DNA of 64,000 bases, from contig BCKZ01000001.1 of assembly GCA_001600815.1 (NCBI GenBank), positions 1,397,389 through 1,461,388 of the forward strand. Direction: 5' to 3'. The notes beneath the pieces are model-generated. The model was not told the DNA's origin. It saw only the letters and a list, made by a program, of their open reading frames with translations, and did no database searches. The DNA comes from Alloascoidea hylecoeti (lineage: Eukaryota). Within the stretch, counting starts at the first letter, position 1, and each line of letters begins with the position of its first letter. A program made the translations under genes and the position numbers. Shown here piece after piece: positions 1 to 64,000 of the stretch.

Positions 1-579
1 AAGATTGTCAATAAGACTACAGGCACTCCAGTGAATGCTGTATGGTTTAATTGGTTTATAGGTCAACTTTTGTTACTACTAATTTTTGCAGGAGATTCCG
101 CTATAGGTGCTATTTTCTCTGTTGGTGCATTAGCAGCATATATTGCGTTCACTATCCCCATTTTCATTAAAGTTTTTGTAGCAAAGGATAAATTTAAACC
201 TGGTCCATGGAATCTAGGAAAATATTCACAAATAACTGGTTATATTTCGTGTGCCTATATTTTACTGATGACGCCAATATTATGCTTCCCACAATATAGA
301 GGTAAGGATAATACACCAGATGCAATGAACTGGACAGTTGTCGTCTATTTCGGCCCAATGTTAATAGTTTTGATTTGGTATCTTGTCGATGCTAGGAAAT
401 GGTTTAAGGGTCCTGTTATGACTGTTGACCATGTTATTGTAGAAGGTTCGGAAATTATTACGGGTAAAGAAATAGTGGTCACTGGCAATGATATTGACAA
501 AACTGGAAATGCCAGTACTATAGCTAGTGACTCAAAGCTTTCACAAGAAAAGGAATACAGAGTTTCAAACAGTGCTTAG
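1..579 (+). CDS. APC-family amino acid/GABA permease (UGA4-like), 3' part; 5' end lies outside the window
   Basis: Frame open from base 1 (KIVNKTTGTPVNAVW...). Hydrophobic TM segments and the motifs PGPWNLG, MNWTVVV and ARKWFKGP are typical of fungal GABA/choline permeases. Confidence 0.85.
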   Translation, partial: KIVNKTTGTPVNAVWFNWFIGQLLLLLIFAGDSAIGAIFSVGALAAYIAFTIPIFIKVFVAKDKFKPGPWNLGKYSQITGYISCAYILLMTPILCFPQYRGKDNTPDAMNWTVVVYFGPMLIVLIWYLVDARKWFKGPVMTVDHVIVEGSEIITGKEIVVTGNDIDKTGNASTIASDSKLSQEKEYRVSNSA

Positions 580-1554
580 AAAATCAAAAGCGTTTATCAA
601 CTCTAAAAATATTTAACTATGCATTACTAGTTTTTGATTATGTTTGTTTGTTCGTCTGTTTTTTTGTTAGCATTTAATGTACCAAGGTTTATGGTTAAAT
701 TTTCATTTACAACTGCAAGGTGATCATGATCGATAACAAACTCTCTAAACTATTTAGAAATCGTGGCTGCAATTTTATATACAGTTTTTTCACCTATTGG
801 TAGCGAAAGTTTTAGAAACTCACTAGTAATTAATTAATAATATGTTTATGGAAATTAGAGGCACCGTTGGAAAAATCTGAAAAGTTTACCATAGTTAAGA
901 ACACCAATTTACTCAGAAACAGTGAAATATGCAAAATTCTCAATTTAACAAGGATATTTTGATTAAAATGCAAGGATATTTTAATGAAACTGTGATTATC
1001 TGCAAGAGCTTTCCAAATGGAGCCAATAAATCACTTTCAGATGCAGTGGTAAGGTAAATTAGTGCGAGAGTACATAAATGGAGTGCTATCCGGGGAATTT
1101 CCCCCTACTTTTTGCGGCATTCGGCATTTTGGACTAAGTAACGTAGCAGTACTGTAGTAGAAAACATTTATATTCGGATTTTTTACCGTTTTTTTATTTA
1201 ATGTATCCGTGTAATTAATCAGTTTCTTTCCGGCTAACTTTACACTTTATTAATATTATATAATGGTTCGAACGTTCGGTTTCAGTATACTTTGAAAATG
1301 GCGACTTTCTTAAGAAAATATCAGCTATTCCGGAATTGGACAGCAATTAGTTTTCCGTAATTGATTTTGCAGACTAGTACTATTTTACATGAGCAAAAAT
1401 ATAAACTACGAATTATGGCTAAGTTGTTAAATCGATAAAAATCAAAGAACTCTAAGAGTATATATTGGTTCTATTACTGCTGCTTCCGGCACAGTGAGTG
1501 TTGGTGACAAATTATAACGAAAGTGCTTATTACTACTTTTGGTTATAAGTTTCT

Positions 1555-1944
1555 CTATTTAGGCGGACCATACAATTCTTCAGGTTCCAGTTCGTCTTCG
1601 GACTCATCAGCATCCATAGCTTCTGCCTCCAATTCGTCTTCATTAACAAAATTGGGAAAGGCTTGGTGCCAGTTAACCGTTGAAGTGTCGAGCCCAATTA
1701 CATTTCCCATATTTGATACTTCAATTGGGTTCGGGCCCTGCATATTTTGGGGCGCTTCAATGGTGGATGGGAATCTTTGATTAGCACTGGTGCTTGGTGA
1801 CGGGTCGATGATTGTATTGACTGAATATGTGAGTGTAATGGTGGGTTTTAATTGCTTTCTTTTACGTTCCCGAGCCTTGTTTATTCTTCCACGAGCTCTC
1901 TTTTCCTCAAGTTTACGAGCTTGCCATTGATGATACAAGTCCAT
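1555..1944 (-). CDS. Hypothetical 129-aa protein (basic N-terminus, acidic C-terminus), possibly part of a degenerate mobile element
   Basis: ATG-started ORF with protein-like composition and no recognisable domain. Stop-interrupted coding-like sequence lies upstream on the same strand. Confidence 0.3.
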   Translation of the reverse strand: MDLYHQWQARKLEEKRARGRINKARERKRKQLKPTITLTYSVNTIIDPSPSTSANQRFPSTIEAPQNMQGPNPIEVSNMGNVIGLDTSTVNWHQAFPNFVNEDELEAEAMDADESEDELEPEELYGPPK

Positions 1945-3297
1945 TATTATTGTTGTTGGACACTTATTTAAGTTTAAGTTTAATTAGTACTTTCGGGTGT
2001 AAGGGTGTTTGGAAGCTTTAAATTTTCTTTTTGGAAAATTTTATTCATTCTTCTTACTCACAACATCCAAAAATTGTTTCTTACGTTCGAATGTTCACAA
2101 TTTATTATATTGTTAAGAAATAAGTTTCTTAAATTTCTTATACAGCTCGCATCTTCTAATGTTTAATTCATGTGGTTCTGTTAATTTAATTTCAAATAGA
2201 TTTTAAAGTTTCATTAGTCGCAGTTGGACAAGGAATGTTTTGAGTTCTCGAAGCTTATCAAGAATAAATAAGGGGTATGTTCTATATATGCGTGATTATC
2301 AATATCGATATCATCTAACGATCAAATAAAACTGTTTAGGTAATTGTTGGTTGATTTAATTTCAGTAGATTCATACTTTCAATCGCAGATGAATTCAAGG
2401 AGGTATATGTTCGTGTTAACAATGTCGATATCATTTTGTTCGGTGTGTTTAGGTAAATGCGGTTAAATTTGGGGATTTTTGAAGCCACGTATATATCTAT
2501 TTAATTATATATTTTATATAATATTTAATAAATTTTAATAATAATAAATTTTGCAATCCGAACCGAAAACTCGTAAAATGCCAACCGAATTCTAAATCCG
2601 AATATCTCGTTCCGTCCTGCGATACGGATGGACTCAAACGTGAGATTTAAATTTATCATATTCAGGCATGACGACAACGCATGGAGGTGACTTTGCATGG
2701 ATCTAAATTTTTCCAACGGTGAGGTACCGGTACCGGTAGTTAATATTAATGGTGATGATTTTTCGGCTGCATTTGGCTATATTTTTTAAAATTATTTATC
2801 TATAAGCCTTACAGCTGCTAAGACATCTGTAGTGAACCCAATTCAACTCTTACGGAAATATTTAGCTAAATATATTTGTTATGATTTGGTTGATCCTTCA
2901 CACTTAATAATTATCGATTAGTCGTCTGTGAATTATTTTAGGCGATGCATCCAAAAGTTTATTCGAATTCAACGGTTATTCCAAAAATTATTTAGCGATT
3001 GACACGCCAATTGGATAGGCCTATAATATAAATAGGCTATACGTAGAATATAAATATCAAGGATTTTTTATTAAAGATAATAACATGTAGCTACCGGTAC
3101 CCAAATATTTATAATATTATTTACAACATGATATTTTAGAATCAGCTGCAGTAACATTGTGTAATATGTGTAGAATCTGTAGATAGCCTATAATACCCTA
3201 TACGTACATGTAAGTATGGTAATTTTAAGCACTGGAATACATGTATGCTAAATATATAACTATCATGACCTGTATATTAACTATCGGCTCCAGTGCT

Positions 3298-5094
3298 CTA
3301 TACGGCTGCGCTACTATAAACATATTGAGGAGAAACTGCTGTTTGATCCGTTGTCAAATCACAAGCATGTGGATTCTTCAAACAATATTTGGGAACTAAA
3401 GGAACGGCAGCAACACCTCTCGAAACCAATCGTTCTCTAAAATTCAAAATTCTCTGAGTCATTTGTGTTACTCTATTATTACCATTTTGATCTTTATTGC
3501 CAGACCAAAGATTTTCAGCCCATGCCGAAAGTCTGGGCCATAATTTATTATCAATACTATTACTATCCGATTGTTCGGACCACAAAAGAGCGCTACCACC
3601 AATGATATGCTTCTTTTCATCCTCGGTTAAATTACTCTGAAATTCAAAATCATACATTCTTTGCCATGTTTTATATGGAGCACACCATGAACCGCCTATA
3701 CCACCATAGTTAAATACATCCGCACCATCTGAAATAACATCATATCTATAATCGTTTGTGACAAATCCACCAGACCCGCAATCCAAATATAAGAAATCAT
3801 TTGAGGATACGATAACATCATAACCCTTTGATGTTAAATTTTTAACTTTATTTGTTGAGAATATATCCCATGATTGTAAAATAACATCTTTAGGTAGGCT
3901 AATAGAAGCAAAGTCAGCGCTGGTTACTGAATCCTCCCACATAATTAGTCTTCTATTTGTTACATTATTAAAAATAGGTAAAGATTTATCAACCCAGTAT
4001 TGAGCCAAATCATTATAGGATCGTGATGAATTTTCTTTAAACCAAGCTTGAGTAAGGTTTGAATAATTATAGCAATTTACATTCAATTCATCAAACCCAA
4101 CATGAAAAAAATTATCAGTAAACAAGGAACTTAATTCTTTGTAAACATTATCTAAAATTTCATAAGTATTTGGATTTAAAATTTCCAACTGTCCTGGACC
4201 TGGTTCAACAGCAGCTTCAGACCAGAAGGCATTTGAACATGCAATTATTTCCGGATCAACTTGTTTCCAACCAGACGATGAGTGGCCAGGGGTATCGAGT
4301 TCCGGAACAATTCTTACACCCCTTTCTTTAGCATATGAAATTATACCTTTGATATCATCAGCCGTATAAACCTCTTTTGAAGAGTAGGCATCCTTTATCA
4401 TTTCAGGATAAGAATCTATAAAAATTGGCCATGATTGAGTATCAGTTAAATGTAATTGCAAAACATTTAATTTACATAAATACATTGAATCAATTGTTCT
4501 TTTTAAAGAATCAATTGAATAGAAATTCCTTGAAGTATCTATCATAACACCACGAAATTTAAAATCTGGAGAATCTGATATCGAAACTGGTTGTTCGATA
4601 TAAAAATAATTATTACTATCATTATAAATTATGATTTGTTCAAATGTTGAAAAAGCATTAATTATTCCCCATATTGTAATTGAGAAAATATCAATATATC
4701 TAACACCTTCTTGGATATTAAGAACATAGTCTTCATTTATATCATGTTGTAAATCAGCATTAGGATCAGATATATGAACTCTAACATATTGTAAATCATA
4801 ATCAAAACTTCTTTTAGCATTAGCAGTAGCAGTTGGGAAAGGGACATATGAAGATAATTCTTTTTCAATTGCTTGAGGATACCATTTTTCATTTTTGATA
4901 GTAGTTAAAGTTCTATTAAAAGCATTGATTACAATCTGATTATCAGTTCCTTGTAATGTCAAATCATCAATGTTGAATAAAAGTGGGCCAGACGAACCCC
5001 ATTTGATATCTTTAGGGGCAGGCAAAGGGTTTGAATCCACGGCCCATACAGTCCCAACAAAGCATGTTAATAGCGAAAGTGAAAATAGTTTCAT
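3298..5094 (-). CDS. HEX1: Secreted beta-N-acetylhexosaminidase (GH20)
   Basis: Signal peptide; GH20 motifs FRGVMIDTSRNF, ELDTPGH, catalytic FHVGFDE, YLDCG and LWSEQ...LWPR. Confidence 0.95.
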   Translation of the reverse strand: MKLFSLSLLTCFVGTVWAVDSNPLPAPKDIKWGSSGPLLFNIDDLTLQGTDNQIVINAFNRTLTTIKNEKWYPQAIEKELSSYVPFPTATANAKRSFDYDLQYVRVHISDPNADLQHDINEDYVLNIQEGVRYIDIFSITIWGIINAFSTFEQIIIYNDSNNYFYIEQPVSISDSPDFKFRGVMIDTSRNFYSIDSLKRTIDSMYLCKLNVLQLHLTDTQSWPIFIDSYPEMIKDAYSSKEVYTADDIKGIISYAKERGVRIVPELDTPGHSSSGWKQVDPEIIACSNAFWSEAAVEPGPGQLEILNPNTYEILDNVYKELSSLFTDNFFHVGFDELNVNCYNYSNLTQAWFKENSSRSYNDLAQYWVDKSLPIFNNVTNRRLIMWEDSVTSADFASISLPKDVILQSWDIFSTNKVKNLTSKGYDVIVSSNDFLYLDCGSGGFVTNDYRYDVISDGADVFNYGGIGGSWCAPYKTWQRMYDFEFQSNLTEDEKKHIIGGSALLWSEQSDSNSIDNKLWPRLSAWAENLWSGNKDQNGNNRVTQMTQRILNFRERLVSRGVAAVPLVPKYCLKNPHACDLTTDQTAVSPQYVYSSAAV

Positions 5095-5910
5095 AATATT
5101 AAATGAATAATGGAATGTGTTTTCACAAGAATCTAATTTTATGAGGGCATAACTGGCTTCTTATACCTTTTATCATAATATTTAAAACTGCCTCTGTGTT
5201 CACAGTGTCAGGCCAAGGTTGAACTTGTTATGCTTTTTCTTCGGGTACCACTCCAAAGACCTGAACTAATATCCCTTCTCCTACATATTATTATGAATAT
5301 TATCAGCAGGTAAAAGACCTTATCTGAATGAGAAGAACAGAATGAACAGAATGAACAGAATGATACAATCTAAAGATAGATTGGTGTGGTGTCGGGATGC
5401 TTAGGATGGCGGTGACGAAAGTTCGGCCGCTACGGGATCCGGAAAAGTAACAGTCATGTCTGGCTTTTGAAGCTTAAAATATTTATAATAGAAGGAAGTC
5501 ATAAGTCTTATAGTATGGAGTATGGACTGGAATTCGGGGAAATGGTTGTGATTCGCTCTACTAATACTCCATGCCTTGTGGAGTGACAGCCGCTTATTGC
5601 GATAAGGGCCCTAACACTAAATACTAGATTTAAGATGTCATTTTATATAGATTGATATAATCTCTAGAATTTACAGAACATTATGAACTACTTTAAGAAC
5701 AGTTCAAGGCCTTTCAGAGCACTCAGTAGTTAACGTTGATTATGATATTGTCATTTTTATTTGAAGTGGGTACCCGAAAGCAAAACGTAGGTTTAATGTT
5801 GACTCGACTGCTTATACGTTGTGCAGATAAGAATTCGAAGTAAATGAAACATCAAATGTAGTGCTTGAAGGATGTTTCGCCAAGAAATAAACGAAGTTAA
5901 TAACTCCTCT

Positions 5911-6531
5911 TCATTCAGAATCAAGCCTTTCACACTCCTCTTTAACCAATTTATTCATATCATCAGTTAAATTAATCCCCCCATTACTATTAACAAGCCT
6001 ATAGTTATCATTCTTTGCGTAAGTATCCTTAACAATATTACCATCTTTATCAATCCAAACATAACCAAAAATATCATCAATTTCAGGGATTCTACCGTAA
6101 TTTGGGGGGTTTCTTAAATCGTAAATAGGCATAAACTGGGTTTTAAAATTAATTGCCAATGAGCTAAAAATAGAATCATTGTGAATATTGTTCAATAACA
6201 CATTATGGAGAATATCTAGAAATAATTTGGTTGTATTCGGTAGAGAAGTTTTAGGTACAAAAGAATTTGGCGTTAGAGCCAAATCTTCTTTAGCTTTATC
6301 ATTTTCAATATTTATATTGATTAACCCAATAGGAATTGAATTTCTAAGTGGCGATAATGATAAAATTTTAGTGTTTTGATCTGATTCAATTTCTGATATA
6401 TCGTGAAGATATAAATGAGGATTTGTTGTTAATTGTGTATAAAACCTTTTATTGCTTTGAATTTGTAACTTTGTAAAAGTTGAAGATAATGCTATCTTTT
6501 TAGTTAATTTTGTTTGGAAAGATCTAAACAT
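5911..6531 (-). CDS. Uncharacterised fungal protein with probable mitochondrial presequence
   Basis: 206-aa ORF with an R/K/S/T-rich N-terminus lacking acidic residues and a conserved-looking C-terminal block (DLRNPPNYGRIPEIDDIFG). Confidence 0.75.
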   Translation of the reverse strand: MFRSFQTKLTKKIALSSTFTKLQIQSNKRFYTQLTTNPHLYLHDISEIESDQNTKILSLSPLRNSIPIGLININIENDKAKEDLALTPNSFVPKTSLPNTTKLFLDILHNVLLNNIHNDSIFSSLAINFKTQFMPIYDLRNPPNYGRIPEIDDIFGYVWIDKDGNIVKDTYAKNDNYRLVNSNGGINLTDDMNKLVKEECERLDSE

Positions 6532-7166
6532 TTTGGTATATATATTAATGGTATAAATTTCATAACTTACGGATTTTTATGGGTCCCGAAGTTTACCCGG
6601 ACTTGAGAAGTATAAAACTTCGAAGACAAAAAGTTTTTCAACCATCCAATTAAATTCGTTATGATTTATATTCAAATGTTCATAAGGTGAGTTCATTAAT
6701 AATAAGCCCTAATAAGTCAAAGAATAAATGTATTTATGATGTTATAAAATTTTATCGATTAGTCTTTAAGACAACTACAATGGTTCCAACAAATTTACTA
6801 TTTCTGATTGATATTTTTTTATTTATTTGATTTATTTATCTTTATTTGTAAGAAAGTACTAACTTATAATGATAATTGATATAGTAGCATTTAATAGTTT
6901 AAATAAATATAATATAACAATAGTATAATACATGTATTTTTTCACCTCTTACTTCAAATCAAATAACGTATATTTCTGTGTTTTCGTGAAATAAAACTAA
7001 AAGACCCGTTTCCGTTGGTCCATTAGTACCATTACCCTGTATATTCGGGTCTTTTTACCGTCGGATCACCGGTCATTTTTTCATAAAAACCTCCAACATT
7101 CCTTTTTTCTTCAACTTCTCTTCTTTTTTCCCACTTTTCATCAGTTATTTCACCAGTTATTTCACG

Positions 7167-9134
7167 ATGTTTGCCTCGATTAGAGCTACTTCTTTAAAAC
7201 AGGCCTCTAGAGCTGCTTTTGTAGCAACAAGATACGCAAAATTGGTATGTTTGGTCCTCATAAATAATAATTGAGATCTGGTTTTGCTTAATGCTCTACT
7301 TTGTCCATATTCCGTCCCTCACATTGGTCAATAATTTCAAATTCCTCCAACACCTCCAATTCAACAATTTTTTTAATCCAATCTCCTCGGTTTGAATTGT
7401 ATGAGTTCTCTTTTCTAACAGACTTCGATTTTTTTTCTTTTTATTTTCGTTAGGCCACACCTACCCTGGTGACTGCTCGTACTTATGCTTCCGCCAAACC
7501 TGCCCCAACTGAAGTATCTTCAATCTTAGAAGAAAGAATCAGAGGTGTTTCCCAAGAAGCTAACTTGAACGAAACTGGTCGTGTTCTTTCCGTTGGGTAA
7601 GTAACTTTTTTGTAAACTTTTTGATCGTGAACAAATTATATGATTTCGGCTTTCCGGAATGAAAATAACTGTTGAAATAAGTTTATTAACCATTAATTGT
7701 AATCACTAAAGTGATGGTATTGCCCGTGTTTTCGGTTTAAACAACGTCCAAGCCGACGAATTGGTTGAATTTTCCTCCGGTGTCAAAGGTATGGCTCTTA
7801 ATTTAGAACCTGGCCAAGTCGGTATTGTCTTATTCGGTTCTGATCGTCTTGTCAAAGAAGGTGAAACCGTTAAGAGAACCGGTAAAATTGTTGATGTCCC
7901 AGTTGGACCAAACACTTTAGGTCGTGTCGTTGATGCCTTAGGTAACCCAATTGATGGTAAGGGACCAATTGAAGCCGCTTCTTATTCCCGTGCTCAAATC
8001 AAAGCTCCTGGTATTTTACCAAGAACTTCAGTTTTTGAACCAATGCAAACTGGTTTAAAGGCTGTTGACGCTTTAGTTCCAATTGGACGTGGTCAGCGTG
8101 AATTGATCATTGGTGATCGTCAAACTGGTAAAACTGCCGTCGCAATTGATACCATTTTAAATCAAAAGAGATGGAACGATGGACAAGACGAATCCAAAAA
8201 ATTGTACTGTGTTTACGTCGCCGTTGGTCAAAAGAGATCTACTGTTGCTCAATTGGTTCAAACTTTAGAACAACATGATGCCTTAAAATACACAATCATT
8301 GTTGCCGCAACTGCTTCTGAAGCTGCCCCATTACAATACTTGGCTCCTTTCACTGCCTGTGCTATTGGTGAATGGTTCAGAGACAACGGAAAACATGCTT
8401 TAATCATCTATGACGATTTGTCAAAACAAGCTGTTGCTTACCGTCAAATGTCACTGTTGCTTCGTCGTCCACCTGGTCGTGAAGCTTACCCAGGTGATGT
8501 TTTCTACCTCCATTCCAGACTTTTGGAACGTGCTGCTAAAATGTCCGATAAACTCGGTGGTGGTTCTTTAACCGCTTTACCAGTTATTGAAACACAAGGT
8601 GGTGATGTTTCTGCTTATATTCCAACAAATGTCATTTCAATTACCGATGGTCAAATTTTCTTGGAAGCTGAATTATTCTACAAAGGTATCAGACCAGCCA
8701 TTAACGTCGGTTTATCTGTCTCCCGTGTCGGATCTGCTGCACAAGTTAAGGCAATGAAACAAGTTGCTGGTTCATTAAAACTTTTCTTGGCTCAATACCG
8801 TGAAGTTGCTGCTTTTGCCCAATTCGGTTCTGATTTGGATGCATCTACTAGATCTACATTAGCAAGAGGTGAACGATTGACTCAATTATTAAAACAGAAA
8901 CAATATTCTCCTTTAGCCGCTGAAGAACAAGTTCCATTAATTTATGCTGGTGTTAACGGTTACCTAGATGAAGTACCAATTGATAAGATCCAACAATTTG
9001 AGGAGGACTTTTTAGCATTCTTAAGAGAAAATGAATCTGGTTTGTTGACTTCAATTTCTTCAGATGGTAAATTATCTGATGAAAACTTAACTAAATTAAA
9101 GAATGTTACTGAATCTTTTGTTGCTGCCTTTTAA
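7167..9134 (+). CDS. ATP1: Mitochondrial F1-ATP synthase alpha subunit, 3 exons (7167-7244, 7454-7596, 7712-9134)
   Basis: Splicing GTATGT..TAG and GTAAGT..AAG introns restores the presequence plus [12 protein letters not shown]...[15 protein letters not shown]. Walker A GDRQTGKT and [17 protein letters not shown] are present. Confidence 0.98.
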
Positions 9135-9438
9135 ATGAAATGTGAAAATATTCAGATTAAAGATGTTCATTACAATTTTAAATAAATAGATAAATATATA
9201 AAAAAATATATTAGATACAATTTTTTCGTATAAACTTCTGATTGATCGGAATTTGTTAACCATTATAAGCATGATGATATAATATTTATGCTATTACGCA
9301 TATATGGGGCAAGGGAATTATTTCACCACAGGGGAAAACCTTATTTTGACAACTGTACATAAAATCACATTTATTTCTTACGTTTTGTCTTTTTTCTTTC
9401 TTTTTGATACTTGTTTCGAAGAAAAAATAAGAACTGAA

Positions 9439-12400
9439 ATGATTGTTGTTAAGTTTAAAAATATCTTCTCTTTGAGATATATTTTTATTGCAATATCATT
9501 GATATTTGTTTATTTTGAGCTGCGTGGTGAGCTGCACACACAAACACAATCCCATGGTAAACATCGACACATTGATAAAATTAATGTATTTAAAAGACAG
9601 TTGAATGAAGTGGAAATAAAAACACCAACAATCTTACAACTATCAAATAATGACTACTATGTAGTTGAAAACCGATCATTATTCACAACAAACTATACAA
9701 CAAATAAATATTCACGTCAACCATATGTATCAAATGGTTACATTGGTTCAAGGGTTCCCATCCAAGGCTTTGGCTTTGCATACGATAAAGAAGATGACTT
9801 AACCAAATCAGATATTAACGGATGGCCGTTAGATAATAGACGGTTTACTGGTTCCTATTTATCAGGCTTTTGGGATTATCAACGAAACATCTCACGAACA
9901 AATTTTAAAGAATTATTGAAAAAAGGTGGTGAAAGTGTTATATCAACAATACCTGCTTGGACAACATTAGAAATATTTGATTTAAAAACCAATAAATCTT
10001 TTAATGTTAATACCTCAAGTAATGAGATTAAGTATTATAGACAAGAATTATCTTTACTTGATGGTATTTTGAAAACTGATGTTGTTTGGTCCCCTGACGA
10101 AGAAAAATTTAAAGATTATAAAATTCAAATATCTTACCAAACTTTTGCTCATCGTAGTATCCCAACATTAGGAGTTGTCAACTTAAACATTAAATCCTCG
10201 ATCCCCACAAGTTTAAAAATATCAAATCAACTTGATATAAGTACATGTGAAAGGACAACATTAAATGAAATTGGATATGAACTAGATAGTGGAATTTGGA
10301 TTGATGTATCTCCAATTGGAATACCAAAAACTAAAGCAAGATTATTTTCAACATGGACAATCTCGGATTATTCAAATATTGTAAAAGACCGATTCAGCGA
10401 GCATTCTCCTTCAATTGCAACAGGTATTGTGTCTGAAGATATTATCATTGAAATTAAAAATAATAATGAAACGGTTAATATTAATAAATTTATTGGAATT
10501 ACTTCATCAGATGCCTTTTTACAAAATTATGATGTTATTTCAAAAAATACAGCAACTGATGCCTTTAACGAAGGAATTCTATCACTATTAGAAAAGCATG
10601 AATCTGAATGGAAGAAATTACACTCTGTTGATATCACAATCCCCGATAGCAAACTACTTGAGTTATCTGTTCATTCAACAATTTATCATCTATTATCAAA
10701 TATAAGAAGTGGTAATGAAATATCAGGTATTGGTGATAATTCCGTTACTGTTGGTGGATTATCTTCAGATTCATATGGTGGCTTAGTATTTTGGGATGCT
10801 GATACGTGGATTTTCCCTGGTCTTTTATCATTATACCCAGATATTGCGAAGAATATTATAAATTATAGATCAAAATTACACTCACAAGCGATTAAAAATG
10901 CAATTGAATATGGGTTTAATGGTACTAGTGGTGATAATGATGCCTTGTACCCGTGGACAAGTTCAAGATTTGGTAATTGTACTTCCACAGGCCCATGCTT
11001 TGATTATCAATATCATATTAATACCGATATTGCTTTATCTGCTTGGAATTATTATAAATCAACTAATGACACTGAATGGTTGAAATCAAAAGGTTGGCCA
11101 ATAATTCATGATGTCGCTAACTTCTTCAAAGATTTTGTACAATTTAATGAAACAACACAATCATATCATACAAAAAATTTAACTGATCCAGATGAATACG
11201 CAAATTTTATAAATGATGGATCTTTTACAAATGGGGCAATTAGTGAATTGATGGAATGGGTCAATGAAGCATCAATTGTACTTGGTTATAATAATAATAA
11301 AAATTATGATTATAATAAATTTAAAACTATTTCTGAAAAAATGTATATACCAGAAAGTGAATATGATATAACTGTCGAATTTGAAGGAATGAATGGTACT
11401 TCTCCGGTTAAACAAGCTGATGTTGTAATGTTAACATACCCAGTTGAATTTAATCAAACAAATCAGAGAGCAATTAATAACTTAAATTATTATTCAAAAC
11501 ATCAAAGTTTAGATGGTCCAGGAATGACATATGCAATATATTCAATTGATTCATCAACTTTATTGAATACTGGTTGTTCTTCTTATACATATACATTAAA
11601 TTCTGGTTTACCATATTTAAGAACGCCGTTTATGCAATTTTCAGAACAATTAATTGATAATTATAATGATAATGGTGGGACACATCCTGCTTTCCCTTTC
11701 TTGACTGGGAATGGTGGTTATTTACAAATATTTACACATGGTTTTACAGGTTTTAGAGCAAGAGAATTTGGATTATATTTTGACCCAACGATCCCTGTTC
11801 AATTACCTAATGGCTATAAAATTAATGGATTTAAATATCAAGGAAATGAATTTGATATTACTATAAATGAAAATAATACAATAATTGAATATATAAAAAC
11901 AAATTTAGATAATGAACTTCCAATTATTATTGAAATAGGATCGAGAAATGAAAAAAATGGATTTTATTCTTTAAAACTTGGAGATAAATTAATAATACCA
12001 ACATTCACAACAGCTCAATCAATAGAAGGTTCTTTAAGTGAATGTCAATCAATAATCTCAACAACATCAAAACGAGAAAATGAAAATAGTATAACATATT
12101 CTGAATTAATCACTGATGATTCAATTGCTGCAATTGATGGAGATAATAGTACTACTTGGAGAACTGGATCCTCTAGTTCTGTCTCAAATTTGATTATCGA
12201 TTTAGGATCAGAACAATTTGTTAGTTCAATTGACGTTATTTGGGGTGATTTACCACCCCTTTCCGCATCAATATCATTTATTGATCCAATTAAAATAATA
12301 GATTCAACGTTAAAGATTAGCTCATTATTTGATTTTAAAAATACATCAACTACTAATGATTCATTATATACTTCGATTGTTTCAAATGATACAGTTTCTA

Positions 12401-12573
12401 TATCGTCTCCTTATGATAAAAAAAATGATTTAATCGTTAATTTACAGGAACCAAACTCTACAACGTTCAATATTGGGGAAGGATTTAAAGCAAGATTTGT
12501 TAAGTTTGATATTTATGGAAGTTGGAATGATGATAAAGATGGTGCTAGTGTTGCAGAGATTATTATCTTGTAA
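9439..12573 (+). CDS. ATH1: Acid trehalase (GH65) with N-terminal TM anchor
   Basis: Motifs SRQPYVSNGYIGSR, GLSSDSYGGLVFWDAD, TDPDEYAN, VKQADV and HPAFPFLTG. ATG 9439 precedes the TM helix; an in-frame upstream ATG at 9304 is an alternative start. Confidence 0.93.
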   Translation: MIVVKFKNIFSLRYIFIAISLIFVYFELRGELHTQTQSHGKHRHIDKINVFKRQLNEVEIKTPTILQLSNNDYYVVENRSLFTTNYTTNKYSRQPYVSNGYIGSRVPIQGFGFAYDKEDDLTKSDINGWPLDNRRFTGSYLSGFWDYQRNISRTNFKELLKKGGESVISTIPAWTTLEIFDLKTNKSFNVNTSSNEIKYYRQELSLLDGILKTDVVWSPDEEKFKDYKIQISYQTFAHRSIPTLGVVNLNIKSSIPTSLKISNQLDISTCERTTLNEIGYELDSGIWIDVSPIGIPKTKARLFSTWTISDYSNIVKDRFSEHSPSIATGIVSEDIIIEIKNNNETVNINKFIGITSSDAFLQNYDVISKNTATDAFNEGILSLLEKHESEWKKLHSVDITIPDSKLLELSVHSTIYHLLSNIRSGNEISGIGDNSVTVGGLSSDSYGGLVFWDADTWIFPGLLSLYPDIAKNIINYRSKLHSQAIKNAIEYGFNGTSGDNDALYPWTSSRFGNCTSTGPCFDYQYHINTDIALSAWNYYKSTNDTEWLKSKGWPIIHDVANFFKDFVQFNETTQSYHTKNLTDPDEYANFINDGSFTNGAISELMEWVNEASIVLGYNNNKNYDYNKFKTISEKMYIPESEYDITVEFEGMNGTSPVKQADVVMLTYPVEFNQTNQRAINNLNYYSKHQSLDGPGMTYAIYSIDSSTLLNTGCSSYTYTLNSGLPYLRTPFMQFSEQLIDNYNDNGGTHPAFPFLTGNGGYLQIFTHGFTGFRAREFGLYFDPTIPVQLPNGYKINGFKYQGNEFDITINENNTIIEYIKTNLDNELPIIIEIGSRNEKNGFYSLKLGDKLIIPTFTTAQSIEGSLSECQSIISTTSKRENENSITYSELITDDSIAAIDGDNSTTWRTGSSSSVSNLIIDLGSEQFVSSIDVIWGDLPPLSASISFIDPIKIIDSTLKISSLFDFKNTSTTNDSLYTSIVSNDTVSISSPYDKKNDLIVNLQEPNSTTFNIGEGFKARFVKFDIYGSWNDDKDGASVAEIIIL

Positions 12574-13040
12574 TTATCACCTTCAAATTTGATATAAAAG
12601 TAAACTGATTTAATACAACAAATAGATTCTGACTAACGTCCAGCGCACGTGTACATGTACGTAGTTATAAGAATGGTAAGCTGTGTAAGGGTTAAGAGAT
12701 GATAATGTTTGAATCATAAATATAATAGTAATAAATAACCCGCTAGAATTAATGGTATACCCCGTAATAGTATTATTATTCTGATAATTTTCATCATGAA
12801 GGGGTTGATTAGAATTGAGTTCAGAGATCACATTATAAGATGAAGTTTACATTTTTAGCAAATTAACAAATTAAAGACTAGCTAAACATACTACAGAAGT
12901 TGATATTGTCAAGAAATAATTCCCAGTGGAGGCATTCAAACTTCCAAAAGATGGCAAGATATTAAATATTACGTTTAAAGAAGTGATCAAGTTGATGGTG
13001 TTATCGAGATTAGTGACTTGATTGTTTACGCAGAAAATTG

Positions 13041-13060
13041 AAAAAAAAAAAAAAAAAAAA
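13041..13060 (+). repeat. Poly(A)20 tract
   Basis: 20 consecutive A residues. Confidence 0.9.
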
Positions 13061-13314
13061 TTGTCGGTAAGTAATTACAAGTATATATCATAAAAAGTTA
13101 TTGGATTGTTTGAAATTGGTTATAAATGCATGATAAGATGACGCTGTTGAGAATAATTTATTTTTTGTATAGAGAGAATATAAAATTTTGAAACAATGCA
13201 ATAAAGCACTCACTTTCGTGGCCTCAAAATACTTAATATAAGTTAAGAATGATTATGCTCCATGTAATTATCCATTGGAAGTGATTTCAACAGTTTATGT
13301 GAATACCGCTTCAG

Positions 13315-14333
13315 TTATTTAAACCCCCAAAATATAACTTTGACAGCAATAGCAAATCCAACATGAGCAATTGCACCAATAATAACAAGCCCCAATATTA
13401 CTTTCTTACCATTTGGTAAATCTTGACAACCTAATTCTAAATCTTTATATAGATTTTTAAAAATAAAAGTACCTGAAATTGCATTACCGATAAAGATAAT
13501 TATCCAAGTTAAGATATTTAAAATTAAATTATGTTTATTACCCAAGAAAAATAGAGGCAAAATTGATAAAATAATTGAAACAAATATCAACACTGTATTT
13601 GAATAGCCATATAATGAAATAAAAAAGACAGCAGAAGGGGCACTTGAGATTTTAAAATAAAAATTTGTTAATAAATATAAAACAATTGGTGTTATTAACG
13701 TGTAAGAAAATAATAAACCAGCACTTGATGATAATAATTTAAAATCATAATTATATTTCTCAGATCCACTTTGTTGAAACATTCCAATTAACGTCGTTGC
13801 AAAAAATAATATAAATACAACTGTTGAAGTTATCCAAATTGGACCATATAAATCTGGCCTTTGATTGACAACATCTCCAAATGTTTCCTTTGATGTAACG
13901 TTTAAAGCTTCAATTGATCGTTTTATAAAATCATCTGTATCAAGATCAAAAAAGCTACGGTAATAAATTACTGAAAATATAGAAGCATTTGAATTGTCTT
14001 TGGGAGAAGTGGTGACATTGGTGGCAATATTGCCAGTTACTGGAGCAGAATAATTAGAATTGATGAAGTCATTTGAGCTACCAGTATTATCAAATTCAGG
14101 GGGCACGTATGGTTGATGTCCTGAGACAGATTTATCTATATAATCATTAGTGAAAGATTCCCTTTGGATGAGTATGAAAATATTTACTTTTGGCTGGCTC
14201 ATCTCCCCATAATGTTGACTGACTCCCAAAAAACATAGATGGTTAGTTTTGAAATAAATATGTAAATGGACATAAATAAAAGAATTCATACATCGTCGGG
14301 TTCGACTAGTGCGTCATAATGGCTTGTAGACAT
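13315..14333 (-). CDS. YIP5: Yip1-domain Golgi membrane protein (YIP5/YIPF1-like), 3 exons (14333-14292, 14218-14188, 14135-13315)
   Basis: Motifs YYRSFFDLDT, PDLYGPIWI and SLYGYSN with 5 TM segments. Introns GTATGA..AACTAAC..CAG and GTAAAT..CACTAAT..TAG give the N-terminus MSTSHYDALVEPDDSTLWGDEPAKNKS. Confidence 0.8.
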
Positions 14334-14447
14334 GATTTCTTAGAATGAGGACGAGGAAGTTGGTGAAGCTGAAGTTTGGAGGTGAGTAGCTACACGTATA
14401 ATTATAGCAATCGAAAATCTGCTTTTCCACAACACACAACACAAACC

Positions 14448-15115
14448 ATGTTTTCAAACCTTCAGCGAATTCAGACTGTTTCAGGCCATGCGACGACAGC
14501 AGTGATGTGTTTGATCGGCCTGATCACCGTATCTTTTGGGCTGCAATTGGCTTTCGATGGGGCGTTCACCGTCCCGAACACTTTTGGAAGAGTTAAACCG
14601 TATGTTTCATTCGGTTTCATACGTGTTCATTTTTAACATTTTTTATTCATATTTCATCTAGTGTCACCTCCGTCAAATTCAGCCGTCGGTTTGGATCAAG
14701 AGACGGGAAACAGAAGGAAAATAGTCGGCTGACTTTTGACCTAGAAACAGATTTATCCCCTCTGTTTAATTGGAATACTAAACAGGTTTTCGTTTATCTC
14801 ACAGCTGAATATCAAGGTGATCAATTCTCTGAGAACAAGGTGGTTTATTGGGATAAAATTATTGAAAGCAAAGATGATGCCAAATTGGTCCTCAAAAGAC
14901 AAAGAAGCAAATATTCGATATATGATTATGATTCAATACTTGCGTAAGTAATATTTTCATAGATCACTAGTACTATTTTAAATTAACTTCTTGAATATAG
15001 TGGAAAAGATGCCACATTGAAACTTGAGTGGAATATTCAACCATGGGTAGGTCCTTTAGTGTGGGGTTCAACAACTGCTGAAAAGATATTTACTTATCCT
15101 TCTGTTTTACCTTAA
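14448..15115 (+). CDS. SPC3: Signal peptidase complex subunit SPC22/23, 3 exons (14448-14599, 14662-14943, 15001-15115)
   Basis: Spliced product contains FDLETDLSPLFNWNTKQVFVYLTAEY, VVYWDKII and LEWNIQPWVGPL. Confidence 0.95.
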
Positions 15116-15351
15116 CAATTGTAATTAGTTATTTATCATTATAATAATTATATTTATACGTGATTGAGTGTCACATTAATGCTATGTATATTTCTTAACA
15201 TCTATTTACACACTTCTTGCTTTATAACCATTACAAATGTTGATAATATTAATAGAATCTATAAAGTGATTATGAATTATGTGAGAAATATTATTTGTAT
15301 GTACAGATTAATATTTTCGATTTTTGTATTTGTATTTTGTGTTTATTTTAT

Positions 15352-18300
15352 TCAATTCTTTTGCGAACCAGGAGGAATATTCCACATTAAATAATTTGGA
15401 ACACTTTCACCAATGCTTTCTTTATATTCTGCTTCTTCAATCATTTCTTCTCGTTTTTTAAACGCTTTTAATACCCCTGGATATTTCCTTCGTAATTTTT
15501 CCATTGTTCTCATTCCTTCTCCTCGATCCTGTTTAAATTCCATATAACGATCAAATGCTTTTCTTAATTTATCAAATGAAACATAACTTAAATAAAAAAA
15601 AGGTCTGGGTAATAATTCTGTTAGTTCTGCATTTTCTCTTTCTTCTTTTCTTATTAATCTTAATCTAATAAATCCACCAATTAATAGTTCTTCCGTTAAC
15701 ATTAAAGCATCTTCAATTGATGTTGTATCAGTTGAAAGTAATTGAACAACTTCATTCATAACTGAATTTGTAAATTGAAATCCACTTTTCCTTAATGATA
15801 ATAATAATGGTGTTATTTCATTAAATTTATTATAATTTGCTAGTTGTTTGAATTTATAAGTCAATATACCATTTAATGACATTCTATATTTTGAAGGACA
15901 TATTAGTTTATTAACTCCAACATTTTTATCATAACTAGTATTTTCATGTGGTATATATTTTCTTTTTAATATACTCAGCAACTTATCAAAAGCTGTTTCA
16001 ACATTTTCCCAGTCATTTGCTTCACCATAATACGAAATTAACGTTTGCAACATTATAATTGTATTTGTTGGAGTTGTTCTATTATGATCATTCTTTGATG
16101 ATAAAGACCTTAAATTTGAACTTTTCTCATAAATGTCAATCAATTCCCTTGCTTCATTGAATTGTCCTGATTTAGAAAGTCCTTTGATTAATTCAGAAAA
16201 TAAAAGTGGTGAATATTGTGGAGTTAAAACTTCTCCACCATTATCTTCTTTCTTCTTTTGATCTAATAATGTTTTTAATAAAGCAATTGATGAATTAAGA
16301 TCAGATTTTGTTCTGATATTTAATTTTGTTTGTGCTTTTATTAATAAAGCATCACATCGATAATCGGGTTTAATACCTGCTTTTAACATCTTACCATAAA
16401 GTTCAATAACTTTTATATATTTTATATTATGGCAATAGTATTTTAATAGATAATAATATTGGGTTGCTGTTGCCTTTACTGTTGATTTTTTCTTAGACAT
16501 ACTATTTATCATTTCTTCCGCTTCTTCAACTGATTGAGTTTCAATTAAAAGATTGATTAATTCAGCATATAATGTTTTATCTGGTAAAACTCCATATGAT
16601 TCCATTTCATTTAATATAATACTTGCACCATTTGGGTTTTTTAATCCGGCGTACATTGTTGTTAAAATTGTAAACGTTTCAATACCAGGTGTTATATTTT
16701 CATGTATCATAAACTTATAAACATAACCAATTTTTTCATATTGTTGAGCATCTCTATATGTTGTCATCAATGTATTACAGCAATAGGCATCTGGTTGAAT
16801 ACCATATCTGATCATCCAATTAAATATTAACTCTGCTGTTAAATAATCTTTAGTTTTTGCACAACAATCTATAACTGTTGTGAAATTTCTAACATCAACT
16901 CTATATTTTTTTATAATTAATCGATTCAATAACATAATTGATGCTTCAGTATCACTTTGTAGTCTAAAGATCTCTAAAATCAACGAAAAGCAACTTATAT
17001 CTGGTTGAACTTTATAATTAATCATTTTTTCAAACCATTTTAATGCCGTTTCAGGTTCATTATTATGATAATAGGCTCTTATAACTGCTTCAAAAATAGC
17101 TTTATTTGGTGCCATTTTTCTTTCTAAAACTTGATTCCATAAAGCATTAACTAAATCCAAATTCTTATTTTTAGCTAAAGCATTCATAACAATTGAATAA
17201 TGTAGTAAATTTGGTAATTCTCCTTTTCCAAATAATCCTTCAAAAGTTTGTTGCATATTATTCCAATCATAAATTTTACCATATGCTGATATTAATGGAT
17301 CGAATTGTCTATCTTCATGTAAATTTGGGAACCTTCGATATAATGCTAATGCTTTTTTAGGTTCATTAATTTTAATATACGCTCTCATAACACAGGTTAA
17401 ATCTCTTTTTTCTCTATACTCATCTTTTTGAAGCATCCATATTTTTATAACAGTCCTCCAATCTCTTAAAGTCTCGAGGTATCCAAGTATGGCAGCAGAT
17501 GCCATTTGATTTGAAAAAATAATAGCTGTATTTACACTTGTTGTATTACTCTCATTGAGGTTTTTGGGCCTTATAAATCTTCTTAATAGTGAGATTGGAT
17601 GATTTGATGATTGTAAAATTTTTAATAATAATCTTTGTTCTTTAGTATTAGGAAATGTGGATTCTAAAAAAGCAGCGCTACCATGGATTTTCAAGACTGT
17701 TGAAAGCCATAGCTTTAATAATAATTCCGCATTGTCGATGCTATTTTTATTGATATTTTCAGATTTTATCAAGTACTCAATACTTGATGACAGGATATTT
17801 ATTGTAAGTATTTTACCTTTGGTTTTAATTGTATTTGTAATTAATGATTCAAGTTCTTTTAAGATTCTTTCTTCATTGTTTATGGCGATGGTGTTATTCT
17901 CATCATGTTCAATGGTTTTATTATATTTATCTGAGTGTATGATGGATAATACTTTAAATTTAGCATTATCGAGGGTTATATTATGTTGTTGTTCAAAGTT
18001 AACATCAAAATATAATTTGCTTATAAATTTAATTGATAATTCACTTTTATTTGAAAATATGAAATGTGCTATTTTGTCTCTTATTATGTTTTTGTTTTTA
18101 TAATTCCCAAGTAATAAACTTTCGGAATAATTCCATATTCTGATTAATTCAAGTATTGCATCATTTGTAGGCTGTCCTTGTAGAATTATATCTAATCGTT
18201 TAAGAATTTTTGATAATTCTGTAGATAAATTGGCATCTAAGCGGTTACTCATATTGTCTTGAATTTCATGATTAGATTTAGAGGAAAATGATCGAATTTG

Positions 18301-18546
18301 ATGATGGTGTGGTTGGGGATATTGATGATATCGTAAAAAAGAATGAAAAGTACGCTCCTTTACTACTTTATGAGACAAAAGTATATCTGTTTGTTTATCT
18401 ATTGATTTTCTGAATTGTATTCTATTTTTGATATAGTTAAATTTTATTTTGTTCCGAGTACCAATTGACAATTTAGTATAGAGTAACCCATCTTTTTGAA
18501 ATCGTACGATCGTCTCGAACGTATTTAATACTTTATGGGTGTTCAT
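15352..18546 (-). CDS. PET309: Mitochondrial pentatricopeptide-repeat protein, PET309-like COX1 mRNA translation factor
   Basis: Tandem ~35-aa PPR repeats; the segment MQQTFEGLFGKGELPNLLHYSIVM resembles Pet309; size about 1000 aa. Start codon uncertain. Confidence 0.75.
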   Translation of the reverse strand: MNTHKVLNTFETIVRFQKDGLLYTKLSIGTRNKIKFNYIKNRIQFRKSIDKQTDILLSHKVVKERTFHSFLRYHQYPQPHHHQIRSFSSKSNHEIQDNMSNRLDANLSTELSKILKRLDIILQGQPTNDAILELIRIWNYSESLLLGNYKNKNIIRDKIAHFIFSNKSELSIKFISKLYFDVNFEQQHNITLDNAKFKVLSIIHSDKYNKTIEHDENNTIAINNEERILKELESLITNTIKTKGKILTINILSSSIEYLIKSENINKNSIDNAELLLKLWLSTVLKIHGSAAFLESTFPNTKEQRLLLKILQSSNHPISLLRRFIRPKNLNESNTTSVNTAIIFSNQMASAAILGYLETLRDWRTVIKIWMLQKDEYREKRDLTCVMRAYIKINEPKKALALYRRFPNLHEDRQFDPLISAYGKIYDWNNMQQTFEGLFGKGELPNLLHYSIVMNALAKNKNLDLVNALWNQVLERKMAPNKAIFEAVIRAYYHNNEPETALKWFEKMINYKVQPDISCFSLILEIFRLQSDTEASIMLLNRLIIKKYRVDVRNFTTVIDCCAKTKDYLTAELIFNWMIRYGIQPDAYCCNTLMTTYRDAQQYEKIGYVYKFMIHENITPGIETFTILTTMYAGLKNPNGASIILNEMESYGVLPDKTLYAELINLLIETQSVEEAEEMINSMSKKKSTVKATATQYYYLLKYYCHNIKYIKVIELYGKMLKAGIKPDYRCDALLIKAQTKLNIRTKSDLNSSIALLKTLLDQKKKEDNGGEVLTPQYSPLLFSELIKGLSKSGQFNEARELIDIYEKSSNLRSLSSKNDHNRTTPTNTIIMLQTLISYYGEANDWENVETAFDKLLSILKRKYIPHENTSYDKNVGVNKLICPSKYRMSLNGILTYKFKQLANYNKFNEITPLLLSLRKSGFQFTNSVMNEVVQLLSTDTTSIEDALMLTEELLIGGFIRLRLIRKEERENAELTELLPRPFFYLSYVSFDKLRKAFDRYMEFKQDRGEGMRTMEKLRRKYPGVLKAFKKREEMIEEAEYKESIGESVPNYLMWNIPPGSQKN

Positions 18547-19084
18547 ATAAAAAACAGCTCTCTTTTTTTTAAAAGCAAATATCTGAAGTATTAATATTGT
18601 TTTCCGTGAGACCTATATATTAATATTTTGGTTATAGATACGTATACCGAGTACAATTGGAGTTTAAAATTTTGGATTCTGTTTCAAGTTTAATTGTTTC
18701 CATTTAAATACTTAATTAACAATTGCAATGTTTATAAAATCTTGATGGTATTAATTTAAGTGGATATAGTTATTGACTGAAAAATAACAATAACTTCCCC
18801 TTCTTTTAGTTGTTTCCCTCCTATCAGTTATTGTCTCTTTTAATGCAAATTTTCTCGAAATAAACCTCAGATATTCCTTGAAATTTCTTCAAACTTTTGG
18901 CAATAAATTTATAATTTAGACACCAGCATCTGAGATCAAAAAATTAAACAACAAAATGGTGGAAAATTTGAAAATCGTTGTTTATGTAATCACATCACGT
19001 GGTATATTATATGAAATTTAAAACTCCTTCAAAAAATTTCTTTTCTTCAAGTAAAAATTAATATTAGAATAAAAATCAATAAAA

Positions 19085-19768
19085 ATGGCAATAGAAAATC
19101 ACAAAACTGGATTTAAGGGAAAGTCTCAGGGCTTTAATCATAAACGTCCGCATAATAATTATCAGCCCAGCCATAAACGTGGTTTTAGAGATAAAAAAGG
19201 TTATGGTGGAGGCATCACTTTATATGATCAAAAGAGTGAGTGTTTTTAAAAAAATATTTTTAGTTGAATTTTGTTTGAGTTACTAATACGTTAAATAGAG
19301 GAGGCCATTAGAAAGGCAATCAGTCACAAAAAAAATCTTGATAGATCGCTTCAGAAACTATTAAAAAGGGAAGGAATTGAGATACCTAATAAATCAACAA
19401 ATGATTATAAAAAAAACGACAACACCGATAATGATAATGAGTATAAACAAAATTCACCAAAAAGGAGGACTTTTCCTGAAAGTATAGAATACAAAGATAG
19501 TAAAGAGTTCAAAGAAGGGCTTAAGCATTCAAATTCAAAAGGAAATCGATTCAGCAAAATTGAAAGAGCACAAAATATAAAGGAAGAAAAACGGAAAAGT
19601 AGGGAAGAAAAAGAAGCAATGTTTGAAGAGAAGAGAAAAGAATATGCGATAAAAGAAAAGGAAAGAAAACGAATTAATAAACGTCTTTCACAAAGAACAA
19701 AATCTGGTCAACCAAAAATGGGTCCTAGAATTAATCAATTGTTAAGTAAAATTAAAGAAGACTTATAA
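19085..19768 (+). CDS. FYV7: rRNA-processing protein FYV7, 2 exons (19085-19235, 19299-19768); absent from the ORF track
   Basis: Intron GTGAGT..TACTAAT..TAG. Product has AIRKAISHKKNL...KLLKREG and the C-terminal signature RTKSGQPKMGPRINQLLSKIK. Confidence 0.88.
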
Positions 19769-19869
19769 ATAATAAATCTATCTTAATTCTTCAGATTGTA
19801 ATTGAAATCGGCGCTAAGGTTATAATTTCTCATCACTTTTATATTAACACTATGTATCTCATTAATTTC

Positions 19870-22800
19870 TTATAAAGCAATGGAATTAATTCTATCATTA
19901 ACCCAGACACTATCATCCCAGGTGGCCCTATTATCTGTATCAATAACATTCTTATCATTATGACTTTCTGTAAAGGTATTTGGAACATAATCCAATTCCC
20001 AAAAATGCAAACCATCCTCTTCTTTTAATTTTGACCTGTCGTTTTCTTTAAAATCAAAAAACTCATCACTTGAAAGCAATGTATATCCAATAACATCACC
20101 TCCTAGCCCACATGAAACAAATCTATGTTCCGCGAGTGAATTCATGGTTGTATCCGCAGCTTTAGTAACCGAGAGATGCTGATTTAATTCTTTTTTATTC
20201 TCCATTAGCCATGGTGGGATAAAACAACCTATTTTAACTTTTGGGACAGAAGGTATACGAACTGAAAAAAGACATGGAACAACAGTTCTAATTGTCTCAT
20301 GTATGCCATTTCTATCACCTGGTGTTCCCAACCCAATAATAAACCCATCTTTATCTGCCAATGCAATAACATTATCATTTACTGGGACACTATTCACTAA
20401 TTTTCTTGATAATCGATCCCTAAAGAAATGTCAATATTTTGTTAGATTAATATTATCGCAATTATTAATAATAGTGATATACATACCCATATATTTTGAA
20501 GTCATAGTCTTCAACTTCACCATCACCGAAATCAATTACTCTTAACGAATGATATATTGTAGAAACATAGAGTTCATTATTTCTAGGTGTAATCGATGAT
20601 ACAATACTTCTCATATCATAACTAATGAACTCCCGTTTAATTCTATAATTCATACCTTGTGGTTAGTTCAATTATAATTTTGAATAAAATAACGCCCTAT
20701 CCAAGAAGCAAACAAACATAGATTATGTAGACTTACTTTCTGCTTTCTAAATCGAGATTTCTTTTCATAACATGTTGGCCAGATGAATGAACAAATGACC
20801 TAATTATCAATTACCAAAAAGATTAGTAGGCATATAGATAACTGTTTAACAAGATAATATGCTTACGATTCTTTGAATTGAGATATTGCCAAAACTGAAT
20901 TATTTGTATCCCAAAGAGCTGCTTTCCAGACAATTAATTCACCAAGTGGTGATGTTTTAAGTCTCAATGCATAAATTCTTCCTTTATATACATCTCTGTC
21001 GCTTTCACAGCCGACCAGTAATTGGCAATACTTTTTACCGTTAGAGCTAACAACCCAATCTAAAATATTGTTAAGTTATAATTATAAGATTCTTCTCTAG
21101 ATATTCATTAAACAAGAGTTTAATTTAAAAAAGAAAATGCATACCTGCAAGAGAAATAGGTTCATCGCATTGCTCAAATATTGGAGTTTTAGTGTCGAAA
21201 TCTAATAAAATATTTGCAGACACTCTCGATCCTCTTTATATAATTTTAAGTTAGTATTATCACCATTTCCTATTTTTATATCCTTTTCTATATATATACC
21301 TTTTAGGATCTACAAAACATAAATGTTGAGGCCCTTCTTTAGATGTGTTTGATTTTTTGCAGGTTATTGCAAATACACCATAATATGATAAATAAATTAA
21401 TTTTCTTGGAGTCTAGATGAACCAAATTTTAATGTTAGTAATGATCCGTAATTAACTTTCATTCTTATTTATAAAAAAACTCATACCGATCCAATTTTTA
21501 TCCTTTTAAGACAAACAGAGAGGAATTGATTTAATCTTACGATTAAAAATCCATTATCTCTAATCATAACAATGTAATTTTTAATAGAATCATACAATTG
21601 AAAGTCTGATACTGGATCAAAATTGAATTTGATTATTGATGCGGAAATGACTGAATGATCGTTACCTTCAACAATAACACGTTTTGGATAATTTTCATAT
21701 TTATCTAATGATAATTGCCAGGTACCTTGAGAAACTAATAGAATACTTTTATCCTTTTTAGGGTTTGAAGCTGATGGTATCAAGTTAAAGGAAACAGGCA
21801 TATTTGATAGTCTTATTGTTTTAATATCAAATAGTTGGATTTTACCATTGTTTGATACAAGTTTGGATTTAATATATGATCCATCGCGTAATGCTATAAA
21901 TAAACAATTCATGTCTCCGGCCTTAGCGAAAATAATATCATTTGGAACTGGGGTTTCAGATTCAGCTATTTCATTGACTTTGACAAGTAATAGAGTGGGT
22001 TAGTGGAAGGGATTCATTTTATATATGAAATGTACCGGTAATGTGTTTCTGAATACGTACCTTTAATTGATTGAAATTTTCTTAATTCCTTATCATCGGA
22101 CAATGAATAGAAGGTTAAATATGAATAACTACCAATGACGACTATTACCTGAGAGCAGCTGAAAATTCGTTAGCTATGCAAAATCTATTGTAAGTATTTT
22201 ATTTCATTTTTTAAAATATGAACATACATTTCAAGAAATTTTATGAAAGTAACCTCTATATCTTCGCAATGTATTTCTGATACTTGTTGTACACAATTTT
22301 CATCTAATGGTGTATCTTCATCGATTGGTACCACAACTTTAAAAATTTGAATATAATATTCACTCCTTAACATATCTTCATTGAATTTTTTCAGTATTAT
22401 CGCAATGGTATTTTGATGAATATCAGCTTCAATGATATCTAACATTTCAATTCTTAATTGGGTTCCTTGAAAATCCGTTATACAAACTGAATTACTGGTG
22501 ATTTGTATACAAGCATCGATATCAGTCATTGGGGATATAGCATAAGTTGTTGATCCAAAGTCTAAACCACAATCATCTTCCAAATCAATCATTTTCTGCA
22601 TAGATTGTGTTTCTTTTTTTAAATGATTTATATTAATAATAGCACCAGTTGTACTAAATCCTTGTGAGAAAATCACATAACAATTTGATGATAGTGTAAT
22701 AAAACAAAATATTTTGTTTGTATCCTTAAGCCTCGAAGCATAAACCTTTTCCCCTTTAAATCCAGTTCTTAAATTAATTAAGCTGCCTTTATCACCATAT

Positions 22801-24741
22801 CCTGATATTAACCAAAGCTCATCACTTGAATAACCTGAAAATCCTGTTTTCGGATCATTTGAATGGATTATACTTGTATTAATACAGTCGAAATCTTGCA
22901 CGGGAGCCCAATTTTCATATTTATCAAGTATTATTAAATCTTCATCAACTACGACCGATCTTTCAAAATGCTTTGTGAATAGATTTGATAATGGAGTAGG
23001 CTTTAATACTTTACTTATCAATAATGATTTACCTTCAATTGTGTCACCTCCGTAAATTATATTGTATGCTCCGCTATTATCATATCGCTCAAATATAAGT
23101 GCACATCCTAAACTATGATATGAAATTCGAGTTATTGGAATAACTGATAATTCATGTGCTTTAACAACAATCGAATAAATCATGCCAGTAATGGTCGACA
23201 TATAAAATTGATCTATTATACCTTTGCTAGATTTGAGCATTGAATTGTTATTTTCTTTTGTAGGTTTATAATATGTTAATGGGAATGAAGGAAACGGAAC
23301 GGGATTTTGATTTAAAAATTCAAGCGAACCAGACATTATATGGTGAGCATTGATTGAAAATAGTTCATCTTCCATCACTAAAACAACTCCATTATCTTTT
23401 GTTGGTACTGTTAATATTGGAAGCTTAAAACTTGATGGAAGTGGTAATGGAGGATAAATATAAGATTTACTAAATGGTTGATCAGCCCAAAAGTTTAATA
23501 AAGAGCATCGATATTTTCCATTGGAAGTAATAGATAAAATGAATAACATCACATAATGCTCATTATAATCCTTATTTCCTTTTGATTCTGTAAATGGATA
23601 AAAAAAACAGGTGAATAATATAATTCCATCCATTTTAAAGTTTCTAAATGTTGTTAATTGAGTGACATTATTTGTTGATGAACTTTTCTTTAGTTTATAA
23701 ATTCTGAGCCAACTTTTACTGGCGGATATTGCAACTGCTCTTGATAATGGATCAACGCATATATCTGAACCTAATGATGTATTGCGGGGATATTCCCTAT
23801 TTGAAAATAACTGATGATGTTGAACTATTCTTGGAACAATTGTTGCATTTTCAACTAATCTATCAATAGAATATTCATCTGAATCGTCTGGAAATTCCAT
23901 GTCAAGAAATAGTTGAACTATAATCAGCATTCCTGAACATAAAGATAAAAGTAAACTATCTTCTTCATCAATTGACTCAATGGATGTGTTTTGATTTGGA
24001 TCAATTGAGGTCTTTCCTGGTATTAAAGTTGCATTCCTTAATGGCGAAGGTAACAGCATTGTATTCCCATCCATTGTAATTGATGTTTCACGTATAATTA
24101 CTAAAACTTCTCTATACCGTGGTTGAAATGGAAGACGATAATTATATGAAGAAGACTCATGGTCATCATTTGAAATTGGTTTATTACTGTCAGTTTTGTG
24201 GTCCTCCGAAGGTGAATAAGTATTCTCTATATCGGTATCTTTTTCTTCCATTGGGTATCTAAAATCGGGCTTTTTAGTTGTCATTTCAGCTTCTAAAGCT
24301 GTAAGATCTTTATCAAAATCCTCTTCTATTTCAAAGTTGATATCTTGATCGAAATTTTGACTATTCTCACCATAATCATCCATCTGCGTATCGTTTATGC
24401 CTATAATTAATTCGTTAGAAATCATTAAAATGGGCACGCGGAATCATCAAATATTTACCTTCATCGTCATTCCACATACTACCACTATCTGGCACCAGAC
24501 TTTCGGAAATTCCATCACCCTCTGTACCACTGTTTCTCTTTATTAAATCTTTCAATGAATTGAGGGTTCTAGAGAATGGAACTCTGACATGGAAAATATA
24601 TTTAATTATTGGACTAGGAATAAGAGTCTGTTTGTGAACTCCATAATAATCATGATTCTTTTCCGGTCGAGTAAATCCATTTTCTGAATTTCCTAGCTGA
24701 TCCAAAGGAACTGACTCTGCAGAATTATCAGCTAATGACAT
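19870..24741 (-). CDS. MMS1: MMS1-like DDB1/CPSF-A family beta-propeller protein, 10 exons
   Basis: Nine introns join the ORF fragments in frame: 24458-24401, 22227-22159, 22060-21978, 21486-21413, 21299-21234, 21144-21060, 20866-20800, 20736-20643, 20486-20420. Motifs QTLIPSPIIKYI, LGSDICVDPLSRAVAISA, ENWAPVQDF and GSTPRKLIY. Confidence 0.8.
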
Positions 24742-25079
24742 TTGTATCTCTGATGCTAATTGTTTTATGATTTATTCAAATGTTATATTCTTATTTCTTA
24801 GTTATTATGATTCGAATCCAATGGGCGGGTAAGCTCTCAATATAATTTTAGGAGTTTTAAAACGGTTGCAATCTTATCAGATCATCGAAAACATTGGATT
24901 TCTTTATCGTCTCGATTGACTAGCTAGAACATGGTTATTTTTATATGTATAATTATATTTATTTATTATATACCGTATACACAAAACCAATAATATCTAT
25001 AATCATATAATCTTCATATTACATAAGACACAAAAATGGCAAAAACTAAGAAGGTCAGTTATATACAAACAGATGAGAC

Positions 25080-27425
25080 CTATTTTTGCTTTTGCAAAGC
25101 TTTTAATTGTTGTTCCTTTTCATATTCAGCAATTAATTCTTTTTGTAATTGTGGAGGAGCAGGAGCATAATTATTAAACTCTAATGAAAATTCACCTTTT
25201 CCTTGAGTTGCAGCTCTTAATGATGTTGCAAAACCAAACATTGAATTTAATGAACATTCAGCTGAAATTGTAAATTCATCTGGTCCATTTTCAGTTTCAT
25301 TTATAATCGCCATTAATTTATTCAATAATCCAATAACATTACCTTGGAATTCGATTGGTGCAGTAACAGAAACGTTCATAATTGGTTCTAAAATTAATGG
25401 TCTTGATGCTTGGAAAGCTTTTTCAAAAGCACGAACAGTTGCAACTCTAAAGGCATATTCTGAAGAATCAACAGAATGAATAGCACCATCATTAATTAAC
25501 ATATCAACACCTAAAACTTTATGACCGATTAACGGACCCTTTTCACAAGCATCATTAAAACCTTTTTCACAAGCAAATAAATATTTTTCCGAAATTGCAC
25601 CACCAAAAATTTGTGTTGAGAAATGATTACTAGTAGCATCTGTACTTGGAGATAATTTACCCATTACTCTTGCAAATTGACCAGCGCCACCAGATTGTTT
25701 TTTATGTGTATAATCAAAATCGTTACTACCAGCAATTGTTTCTCTATAAGCAACTCTTGGTTTACCAGTTACACATTCAACTTTATATTCTCTTTTCATT
25801 CTTTCAATATAGATTTCTAAATGTAATTCACCCATACCAGAGATGATAGTTTCTTTACTTTCACCATCATATCTAACTCTGAAAGTTGGATCTTCTTTTT
25901 GGAATCTATTCATAGCTTTTGAGAAATTAGTATTATCATTACCTTTTGGATGAACAGATAAAGAAATAACAGCATCAGGGACAAACATAGAAGACATTGA
26001 ATATTCAACTGTACCATCTGAAAATGTATCACCGGAAGCACAGTCAATACCGAAAGTAGCACAAATTTCACCAGCGGAAATTTCATCAACATCTTGCATT
26101 TCTTCTGAATGCATTCTTACAAGTCTAGCAACTTTAATCTTTTTACCAGTTTTAACATGGTAAATATAACCACCCTTTTTTAGTTTACCTTGATAAACAC
26201 GAATATAAGTTAATTGACCATATTTACCATCTTCAAGCTTGAAGGCTAAACCAATAAATGGGGCTTTCTCGGCAGGTGAGAGGTCGACTGATTCTTCATT
26301 ATTAGCAACATCTAAAGCCGTATTAAGTACTTCAGAAGGATTTGGTAAGTAATCACAAACAGCATCTAAAACAGGTTGGACACCACGATTAGCTAAGGCA
26401 GATCCCATTAAAACCGGTGTAAAGGTACGAGCAATTGTTGTCCTTTTAATAGCAGCTTTAATTTGTTCAGGAGTTGGTACTTTCTCATCAAGATAAATTT
26501 CAGCAATTTCATCATCAACATCAGCTAAAGTTTCAATTAAAACATTTCTTTTTTCTTCAACCAATTCTTTAAGTTCTTCAGGGACTTCCTTTTTCGTAAT
26601 GATTTCACCTTGAGAGCCTTCATTATACAAAGCAACACGATCAATAATATTAACAACACCTTTTAAATCTTTTTCAGCACCAATTGGAACTTGTAAAGCA
26701 GCAGCAGGAATTTTTAATTTTTGGTTAAGTTGCTTAATTGCATTCCAAGGATTAGCACCCATACGATCCATTTTATTAATAAAGGTTATACGAGGAACAT
26801 TGTATCTTCTCATTTGACGATCAACAGTAATAGTTTGAGATTGAACACCAGAAACAGCACACACCACAAGAACAGCACCATCTAAAACACGTAAAGCTCT
26901 TTCGACTTCAATAGTAAAGTCAATATGGCCAGGAGTATCGATTAAATTAAAATGATAAGATTCATTATCTTTATCCCATGAACAATAAGTAGCAGCAGAT
27001 TGAATAGTAATACCTTTTTCACGTTCAAGATCCATTGAATCCATTTTAGCACCAACTTGATCTTTACCTCTAACTTCATGAATAGCTTTAATACGTCCAG
27101 TATAAAATAAAACACGTTCAGTAAAAGTTGTTTTACCAGAATCAATATGGGCAGAAATACCAATATTTCTCATTTTAGTTAAACGAGAAAAGTCCCCAGG
27201 AGTTAATGTCTTATTTATCTCTTCAAGTTTCACTTGCTCTTCTTCATAAGTTCTTTTTGGAAAACTTGAAGAAAATGATCTTAAACCGAAAAGAGAATTT
27301 TTAGAAAAACGAGTAGCAAGATTTTGACGTTTGATACCTTCAAAGACACCTTCAAATATACCTCGAAGGTGGGTATTCCCCAACCCCAGGAGCCTTCCTC
27401 GGGCTATTATTGCTGGTCCGCTCAT
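25080..27425 (-). CDS. MEF1: Mitochondrial elongation factor G1
   Basis: Motifs [38 protein letters not shown] and [11 protein letters not shown]-terminal presequence. Confidence 0.97.
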
Positions 27426-27478
27426 AATCGTCTTCTATTAGGCCTGAAAGAAAGAAACAAAAAAGTTTTGATGAAAAA

Positions 27479-27507
27479 TCACGTGTATTAAAGGTAGAAG
27501 CCAATCA
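27479..27507. promoter_or_regulatory. TCACGTG E-box (Cbf1-like) and CCAATCA (Hap2/3/5) box upstream of MEF1
   Basis: tcacgtg at 27479 and ccaatca at 27501, within 90 bp of the MEF1 ATG. Motif match only. Confidence 0.4.
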
Positions 27508-28423
27508 CAAAACATCAAAGTAAAAACCATACAGTAATTAAAAACATATTAATAAATAAAAGCAAGATTTTTCATATTTCCTATTTAATATATTCAGCGG
27601 TTCTTCAAAAGATGATTTAATCATTAAATTAATATATTCATATAACTATATCGAATAATAGAAGAAAGATACAACCACAAAATAAGATTGAGCAATTAAC
27701 TAGACCCACTTAAAACGAGACAACTTATTGATACACCATTTTATTTTTTTTGACTATTGAAGACCTCGACAGTCATTATAATAGACAGATATGGGGAGGC
27801 TATAGTTAAGAAATCTTGTACAATAGTTAACGGTCGTCATGATCGTATCATAAGGTTGTGTGCATACACATACATTCAATAATTTGCTCTTTTAATTCTT
27901 ACCGAAATAGTATATAAATATTTGCTCATCTTCACGATTTCAGCGAATATCTCATAATTAGGAAATAGTTTTTATAATATATAAATAGTATATATTTCCT
28001 TCATATATTGTTTTTACAAAATTTGGTTCTAATGATATCAACTGCTTCTCAATAAATAACATAATATCGCAAACATTACGAAATTTAAACAAATTTAGAA
28101 AATACAATCTCATATTCAAATTCATAAACAATACTTACTTTTTTTTCTTTCATTCAGGGCATATATTAAGAACTATTTAAAGATTTTCTTATTATTTAAA
28201 CTGGTTAAAATATAACATTAATAATAACTAACTAATATCCACATCACACAAATTATTAAATGAATTCACTTATAGCTCGGTTGAAACTACTCATTAAAAT
28301 GTAATTAAGTTTCAATTTCAATTACAGCATGTTATTATTATGAAAATGTAGCAAGAATTTTTGGAGCAAACAAATAAAGCAAAAAAAAACAAAAGAGCAA
28401 AAGATATACATGAAGATAACTAA

Positions 28424-30286
28424 TTATCGAGTAGAGTTATCTATAACTCCTTCTCTAGCTAAATCATCATCTTGATAATCAATACCATATTCATCTAAAA
28501 CATCTCTGTCGAGTTCTTTTGTTGGTTCAGACATACCATAGAATGCAATAGCAATGATTCCCAAAATACCAGAAAGACATGAAAATACCATAGCAACGAT
28601 ACCTCTTGCTGTGAATTTGCCAGGAATTGTCTTTGCTTGAATATTTTCGCCAGTTAAATCCATATAGTCAGAAGTGATACCAGCTGCATTGCCAGCAATA
28701 GGAACACCAACCGCTTTACAGGCATCTAAGAAATTATCAGTTAAAGTTTCTTGTTCTTGTAATTGTAATGGGGCTTCGACTAAAACAATTGCTAAACCTT
28801 GCTCTAAATGCCATTCAATATGACAATGGAAAAACCAAGCACCTGGATTATCTGCTCTAAATCTAAGAACAAAGTAACCCTGTGGTCTAACATATACAGT
28901 ATCTCTTCTCATTGGATATTCTGCATATGGTTCATGGTCAGAAGCGTTAAAAATCAATGGTGATTCGTCATCTTCTCTACCTTCAGATCTTTCAATAACT
29001 TGGAAAGTATGACCATGTAAATGGAAAGGGTGTGTACCAGTATCAGCGTTGTTCAAAACAATGTCAATAACTTCATTATGTTGTAAAACAAAAGTATTTG
29101 TATTTGTACCATAGATATAAGCATTTGTTGCTTCTTTACCGGCAGTCATTGCAGTAACAATAGTTGGTACTTTTGGAGCCACATAAGTAAGATTATTGAA
29201 GAATGCATAATTAATACCATTATCTAAATTATCCATAACAACACTTAAAGTGATTGTAACATCAGCTTCAGGAAATAATTCTTGTTTATCATATGGGACT
29301 AAATAAAAATCATCTAAGAACTCGAGTTCGGGTTCATCTACATCGTTATCAATCACTGGTGGATCAGCTTTTTCAGCAGATTCATCATAAACCAACCAAT
29401 TTGAAGTAGTGAAAACCATATCCTTATAAGTTACATCAAGCATTGTAGTATCATAATGTGTAACAATATTGTAATTTTTATCAGTCTCATTTTTTGTAGT
29501 AAGTAAGAAAGAATATCTTTGAGCAACAGTAACATATAATCTTTCTGTTTCTTGCTTTTCAGTGTAAACACCATCAACTTCAACAACTGTAATATTATGA
29601 TCCTCAATCCAGAAATATTGAGACACAAAAGCGCCAATATTAATTAAATGGACCAAATAGGTTGTACCAGGTTGAATATTCCAACTAACATTTCTACTAT
29701 CATTAAAGAGTAAATTTTGGGGAATAGGTTCAGCACCAGTTGGATTATAAAGATTTAAAAAGTCTTTTTTTAAGTCATCCATCATATCATGATACCATTC
29801 TGAAATAGTTAGAACAACTTCTTCATCGTAATCGTCTTTGTATGGGAAATCCTCAGGATCGTTAATAATAAATGGGGCTCTGAAACCATCTGGATATTGA
29901 GCGGAAGTATGGGAATGATACCAGTAAGAACCAGCTTGCTCTAAGGTAAAATTGTAGACATAAGTGACATTTGGAGCGATTGGACATTGGACAACCATTT
30001 CAGGACCGTCCATTTGGTTTGTACCATTTTGAAATAAACCGTGGAAATGGATTGAAGTGTTTCTGTCACCTAGACCATTTGTAAGATAAATAAGAATTCT
30101 ATCACCTTTATCGGCTTCAAGAGTTGGCCATGGCCATTCACCATTACAGCCGATGACAGCTCTTTCTTTGACACCATCTGGGTTGGCCGTCGTCCAGTCT
30201 GCAGTCCAGTGATATTCCTTGGTTGCCGCAAGAGCGTAAGATGCTAAAGCGGTGAAACTGACTAATAGGGAAGATAATGACACCAT
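28424..30286 (-). CDS. FET3: Multicopper ferroxidase
   Basis: Copper ligand motifs HFHG, YWYHSH, HPFHLHGH and FFHCHIEWH; NPTGAEPIPQN; signal peptide; C-terminal TM (FTARGIVAMVFSC). Confidence 0.96.
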   Translation of the reverse strand: MVSLSSLLVSFTALASYALAATKEYHWTADWTTANPDGVKERAVIGCNGEWPWPTLEADKGDRILIYLTNGLGDRNTSIHFHGLFQNGTNQMDGPEMVVQCPIAPNVTYVYNFTLEQAGSYWYHSHTSAQYPDGFRAPFIINDPEDFPYKDDYDEEVVLTISEWYHDMMDDLKKDFLNLYNPTGAEPIPQNLLFNDSRNVSWNIQPGTTYLVHLINIGAFVSQYFWIEDHNITVVEVDGVYTEKQETERLYVTVAQRYSFLLTTKNETDKNYNIVTHYDTTMLDVTYKDMVFTTSNWLVYDESAEKADPPVIDNDVDEPELEFLDDFYLVPYDKQELFPEADVTITLSVVMDNLDNGINYAFFNNLTYVAPKVPTIVTAMTAGKEATNAYIYGTNTNTFVLQHNEVIDIVLNNADTGTHPFHLHGHTFQVIERSEGREDDESPLIFNASDHEPYAEYPMRRDTVYVRPQGYFVLRFRADNPGAWFFHCHIEWHLEQGLAIVLVEAPLQLQEQETLTDNFLDACKAVGVPIAGNAAGITSDYMDLTGENIQAKTIPGKFTARGIVAMVFSCLSGILGIIAIAFYGMSEPTKELDRDVLDEYGIDYQDDDLAREGVIDNSTR

Positions 30287-33200
30287 TCTTTAGTTGATAT
30301 AAACAGAAAAAAAAGCAGAGAAAAGGAAGAGAAAAGTATTATATATAACAAAAGTTAAATTAATTTTCGATCTGCTAAATATTTAAAAAAAAAATCGATT
30401 TTTTTTCAATTTTCGGGTTTCAACGCTAACATTGCCATACAGCTGCATGCTTCTTATTAGATTAAGCTATTAAACGCATATATACGCATCAAACGGGTCT
30501 CGGGTGATATTCAATTGAAGCTCCTAAATCCAAGCAGTTTGAACCGGGTCTTATTTTGTGCAGCCAAGAAGCAAAATCCGAAATCTCTTGGCGGTCACTA
30601 TTTCGATTCATGCAGCTTTAGACATACCCTAGTTGGAGCGTTTTATAGTTTTATCTAAATGATCTGACTTTTTTCTCGGGAAAGCATCTTCAGCCAATCA
30701 CAGTGCGTTTCACATACCGAACTTGAAGTACTTACATTGCAACTTCCATATATGAATTATCAATTATTTTAGATAACCTGGCATTGGGTATACTTATTTA
30801 TATAGCTGAATAAGCAATTGTTCCATTCAATTTTTATTGCTACTCACTTTTTTTTTAGCCATTGCAATAGAAAATAATAGATCATTGCCGATTAAAGTTA
30901 AATACGGCTTTTTCTAATTAGTGTTGTAATTGCCTTAGGACTATAATTAAAATATTAATATTAGCATCTGGATTTTACAAATATATAACATCTAAGTTGT
31001 AATTTTATAATTACGTGTGTCATATCCAAAATTGTACAGGTTAACGTTACATCTTTAGCAACCAATGGAAAGAAAGTATTGCAGTACTTCAAGTCTCTCA
31101 TTAGACTTAAACTTCGAACTTTAGGTTGGAGCGACAATACTTTTCGATGCTACTCGAATATATGATGGAAAACTATTAACTAATAACTACAAAAAATAAT
31201 CTACTAAATAATTTACTTAAATGGATCTAGAATTTTTATGAAACTGAGCGAGACATTTCAGCCTCGTACAAGTATAAATATAATAATGAATATAAAATTA
31301 TAAATACAAATGGGAAAATGTTTATGTTAATCTCTTATAATTTCATTGAATGAACAGATCCGTTTGTGAAACTTCAACAATCGCAACTTTCAACATTAAT
31401 CAATGGATTGATATTTATATCCATGGGCACTGAACCCAAATTACAACACACTGCTGATCACCAGCAACATGCACATGAATATAAACCTTGGTTGAAGGTT
31501 TATTAATTTTTTATTTGAGTCGTTCACAAGTTCCGCAACTGTCTTTTATGTTAATTTTAGCTTTGCAACTTACTAGAGATTAAAGCTCTATACCTGCATA
31601 TACATTCCACTCCATATCAATATAAAATATAACTTCCTGTTCATCTCATCAAACTCCAGTTTTGAAAGATGAATAATTATAACAATAAATAGTGTTTCCC
31701 TTGAATTTTTGTTATGGTTATAAAAATAATTATATAAACTTATTACTAGACCTATCATTAACATTTTAGACAAGGTTTCCTCAATTGTTATATGTATACG
31801 TAATTACTAAAACTTATATTAGCATTGTAAATTATAGTCATTTTGGACAGCTCCATCTTCCCAGCTATAGGGTGTGGCTATAGTTATTTACCATGTAACT
31901 ATTAATACCGGTACCCATGATAGCATGATAGTGGATATCAATAATAATAAGAACTCAAATTAACCATATTCCGTGGTTTTAACAAAGTCTACATTTTGCT
32001 AAGTCATGTTTGGCTTAATTTATTGAAGCATTCAGCACTCGTCGCAAGCGTGCCCCAAAGGATGATCGATCGATCTATAAGGGTATATGAAAATTTGTAA
32101 TCAAACACAGCTAGTAAGCATTTAAATTTAGAGGGAATAAAAGTAACGAAAAATAAAGAGGTGATCAAGATTTCTATATGACCAAAGGCGATCACTACGA
32201 TATCTCTTTTATCACACTATACCAAGTTGCCAATGAACATTGAACAGCCACGAATATAACTTATATGTCTGTGGCTCATACACATATAAGTCGATACGTT
32301 GTTACAAATGTCTGTAAACTTCCCTTAGAAAAGACATATTTTTAAAACTAACTTAAGGATTAGTAGGAATTTTATGATTAAAGACAGCGCTATACGGCTG
32401 AAATGCGAAAAAAATTTAATGTATCAATTTATTTTCATCATTTGTATTAGAATAGTTTACGTTTTGTCACCTGCATATTGAAGCTAGATAATCTAATCAA
32501 TCTCATGCAGATATGCAGATCAGAAGTAAACTCAAACTATTTTAATTAATGCACTAATTATTAATATGATGCCGCTTGGGCCCGAGTGACCGAGCAATAT
32601 GCACGCGACAAGCTTAGCAATCTTAAAAGTCTCTTTCTACAACCTGAAAATGAAAAATGGTATAAATTAATTTTAAATTCTTTATTAGTGTTACAGGCTA
32701 TTCAAAATTAAAAATAATGCTATACATTTATGTCTAGCTATATGGATATTATAGTAACTACAAGAACTTGAGATGTTTGATTGAGAAACTATGAAAATGA
32801 ATGTCGGATCGATGTCATGAATCATCATGAAAACAGATCAATTTTCATACAACTTGGTGTAAATCGATGATACGCTTATAATATAAGATTCGAGTACGTC
32901 AATTATTAAAAAATAACTAGTTGAAGCTATTTACGGATGTCTCATTATCAATTATTCTGGTGCTGATTGGTTTATACAGGAGAATTACTATTAATACATG
33001 TATGAATATCTATTAATATCGACTCTTTATCGAGCGTGTAACCAAATGTAGTATATATTTTCATCGTTATTTCCCGAGTAATCGTAACTTCATAACCACA
33101 TCTTTCTGTTATATGGATGACTAATTATATATTTTATTTTGCCAATAATTCAATTTCAACATACAAAAACTGTATGTAATAAATAGAAATTAATAATATT

Positions 33201-33934
33201 CAATGTGGCTAGCTTTAGGCATACGAGTTGATCATATTGATCACCTTAATTTTTAATATATTCTAGAATATTATTGGGTGATCTAATTTAATCATGAGCG
33301 AATTCATTTACCTAGGGCGGCCTATATTATAGATAAAATAGTAGATTGATGATTGATCACATTTAAATTTGTTAACCAATTGAAAAGGAAAAGTTTATGA
33401 AAAATTATCTACTTTCAAATTGTATTCAATTTCCCCGTCATTTTTTGGCTTTATTTGGTGGTGCTGATTCTTGGTTACACGGAAGCTTGTATCGGTTAAC
33501 GTTTACTTAAAAGCTTGCCGTCTCTCAGACTGCAATAAGATTGATATCGTATCTAGGATATATGAATTAATAATTGTCGCTAAGAAATAAATAGTTTTAT
33601 TTTTCAAATCGAGTGAGAAGTTAAACCCCTTATATAATAGTAACACATAAACTTAATGGATCGGAAAACAATTGAAAATAGAAATATCACCACCTTTATT
33701 GTATGGTGTTATTTAATTTAAATATACCGATCAGGAGAGAGTGTGATAAATTGTAGTGGAGCGGGAAAGCCAAACAAAATAATATCACGCTAAGTTTAAT
33801 TTAATTGATTAATGATCAAAAGTCAAGTGCAAAATTCCTTATATGGCTGAAAATAAAAAAAAAGAAAATTCATACCGGAATTTGACACTGAAATATTATA
33901 ATTAAGGTTACCATTGGCGACAATCTGATTAGAT

Positions 33935-33943
33935 TTATCTGAT
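33935..33943 (-). promoter_or_regulatory. ATCAGATAA iron-responsive GATA repressor site (Fep1/SreA/Sfu1 type)
   Basis: Exact ATCWGATAA match about 270 bp upstream of the FTR1 ATG, with a near-copy (aatctgatt) at 33922-33930. Confidence 0.6.
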
Positions 33944-34213
33944 ATTTTCGGCTGCTTAACTTCTGGACGAATATTATGATCACTCCATGTGTAAGTGCAT
34001 GCACATGCGTATAATATGCACACACACATTTAGCGCCTATTAAGGGTCCGGGTTCATTAAAATATAGATCCTGAAAAAAAGCCCTTAAAACATTAAAACT
34101 AATTATTAACTTACTTTTAAATACCTGCTATTATCCATCAATCTTTTTTTCTTCTTATTCTTCTTTGTAGTTTCAAGTCTCTTTTCTTCGTCATTTATAG
34201 AGAACAAAAAAGA

Positions 34214-35356
34214 ATGGTCAACGTTTTTGCACCACAAATCTTCTTTATTGTCTTTCGTGAGACTTTAGAAGCAGCTGTTGTTGTTTCTGTCCTACTTGCC
34301 TTTTTAAAGCAGGGTCTTGGTAAGGCTACTGATGATCCCCTTGTATATAAAAAGCTAGTTAGACAGGTCTGGGTAGGATCGATACTGGGTGTGGTGATTT
34401 GTTTAATCCTTGGTTGTGCTTTCATTGGTGCTTTTTACTCACTTGGTAATGATATTTGGGGTAAATCCGAAGATTTATGGGAAGGTATCTTCTCAGTAAT
34501 TGCTACAGTTTTAATCACTGCAATGGGCTTAGCCATGTTAAGAATTAATAAAATGAAAGAGAAATGGAGAGTTAAAATTGCAAAAGCAATTATTGAAAGT
34601 AAAAATGTTAAAAAGGGACATGTTGGTTTTGGCTATTATACAAGAAAATATGCCATGTTCTTACTTCCATTTATTACTACTTTACGCGAAGGTTTAGAAG
34701 CCGTTGTGTTCGTTGGAGGTGTAGGTCTTTCATACCCTGCATCTGCTTTCCCAATTCCTGTTATTGTTGGTTTAATTGCTGGTATTTTTGTTGGTGCCGT
34801 TTTGTATTATGGAGGTTCTACTTCATCTTTACAAATATTCCTTGTTGTTTCAACATGTATTCTTTATTTGATCGCCGCTGGTTTATGGTCTCGTGCTATC
34901 TGGTATTTCCAAACATATGTTTTCAATACAAAATCTGGTGGTGATGCTTCTGAGAGTGGTTCAGGAAATGGTTCTTACAACATTAAACAAGCAGTATGGC
35001 ACGTCAACTGTTGTAATCCTGAAACAGATAATGGTTGGGATGTGTTTAATGCTCTATTAGGATGGCAAAATACTGGTACTTATGGTTCTGTTATTTCTTA
35101 TAATATTTATTGGTTATTTATAATTGTTGTTTTATATTTAATGTGGTATCAAGAAAAGAATGGTCATTTCCCATTCTTAAAATCAAAGGTTAAAAAACCA
35201 GTTGCACCATGGAAAAGATCTAATCTTACAAAAGAAGAAGAAGCTGATTATGTTCGTCGTGTTGAACAAGGAGAAATCTATGATGAAGATGCTGATAAAA
35301 ATATTCCTCTAGAAGATCATACTTCATCTGATGATAATTCAGCAACTAGAAAGTAA
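34214..35356 (+). CDS. FTR1: High-affinity iron permease
   Basis: Two RExxE motifs (FRETLEA, LREGLEA), 7 TM segments, WHVNCCNPETDNGWDVFNALLGW; divergent from FET3. Confidence 0.97.
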   Translation: MVNVFAPQIFFIVFRETLEAAVVVSVLLAFLKQGLGKATDDPLVYKKLVRQVWVGSILGVVICLILGCAFIGAFYSLGNDIWGKSEDLWEGIFSVIATVLITAMGLAMLRINKMKEKWRVKIAKAIIESKNVKKGHVGFGYYTRKYAMFLLPFITTLREGLEAVVFVGGVGLSYPASAFPIPVIVGLIAGIFVGAVLYYGGSTSSLQIFLVVSTCILYLIAAGLWSRAIWYFQTYVFNTKSGGDASESGSGNGSYNIKQAVWHVNCCNPETDNGWDVFNALLGWQNTGTYGSVISYNIYWLFIIVVLYLMWYQEKNGHFPFLKSKVKKPVAPWKRSNLTKEEEADYVRRVEQGEIYDEDADKNIPLEDHTSSDDNSATRK

Positions 35357-38324
35357 TATATTGATTGACTGATGAAATTTTACGTTAATAATAATGAGGT
35401 TGAATCATTTTTGTTTTTTTTATTCAATTTGTATTAATTTTCTCTTCAGCTTACAATTAAATTGGATCATTCTTTTTATTTTGAATCCCTTATTTAGTTA
35501 TAAAAATAATAAAATGTTATGCAGTAAAATTGTATGTCTATTTCCAAATATAACATGTGCAATATTATGAAATACGTATGTCAGGTTCTCATGTCGCTTT
35601 ATCCTTATATATACACGGACGGTATGGTATAAATTATACGATATTCGAAGTATTAGTATGTGTGGTTTTAATTCATCATCAGGTTTTGTCATATATCGAA
35701 ATCTGTTATTGCTGAAAAGATTTGTATAAATTTTGTTGATAAAGCTTTTAGCTGATTAAATATAATAATAAGCGGTTTGTATGATATAAGATCAAGAAGT
35801 TATGGTATTGACATCACTCATTCATCGAATTTATTGCAATTTATATTTCCGTGAAAGCATTATTATCACTGAAGTGGATTTCTCCTTGCTTTATATATCT
35901 CTTTTGTTTATAGAGACTTTCAGACAATTACTACTTTTGTGGATTTAATTTGCTCATCTCGTTGTTACCTCACAAAATAAGAAGGACGAGCAATTTATTT
36001 TATATGAGTTATTTGCATTTTTTTTATTTAGAGAGTACTAAAACAAAGATAGAGTTCATATGGATCTGTTTTAAAAATTATAAGGTAGCGAGAGATCCCT
36101 GGTATTTTCTATATATAACTACCTATGCTGAATATCATAAGATATTTGCAATTATTAAAAAATGGGTTGTATTTTGCCATGATCAATGATTTTCAAAATA
36201 ACCACCCTTAATGCTGCGGGAATATTAAGTGGCATATGCAATGTAGCAATGCATTAAACAAAAACAGCCGCATCCTTTTAAGGAGTAAAGATCCAAAACA
36301 TCTCAATTAAAATTCAAGCCAATTCATTTTTGGTATATAATTACTAGTGAGTTCAAATTTTCAAATCAATGAGTGAAAACCAAAAGAAATAATAGAAACG
36401 ATGATTGGACTATAAAAATATTAAAAATACCTAAACTCTTGTAAATACATACACATCAGCAACCTCAAGCAAGTAAAGTTCAAAGAGTTTAGATGTGGCC
36501 TAACTTGTCTGAGACTAATATGTATATACTAATTTAAGCTCAAGATTCGAAACGTTCGAATTCGTTGCAATTGGCTTTAGTCAATTGGACACATAAATAC
36601 ATCTGGTCTTGAAGGTATTTATTCCAGTTATGATTATAAGATTGAAGATTGGCTGTAGATCGATATAACATACTTAAATAACGCTTTCTAAGCCTCTTTT
36701 TACATACTGTGCTGATATTTATCAATTATCTATTCATAGCTATCTGAATTGTTCGTGTTACTTATTAAATATTCCTTTTTAGGGTTTTAGCTAAGAGATT
36801 ATAATTAAGGTCAATGGCATACAACACTTACAATATTAATAAAGATGCATCATAATGTATACTTGCTAGTTAATAACATAGGCTTATATATAATTAGTTA
36901 AAAGTCATTTCGAAATATGCTTCCCCCTAGACTTAACTTTAAGAATACCCAACTTTAACCAAAATGGCCAATATCGTGATCAAAAAAGACCTAGAGACAG
37001 AGAAAGATCGGCTATTTCTTGAGAAGAAATATTCCTGTGTGGCAAAGAATCGGGGCGAAAGCAACATATACTAAGAGGCTGAATAAATAGAGTTATTTCC
37101 AAAGGTAATAGCAACGGGCTGGGAAAAAGCTTACTATTCTAGAGGAGGCCAAAATCTTACAGAATATTCAGGAAATGGAGAGTATGGTTGCCCCAGATAA
37201 AGCACATTTTTTTCGTGTCGTTGATGAGTATATCAGGATGGCTACTCTAACCAAGTCAGGCAATTGCAGAAGTTCCAAAAATCTCCGATTGAGAATTATA
37301 TGAGTAAGGGGTCTTTAAGAATCGAGATCCTGAGTTGGAATATAAACGCGTAAATTCAGTGGATGGTGGCAGATGATTTGCCTTGAACAAACAAAGAAGT
37401 GCTTAGAGTGGTTATTTAACAGATATCAATATCATAAAAGGAACATCTAGAACACAGTTGAAGCAACTCACACTTTTAGTGAATTAAAATCGGTTAAGGT
37501 GTTAGTACAAACTGTCTCAATTGGTACTGTCACATGTTAAAGTGTACGCGTAGTATGAAGGTAGTTTTCATGAAGTATAGTGCAAAAATTTACATCGCTC
37601 TGGCGAGAAATTCCATACCCACACTTATATGATAAATGCCAAAGCCAGTAACTCACCTTTAAAAACATAGGTGCTGGAGTTCAAGACAGGTATAAGTTCA
37701 TCTTATCAGAGGAAAGGAAGTCTTGAAGAAGTGCAGATCATAAAATATAAGGAGTCTGTGGCTACTTTCTTGGAAGATTTACCAGTTTCTGATGAGAGGA
37801 TTTGATCATTGTTTCAGTCTTATCGGTGCCACTACTGCCTAGATGTGCAAGAGTTACACAAAGCGCCCAATTCACTAGAAAACTTGAAGTGACCATAATC
37901 TAGAGGGTTCGCCTTCATCTTCACGACTCATTCCACTAATTATCAACGAATTAAAAGGCTATTTGAACTGTACAAGTGCGCGAATGTTTTTAGTCACAAA
38001 TGACGATTTAATTCTAGGTTTCTGTACCATACTTCGCAAGTGGCTTCATTATATGGCTACAAGCCTTAAAACTAGTAGCCGTAGATATTTTCTAACAGTT
38101 ATAAAAACTTAGGTTGCTATTATGATGAAGAAAAGATTAATATGCTGATGACCAGGGTTTTCATACCTAGCTAGTCAGCATTAATATAGTTTTGGCATAA
38201 GTGTGATATGAAATGATTGGCATTTATCGTTATGCTAACACCCAATAGTCCAATAATATTGATCATTGCCTCCCATGTTTAAACACGATAAGCTATAATT
38301 GAACCAAATGGAACAGTATTATTA

Positions 38325-38966
38325 ATGGTAAGCATCGAATTCGTATATTTATATTGAAAATATATCTTAACTAATTATCACATTTCTCTTTATTCAAAGG
38401 ACTCAAGGAAACCCTCACTTAGAACTCGCCAACTTAGGAAACTTCAAAAAGAGCTTAAAATATCCGAAATTGAACAAGCAAACGAAGAAATTCCTCTAGA
38501 AGTAGAAGATTCTTTTTTAGATGCCTATAATATTGTTTCAACTAAAGATGGTGACATTACAATGAATGGAGTTAAGGAAATATTGGCTGTTATGAATATT
38601 GATCAAGATAATTTAACAAATTCTGAATTAATGGAAATCGAAATTCCAAATACAGGAATTGTTGATTTTGATAAATTATTAAAATTAGTTGCAAAATTAA
38701 GTAGGAGACAGGATTCTAAACATCTCATTGAAGATGACTTTTCTTTATTTTTACAAGCAGCTAATGATTATAGTTATAGCAACTCCCATAAGTTAAATCA
38801 ACAAGTTATATCACTCGATAAATTAAAGAAGATAGCATCAAATTTACATGATGATAACGTTTCTGAAGAAGATCTTCTTCGAATGATACAAGCAATTACA
38901 GATGGTAAAGATTCTGTTACATATGGAGATTTCGCAAGATTATTAGAGGATTTAGGAGAAATATAA
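38325..38966 (+). CDS. RAD33: Nucleotide excision repair factor Rad33 (EF-hand-like); exon 1 is ATG only (38325-38327), exon 2 is 38400-38966
   Basis: ATG|GTAAGC..AACTAAT..AAG. Product has IPLEVEDSFLDAY, TGIVDFDKL and MIQAITDGK..VTYGDFARLLEDLG, matching recalled Rad33 blocks (VPIEVEDEILEKY, TDVIDFTKL, ATDGK..TYLDF). Confidence 0.8.
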
Positions 38967-39110
38967 CTTGATATATTTTATAAATTATAAAATACGAACA
39001 AAAATTATAAATGACATGTTGTATTTATTATAGCACTGCCATTATTATATTTTCTTCTTTAAGCTTTTTGTAAAATATAAGAGTAAACAACGATTTCAAA
39101 TAGATACAGT

Positions 39111-40054
39111 TTAAATGATATGTTTTGCCCTATAGATATAACATTAGTTTCAACATCAAAAAGATACAGCAATACAATTGCAACCAAAAGGACATACCTG
39201 AAATAAGATCGTAAATAAGCAACCTGCCATAAACCAAATCCAACCAAAGCAATAATAATACCAATTGAAAAGTTTCGTACTCTTCTATTTGTACTTTCAT
39301 TTGTATCTCTAAGTCTTTCTTCACGAGCTCTTAAATATCCCATTTCACGAACGATTTCATCCGCTAATTCTTCAATTCTACGAAGTTCTTTTTCACTTGG
39401 TTTTAATCGTTCTGCAGCTTGAATACTATTCCAATCACGGGCGTTAGCACCGATTTCAATCTCTAGTTCAATTTCACGGGTTTGTCGACCCCCTCTATTG
39501 TCTAAATAAGTAGTGTGTTAATAAAATCTAATAATTTGATTAATGACTGTATCAGATTAACATACTTTCTAAGAGATTTTCAAAACAAACATCAAAAGCA
39601 GCATCAGACAAGGCAGAAAAAGCGACTTTAACATTTCCCGCAAAATCCTAGAAATAAAAGTTAGTATTCATGTTTCATAATAATAATTTCATTTCTACAT
39701 CCAGCAAATAGAAGTAGAAATATATAAAGATGATAGTAAAAAACATACCCTTTTCTTTCTATATTCATTACCAACAGAATCAGCAATCTAAAATAATTAC
39801 AAGTTAGTATTATCATTTCATCCCGAACCAAATCAGACATATAAGCATACATTAAAATTTAAAACTTGTCCATCACCAACCGAACCAGAAGATTTAATAT
39901 TAACAACAACTAAAGTATGTGCCGAGACGAAATCTCGGATACAAATGGGTGGAGCACCGCGACCCAAAGCAGGAACATCAAATTTCAAGGCCTGAACCGT
40001 TGATGAAGACAATATTAATGTCAAAAAAGCATTAAATAAAAATTGAAAACGCAT
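39111..40054 (-). CDS. ERV25: p24 delta cargo receptor, 5 exons (40054-39851, 39787-39749, 39647-39566, 39501-39198, 39129-39111)
   Basis: Signal peptide, [34 protein letters not shown], a TM segment and tail YFRAKHII; four GT-AG introns keep the frame. Confidence 0.93.
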
Positions 40055-40235
40055 TATTTTTTCAGTTACTTCTAGTTTTTTCCAGTTGCTCAGTTTTTTT
40101 CAGTTTCTTCAGTTGATGAACTCCCTTTTGAATGTAACTTCCAGTTTGCTTTGAGAAAGTCAACTTTCTGATGCGTTGGTCGTTATTCTCTCTCTCAAGG
40201 CCGGGTAATCAACGTGTGTCTATAAGATATGCATA

Positions 40236-43200
40236 ATGCAGGTTGTGTTTTCTCATCCCCTTAAAAATTTAGAAAATCCTATGACTATATTAGAAGAAGA
40301 AGGATATACTTTTTTGCGTAGGTCCAAGGAGGGCGAGAGTCAATTGAGCGACTTAGAAAATAATATCACTCATAATAGTGATTTGGAGGACCACAGTGAT
40401 GAAAATAAACTAGAAGACAAGGATGATAAAGATGAGAATGAAGAAGAAGATGAGAAAGAGGATGAGGATGAGGATGAGGATGAGGATGAGGATGATGGAT
40501 TTGAAGAGCTTGCTAGAGTGTGTATTTATTATCAATACCTTGTCAATTGATGCTTGCAATTGTTGATTTTTACTAACAAATCCTAAACAACGTAAAGCAA
40601 CGCAAAAGAAGACGCACAGTAAATAAATTCCTGGATTATGAAGCAGAAGTTGATAAAGATGATGAAGAATTTGATGATGAAGATGAACTCTTAGAAGGAA
40701 GCGATTTCATCTCTGAAACTGGTCAAGTGGAAATTTCAAGCCAAGATGATAGACTTCATAGAGAAGTTGATCGTAAAAGGGAACAACTTGCAGGACGAGA
40801 CGCAGAAATAATAGCTGCAGAATTGAAAGAAAGACATGGCAGAACATCAAGTTCAAAATATCGTGGAGATTCAAATGTTATTTCTCAAAGATTATTATTA
40901 CCTTCTGTTAATGAGCCAAATATATGGTATGTTAGATGTAAGCCAGGAAAAGCAAAAGAATTAGTTCGCGCTGTTTTAAGGAAAAAATTAAGTTTACAAA
41001 ATTCTGCAAAGCCACTAGAAATATTTTCTTGTTTTGAAAGATTTGGTTTTAATAATTATTTATATATTGAAGCAAGAAAACATGAAACTGTTGAGTATGC
41101 AATAAATGGTTTAGTTAATATTTATAAATCTAAAAAATCCATGGTGCCTGTTAAAGAATATATTGATCTATTAAGTACAGTTAAAATAAATGAAGTGATT
41201 CTAACTCCTGATCGTACATTAGTTCGAATTAAACGTGGTAAATATATTGGAGATTTAGCAATTGTTAAAAATTTATCTGAAAATGGTTTAGAAGTGGAAT
41301 TAAAATTAGTACCAAGATTAGATTATGGAAAATTTAATCATAATGACGGATCAGGAGGAGAAAGTGCTAATAAAAGAAGTAATAATTCATCAAAAAATCG
41401 ACCACAACAAAGATTATTTTCTGAACAAGAAGCATCACAATATGACTATAAACATTTACAAAGAAGAGGGAATGGTTCTTTTTTTTATAGAAATGAATAT
41501 TATGATCATGGTTATCTTCTTAAAGATTTTAAAATCACACTTATTGAAGCTAAAAATATTGTACCAAAATTAGAGGAATTAACACTTTTAGATATAAATT
41601 CAGAAGATGGGGTTGATTATCATCTAATTAAAGAATTTGCAAAACAATCTGCTACTTGTGGTACTAATTTCCAGCCCGGTGACAGAATTGCTATAATTGA
41701 TGGTGAACAATCAGGTTTAGAAGGTGTTGTTCATTCATCACAACAAGATATTGTTTCTTTATTAGTCGAATCATTCAATCATAAAGAGTTACAAGGTCAA
41801 AAAATTGATGTACCATCAGGAAATTTAAGAAAAATATTTAGAATCGGTGATCATGTTAAAGTAATTCATGGGAAACATTTAGATGATACTGGACTTGTTT
41901 TAGAAACTAAAAATGATCTAGTTACATTACTTAGTGATCTTTCGAATAATCAAATTACAATTTTTTCTAATTTTTTAATTAGTACTTCTGATTCTGGTGG
42001 TATTAATTCTGTTGGTAGATATGAATTATACGATTTAGTTGAAATAACACCTCAATTAGTTGGTGTAATTGTTAAAGCTGAAAGAGAGAGGCTTTCTGTT
42101 TTATGTCAAGATAAACAAATTCGTCATGCCGAACCGGCTTCCATTCCTTTTAAAATTAATAAAGAGTCATTCTGTACTGATCATGGTGGTTTAGATATCC
42201 GAATTGGTGATACAGTTAAAGAAATAATAGGTGAAAGAAGACAAGGTATTATTTTACATATTTATCGTTCAACTTTATTTTTACATTCAAGCAAGATACA
42301 TGAAAATCTTGGTGTATTTGTTGTAGATTCATCAAATGTTGGTACGATTGCTGCAAAACATGCTCGTGTTTCAAGAGTTGGTGTTGATTTAGATAAAATG
42401 AATCCGAAAATGCAAATTGGAAACATGGAAGCTCCAATGAATATTCCTAAACAAGGTGGTAGAGATCGAACAATTAATCAACGTGTTAGAGTTCGTTTAG
42501 GCCCATATAAAGGAATGATGGGTATAATTAAAGATGCAACAGATGATACAGCAAGAGTTGAACTTCATGCTAAAAATAAAATTATAAGTATTAATAAAGA
42601 TAAATTAACATTTTTTGATATTTCTAGTGTGCCTATTAGCTATCAAGAATTTGTAACTCCAAGAAAAATGTTAGGTAGTGCTTCTTTACCACAATATAAA
42701 GGCCCTTTAACACCAACATGGAGTATTACTGGAGGTAGAACCCCTGCCTGGGCATCTACTAATGCTAGAACTCCTGTTTGGGGTACTGGAGGAAAAACAC
42801 CATCTTGGGGTAGTACCACTGGATCACGTACACCAGCCTTTGGTAGTCTAACTCCCAGTTATGGTTTCGGAGGAAATAGAACACCAATGTTTGGCCAAGG
42901 AGGTAGTAGAACGCCAAAATATGGAGGAAACAAAACACCTTCTTGGGAATCTAATGGTGGTAGAACACCAGGGGGGAGGACACCTTCTTGGGCTATATCT
43001 GGATGGGGCGAGGGTGGTTACAAAACACCATCTGGACATCGTTCAGCATGGGATCCAAACACCACTGGTATCTCATCTGGAACTGGGCACCGATCTGCAT
43101 GGGATCCAAACTCTACTTCATCTGGTGGTGCCTGGGGTGAAGAACCACCAACACCTGCAATTTCAAGCATTGGGGGATCGTGGTCTGATCACAATTCAAC

Positions 43201-43417
43201 ACGAGGCATACCAACAACAGTAGAAACCCCTGGAATGTATAATGCTGAAACTGATCCAGTTCGTTGGAGTGAACAGGAGAATGAAAATGAAAATGAAAAT
43301 GAAAATGAAAATGAAAATGAAAATGAAAATGAAAATGAAGGCATAAGTGAAGATGAGGAGGAATATAATAATGCTGATACTGAAGCTCATTATTTACCAG
43401 AAGATTATTCTGAATAA
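40236..43417 (+). CDS. SPT5: Transcription elongation factor Spt5, 2 exons (intron 40518-40597)
   Basis: Acidic N-terminus, NKFLDYEAEV, NGN domain (LLLPSVNEPNIW..CKPGK), KOW motifs and GGRTPxW C-terminal repeats. Start could be 40281. Confidence 0.93.
43277..43339 (+). repeat. (GAAAAT)n hexamer encoding (EN)10 in the SPT5 tail
   Basis: gagaat followed by nine gaaaat units. Confidence 0.9.
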
Positions 43418-43779
43418 TATTTATTGTAATATTATTGTACTTTTAAGGAAACTATATTATATGAAAAGTTAAGTCTTAGCTTGAACAAATTGCTATATAT
43501 TTAATATGTTGTTGATTGCATTTGATTTTTGTTATTTATGTAGAGTATACAATATATATGAATAATGAATAATGAATAATTAATGATGTTTAATTGTAAG
43601 TTAATACTAATTATGTATATTTAAAATAACAAAAAGAATTAATTAGTGCTATGATACCATTCTTTTTGCCATTTTATGGTATTCATTTCACGGCGTTATA
43701 TTAGTGTATTCACTGCACCAAAAATGTAGTGTACCATCGTTACTACAAATGTTAATATTAACATGTATTATCTAATTGG

Positions 43780-44710
43780 TTAAGAATTATCTTCAATAAT
43801 AATAATCCAATAGACGCATTTCGGCACTATAAAGTGACATATACCAATCCTGAAGAAATCAGATTGCAGATTAGCAGTAATGCATACCAACTTTTAGGTA
43901 CAAGGAGAGTTTCTATAACCCCCAATTCTTTTCGCGCATTAATGCTAATCTAAATCTCAGACTGGTGCGATTGGATATGAGAAATATTCAGACGACCTTA
44001 TTCTTATATGTTAGGCAGGGTAATTGAACGCGTTTCCAGTGAATTCACAAGAGAAGAGAAACCCCGATTAATGAATGTATTGACATCGTCATTGATACAT
44101 TTGGCTTCGTGAGCATGATGTTGTATGTATCGTCCTTCGCAATTATGTTAATCACATTTAAAATATCAGTACCTTCGTTCCCTAGAGAACATACTTTAAA
44201 TTGCCTCCTCGTCATTTTAGACTCCGACTGAAGTTTATACTGTTCAATCCACCACAGTTTGCTTCTTGAACATTTATAAACACCCGGTGAAACAACCAGA
44301 GCTATCTGTATATGCTCTGTCAATTCTAGCAGGTGAATTCGGCTCTATCGCTGAACATACATTTGCAATTGACTTAGAATTCTTCTCACTAAACATGCAA
44401 TATTGGTCTATTAGTTTTACGGCTGTTGAACTCGAAGTTTCTAACTAGACTTTTTTTGTGTTCATGTTGGATACTGTATCAATAGGTGCTACATTCATTT
44501 TATATTCTTTCTCTACCTCAATTTTCGGAGCCTCTATTTCGGAGGCAAAGATAAGATCCAACATATTCCTCTATGATATGTAGGGATATCTGAATGCTAG
44601 ATGATTGTTTTCACGCCATTCATTCAACAAAGTCTTTGGTTGCTGTATAGTATTTAGTATTACTGTTCCACAGCTAGAGATGAATATTAAGATCATGTTT
44701 CGTTAGCCAA
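43780..44710. pseudogene. Degenerate coding relic of unknown origin
   Basis: Minus frame about 44700-44270 is open except for a few stops (...IFASEIEAPKIEVEKEYKMNVAPIDT...). A plus frame about 43800-44110 is also mostly open. GC is higher than the flanks. Confidence 0.35.
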
Positions 44711-45221
44711 TAATTCCAAAGCCTTGGTTAAAATAGTGTTTTTTGTAGATTGCTTTGGCAACTTTAATCATAACACACACTTTCCAAATCGGTTCTACAG
44801 ACTACAAGTTTTTCTACTTGGGTATCATGTTCAGTGTCATTAAAATAAAATAGATTCTTATTTTTGGTAATTAATAATCTCCTTAAAGGAAATGATGATC
44901 GAATAAAATTTCTTATTATTAGATATGAGTAGTGTGGGGAGAACAACTAATTTAGCATTATTCGCTTCATCAATATGTGTTTTTTTCAATGTTTGATATA
45001 GTGTGAAAATTTCTACTTGTGAGATGAATATTGTAATTCCTAATTATTTTGACTAAATATATTGTATGAAATAAATATTGGTAATTCCATTTTTAGTTAT
45101 TTATTTCGACTAATTATATGTATGACAAAGTATATAAAGACCCCCCTTTTCTCTCGTTTTTAACTTTATAATATCTACAAATTTAAATCAATTATATTAT
45201 CAATATTTAATAAAAAACAAG

Positions 45222-45899
45222 ATGATGCCTCATATGAAATGCCCACAACCAATTTATCTTGGTCAAGACAGCCCAAGAAATTCTAATGATAATGATGATA
45301 TCCCACAAACACAAGGGTTCAGAGAAAATAAAATGATGAGATACCCTCCAAGATATTTCAGTCAAGATTTCCCAAGATATACTAATAATAATGATGAAAT
45401 CCCACAATGGTTCAAAGAATATAAAATGAAAACAGATCGAGAAATTAATGATTTAAAACGTCAAGTAAACATTTTATCAAATAGACAAAGAGGTAATGGT
45501 CATGTTTATCCATATCTTTCAATAACTAATGATGATGGTAGAGAACCTCCACATAGTTTCCCAATTTTGTCATCAGTTGATTGTTTTAGAAATTTATCTG
45601 ATGACGAAGTTCTAAAATATTTAAGATTTTATAAGTTAAGGGAAGATAATGTTAAATCAAATAGGTATAATTTGGCAAGATTTTGTGGTTGTACTTCTGG
45701 GGAATATTTATTACAAAAAAAGTACGCTTATATGTCTGAGGAAGTAGCTAAGGATCCTATTAAAAAAGAAGAGACTGAAGAGGATGAAGCGATTGAAAAG
45801 GATGAAGAAGATTCTGAGAGTGAAGGCTGTATTATCGATAAGGATTCAGATGAGCTATTATATGAATCTTCAAAGAATTCAACAACATTTGTATGGTAA
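45222..45899 (+). CDS. Mug135/Tdk1-like C-terminal domain (DUF1773-type) protein
   Basis: Pattern IPQWF, short coiled coil, N...G...PY..I...DG.EP...FP.L.SV.....L......YL.FY.L........LARFCG matches my recollection of the Mug135_C family. Intronless, with TATA-like tatataaag at 45131. Confidence 0.65.
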   Translation: MMPHMKCPQPIYLGQDSPRNSNDNDDIPQTQGFRENKMMRYPPRYFSQDFPRYTNNNDEIPQWFKEYKMKTDREINDLKRQVNILSNRQRGNGHVYPYLSITNDDGREPPHSFPILSSVDCFRNLSDDEVLKYLRFYKLREDNVKSNRYNLARFCGCTSGEYLLQKKYAYMSEEVAKDPIKKEETEEDEAIEKDEEDSESEGCIIDKDSDELLYESSKNSTTFVW

Positions 45900-46088
45900 A
45901 TAAAACTTCAGTATTAAACCAATACTATTATATCTATGAAATTATATTAATACTATTATATCTATATCAATATCTATTTAATCTATGAAATTATATAAAA
46001 AATAAAAATAAGCAAAATAAGTATATTTTGTTTAACAACACTAAAAAAATCTTAGTAATACTGTACTCACATCCATAGTAATATTAAT

Positions 46089-46835
46089 ATGTCTGTCACG
46101 GTAAGTCCAATTATAAAAATCATTGTAAATACCCAAACTAACACAATCATTGTAGTTACATACAGACGTTGGAGATTTAAAAATTGAAATATTCTGTGAT
46201 GAATGTCCCAAAACTGCTGAAGTATGCTCTTTTTTTTGAATATAATTTTCATGATATAACATATTAATATCAAACATCGAAGAACTTCTTAGCACATTGT
46301 GCACAAGGAACATACGATAATACAAAAATTGTTAGGAATATTAAAGGATTTATGGTTCAAATGGGTGATCCTACAAATACAGGTAAAGGTGGAGAATCTA
46401 TTTGGGGTGAACCATTTGAAGATGAAATTAATCCAAATTTTAGACATGATTCAAGGGTATGTTTTTTTACAACCACAATAAAATAAAATTTTACAATTAT
46501 ATATTTATATTAATCATTATATTTTAGGGAGTTGTTTCAATGGCTAATTCTGGTCCAGATACAAACGGTAGTCAGTTTTTCATTGTAAGTTTTTCATAAA
46601 CAAATAATATACACGAATTGAAAACTAACCATACACGATAAAGACATATGATAAACAAGTAACATTAGATGGAAAATATACAATTTTTGGAAAAGTAATA
46701 TATGGAGCATCATCATCAGAAGAAAGTACTTTATCGAAACTTGAAGATTTACCGGTTGATCGTAAAAATCGACCAAAACCTTCAATTTATCTTAAAAATG
46801 TTACAATTCATGCCAATCCTCTTGCTGAACATTAA
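46089..46835 (+). CDS. CYP10: PPIL3/CYP10-type cyclophilin, 5 exons (46089-46100, 46156-46221, 46283-46456, 46528-46584, 46644-46835); absent from the ORF track
   Basis: Spliced product MSVTLHTDVGDLKIEIFC..PKTAENFLAHCA...RNIKGFMVQMGDPT.TGKGGESIWG...SMANSGPDTNGSQFFITY...VTIHANPLA; all four introns are phase 0. Confidence 0.93.
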
Positions 46836-46913
46836 TTAATAATATATAATTAAATTATAATGATAAAGTATATACATTTTCTTTTTTTTATAATATCAAA
46901 TATATAATGGGAT

Positions 46914-47301
46914 TTATTTCTTTTTAGCAGCTTTTGCTTCTTGTGTTTTTCTATGTTTTGCAGCTTCATCTAAATGAAGATATGCCCACATTGATTTTGC
47001 TTTATCTGGTGCTCCTCCTCTTTTTTTAGATTCTGTGAATAAAACATGTCGTTTTGCTTTTTAAAATGTAAACGTGTTAGCCATAACACATATAACAAGA
47101 AATATAAATGAGTTCATACCTATTGGATCATATCTAACTTGACTAACGGCAGGACAAGTTCTTGGCCTTGTAAGTGTTCGAATATAACCAGTCTTTGCTG
47201 ATGAAATTAATTTAATGATTGTTGTTCTTGCTTTTGCTTCTTTAAACAAAGTTAGAGTGTTATTTATTATATTTATTAGAATATTTCTTACTTCCTGCCA
47301 T
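46914..47301 (-). CDS. MRPL39: Mitochondrial ribosomal protein bL33m, 3 exons (47301-47292, 47239-47120, 47056-46914)
   Basis: Spliced product MAGKAKARTTIIKLISSAKTGY...VRYDPIAKRHVLFTESKK. Confidence 0.88.
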
Positions 47302-47432
47302 TTTGTTGATATTTTATTTGAAATTTGTTGTTTCGACTGAATCTTCAATTTTTCATTTTCTAATACAAACACCCATAACTCATAACTTACTTAACCTCCT
47401 AAATATAACATAAAGAGACAAAGTTGATTTTA

Positions 47433-48323
47433 ATGGCGATTAAAAGAAAGGCACCTTCAGAAGTGTCAAAGAGAAATGTCAGACCAATAACTTCTTTTTT
47501 CAAAAAAGCAGGAGTTGTTGGCCATGCTGGTCCAAAAGATTTAAATACAACTACAACTACAGATACAACTTTTAATAAACAAGAATGGATTAATAATTTA
47601 TCACCAGAGAATAAAACTTTATTAAAACTGGAAATTGAAACAATTGATGATTCTTGGTTTCAAGTACTTTCTAAAGAGTTTACAAAACCATATTTTTTGA
47701 ATTTAAAGAAATTTTTAAAAACTGAATTTAAGGGGAAAACCCCTATATTTCCACCATCAAATGATATTTATTCATGGACGCGTTTAACACCGTTTGATCA
47801 GGTTAAAATAGTTATATTAGGCCAAGATCCATACCACAATTTCAATCAAGCACATGGTTTAGCATTTTCAGTAAAACCACCAACTGTGGCACCACCATCG
47901 TTGAAAAATATGTATAAGGCTTTAAAAATTGACTATCCAAGTTTTGAAGTTCCCACAACGGGTGAATTAACTAAATGGGCCAAACAAGGTGTTTTATTGT
48001 TAAATACATGTTTAACCGTCCGAGCCCATCAAGCAAACTCGCATTCTGGGCACGGATGGGAAACGTTTACCGAGAAGGTTATATCGCTGGTTGCTGAAAA
48101 GAAAGAAGGAGTGGTGTTCATGGCTTGGGGGAATCCAGCTGGGAAGCGTGTGGATAAGATTTCCAGTGAGGTGAAAAAAAAACATTTGATCCTGAAGTCG
48201 GTTCATCCGAGTCCGTTAAGTGCCTCGAGGGGATATTTCACATGTGGGCATTATAAAAAGAGCAACGAGTGGTTGGAGGAGAAATTCGGGAAAAAAGCAG
48301 TTATCGATTGGACTTTAGCGTAG
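47433..48323 (+). CDS. UNG1: Uracil-DNA glycosylase
   Basis: Motifs GQDPYH, AHGLAFSV, GVLLLN and HPSPLS; PIP-like ITSFF near the N-terminus. Confidence 0.97.
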   Translation: MAIKRKAPSEVSKRNVRPITSFFKKAGVVGHAGPKDLNTTTTTDTTFNKQEWINNLSPENKTLLKLEIETIDDSWFQVLSKEFTKPYFLNLKKFLKTEFKGKTPIFPPSNDIYSWTRLTPFDQVKIVILGQDPYHNFNQAHGLAFSVKPPTVAPPSLKNMYKALKIDYPSFEVPTTGELTKWAKQGVLLLNTCLTVRAHQANSHSGHGWETFTEKVISLVAEKKEGVVFMAWGNPAGKRVDKISSEVKKKHLILKSVHPSPLSASRGYFTCGHYKKSNEWLEEKFGKKAVIDWTLA

Positions 48324-48424
48324 ATTTATTATGTCTTACTTTATTTCGCCTCACCTGCTCCTTTTCTTTTAAAATTTACTTTTTCGTAGATTATCTAAAC
48401 ATCTCAATATAAATACATTTTCCC

Positions 48425-49672
48425 ATGGGACTGTTTGGTTTTAATAACAAACCAAAGCCGGAAGCCGTTCCCGAGCGACCCACTGGTGCTGGCACCGGTG
48501 ATGGTGCTGGTGAGGTTGGTGTGGCTGGGGTGGTTCGTGAAGATTCAACCTACACAAGAAATGTGAATGCAACTGGAAGCAACATGGCAATACGAGCAAA
48601 TCAAAGTGGTCAACAGGAACAAATATCGATGTTAGAAGATGCCATTCGCGAACTCTCTTCGAACACCGCTCAGGCTCTCGATAAAGCTGCAGAATTTGAA
48701 GACAAACTAGCTCAAACAACAAAGCAACTGAATAAGGTTACACAAGAACGCGATGAACTTATTAAACAGAAGGAAGAAAAAGATTTAATTAAACACAAAT
48801 CTAAAGAATCTCAAGATTCCCAAACCTCAAATATAAGTGTTAATACAATAAATAGTAGCACTTCAACAGTTTCAAATTATTCAAGTTCAACTGCTCAAAC
48901 CTCGGTTGGTGAGAATGATGTCAAATCTATTTCGGTTGGACCATTAACTCCGACAAAACAAAATCCTATAATCGAAACTTCAGATGTGATCATTCAAACT
49001 GATGATATAGCAAAGAAAACTTCCGATTCAACTATTCAAACTGACGAAGCAAAGATAACTAGTATAATCACACAAACGGATGAAATAATACATACACCTG
49101 AACCCCAACTTAAAAATATTAATAATAGCAAACAACTTCAACTTGAAAAAGAAATCGAAGCCCTTAAACAACAATCGTTAAAAGATCAATACGAATTATC
49201 AACTTTAAAAGATCAATACAAATTATTACAAAGTGATAATGATAGCCTACGAGAAACTAATAAATCATTACCGAATCGTGGACCTGAACGTCAACTATCA
49301 AATGAAAATATTGATCAATCTGATTTATCAAAATTAAGAAGCGAATTAGAATCATTAAAAATTGATAATGATAAATTAAGAGAAATTAATTCAATATCAT
49401 CAAATGAAAAAGAAATCATTTTATCAAAATATAACAAAATGAAACAGGAAATGACAAATATTTCTCAAAATTTATATTCAGAAGCTCAAGGTTTAGTTAA
49501 AGAAGAACAGCAAATTAGATTAAAAGTTGAAGAAAGATTGAATCAAAGTATGGAAAGAGAACAACGATTAAATTCAAGATTATTATTGGTTGAAAAAAGT
49601 TTAACTAATTTAAGATCTGCTAGAAGAATTTTGAATAAATCATCTCCAATTGATCCTTATTTTAATGTTTAA
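48425..49672 (+). CDS. Coiled-coil protein with a C-terminal Sec2p-GEF-like segment
   Basis: Heptad repeats; EMTNISQNLYSEAQGLV resembles the Sec2 motif ELEDLTASLFEEANKMV. Confidence 0.6.
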   Translation: MGLFGFNNKPKPEAVPERPTGAGTGDGAGEVGVAGVVREDSTYTRNVNATGSNMAIRANQSGQQEQISMLEDAIRELSSNTAQALDKAAEFEDKLAQTTKQLNKVTQERDELIKQKEEKDLIKHKSKESQDSQTSNISVNTINSSTSTVSNYSSSTAQTSVGENDVKSISVGPLTPTKQNPIIETSDVIIQTDDIAKKTSDSTIQTDEAKITSIITQTDEIIHTPEPQLKNINNSKQLQLEKEIEALKQQSLKDQYELSTLKDQYKLLQSDNDSLRETNKSLPNRGPERQLSNENIDQSDLSKLRSELESLKIDNDKLREINSISSNEKEIILSKYNKMKQEMTNISQNLYSEAQGLVKEEQQIRLKVEERLNQSMEREQRLNSRLLLVEKSLTNLRSARRILNKSSPIDPYFNV

Positions 49673-49824
49673 TTATCTTTTTTTTTAAAGAAAAAGTGCA
49701 ATTTGAAATTGCTATTGTTTATAAAAAAATTTTACTATTTAAAGTTATTTTCAGCTAATACTAATATCTGGACAATTTAGCTATAGAGACTCTTATTATT
49801 CTTACTTACACCTTAATTCTCACT

Positions 49825-49828
<4 letters not shown>

Positions 49829-49872
<44 letters not shown>
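49829..49872 (+). repeat. (TTA)~14 microsatellite
   Basis: Perfect trinucleotide run. Confidence 0.92.
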
Positions 49873-49873
<1 letters not shown>

Positions 49874-50251
49874 TCGCTTTTTATCATGTTATTCTTCTGA
49901 TTCTTGTTTTTATTTGTTATCTTTTATTTTCTATTTATTTGCAAGCTGCTTGCTTCAAAAATGTTTTTTTATCCTCTATGAATGATTATTCATACATTAA
50001 ATTAGTAAAATAATTACCGTTGATATCTCTAAATAAATTTATATTATTAGTTAGGACTATAATATATATATTAATACTAATAGCAATAAGAATATGTATT
50101 TTAATGCTGATTTTATAGTTTTAATTACCTTGTCAGATCACGTGCCATATGGTGTTTACACTTTCTTTGTTTACTTTTTCACTTTTCTAAGGAGGTTTCC
50201 ACTTGTTATTCATCAAAAACATCTATTCAACTTTATATTATTGCATACAAA

Positions 50252-51070
50252 ATGACCAAACAAAAAACTAAAAGTCAGGGAAATATTATTTCTAATTCAT
50301 CAGCATCATCAAAATCAGCATCATATTCAATCCTTGAAAACTTTCGAGAATATCATAAGTCATCTCTTATACTTGAAGATTTAAAAAAGCAAGATATTGA
50401 AAGAATATCATTGATTAAATTAATAAATGTCATTAAAAGGTGGAAACTTGACCAGGAGGAATTACAAAGCATTAAACTGAAATATGAGAAAATTTTAAAT
50501 GAAAATGATAAGACGAGTTCTTTGCAAAATGAAATTGAACTTATTAAATCTGAAAAAATTGGTTTAGAGAAAAAATTTAATGAAAAAATTAATGAAATTG
50601 AACAAGTTAGTAAAGATTTAAAAATTGATAATGAAAAACTTTTAAATGATTTAAAAAAATTTGAAGATAAATCAAAAGAAGATATAAATTTAAATAAAAA
50701 AAATTTAGTTACAAAACAAACAATTGAAATTGAAACAAAAAAATTAAAAGATGAAATAAAAATATTAAAATTAGATCAATTTGAAATAATGAATGAAAGA
50801 ACAAATTTAGCAAAACAATTAAAACAATTAAAAGATCAATTAAAAAATTCAATAAATAATAAAAATGATAATTTAATTTCAAAAGATGAATTTAATAAAA
50901 AAGAAAATCAATTACTTGATGAAATTAAATCATTAACTGATAAAATTGAAAAACAACAATCAGAAAAAACCGAGCTAAAATCAGAAATTGAAAAATTAAA
51001 ACAATCAATTTCATCAAATAAAACTTTATATGAAGGTAAAATTGATGAATTAAATGATAAATTGAAAACA

Positions 51071-51106
<36 letters not shown>

Positions 51107-51937
51107 CGTGTTACATTTAATCAAAGTAATAATAGTAATAATGATTTATTTACACCAGAACCAATAAATAATAAAACTAAGAAAACAGATTTTAAAAGAA
51201 AAACAATGTTGCCAAAACAATCAAATCCTTCAATTTCATCTTTTTCAACTACGCCTTTTTTGAAAAGAACAAAATCATTAGCTATTAATCACTCCTCATC
51301 TCCTGCTCCCACAACAACCCCTAAAATCCAAAAGAATAAAACAGTTATAACAGCAACTGATACCCCAGAATTAAAATCGATAATAAAACCAAAAAGAGGT
51401 ATATCTCCTTCATTATTATCACCAACCGTTGCATCATTAAATAAAACAAAATTAAAACCATCAATAGATAATAATAAAAATAAATCATTATTTGGAACAA
51501 CAGTTCCAAATTTATCACATAAATCAACAACAATTAATGGCAAAAATAAAAATATGCCACCACCAAAATCTCAATTACATGCTCGTAAATTTTTTGAAGA
51601 TGATGACTCAGAAACAGATGATAAAACAGATATTTTTTCAAAATCAATTAAAAAGACAAATACTAAAACATCATCATCAATAAATCTCAATAATAAAAAA
51701 AATAAAAAAAGAAAATTAGGTAGTATAACTGGTTCTTCATTGCTTGAACTTTCAATACCTGGATTAGAAGAAGAAGAAGAAGAGAAAAAATCATCATCAT
51801 CTATAATAAATCCAATTCTTAAAAAACAAAAAAAAGGATTAAATGATGATTTATCAAATGATAATAATAAAATGGAGAGACAATTTAGTCCGTTAAAGAA
51901 ACGAAATGAAGGGAAAAGAGGATTATTCAAATTTTAA
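50252..51937 (+). CDS. Coiled-coil protein with disordered S/TP-rich basic tail; possibly Lrs4/Mde4-like
   Basis: 561-aa ORF with a long coiled coil, polyQ, many SP/TP sites, KKRKL and terminal FSPLKK. The identity is a weak guess. Confidence 0.7.
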
Positions 51938-52356
51938 AAAGTTATGTTACTAAATATCCAACTGAAAATATATATTATAAACTTCATTTCTCTATATTTG
52001 ATTTAATTGATATTAAATTAAGCATTATGAAAAGTAAACCTTGTTTTCGTATACTGAAAAAAAAAAGTTTCTTCCTTAATACCAAGTCGTGTTTGGATGC
52101 GAAGATCTACTTGGGTATGTGGTACTACTACTTTGTGTTGATCAACACAATCCACCTAAAGTTACATTTATCATTGATCAAACTTAATGCTTTTTTCTAA
52201 GCCCCAATTCTTCAGCTTCCTTTATAATGTTCTAAAGTCCAAAATAAATCTATCATTTTAAAGAGTATGTATTACTATACACCGTAATTATACATGGTTA
52301 TACATATTTAATCTGTTTTATTCTCGTCTTATTATTCTATTGAGAATATCCAAGAA

Positions 52357-53253
52357 TTACTCAAGATATGACTTGTCCTTCAATAAAGTCTTGATACAAT
52401 TAACATCATGACCGAATACAACAGTGCCATTGGTATTTCCTTGCAATCTTCTTAATTTCTGTGTGGAATTATACCAAGCAGTATTGTCTCTCATTAACCA
52501 ACCTAATTGTTTACCATCACCAGCATAATTCTCTTCAAAGTAACAATGATCTGAGGTAAATATAAAAGTACCTTCTTTTTCAAGATTTAATTGCATCATT
52601 GATAAACCAGGTGTATGACCTGGAGCAAACTGAATAATTATACCTGGGAAAAGTTCAACAGTTTCATCTTTAAAAGTATTCCATTTTAAATCAAGATCAA
52701 GATAATAAGGGAAATAACAACTATCATCATGACCAGTTGCCATACCCCAAAATGCATACTTTAATTCTTCTTCGGACACCCAGATTTGAACATCTTTTCT
52801 ACCTTTGAAGTATTCCAAGCCACCAGCATGATCCATATGTAAATGTCCCATAATGATATGTTTAACATCCTTAATATCATAACCTATATCAGCAATTGCT
52901 TTATCAAGTTCTTGTGCTGTATCAGGATTGACCCGACAAAATGCATCATAAGAACCAGAGGCCCATCTATCTTCCCAACCTGGCATACCAGGGCCAACTT
53001 CCCAAATAATAAGACCTTCAGAAGGATGATCTATAAGAACTGAATACATAATACATTGCTTCCTTTCCCTTTCTAGTTGTATGCCCTCAATTTTATGACT
53101 TAATAAAGATGCATTACCACCTTGAATAAAGAAACCAAGGTCTGCTTCTAAATACCCCAAATTTAAAATATATGCCTTCGTTCCTGGAGGGGCGGTATTT
53201 AGGACGCTTGTTTTAACAATCGAAGCTGGTCCTCTTGCGTGAGCTTTTGACAT
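52357..53253 (-). CDS. MBL-fold hydrolase of the AHL-lactonase / fungal gamma-lactamase (MBL1-like) family
   Basis: HLHMDHAGGL (HxHxDH), PGHTPG, SD and FGHD metal ligands. The likely start is ATG 53253 (MSKAHARG); the ORF-track extension is promoter sequence. Confidence 0.88.
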   Translation of the reverse strand: MSKAHARGPASIVKTSVLNTAPPGTKAYILNLGYLEADLGFFIQGGNASLLSHKIEGIQLERERKQCIMYSVLIDHPSEGLIIWEVGPGMPGWEDRWASGSYDAFCRVNPDTAQELDKAIADIGYDIKDVKHIIMGHLHMDHAGGLEYFKGRKDVQIWVSEEELKYAFWGMATGHDDSCYFPYYLDLDLKWNTFKDETVELFPGIIIQFAPGHTPGLSMMQLNLEKEGTFIFTSDHCYFEENYAGDGKQLGWLMRDNTAWYNSTQKLRRLQGNTNGTVVFGHDVNCIKTLLKDKSYLE

Positions 53254-54299
53254 TAATAGATAGTGATTGTATATGTTTAATTTAAGTAGTTTATAGTGTA
53301 ACACAACTACAATTGTACGCTTTTTAAACAGAAAAAAATTTAAAAAGAGAAATAAATACAGATCTACAGAGGGAAAATCAGGCCCTTTATATATATATAG
53401 GTGACTAATTATAAACAGGTTAAGAAACAAGGAACATATAAGAAATAACGATATAACTTCGATGGCCTTGATCGCTTAAGCACAATATTATAATTAGCGA
53501 TTAGTTATCAGCGGTTAAGGGTCCTGACCAAGAGTATATTTAACCAGAGAGATCTAATTATTCTCACGAAAACGATCAAAACACATTGAACACAATAACT
53601 GTTGTATGCAACATTTTTTATATATTATCATCGCAACAGATAATAAATTTCCACAAGATATTCTAAAAGATTGATAATTTTGGGTGTATTTTATTTGAAT
53701 TTGTAGGTAAATACTATAAACTTTGATTAATTAGAATATACCCGTATGATTGATCTTTTGTGTCATGATTATTAGCGCGATTGTAAGATAGAAAGAGCGG
53801 TTAATAACTTTTTCGGCCAATTGACATGTTAACATCTTGTGATCAAACTCACTATAAGTTATTTATATGGTAAAAACATGCATATTTATGATTTAATTAT
53901 CCAAACCACGTGCACCCTAGTGACCTACTATTTCCCCAAGCTCCAATCCATCATGGCAAACAAACCCAAACCTTCGCAACAGCCTCGGGTGTCAATGAGC
54001 ACGCGAAATGTCTCTATTGTCCGGCTTGACGGCTGTACGTAATACGTACACACCACCATTGCTCGTGATTATCTGTTTAAGATGATCAACCAGGAGAAGA
54101 AACCAGTACGGAGATATCTCTTAATGGAAAAATTACATATGAAATAATTGAAGTGGAAGAAGACATAAGCTTAAGTAATGCTGAATCAACTTCAAAGAGT
54201 CCTTCGAATTCAATATACTTGGTAGAAGCTAGCCGTTTAAAAGAATAATCAAAAAACGATTATGATTAATGATATACCGCCGGTAACTATACACACAGT

Positions 54300-55260
54300 A
54301 GAAGTTGCAAGATCCGTCCAAGATTATGTAATACATTACACAAAAGAATTCGATAGGATTTCTTTGAAGTAAAGAGATTCTTTACAAAACACTCAAAATC
54401 AATTACACAATTATTAAAGCCGAGAACCAAAATGTTTTACCATAAGCAAATGAAGGTCTATTCACATCTTGTTCTTCTTCATATGCACATTCAAGATCTA
54501 CTTCATCCAAACTATCCTTATGAATGTAAAGGGGTTAATGTATAAGGATAATTTGGATGAAATGGATCTTACATTATTATGTTTTATAAAAAAAAGCTAT
54601 TGATTTTTTCGATCGTTAGAAAAAAAGTTGAAAAAGAGATGCAACATATTGCTAACGTATTATTAGCTAAAAATCTTGGTGAATTCATTAAAGATGAAAC
54701 AAAATCTAGACAAAATTTAAAAGATTTATTTTTGAAATNTGTATATTTTGGAAAAAAAGAAGGACATTTTACTTGCAAAATGGATTTAAAAATAAATATT
54801 AATTTAATCCCATTAGAAGATCAAATTCAATATTCTCAGAATATCAATTTCATTCCCAAGTACTGGTTTTCAGTGGTATAACATTTATCGAAGCTACCGG
54901 TAGAATCTGTTGCTTTAATCTTATGGAAAACAAAAATTATATTCTGAAGATAGTTGATCCAGTTACCTGCTGCTAACGTTGATAGAGGCTTGAATGAGAT
55001 GACTAAACATTGTTATAAGTGTTATGAGAACGAATTGGATAGTTACTTGTTAGTAGCAGGTGACGAAAGATTTAAAAAGATTGTCCCTACTCTTTATGGA
55101 ATAGGGTTTTGTACTGTCTGTGACAATGATGTTATTTGTAGTGCCGGTTTCTTCTAGTAGAATTCATAGAAGGGGCATTTTGCAGCCAGATTAAACATTG
55201 GGTCAGGAGGAGCAGTTTCGATTTCTGTGAAGAAGGACATTATGAATTATGAATTGTAGA
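54300..55260 (+). pseudogene. Fragmented ORF, possibly an atypical kinase-like gene
   Basis: Several same-strand ORF pieces broken by stops and frameshifts. CYENELDSY....KKIVPTLYGIG resembles the 'NE..Y..L....VP.LYG' segment of fungal kinase-like proteins. One N at 54739. Confidence 0.35.
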
Positions 55261-55312
55261 TGAAGATTGAAGATTGATAAAGATAGAGAAAAACCTGGGG
55301 TATTGATACCGA

Positions 55313-55528
55313 ATGTCCCACCCCACAGGGCAAATTGCTAACATATTCTCTGCAGATTCCGTTGCCGATCAAATAGCTGAGAGAAAAGAAGTTCCAAATG
55401 ATATCGTCTCCACCTTCTTCTCCTATCTCATTTCTCCCTATGCCTTGGTCTGTGTATCCATGGCTGTTATACTAAACAGGACCGTGGTATTTGCAAACTC
55501 CAGAATCCACAGGTCAACTTATGCTTAA
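55313..55528 (+). pseudogene. Truncated N-terminal fragment of an ASI1/ASI3-like membrane ubiquitin ligase
   Basis: FFSYLISPYALVCVSMAVILNRTVVFANSR matches the recalled first conserved TM block of fungal Asi-like proteins. The ORF stops after 71 aa with no obvious splice rescue. Confidence 0.5.
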
Positions 55529-57526
55529 GCTTGGTATGCATGCTGAAAATATGACTTCATTCATCTTATAATTATAAAAAGTTAAACCGGTAATTAAGTT
55601 CGTGTTACAAAATGTCTACAATTGGAAAAATTGATATCACTTTGTTATGTTTGATCTGAGAAGAATTAAAAGGCCAGGTTTAGAGATTCTTATTTTAAGC
55701 GATCGCGATAGCTCAAACGGCTATTTTAATTTCTGAAATTTTTCCAAATAGGTCTCAGCACTCACACCATTTTAGGACGGTTATTCAATAACCGCCGTGA
55801 AACTGGACATTTTGTTTACAATCTTAAATATAACTGGAAACTGTTGTGTTAATGTTAGGGATCAGGTCACATGACATCGTATGATCCTGATCAGGTGTTC
55901 CTCCTTTCCTGTAGTTTATTATTTTTGTAATATATTTTATTGGTATATTATATTTCAACTGTGACCGGTTATTATAAACCACCTTTATCATGTTTATTGC
56001 AATACAGACAAAACTAAACCTCCATGTTCCTAAACAGTTTTAGGTTCTCGTATTCCAGAAATTACACAGCTCTACTCCTACTGGATATAAATAATCTTAC
56101 TCATACAAAACTTTTGTAATTAATCTTCGTGTAACTTCAGTTCATATAGTTTTTCATCAAAATTGCTAACGGTGTCAATATCGATATAGGAGCTGAAATT
56201 TCAAATAATAGACAGGATCAAGGTTCTTACCCTAAGTTGAAATGTGTAATTGACCTCATAATGATACAACGGCCTATAATGGTAATTCAGATTCAACTAC
56301 TGTACCCGTATTTGGCCAACTCATATTTTAAATATTAGGCTATGCTGATTGCCAAATCTCTGCCAGACTGAATTTTTTTCAGCTTATAATGTTTTTTATC
56401 CAGATAACTATTGCCGGTATGGTCCATTAAAATGAGGGGATATGGAACAACAAATGCGGCCGCTAGTTATTAATCAACAGTGCCGAATATTTAATGATTA
56501 TTTGGTCTAAATTAAGTATAATTGGTGCATATTTAATATGAAACATAAATACTTTGAAGTTATATTAAATTGATGAAAAGAAGTGTTATATTTGTGATAC
56601 ATATTGGCAAATAGAAACTGGCTCCCATATAATTTCCCCATCAGCTGGAGTGGCCACAATGAAACCAAGTTGTGCCACTTTACCAATATTATATTCGGTA
56701 TTGTTGGAAGATATGACACTCGACGTTAAATCATATTTTTGGTGCAACTGGTTCGATACGTGTCTGATAGATATCGATCTTGTTATGATTGATCCAGTAT
56801 TTGGCAAAGAAATTAAAGGCAATGATGTTGAAGGTGTTTTAGGTATAAATATAGCTTATATTGTTACAAATTTTTTTAATAAATATTAATTATGAAGAAA
56901 GCATTCTTAACAGCCAGTGAAATTTCAATTTATAATAAAAATCAACGTGTATGATAGCTCAAAAATATGCTAATTACAATATCGATATCCTTTGAAAGAC
57001 CAATTGAGGAATCAGAGTAACTTTTAGGATATATGAATATCTTTCTTCGTTTGCTCTTTTACATAATCTTTAGATATTTTAATAATGGTTATTATCATCG
57101 ATATCATTTAGAGAATTCCAATCGGTCCTCCATTAAAAATAAAATCGTATAAGGCCTTATATTAATATTATACTCGATATCAAGTTTATTAGAAGCTTTT
57201 AGTATGCTTTACGAAAAATTTATATACATATACTACACAACAATGTGGTATCAAAAATTAAAAATTAAAACCTATAAATTAATATTATATATTTTATATC
57301 CAAACAATTACAAAATCACCGAGTTAGTAATACTAACAGTTTTGTGGGATGCTTAAGAACTATTGCTTTTTTTATTTTTTTATTTTTTGATTGCTCAATA
57401 TATTGAAGTTTATGTTGCTACATATAGCTGATACGACTTTTTATCAAGAATTTATAAAGTAAATTTTTTCACTCTGAATTTGGGATTTCTTTACTTTAAT
57501 AGCCTTTCTAATATATATAAACCAAC

Positions 57527-59014
57527 ATGAGCAGTGAACAAACCAACGAGTTACATAATTCACAGGTATTAAATATTTCCCAAGATGATTTTGAGTGCAA
57601 TTTTTACGGAATAAAGTACAAACCATTATCACAACAAGACTTGGACTCACTTAAACAAAAAGAGATCAATAATATAAAAAAAATATTAGAAGTTGATAGC
57701 TCGAATGCTTTAAAATTACTAAATGTTTGGAACTGGAAAACTAATGGTTTGATTGTATCATATTATGAAAACTCCGAAGAGACACTTTTGAATTCTGGTG
57801 TGTTCTTAAACAAAGATGGAATCAAAATTACGAAAAATACATCTCGTTTGATGTTTTCAATATGTTACAATTCTGAAAATATGAAAATGGTTTCTCTACC
57901 ATGTGATCATGAATTTTGTATTGATTGTTATCGAACATGTATCAAAGGAAAAATCGACCAAAGACATGTGAGTTCTATAAAATGCCCCCGATATTATTGC
58001 AAAGCTACATTATCTGAAAATGATGTTAAAAAAATCGTTTCAGAAGATTACTTTAACAAATATTTGGAATATTCTACACACTTATTCGTCACAAGTAGAA
58101 ATGAAATCCATTGGTGTCCTTTTCCAAATTGTACCAGCAGTGTAGAATGTAAACTAACTGAAGTGGATTATTTAAAGAAATCGATTCCAACGGTAAAATG
58201 TAGGAGTGATCATGAACATTGTTTTGGATGTGGATTAAATGAATCTCATGAACCAGCATCATGTGCACAAGTCAAAGAATGGCTTACAAAGTGTACTAGG
58301 GATACACAAACCATTAGTTGGAAAGCTAAAAATACAAGAGCATGTCCAAATTGTCATGTCCTTATACAAAAAGATGGAGGATGTGAACATTTGACTTGTC
58401 GAGTGTGTTATCATAACTTTTGTTGGGTGTGTTTAAGCCCAGGTCGTCATATCGTTTGTGATAAAAGTAATACAAAAGCTATCAAATCTTCAATCATAAA
58501 ATCAATAAGATTTTTAGACTATTATGAGCGCTATAAAAAACATGAACAGTTCAATTGCAATTTGCAACAATTATTGGAGATTTTTACAAAATTTAGACAA
58601 ACGTTAAAATGATCCTATGTTTTGGCGTTCAATTTACCGGACAATAAAAATTTAACTGTTTTATGTGCTGATTTAGAAAAAGCTCTTGATAAACTAGTTG
58701 GAATGCTTTCACAGAAGGTTTCTAATGAATTAAAAGATTTAACTAAAATATTGAATTTGTCAGGATATATTGAAACTAGAAGAGAGATTTTATTAGCTTT
58801 TGCTTCTGAAGGATTAAAAAAAGGTAATTGGACAAGTGAAGATAATAAAAGATTATTAAATCGCCTACAAACAGCAACCAAAAAGGAACAGCGAGACTTT
58901 CCCACTGGAACCTTAAAACGAGTAACAGTTGCAAGTATAACAAGGGGGTTTAAAGTCCTGGTTCAATTCCTGGTTCAATTCCTGGTTCAAAATTCAAATA
59001 GAGAAACGCTCTGA
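57527..59014 (+). pseudogene. Ariadne/HEL1-like RBR E3 ligase copy with in-frame TGA at 58610-58612
   Basis: RING1 (degenerate first Cys), IBR (WCPFPNC) and RING2 (CPNC..LIQKDGGCEHLTC..C...FCWVC). The frame continues after the stop as RQTLK*SYVLAF. Confidence 0.75.
58957..58990 (+). repeat. 12-bp tandem repeat (cctggttcaatt) x~3
   Basis: Encodes LVQF LVQF LVQ at the end of the RBR frame. Confidence 0.85.
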
Positions 59015-60023
59015 AGAGTCGGAACTTGTAACTTGTATTTCGTTATCAACAGGCTGATAAATTAGTTATCACTAATTTAATGAAATACTGGTATAACAGA
59101 ATTGAAGCTAACATTATAAATATAAGATACCTTATAATTATGCCATATGGTTTAGTTTATAATCCATACGCGTTATAAATGACTGACTTTCAATAATTAT
59201 ATAAGCATAAATAAATGGTTATGGGGACTCGGCCTCTTGTTATTAAAACATATAACTATATCGTTAATATAATTAATATCATTTATCATATTTCTCTAAT
59301 TTTATTTAAGTGTAATTTTTATCCATTTTTAAGAATTATTTCCTTCTTTAGAAAACAAGAATTAGACTACTCACTAACAGGTAATTCTTCTTCTGAACCA
59401 TTATCTTTTTTTAAATTTTTTAATGCTTCAATTGCAACAGATATCTATCTTCTTCTTTCAATCCATCAGTAAACTTATCTCGTTCTATGCTAGAGATTTT
59501 AAGGTGTGTCTGACCGTATGTCATTTTTCTATATAAACTTCTGACAAACGTGAGTATGTTATACAGTAAGTTTCAAGGATATTTTATTTCATTTGAAGTT
59601 TGTAGAGTTCTATTTGATTCCGCTTTAAAACGAATATCTTGTTTATATATAGCTATATAACCAAACAAAAACTATAATCCAAAGACTAAAAAAGTGTGTA
59701 ACAATCATGTAATATATTCAAATGCTTATGATCTTAGCATCTGTATATGTTTAAATAAATAAAATTTTAATTTAATACAATTTATTTGAAAATTTTAAAA
59801 CATTAACTATCAGTCTATTTACTATGAAAGAAACAAAAGCTAATGATATGACCGAAATAATAAAGTAAATAATATATAAGAAAAGAGTAGTAACAAAATT
59901 GAAGTTTTGTAGTTAAGAGTTTCTTTGTTAATCAAAAGAAATTGGATTACTTAATGAATTATCACAATTATTTTCATTATAATGTTTTTTAATGATCATG
60001 ATAAATAAAAATTATTTTATCAT

Positions 60024-62417
60024 TTAAAGTTTTGATTTTATCGCATTTAATCTATATTTCATATCCTTTAATGGTTTTGAGACAGGATCCCATTCATCAT
60101 ATTGTTTAAAGATTTCATTAACTTCTAAATCACCACCATTTAAATGACTTGCTTCAAATAATAAACCTCTCATACACCAAGGTAAATTATAAGGATTAAC
60201 ACCAGATGATTCAATTTTAAAAAAATCATCAACATCTAATGGAACTGAATAAGAATTATCAGTTGTCTCTAATATAAAACGAATTGCTAAATTATAAACC
60301 TTTTCTTCGTTATAAAGATTTGAATGACCACCACCAGTTAAATTACCAGATAATGAATTACTGATTTCTTTTATAACTTGATGTTCAGATCTACCAATAT
60401 TTCTTAAACGAAATGCAATCTCAACAAAAGATGATACAAAATTTGGTGTGTCTGATTCACCATCGATATAAACTGCTCTAAAAATATTTGGATGATTTAT
60501 GTGCATGCAAGTTGATGAATATAATGGTACTAATTGATCATTAATTGAACCAATAAAAGTTATTTTAACATTATTTTTAATGATTGTTTTCAATGATTCT
60601 AAATATTTATTACTTTGTAATGATTTTAAATTTTGAAATTCAAATAATTCCATCATTGATTCATTTTCAAATGATGAATAAGCACGAACTAAGATTTTTT
60701 TATCCATACCATAAAATGGACCTAAAGATATACCAGCCATTGCCAATATACCAATTCTTTGATTATTATTTTTAGTATTAATCAAACCGGATTCAATTAA
60801 ATATGATGCTAAATGAACAGAAACTGGTGTACCTTGAGAATGAGCAACAAAAAATATAAAATCACTTTTTTTAATATCATCACTATTTTTTTCTAAAATT
60901 TTTTTAAAATAAGAAACTCTATCAAGTACTTTACCTTCTCTTTCTAAAGCAATTTTTTTAATATCAATTTTAAAACCATTTAAGTTACTCCATTTTAGTA
61001 AGGCTATTTCAGCTTGATTTACAAATCTAACAGATGTACCAGTTGGTTCACCAATTAATCTTCTCAATCGCTTATTTGGGAAAAATCCATGAACTCCAAT
61101 AATTAATACCTTTTTAATGAGATGTGGTTTACAATGTAATAAATGATTCACATTATTTGTTGTTAAGCCTAATTTATTTGAGAACTGTTTTAATGATAGT
61201 ATTAAACTTCTTGTTCTTGTATGATCATTGAGACATTTTTCAATAGGTGGTATAACTAAATTTGAATGAGATTTTTTCTTTAATTTTTTAGAAGGTGATG
61301 AGTCGTTTATTTCATTTCTTTGATTTTGCATTACCTCAGTAGGTGGTTGTTCGGTATTATTTTTATCAGGGATGTTTTCAGAACCTGGTTCAATTTGAGT
61401 TTCACTTGTTTTATTGATGTTATTTGAGTCCTTTGTATCTTTTGACCATGAAAACCAACCCCGGGAAGTTTCTTTATCTTTATCTGGCATTGCCTCATTT
61501 GATGTATTCGTATCTTCGGAATGAGACCTTGAACTAGAAACACTTTCACGGGAAGAAATAGAATCAGGTTTATTTATATTTTCATTAATATTTAATGTTG
61601 ATTTTTTCTTTTCGAGTTCGCGATCTTCAGGAGATTTGCTATTAATCGTACCAGTGTTTTCGGTATTCTCAGTGTTTCCAGTGGTTTCGGTGGTTACAGT
61701 GTTTGGATTTGCCTTTTCAGGAGATTTTGAAAACATCCAATCAAGCCAGCCATTTTTATCATTTTGTGATCGTGATTGTGATTGCGATGGTTGTTGGGGT
61801 TTATTGTCATCATCAGAAGACATTTGTACTTGTTGGGATTTGGGTGGTTCTTCAATAATTGTTGGATTTTGAGTTTCAGTGGGAGGAGGTTGTGAGGAGG
61901 CAGCTGAATCACTAACAGAACTAACAGCTTTGCTAGAATTAGTGTGTATCGACGACGCCTTTTGTTCCGGCTCAACAGCCAGGGATGTTGAACTCTGCGT
62001 CCGCCTAAAAAAAGACGTCCAATTTGAAGACCGGGAATGAGGTGTTCCACCTTCTTCTGTGGTTTGGTCCGGTTGCTGTTTAATAGGTATCGGAGCAACT
62101 TCACTCATATTCTCAACTTTTGGATTAATATTTGGCTCTGAGTCGTTTGGGTCTCTTGACAGTTGTGAATCGGATTTACTAATAATGGAGACTTCTTTCA
62201 ACTCCTTCATTTTTTTAATAGAGGCGGCCTTTGAGGAACTGGAGAACTCCACGCACGATTTTGTGTCTGAAAGGCTTAAAGTGGATTGTGATTTCCTTAT
62301 ATACAATGGGGCCGTTGAGAACGACACATCTTTATGAGCATGATTTGAGGGTTGTTCCAAAGGGTGGATGTGCTGAAGAGAGCCGAGGGTTCTTCCTTTT
62401 GGGACGCGGGAGCTCAT
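60024..62417 (-). CDS. YML020W-like conserved fungal protein (disordered N-terminus, alpha/beta-hydrolase-like C-terminus)
   Basis: Motifs IIGVHGFFP..LIGEPTGTS.RF, VAHSQG.PVS, DQLVPLYSS, GGGHS and NPYNLPWCMRGL. Confidence 0.85.
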   Translation of the reverse strand: MSSRVPKGRTLGSLQHIHPLEQPSNHAHKDVSFSTAPLYIRKSQSTLSLSDTKSCVEFSSSSKAASIKKMKELKEVSIISKSDSQLSRDPNDSEPNINPKVENMSEVAPIPIKQQPDQTTEEGGTPHSRSSNWTSFFRRTQSSTSLAVEPEQKASSIHTNSSKAVSSVSDSAASSQPPPTETQNPTIIEEPPKSQQVQMSSDDDNKPQQPSQSQSRSQNDKNGWLDWMFSKSPEKANPNTVTTETTGNTENTENTGTINSKSPEDRELEKKKSTLNINENINKPDSISSRESVSSSRSHSEDTNTSNEAMPDKDKETSRGWFSWSKDTKDSNNINKTSETQIEPGSENIPDKNNTEQPPTEVMQNQRNEINDSSPSKKLKKKSHSNLVIPPIEKCLNDHTRTRSLILSLKQFSNKLGLTTNNVNHLLHCKPHLIKKVLIIGVHGFFPNKRLRRLIGEPTGTSVRFVNQAEIALLKWSNLNGFKIDIKKIALEREGKVLDRVSYFKKILEKNSDDIKKSDFIFFVAHSQGTPVSVHLASYLIESGLINTKNNNQRIGILAMAGISLGPFYGMDKKILVRAYSSFENESMMELFEFQNLKSLQSNKYLESLKTIIKNNVKITFIGSINDQLVPLYSSTCMHINHPNIFRAVYIDGESDTPNFVSSFVEIAFRLRNIGRSEHQVIKEISNSLSGNLTGGGHSNLYNEEKVYNLAIRFILETTDNSYSVPLDVDDFFKIESSGVNPYNLPWCMRGLLFEASHLNGGDLEVNEIFKQYDEWDPVSKPLKDMKYRLNAIKSKL

Positions 62418-62597
62418 CGAGACCGTCAGTGGGATCAGTTGTTTGATTGGTGGCGTGGTAATAAAATAAAAATAAATGAAACTAACCTAAATGGAAACGA
62501 ATTGAATATGAGATGAATATAAATGATGTAAACGATGAAAATAAATAAAGGAAAACGATGAAAAAAACTGGAAGAAACGATGAATAAATAATACAAT

Positions 62598-64000
62598 TCA
62601 CGTGCGGCTGTATGTTCGGCCCATCAGAAATCTTATTTGGGACATGTGTTCCACAGCGGCATCCTCAGATTTACCCTCAAGCAGCTGCAGACGGCGGCGG
62701 GTGCCCTCGTCGATTGCCTGTTTCAGTTGCTGCCGTTGCTTATCACTTTTGTGTCCTCGCGATGCGATGTTCCAAACATTAAACAAAACTGATAACAAGA
62801 AGGAAAACTGAACACATTTCGATCCAAAAGAACTTTGATCCATTCTTTTAGGAACACTTTTTAGTAATCCACAAATGTGCTCTACATCTGGATCATATAA
62901 CCATGAAGTGTCTTTTAAAGGATCTGAAAGTAATTCAACTGCTATTTTACCATATATTTCAATCCATTGTTCAATCCACTGTTTTGTTAAACTATGTGTT
63001 GCATCAAATGAGAAAAATTCAATTAATTCTTCAAATGGTATCATATGAGTTTTTAATTGAAAGCAGATTTCTTCAAGAAATTTTTTACTGGAATATTGTC
63101 GATGTTTGAATGTATTCGTAGCTTTCCATATCTACATGCCAAGTTAATCTTAAATAATAGGAAAAAGGGAAATATGTATTATAAAACTTACCAGTTCAAT
63201 ATATCGTTTTCTTAATGACATTGTTTGTTTACCCAACCATATTGTTGTTTCCCTTTTCTCCAATATTTGTAAATTATCAATTTCATTATCATATATTGGT
63301 TCAAATCTTGAACTATTACCTGTATCACTAGAAGCAAATATAAATCTAACACATTCACTTTCCCATCTTGATTCAATAGTGCTTTGCATCTTGATAATCA
63401 AAGCTGATTGTAATATTGATTGCTGCAATTGTTTTGATTTTCCAATTAAATTTGACTGTTTAAAACATATATCCCAATCTTTTTCTAATATTGTTAAACA
63501 AATTTCTAACATTTTCATCCAAATATTCCATCTTTCTAAAATTAATAAATTTTTTGATGCTCCACAACGGAAACTCCATGCTATCATTTTCCAAGGATTT
63601 GAAATCTTATTTCTTAAATATAAAAGGCTTGGAATTTTTCTATTTGTTGACGTATTATCAACTGATATTGCTGCATTTTTATAACGTTGATGTTTATAAA
63701 AAAAACAAAATAATCTTTTAATAACTTTCCTTAAATTTTCAACTGTTGGATTATCGAGTTTAATAACTTTTTTTCTATTTTCATTTTCATTTTCATTTTC
63801 ATTTTCTTCTTCATAAGCTAAATAAACCATCTCATTTATAATTTTAAAACATCTTGAACTTAATTCTTGATCCTTTAAAGGTCTTGCTTTCTTATCAAGT
63901 TTATAAGTTTTATTAATTTTATTTTCTCTCCCTGGTATTACTGCTAAAGTTATCAATAAATCAAGTGCATTTAAAGCAGGTAATTTTATTAAGGGTAAAT
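62598..64000 (-). CDS. Uncharacterised conserved fungal protein, 3' part; intron 63191-63132; 5' end lies outside the window
   Basis: GTAAGT..GATTAAC..TAG joins the two ORFs in frame (RYIEL|IWKATN). Trp-rich block WKMIAWSFRC...ERWNIWMKMLE..LEKDW. Confidence 0.75.

Follow-up and report, generated by a model that had tools for sequence, protein, structure and literature searches.

The open reading frame P0001 of Alloascoidea hylecoeti, located in a 64,000-nucleotide stretch of contig BCKZ01000001.1 (hereafter, the window), is a genuine short-form gene of the Tdk family, and on balance probably one that does not drive but in which selection still maintains the helix-head module. As judged from sequence and modelled fold, its product is a member of the Mug135_C/IPR013902 (Tdk) family, and the conserved core (about residues 55–170) is, in the model, the counterpart of the "Tdk1C" fragment (residues 233–351) of Tdk1 from Schizosaccharomyces pombe. 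As a non-driving gene, P0001 could have been domesticated, or it could be what remains of a former driver as a resistance-type gene. An earlier note, made from the letters of the sequence, had seen in this locus a candidate killer meiotic driver; profile and fold uphold the family part of that interpretation but not the killer, the architecture being that of Tdk1C with low-complexity ends.

P0001 adds a truncated member to a known family, whose presence in budding yeasts, together with the hypothesis that it drives there, is already in print (Hua 2024; Zhang 2025 preprint). The suggestion that the locus would be novel thus stands only in part: the literature searched held no characterised driver of the Mug135_C/Tdk family in Saccharomycotina, but the presence of the family and the driver hypothesis had been anticipated. 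As it is, the locus extends only modestly a family whose occurrence in budding yeasts has been catalogued before, and it is no new kind of system. To our knowledge, no drivers other than Tdk genes combine poison and antidote in a single protein. P0001 represents a natural "Tdk1C-only" variant that selection apparently maintains in two copies; should the module prove to be functional by itself, this would show either an ancestral, non-selfish job of Mug135_C or the decay of drivers into harmless or protective genes. Whether distant fungal relatives drive is a question raised by the tdk authors themselves.

The locus and its neighbours

The frame is intronless and encodes 225 aa, as the earlier note had it, and its in-frame codon-usage score (24–28 per 40 codons) resembles that of the other coding stretches of the window (26–30), compared with a maximum of 9.5 in the FET3–FTR1 intergenic region. 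As it lacks CTG codons, its translation is independent of CUG reassignment. An upstream exon is not indicated, given the position of the TATA box (Table 1) and an in-frame stop upstream. MSE-like (CRCAAA) and URS1-core motifs were not found by pattern scan in 44700–45221; the missing Ndt80-type or URS1-type motif within these 520 nt is weak evidence because the use of such motifs in A. hylecoeti is assumed. A sigma-70/terminator scan returned nothing, such bacterial signals being irrelevant to yeast.

P0001 does lie between SPT5 and a cyclophilin gene. SPT5 (41141–43417) is marked by multiple SPT5 KOW/CTD Pfam matches upstream; downstream, Pro_isomerase matches fall on two exons (46268–46483 and 46629–46832) of the cyclophilin gene, whose ATG was placed at 46089, with at least four short introns, by manual reading of the sequence. 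A minus-strand frame at 46041–46313 was rejected, as it is merely antisense to the cyclophilin exons. Housekeeping genes surround P0001, which sits inside the chromosome, away from its ends. No long terminal or inverted repeats bounding P0001 were detected by a repeat search, and P0001 is therefore without a transposon-like structure. The best PDB matches of ATP1 and SPT5 of the window were 5lqx and 6ir9, ahead of entries from S. cerevisiae, Yarrowia, and bovine. As 5lqx is an Ogataea entry and 6ir9 a Komagataella entry, this points to a budding yeast.

The "degenerate coding relic" that was thought to adjoin the frame found no support. The stretch at about 43750–44700 is indeed richer in GC (34–38%) than the flanking spacer (21–25%), but it gave no Pfam match in six ORFs, no Rfam match, and no similarity to Mug135 proteins by tblastn, and its codon-usage score (12.5 or less) is close to the intergenic level.

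Table 1. Positions of P0001, its parts, and associated features in the window
Feature	Position	Strand	Basis and remarks
ORF P0001, intronless, 225 aa, stop codon included	45222..45899	+	ATG start; ORF listing and translation
TATA box (TATATAA)	45131..45137	+	85–91 nt 5′ of the first ATG; pattern scan
N-terminal residues 1–60, low-complexity, not a Tdk-type N-terminal domain	45222..45401	+	AF2 full-length model; paralogue comparison
Duplication copy 1, with decayed linker motif IPQTQGF	45249..45308	+	Direct-repeat search
Duplication copy 2, its end being the IPQ of the IPQWF linker motif	45348..45407	+	Direct-repeat search
P-Q-W-F linker, residues 61–64, directly before the helix	45402..45413	+	Alignment A1
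Stalk helix, residues 62–90, predicted parallel in-register coiled coil	45405..45491	+	Two AF2 models and ESMFold2 three-copy prediction
Mug135_C (PF08593/IPR013902) head, residues 86–158	45477..45695	+	hmmscan
Acidic tail, residues 171–225	45732..45896	+	21 D/E, 6 K/R, net charge −15
Stretch common to P0001 and the P0002 locus	45379..45698	+	55 mismatches, +12-nt insertion and −3-nt deletion, both in frame
Upstream flank matching the paralogue's contig	44861..44904	+	Contig alignment; colinear, 44 nt, 6 mismatches; short, AT-rich, may be chance
Downstream flank matching the paralogue's contig	46022..46061	+	Contig alignment; colinear, 40 nt, 6 mismatches; short, AT-rich, may be chance
Exact match to a wood-decay metatranscriptome contig (run X5, 197 nt)	45242..45433	+	192 nt, no differences

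Family assignment and predicted architecture

The compact domain had been assigned to Mug135_C/DUF1773 from its pattern, and hmmscan concurs: with 50.1 bits, P0001 clears the cutoff of 23.8 (E 3.4e-13), covering positions 2–82 of the 82 of the model. DUF3294 (PF07957) reached only 20.1 bits on residues 78–180 (19.8 bits in the paralogue P0002), which is below its cutoff of 20.6, and membership was rejected. Atlas clusters near P0001 carry both Mug135_C and DUF3294, which serves as a lead only; the literature searched does not mention DUF3294.

Relatives detectable by sequence search are confined to one paralogue (P0002) and a few metagenome proteins. Among 1.84 billion representatives, phmmer recovered only four proteins at E ≤0.001, P0001 included, all of 225 aa or less and thus without a full-length relative. 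P0001 and P0002 were both in this library, which therefore covers predictions from A. hylecoeti. Word-index searches for relatives yielded 2 of 56, 6 of 1,606, and 5 of 1,108 candidates, and two metagenome scans for a locus that encodes the protein gave 293 and 137 pattern matches, of which none was confirmed. Because relatives are so few, the structural models rest on alignments of four and five sequences. The full-length AF2 model (pLDDT 40.6) was left out of the fold search; that of residues 55–171 is of middling confidence (pLDDT 64.1, pTM 0.47), as its alignment comprised only five sequences.

When the latter model was compared with 48,161 PDB representatives, only two chains had Z ≥5, and both were Tdk1. 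Chain 9ja6_A aligned over 112 residues (its 233–351) at an rmsd of 5.6 and a Z of 8.5, a value that long helices can reach by arrangement alone; 9ja5_A followed at Z 8.1 and the next row at Z 4.4. Foldseek likewise ranked 9ja6_A and 9ja5_A as the top two of 350,542 (E 0.099 and 0.14), and a profile of four sequences placed Tdk1 at E 0.028 and 0.04 in the PDB, next to an unrelated alcohol dehydrogenase at E 0.02, none of these values being significant singly. Identity in the structural alignment of P0001 with Tdk1 was only 15–22%, and phmmer of P0001 against PDB sequences gave nothing at E up to 10. The fold match to the C-terminal domain of Tdk1 is thus moderate evidence, obtained with a predicted structure. 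After the two Tdk1 chains, most of the matches across the PDB were SAP/LEM domains (such as 1zrj, 7bu5, 1jjr, 2do1, 1h1j, 2odc), helix-extended-helix motifs binding DNA or chromatin, which align over 40–55 residues to about residues 37–108 of the model at Z 2.6–4.4. Likeness at this level is usual for common arrangements and would be a lead, not a membership.

Directly before the IPR013902 domain, as in the Tdk architecture, stands a predicted α-helix, which aligns to α1 and the end of the stalk of Tdk1. It spans residues 62–88 in the full-length AF2 model and 62–90 (helix 8–36 of the model) in that of residues 55–171, and a parallel coiled coil is predicted here, as in the Tdk1 stalk. When three copies were submitted to ESMFold2, the interface comprised residues 60–89, with same-residue contacts (78–78, 82–82, 64–64), a partner pLDDT of 83, and agreement of the runs in at least 76% of the contacts. 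The ipSAE was 0.76 compared with 0.01 for the best control. In a calibration that applies to two copies and not to the three predicted, 21 of 30 proteins solved as pairs of one chain reached this mark, and none of 23 solved as single chains did. Coiled coils are, moreover, readily predicted to associate, and the predictor may have seen the Tdk1 structures. The PQWF and, as a prediction, the short coiled-coil stalk of the earlier note were recovered, as were its duplicated N-terminus and acidic tail.

The N-terminal 60 residues arose by an in-frame 99-nt duplication, which is recent. The repeat of 60 nt (80% identity) recurs at a spacing of 99 nt, that is, 33 codons, and its local alignment score of 66 was reached by none of 2,000 codon shuffles (18.9 ± 3.0); the duplication was reported by the direct-repeat search and the shuffle test, not by TRF. 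Residues before 62 are neither helix nor strand in the full-length model, with pLDDT <50 and thus low confidence. AF2, the repeat analysis, and the paralogue alignment all lacked a counterpart of the N-terminal domain or long stalk of Tdk1. P61 of the linker is invariant in the four aligned sequences, the same site reading APPWF in P0004 and IPKWF in P0002. By its position, P-Q-W-F, which has a single proline here, may correspond to the PP motif of Tdk proteins, described for the linker between the two halves of these proteins (PMC12930445).

Tdk1 (mug135, SPCC330.04c), a single-protein killer meiotic driver with cryo-EM structures 9ja5 and 9ja6, shares PF08593 with P0001. It differs in its length (357 aa versus 225 aa), in its N-terminal domain (1–111) and most of its stalk (112–232, repeat region included), which have no counterpart here, and in having no acidic tail. 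In the Tdk1-type mechanism, the BET protein Bdf1 is bound in a groove between the stalk helices. The Bdf1 route, which the earlier note had cited for tdk1, is not family-wide, since tdk210 and tdk203 act independently of Bdf1/Bdf2 (PMC12930445). The active drivers tdk210 and tdk203 of S. cryophilus and the reconstructed tdk315 ancestor (resistance only) belong to the same family as P0001 and show quick divergence, changing host dependence, and loss of killing before resistance; they are built as a bipartite N-region, PP, helix, and IPR013902, of which P0001 has the second half only (PMC12930445). Zhang et al. consider 478 IPR013902 proteins. Closer in host are those of budding yeasts, likewise Saccharomycotina, which occur in multiple copies per genome, for example nine in Debaryomyces hansenii. 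As described in PMC12930445, several of these copies are, like P0001, without a domain N-terminal to IPR013902, whereas the intact D. hansenii protein B5RTN5 has the Z-shaped N-terminal domain that P0001 lacks.

A second copy and signs of selection

A second copy, the P0002 locus, about 83% identical and elsewhere in the genome, was found in DNA runs X1 and X4 of the same organism, bringing the copy number to at least two, one of them with a frame-changed tail. Depth of the two copies was similar (10.3 versus 9.92 in X1; 10.5 versus 7.88 in X4). The indels of the common stretch fit a KRKK insertion and a one-residue gap of P0002. P0002 scored 43.8 bits for Mug135_C; it starts at the equivalent of residue 52–54 of P0001, its N-terminus being missing. 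The acidic tail is not conserved either: that of P0002 (residues 131–164) matches 45811–45900 in another reading frame (tblastn E 0.002). A second diverged copy elsewhere, unstable termini, and almost no detectable relatives are features that P0001 has in common with the Tdk family.

Over helix and head, P0001 and P0002 differ with a dN/dS of about 0.33 (80 codons, 40 substitutions of the 44 counted), a value that does not distinguish which copy is constrained, and with a synonymous excess at a binomial p of 0.003–0.007. These are signs, at the sequence level, that the helix-head core is kept by selection. The matching contig from the metatranscriptome (Table 1) was the sole one of run X5 without differences across 4,201 nt compared; P0001 is probably transcribed, with DNA carry-over in the RNA library being possible. 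Not one difference separates X1 and X4 from the window, of which they may be the source, and they therefore carry no polymorphism information. A joint in X1 that skips 43527–46833 was considered as a deletion allele and judged to be a repeat or foreign-organism artefact, as it rests on 21 letters on one side and 80% likeness. Run X9 (organism B) aligned only to low-complexity bits and is thus uninformative as to presence or absence in other species.

Competing readings of P0001

The product of P0001 comprises five parts: a disordered N-terminus of 60 residues, the P-x-W-F linker, a predicted helix some 30 residues long, a small Tdk1-like head, and an acidic tail of 55 residues. Going by the models, helix and head most likely form a parallel coiled-coil oligomer with the heads at one end, as they do in Tdk1. 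The Z-shaped N-terminal domain and long stalk of Tdk1 constitute a second oligomerisation module, which imposes autoinhibition and from which the toxic assemblies are built. According to PMC11551426, the N-terminal region of Tdk1 is required for autoinhibition and toxic assemblies (foci), and Tdk1C alone is non-toxic. Since the second module is absent from P0001, the protein is most likely no autonomous killer of the Tdk1 style, which speaks against the killer meiotic driver of the earlier note. The analysis demonstrates the gene, its domain, the likeness of fold, the second copy, and the synonymous excess; oligomeric state, nuclear or chromatin action, and absence of killing are properties that we infer for P0001.

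The same lack of an N-terminal domain would fit a decaying remnant, that is, a former full-length Tdk-type driver that lost its 5′ half, is non-functional, and is becoming a pseudogene. Budding-yeast copies without the N-terminal domain have been read as suggesting pseudogenisation, and 49 of 93 tdk loci in Schizosaccharomyces are pseudogenes (Zhang et al. 2025; PMC12930445). Moreover, P0002 has no N-terminus and its tail is in another frame, and the N-terminus of P0001 is itself a recent duplication with a decayed motif copy. However, a remnant would hardly be expected to retain 225 open codons with host-like codon usage, inter-copy indels that are both in frame, a significant synonymous excess at this dN/dS, a TATA box at the right distance, and an exact match in an RNA library, and decay is unlikely, though to be taken seriously.

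Retention of the Tdk self-assembly module under constraint would also suit a suppressor of drive, or resistance-only gene, whose Tdk1C-like product would block the toxic assemblies of a full-length driver by co-assembling with its C-terminal module. Tdk genes lose the toxin function first and retain resistance (PMC12930445), and mutations in the trimer–trimer interface of Tdk1 abolish killing and leave resistance intact (PMC11551426). Such a gene would parallel the antidote-only wtf genes and the resistant, non-killing tdk315 ancestor. However, phmmer brought up no full-length relative on which it could act, and we regard this role, and with it the parallel, as quite improbable.

In a further reading, which we hold to be decidedly doubtful, helix and head alone, with fast-changing low-complexity ends, would be a minimal working Tdk unit in budding yeasts, either a killer or a dedicated suppressor of killers; in the killer version, the duplicated N-terminus or the acidic tail, for instance, may replace the N-terminal oligomeriser. 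If true, P0001 would be the first functional component of tdk-type drive in Saccharomycotina.

Least probable, and very much so, is an active single-gene killer driver of minimal architecture, which would be made as a toxin in spores and as an antidote on germination. Speaking for it are its family and Tdk1-like fold, the predicted self-association of the stalk, a second copy possibly duplicated with short flanks, fast-changing ends, a patchy distribution, and three family members that are proven drivers (PMC12930445). Against it, Tdk1's N-terminal module for autoinhibition and toxic foci is missing and Tdk1C is harmless (PMC11551426), and drive was absent from six further tdk genes examined in fission yeasts (PMC12930445). 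Moreover, the dN/dS is not what an arms race would leave, housekeeping genes flank the locus inside the chromosome, the upstream region lacks Ndt80-type and URS1-type motifs (a weak point, as noted), and the sole hint of RNA stems from a wood-decay community rather than sporulating cells.

Further points run contrary to the non-driving reading that we favour. Two copies, unstable ends, and almost no detectable relatives form the pattern of selfish families. In addition, the argument from the N-terminus is drawn from Tdk1, and other members might kill differently; in their host dependence, tdk210 and tdk203 are already unlike Tdk1.

Family membership and anatomy of P0001

P0001, the 225-aa protein encoded downstream of SPT5 and upstream of a multi-intron cyclophilin gene (the latter identified by domain matches and by reading the sequence by eye), matched Mug135_C (PF08593) over the whole model (hmmscan; E 3.4e-13, 50.1 bits vs a cutoff of 23.8); a DUF3294 match stayed slightly below its cutoff (20.1 vs 20.6). 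Membership in the Mug135_C domain family, which the earlier note had proposed for the compact domain, is secure. The ORF was also confirmed where it had been placed; its in-frame codon-usage score was 24–28 per 40 codons vs 26–30 in other coding stretches of the window, and at most 9.5 in the long FET3-FTR1 spacer. As the ORF contains no CTG codon, its translation is independent of how the host reads CUG. A stop codon just upstream closes the reading frame, which, together with the TATA box, does not indicate an upstream exon. All elements of the anatomy described earlier (duplicated N-terminus, PQWF, helix, compact domain, and acidic tail) were recovered. The spacing of its copies puts the duplication in frame, and its alignment score of 66 (vs 18.9 ± 3.0 in shuffles) was reached in 0 of 2000 shuffles.

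Features of the P0001 gene and protein
Feature	Window position	Strand	P0001 residues	Basis
P0001 ORF, 225 codons, ATG start	45222-45899	+		ORF reading
TATA box (TATATAA) upstream of the ORF	45131-45137	+		pattern scan
N-terminal duplication, two copies, 80% identical, spacing 99 nt	45249-45308 and 45348-45407	+		repeat search
PQWF linker motif			61-64	
Helix			62-90	AF2 models
Mug135_C domain			86-158	hmmscan
Model region with SAP/LEM matches	45492-45707		91-162	structural list
Acidic tail, 55 residues, 21 D/E				

Relatives were very scarce. Among 1.84 billion representatives, phmmer found four proteins at E ≤0.001, P0001 itself included: P0002 (164 aa, 71% identity to P0001 over residues 54–168) and two metagenome proteins, P0004 and P0005 (E 9e-5 and 9e-4). 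Word-index searches brought only P0006 and P0007 in addition. P0001 is a new, shortened member of a family already known and catalogued. According to a preprint (Zhang et al, 2025; PMC12930445), 478 IPR013902 proteins occur in 150 of 1,430 fungal proteomes; among Saccharomycotina, 32 of 130 species are carriers, with none in Saccharomycetaceae, and the 62 Saccharomycotina proteins belong to Debaryomycetaceae (29), Pichiaceae (26), Lipomycetaceae (5), and Ascoideales (2) (Supplementary Data 2). A literature search on tdk1, Mug135, DUF1773, and IPR013902 brought up no characterised Saccharomycotina driver of this family, in line with what had been stated before.

Likeness to Tdk1 and predicted stalk

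The AF2 model of full-length P0001, based on 4 sequences, was of no use at pLDDT 40.6; with 5 sequences, residues 55–171 gave a model of pLDDT 64.1 and pTM 0.47. Of the two cryo-EM entries of Tdk1, Foldseek ranked chain 9ja6_A first among 350,542 chains (E 0.099), followed by 9ja5_A (E 0.14), both with a probability of 0.97. A Foldseek-independent comparison with 48,161 representatives yielded Z ≥5 for exactly two chains, again 9ja6_A (Z 8.5, rmsd 5.6, 112 aligned, chain residues 233–351) and 9ja5_A (Z 8.1), the next row having Z 4.4; the model is middling, and a Z of 8 is not strong where a long helix dominates the shape. The likeness was accepted because the founding member of the Pfam family matched by P0001 came out on top, covered 112 of the 117 model residues, and lay well apart from the remaining chains. 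Thus, the comparison with Tdk1 called for in the earlier note supports a Tdk1-like fold of the modelled core.

Below Tdk1, the structural list was dominated by SAP and LEM helix-extended-helix motifs (Z 2.6–4.4), including hnRNP-U-like E1B-AP5, SLX4, Ku70, DEK, PIAS, emerin, and LAP2. These matches possibly hint that the head of Mug135_C is a DNA- or chromatin-binding module; Hua et al (2024) do not use the term "SAP domain" in their main text.

When three copies of residues 52–170 were predicted together (ESMFold2), the median ipSAE was 0.76 vs 0.01 for the best control; in the calibration, done on two copies, 21 of 30 proteins solved as one-chain pairs attained this mark vs 0 of 23 solved single chains. 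The partner pLDDT was 83; contacts agreed among runs to at least 76%. The confident contacts joined same-residue or neighbouring pairs (78-78, 82-82, 64-64, 71-71, and 85-85) with heptad-like spacing, which describes a predicted parallel, in-register coiled coil at residues 60–89; confident head-head contacts were absent from this prediction. The model supports, rather than shows, a Tdk1-like stalk in P0001, coiled coils being easily over-predicted and the predictor possibly knowing the Tdk1 structures.

Tdk1 (357 aa), as described in two 2024 PNAS papers, consists of an N-terminal domain (1–111), a long helical stalk (112–275) including a dispensable repeat region, plus a C-terminal domain of globular shape (276–357). 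As a dimer of trimers, Tdk1C (227–357) binds Bdf1; resting full-length Tdk1 is an autoinhibited tetramer. Tdk1C by itself is reported as non-toxic, toxicity requiring a second oligomerisation module of different stoichiometry, which the N-terminal region provides (PMC11551426). As the architecture of the family, the preprint gives a Z-shaped domain at the N-terminus followed by a PP motif, a helix, and the IPR013902 domain (PMC12930445). P0001 aligns only to Tdk1 233–351, and its P-x-W-F linker is preceded by 60 duplicated low-complexity residues for which AF2 predicted no structure. P0001 is a natural "Tdk1C-only" protein plus an acidic tail. The earlier interpretation is supported in part: family membership stands, whereas the driver architecture fails at the N-terminal domain.

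A second copy, selection, and possible functions

Contigs of four sequencing runs were compared with window 43300–47500, leaving out repeats at 43300–43347. Each of the runs X1 (wood-decay metagenome) and X4 (isolate-labelled DNA) contained one contig identical to the window and one diverged contig, of 6231 nt in X1 and of 2694 nt in X4, that matched 45379–45698 apart from 55 mismatches, 12 nt inserted behind 45454, and 3 nt deleted at 45548. In both runs, the two contigs were alike in depth (10.3 vs 9.92 in X1, 10.5 vs 7.88 in X4). As the indels are exactly the KRKK insertion and the one-residue gap separating P0002 from P0001, P0002 is a paralogue from a different locus rather than the orthologue of a different species. 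X1 and X4 are possibly the source of the window and, therefore, uninformative on polymorphism. Short, AT-rich colinear matches in the paralogue contig (44861–44904 and 46022–46061) hint that promoter and 3′ flank may have been copied along with the gene.

Residues 131–164 of P0002 matched 45811–45900 in another frame (tblastn, E 0.002), and over the stretch that takes 323 letters in the window the paralogue contig has 211; thus, the two proteins do not share the acidic tail. P0002 as annotated starts only ∼10 residues before P-x-W-F and ends in a basic tail, which is the acidic-tail DNA of the window in the other frame, leaving helix and head as the only parts common to both copies. Across 80 codons of this core, 40 of the 44 substitutions counted were classified (Sd 15.5, Nd 24.5, dS 0.43, dN 0.14, dN/dS 0.33); the synonymous excess was significant (binomial p 0.003–0.007), and neither indel breaks the frame. 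Purifying selection has acted on the helix-head core in at least one lineage, with both ends free to vary.

A 197-nt contig from a small rRNA-depleted wood-decay metatranscriptome (X5) matched 45242–45433 with zero differences, a weak hint, given possible DNA carry-over, of transcription of the gene in nature, running through the duplicated region; the match carries no information on meiosis. The only other X5 piece across the 4201 nt compared falls in the cyclophilin gene (45 nt, 7 mismatches) and probably comes from another organism. CRCAAA (Ndt80-type) and GGCGGC (URS1-core) were not found in the 520 nt upstream of the ORF, which is weak evidence because use of these motifs in the host yeast is assumed.

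The most likely account, held with modest confidence, is that P0001 is a non-driving short-form family member whose oligomeric helix-head module would be retained by selection, possibly acting on chromatin. A functionless, decaying remnant is unlikely: copies lacking the N-terminal domain are read as suggestive of pseudogenisation in the preprint, which also counts 49 of 93 Schizosaccharomyces tdk loci as pseudogenes (PMC12930445), but dN/dS, codon usage, and the X5 hint oppose decay of P0001. A resistance-only or suppressor copy is attractive, a reconstructed tdk315 ancestor having kept resistance and lost killing (PMC12930445), but it is less probable still, as a full-length partner was not detectable. 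The boldest reading, in which helix and head by themselves would work as a drive or anti-drive unit in budding yeasts, appears decidedly improbable and would be of high interest if true. Whether remote homologues act as drivers was asked by Hua et al (2024), and the preprint proposes that many IPR013902 genes may be drivers, reports three active drivers, one marginal one, and six further tested genes without drive among Schizosaccharomyces tdk genes, and calls functional tests outside Schizosaccharomyces difficult (PMC12930445). An active driver is the least probable reading of P0001, the missing N-terminal module being the main objection.

Gene neighbourhood and host

The "degenerate coding relic" reported beside the ORF could not be substantiated. 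The ∼1-kb stretch between SPT5 and the ORF (43750–44700) is GC-richer than nearby spacer (34–38% vs 21–25%) and its minus strand contains stop-to-stop ORFs, the longest of 99 aa; Pfam, Rfam, and Mug135-like matches were absent, codon scores were close to intergenic, and no second copy at 80% likeness was present in the compared runs. The minus-strand ORF 46041–46313 runs antisense to cyclophilin exons.

The window (31% GC) carries chromosome-internal housekeeping genes (ATP1, mitochondrial EF-G, FET3/FTR1, SPT5, UNG1, and others). Against the PDB, its ATP1 matched 5lqx best (862.9 bits), then 2hld (845.9) and 5fl7 (832.6), with bovine chains at ∼744; SPT5 matched 6ir9/8jh2 best (437 bits), a 1063-residue chain scoring 310. 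These entries are from Ogataea angusta (5lqx), Komagataella (6ir9), S. cerevisiae (2hld), and Yarrowia (5fl7); on this ranking the host is a budding yeast outside Saccharomycetaceae, upholding its earlier assignment to the budding yeasts.

The stretch 53300–57500 includes at least one N, either an assembly gap or a masked base. The cyclophilin gene (46089–46835, +) apparently has at least four short introns of ∼50–70 nt (exon borders set by eye), unusually many for a budding-yeast gene, and a first exon of four codons only (MSVT). Within SPT5 (40236–43417, +), alignment of the 758-aa ORF with solved SPT5 chains begins near their residue 300, and the acidic ORF 40236–40550 resembles the N-terminus, so that intron(s) or an assembly frameshift seemingly lie between 40550 and 41141. 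At the C-terminus of SPT5 (43300–43390), a GAAAAT microsatellite encodes a perfect (Glu-Asn)n run (ENENENEN...).
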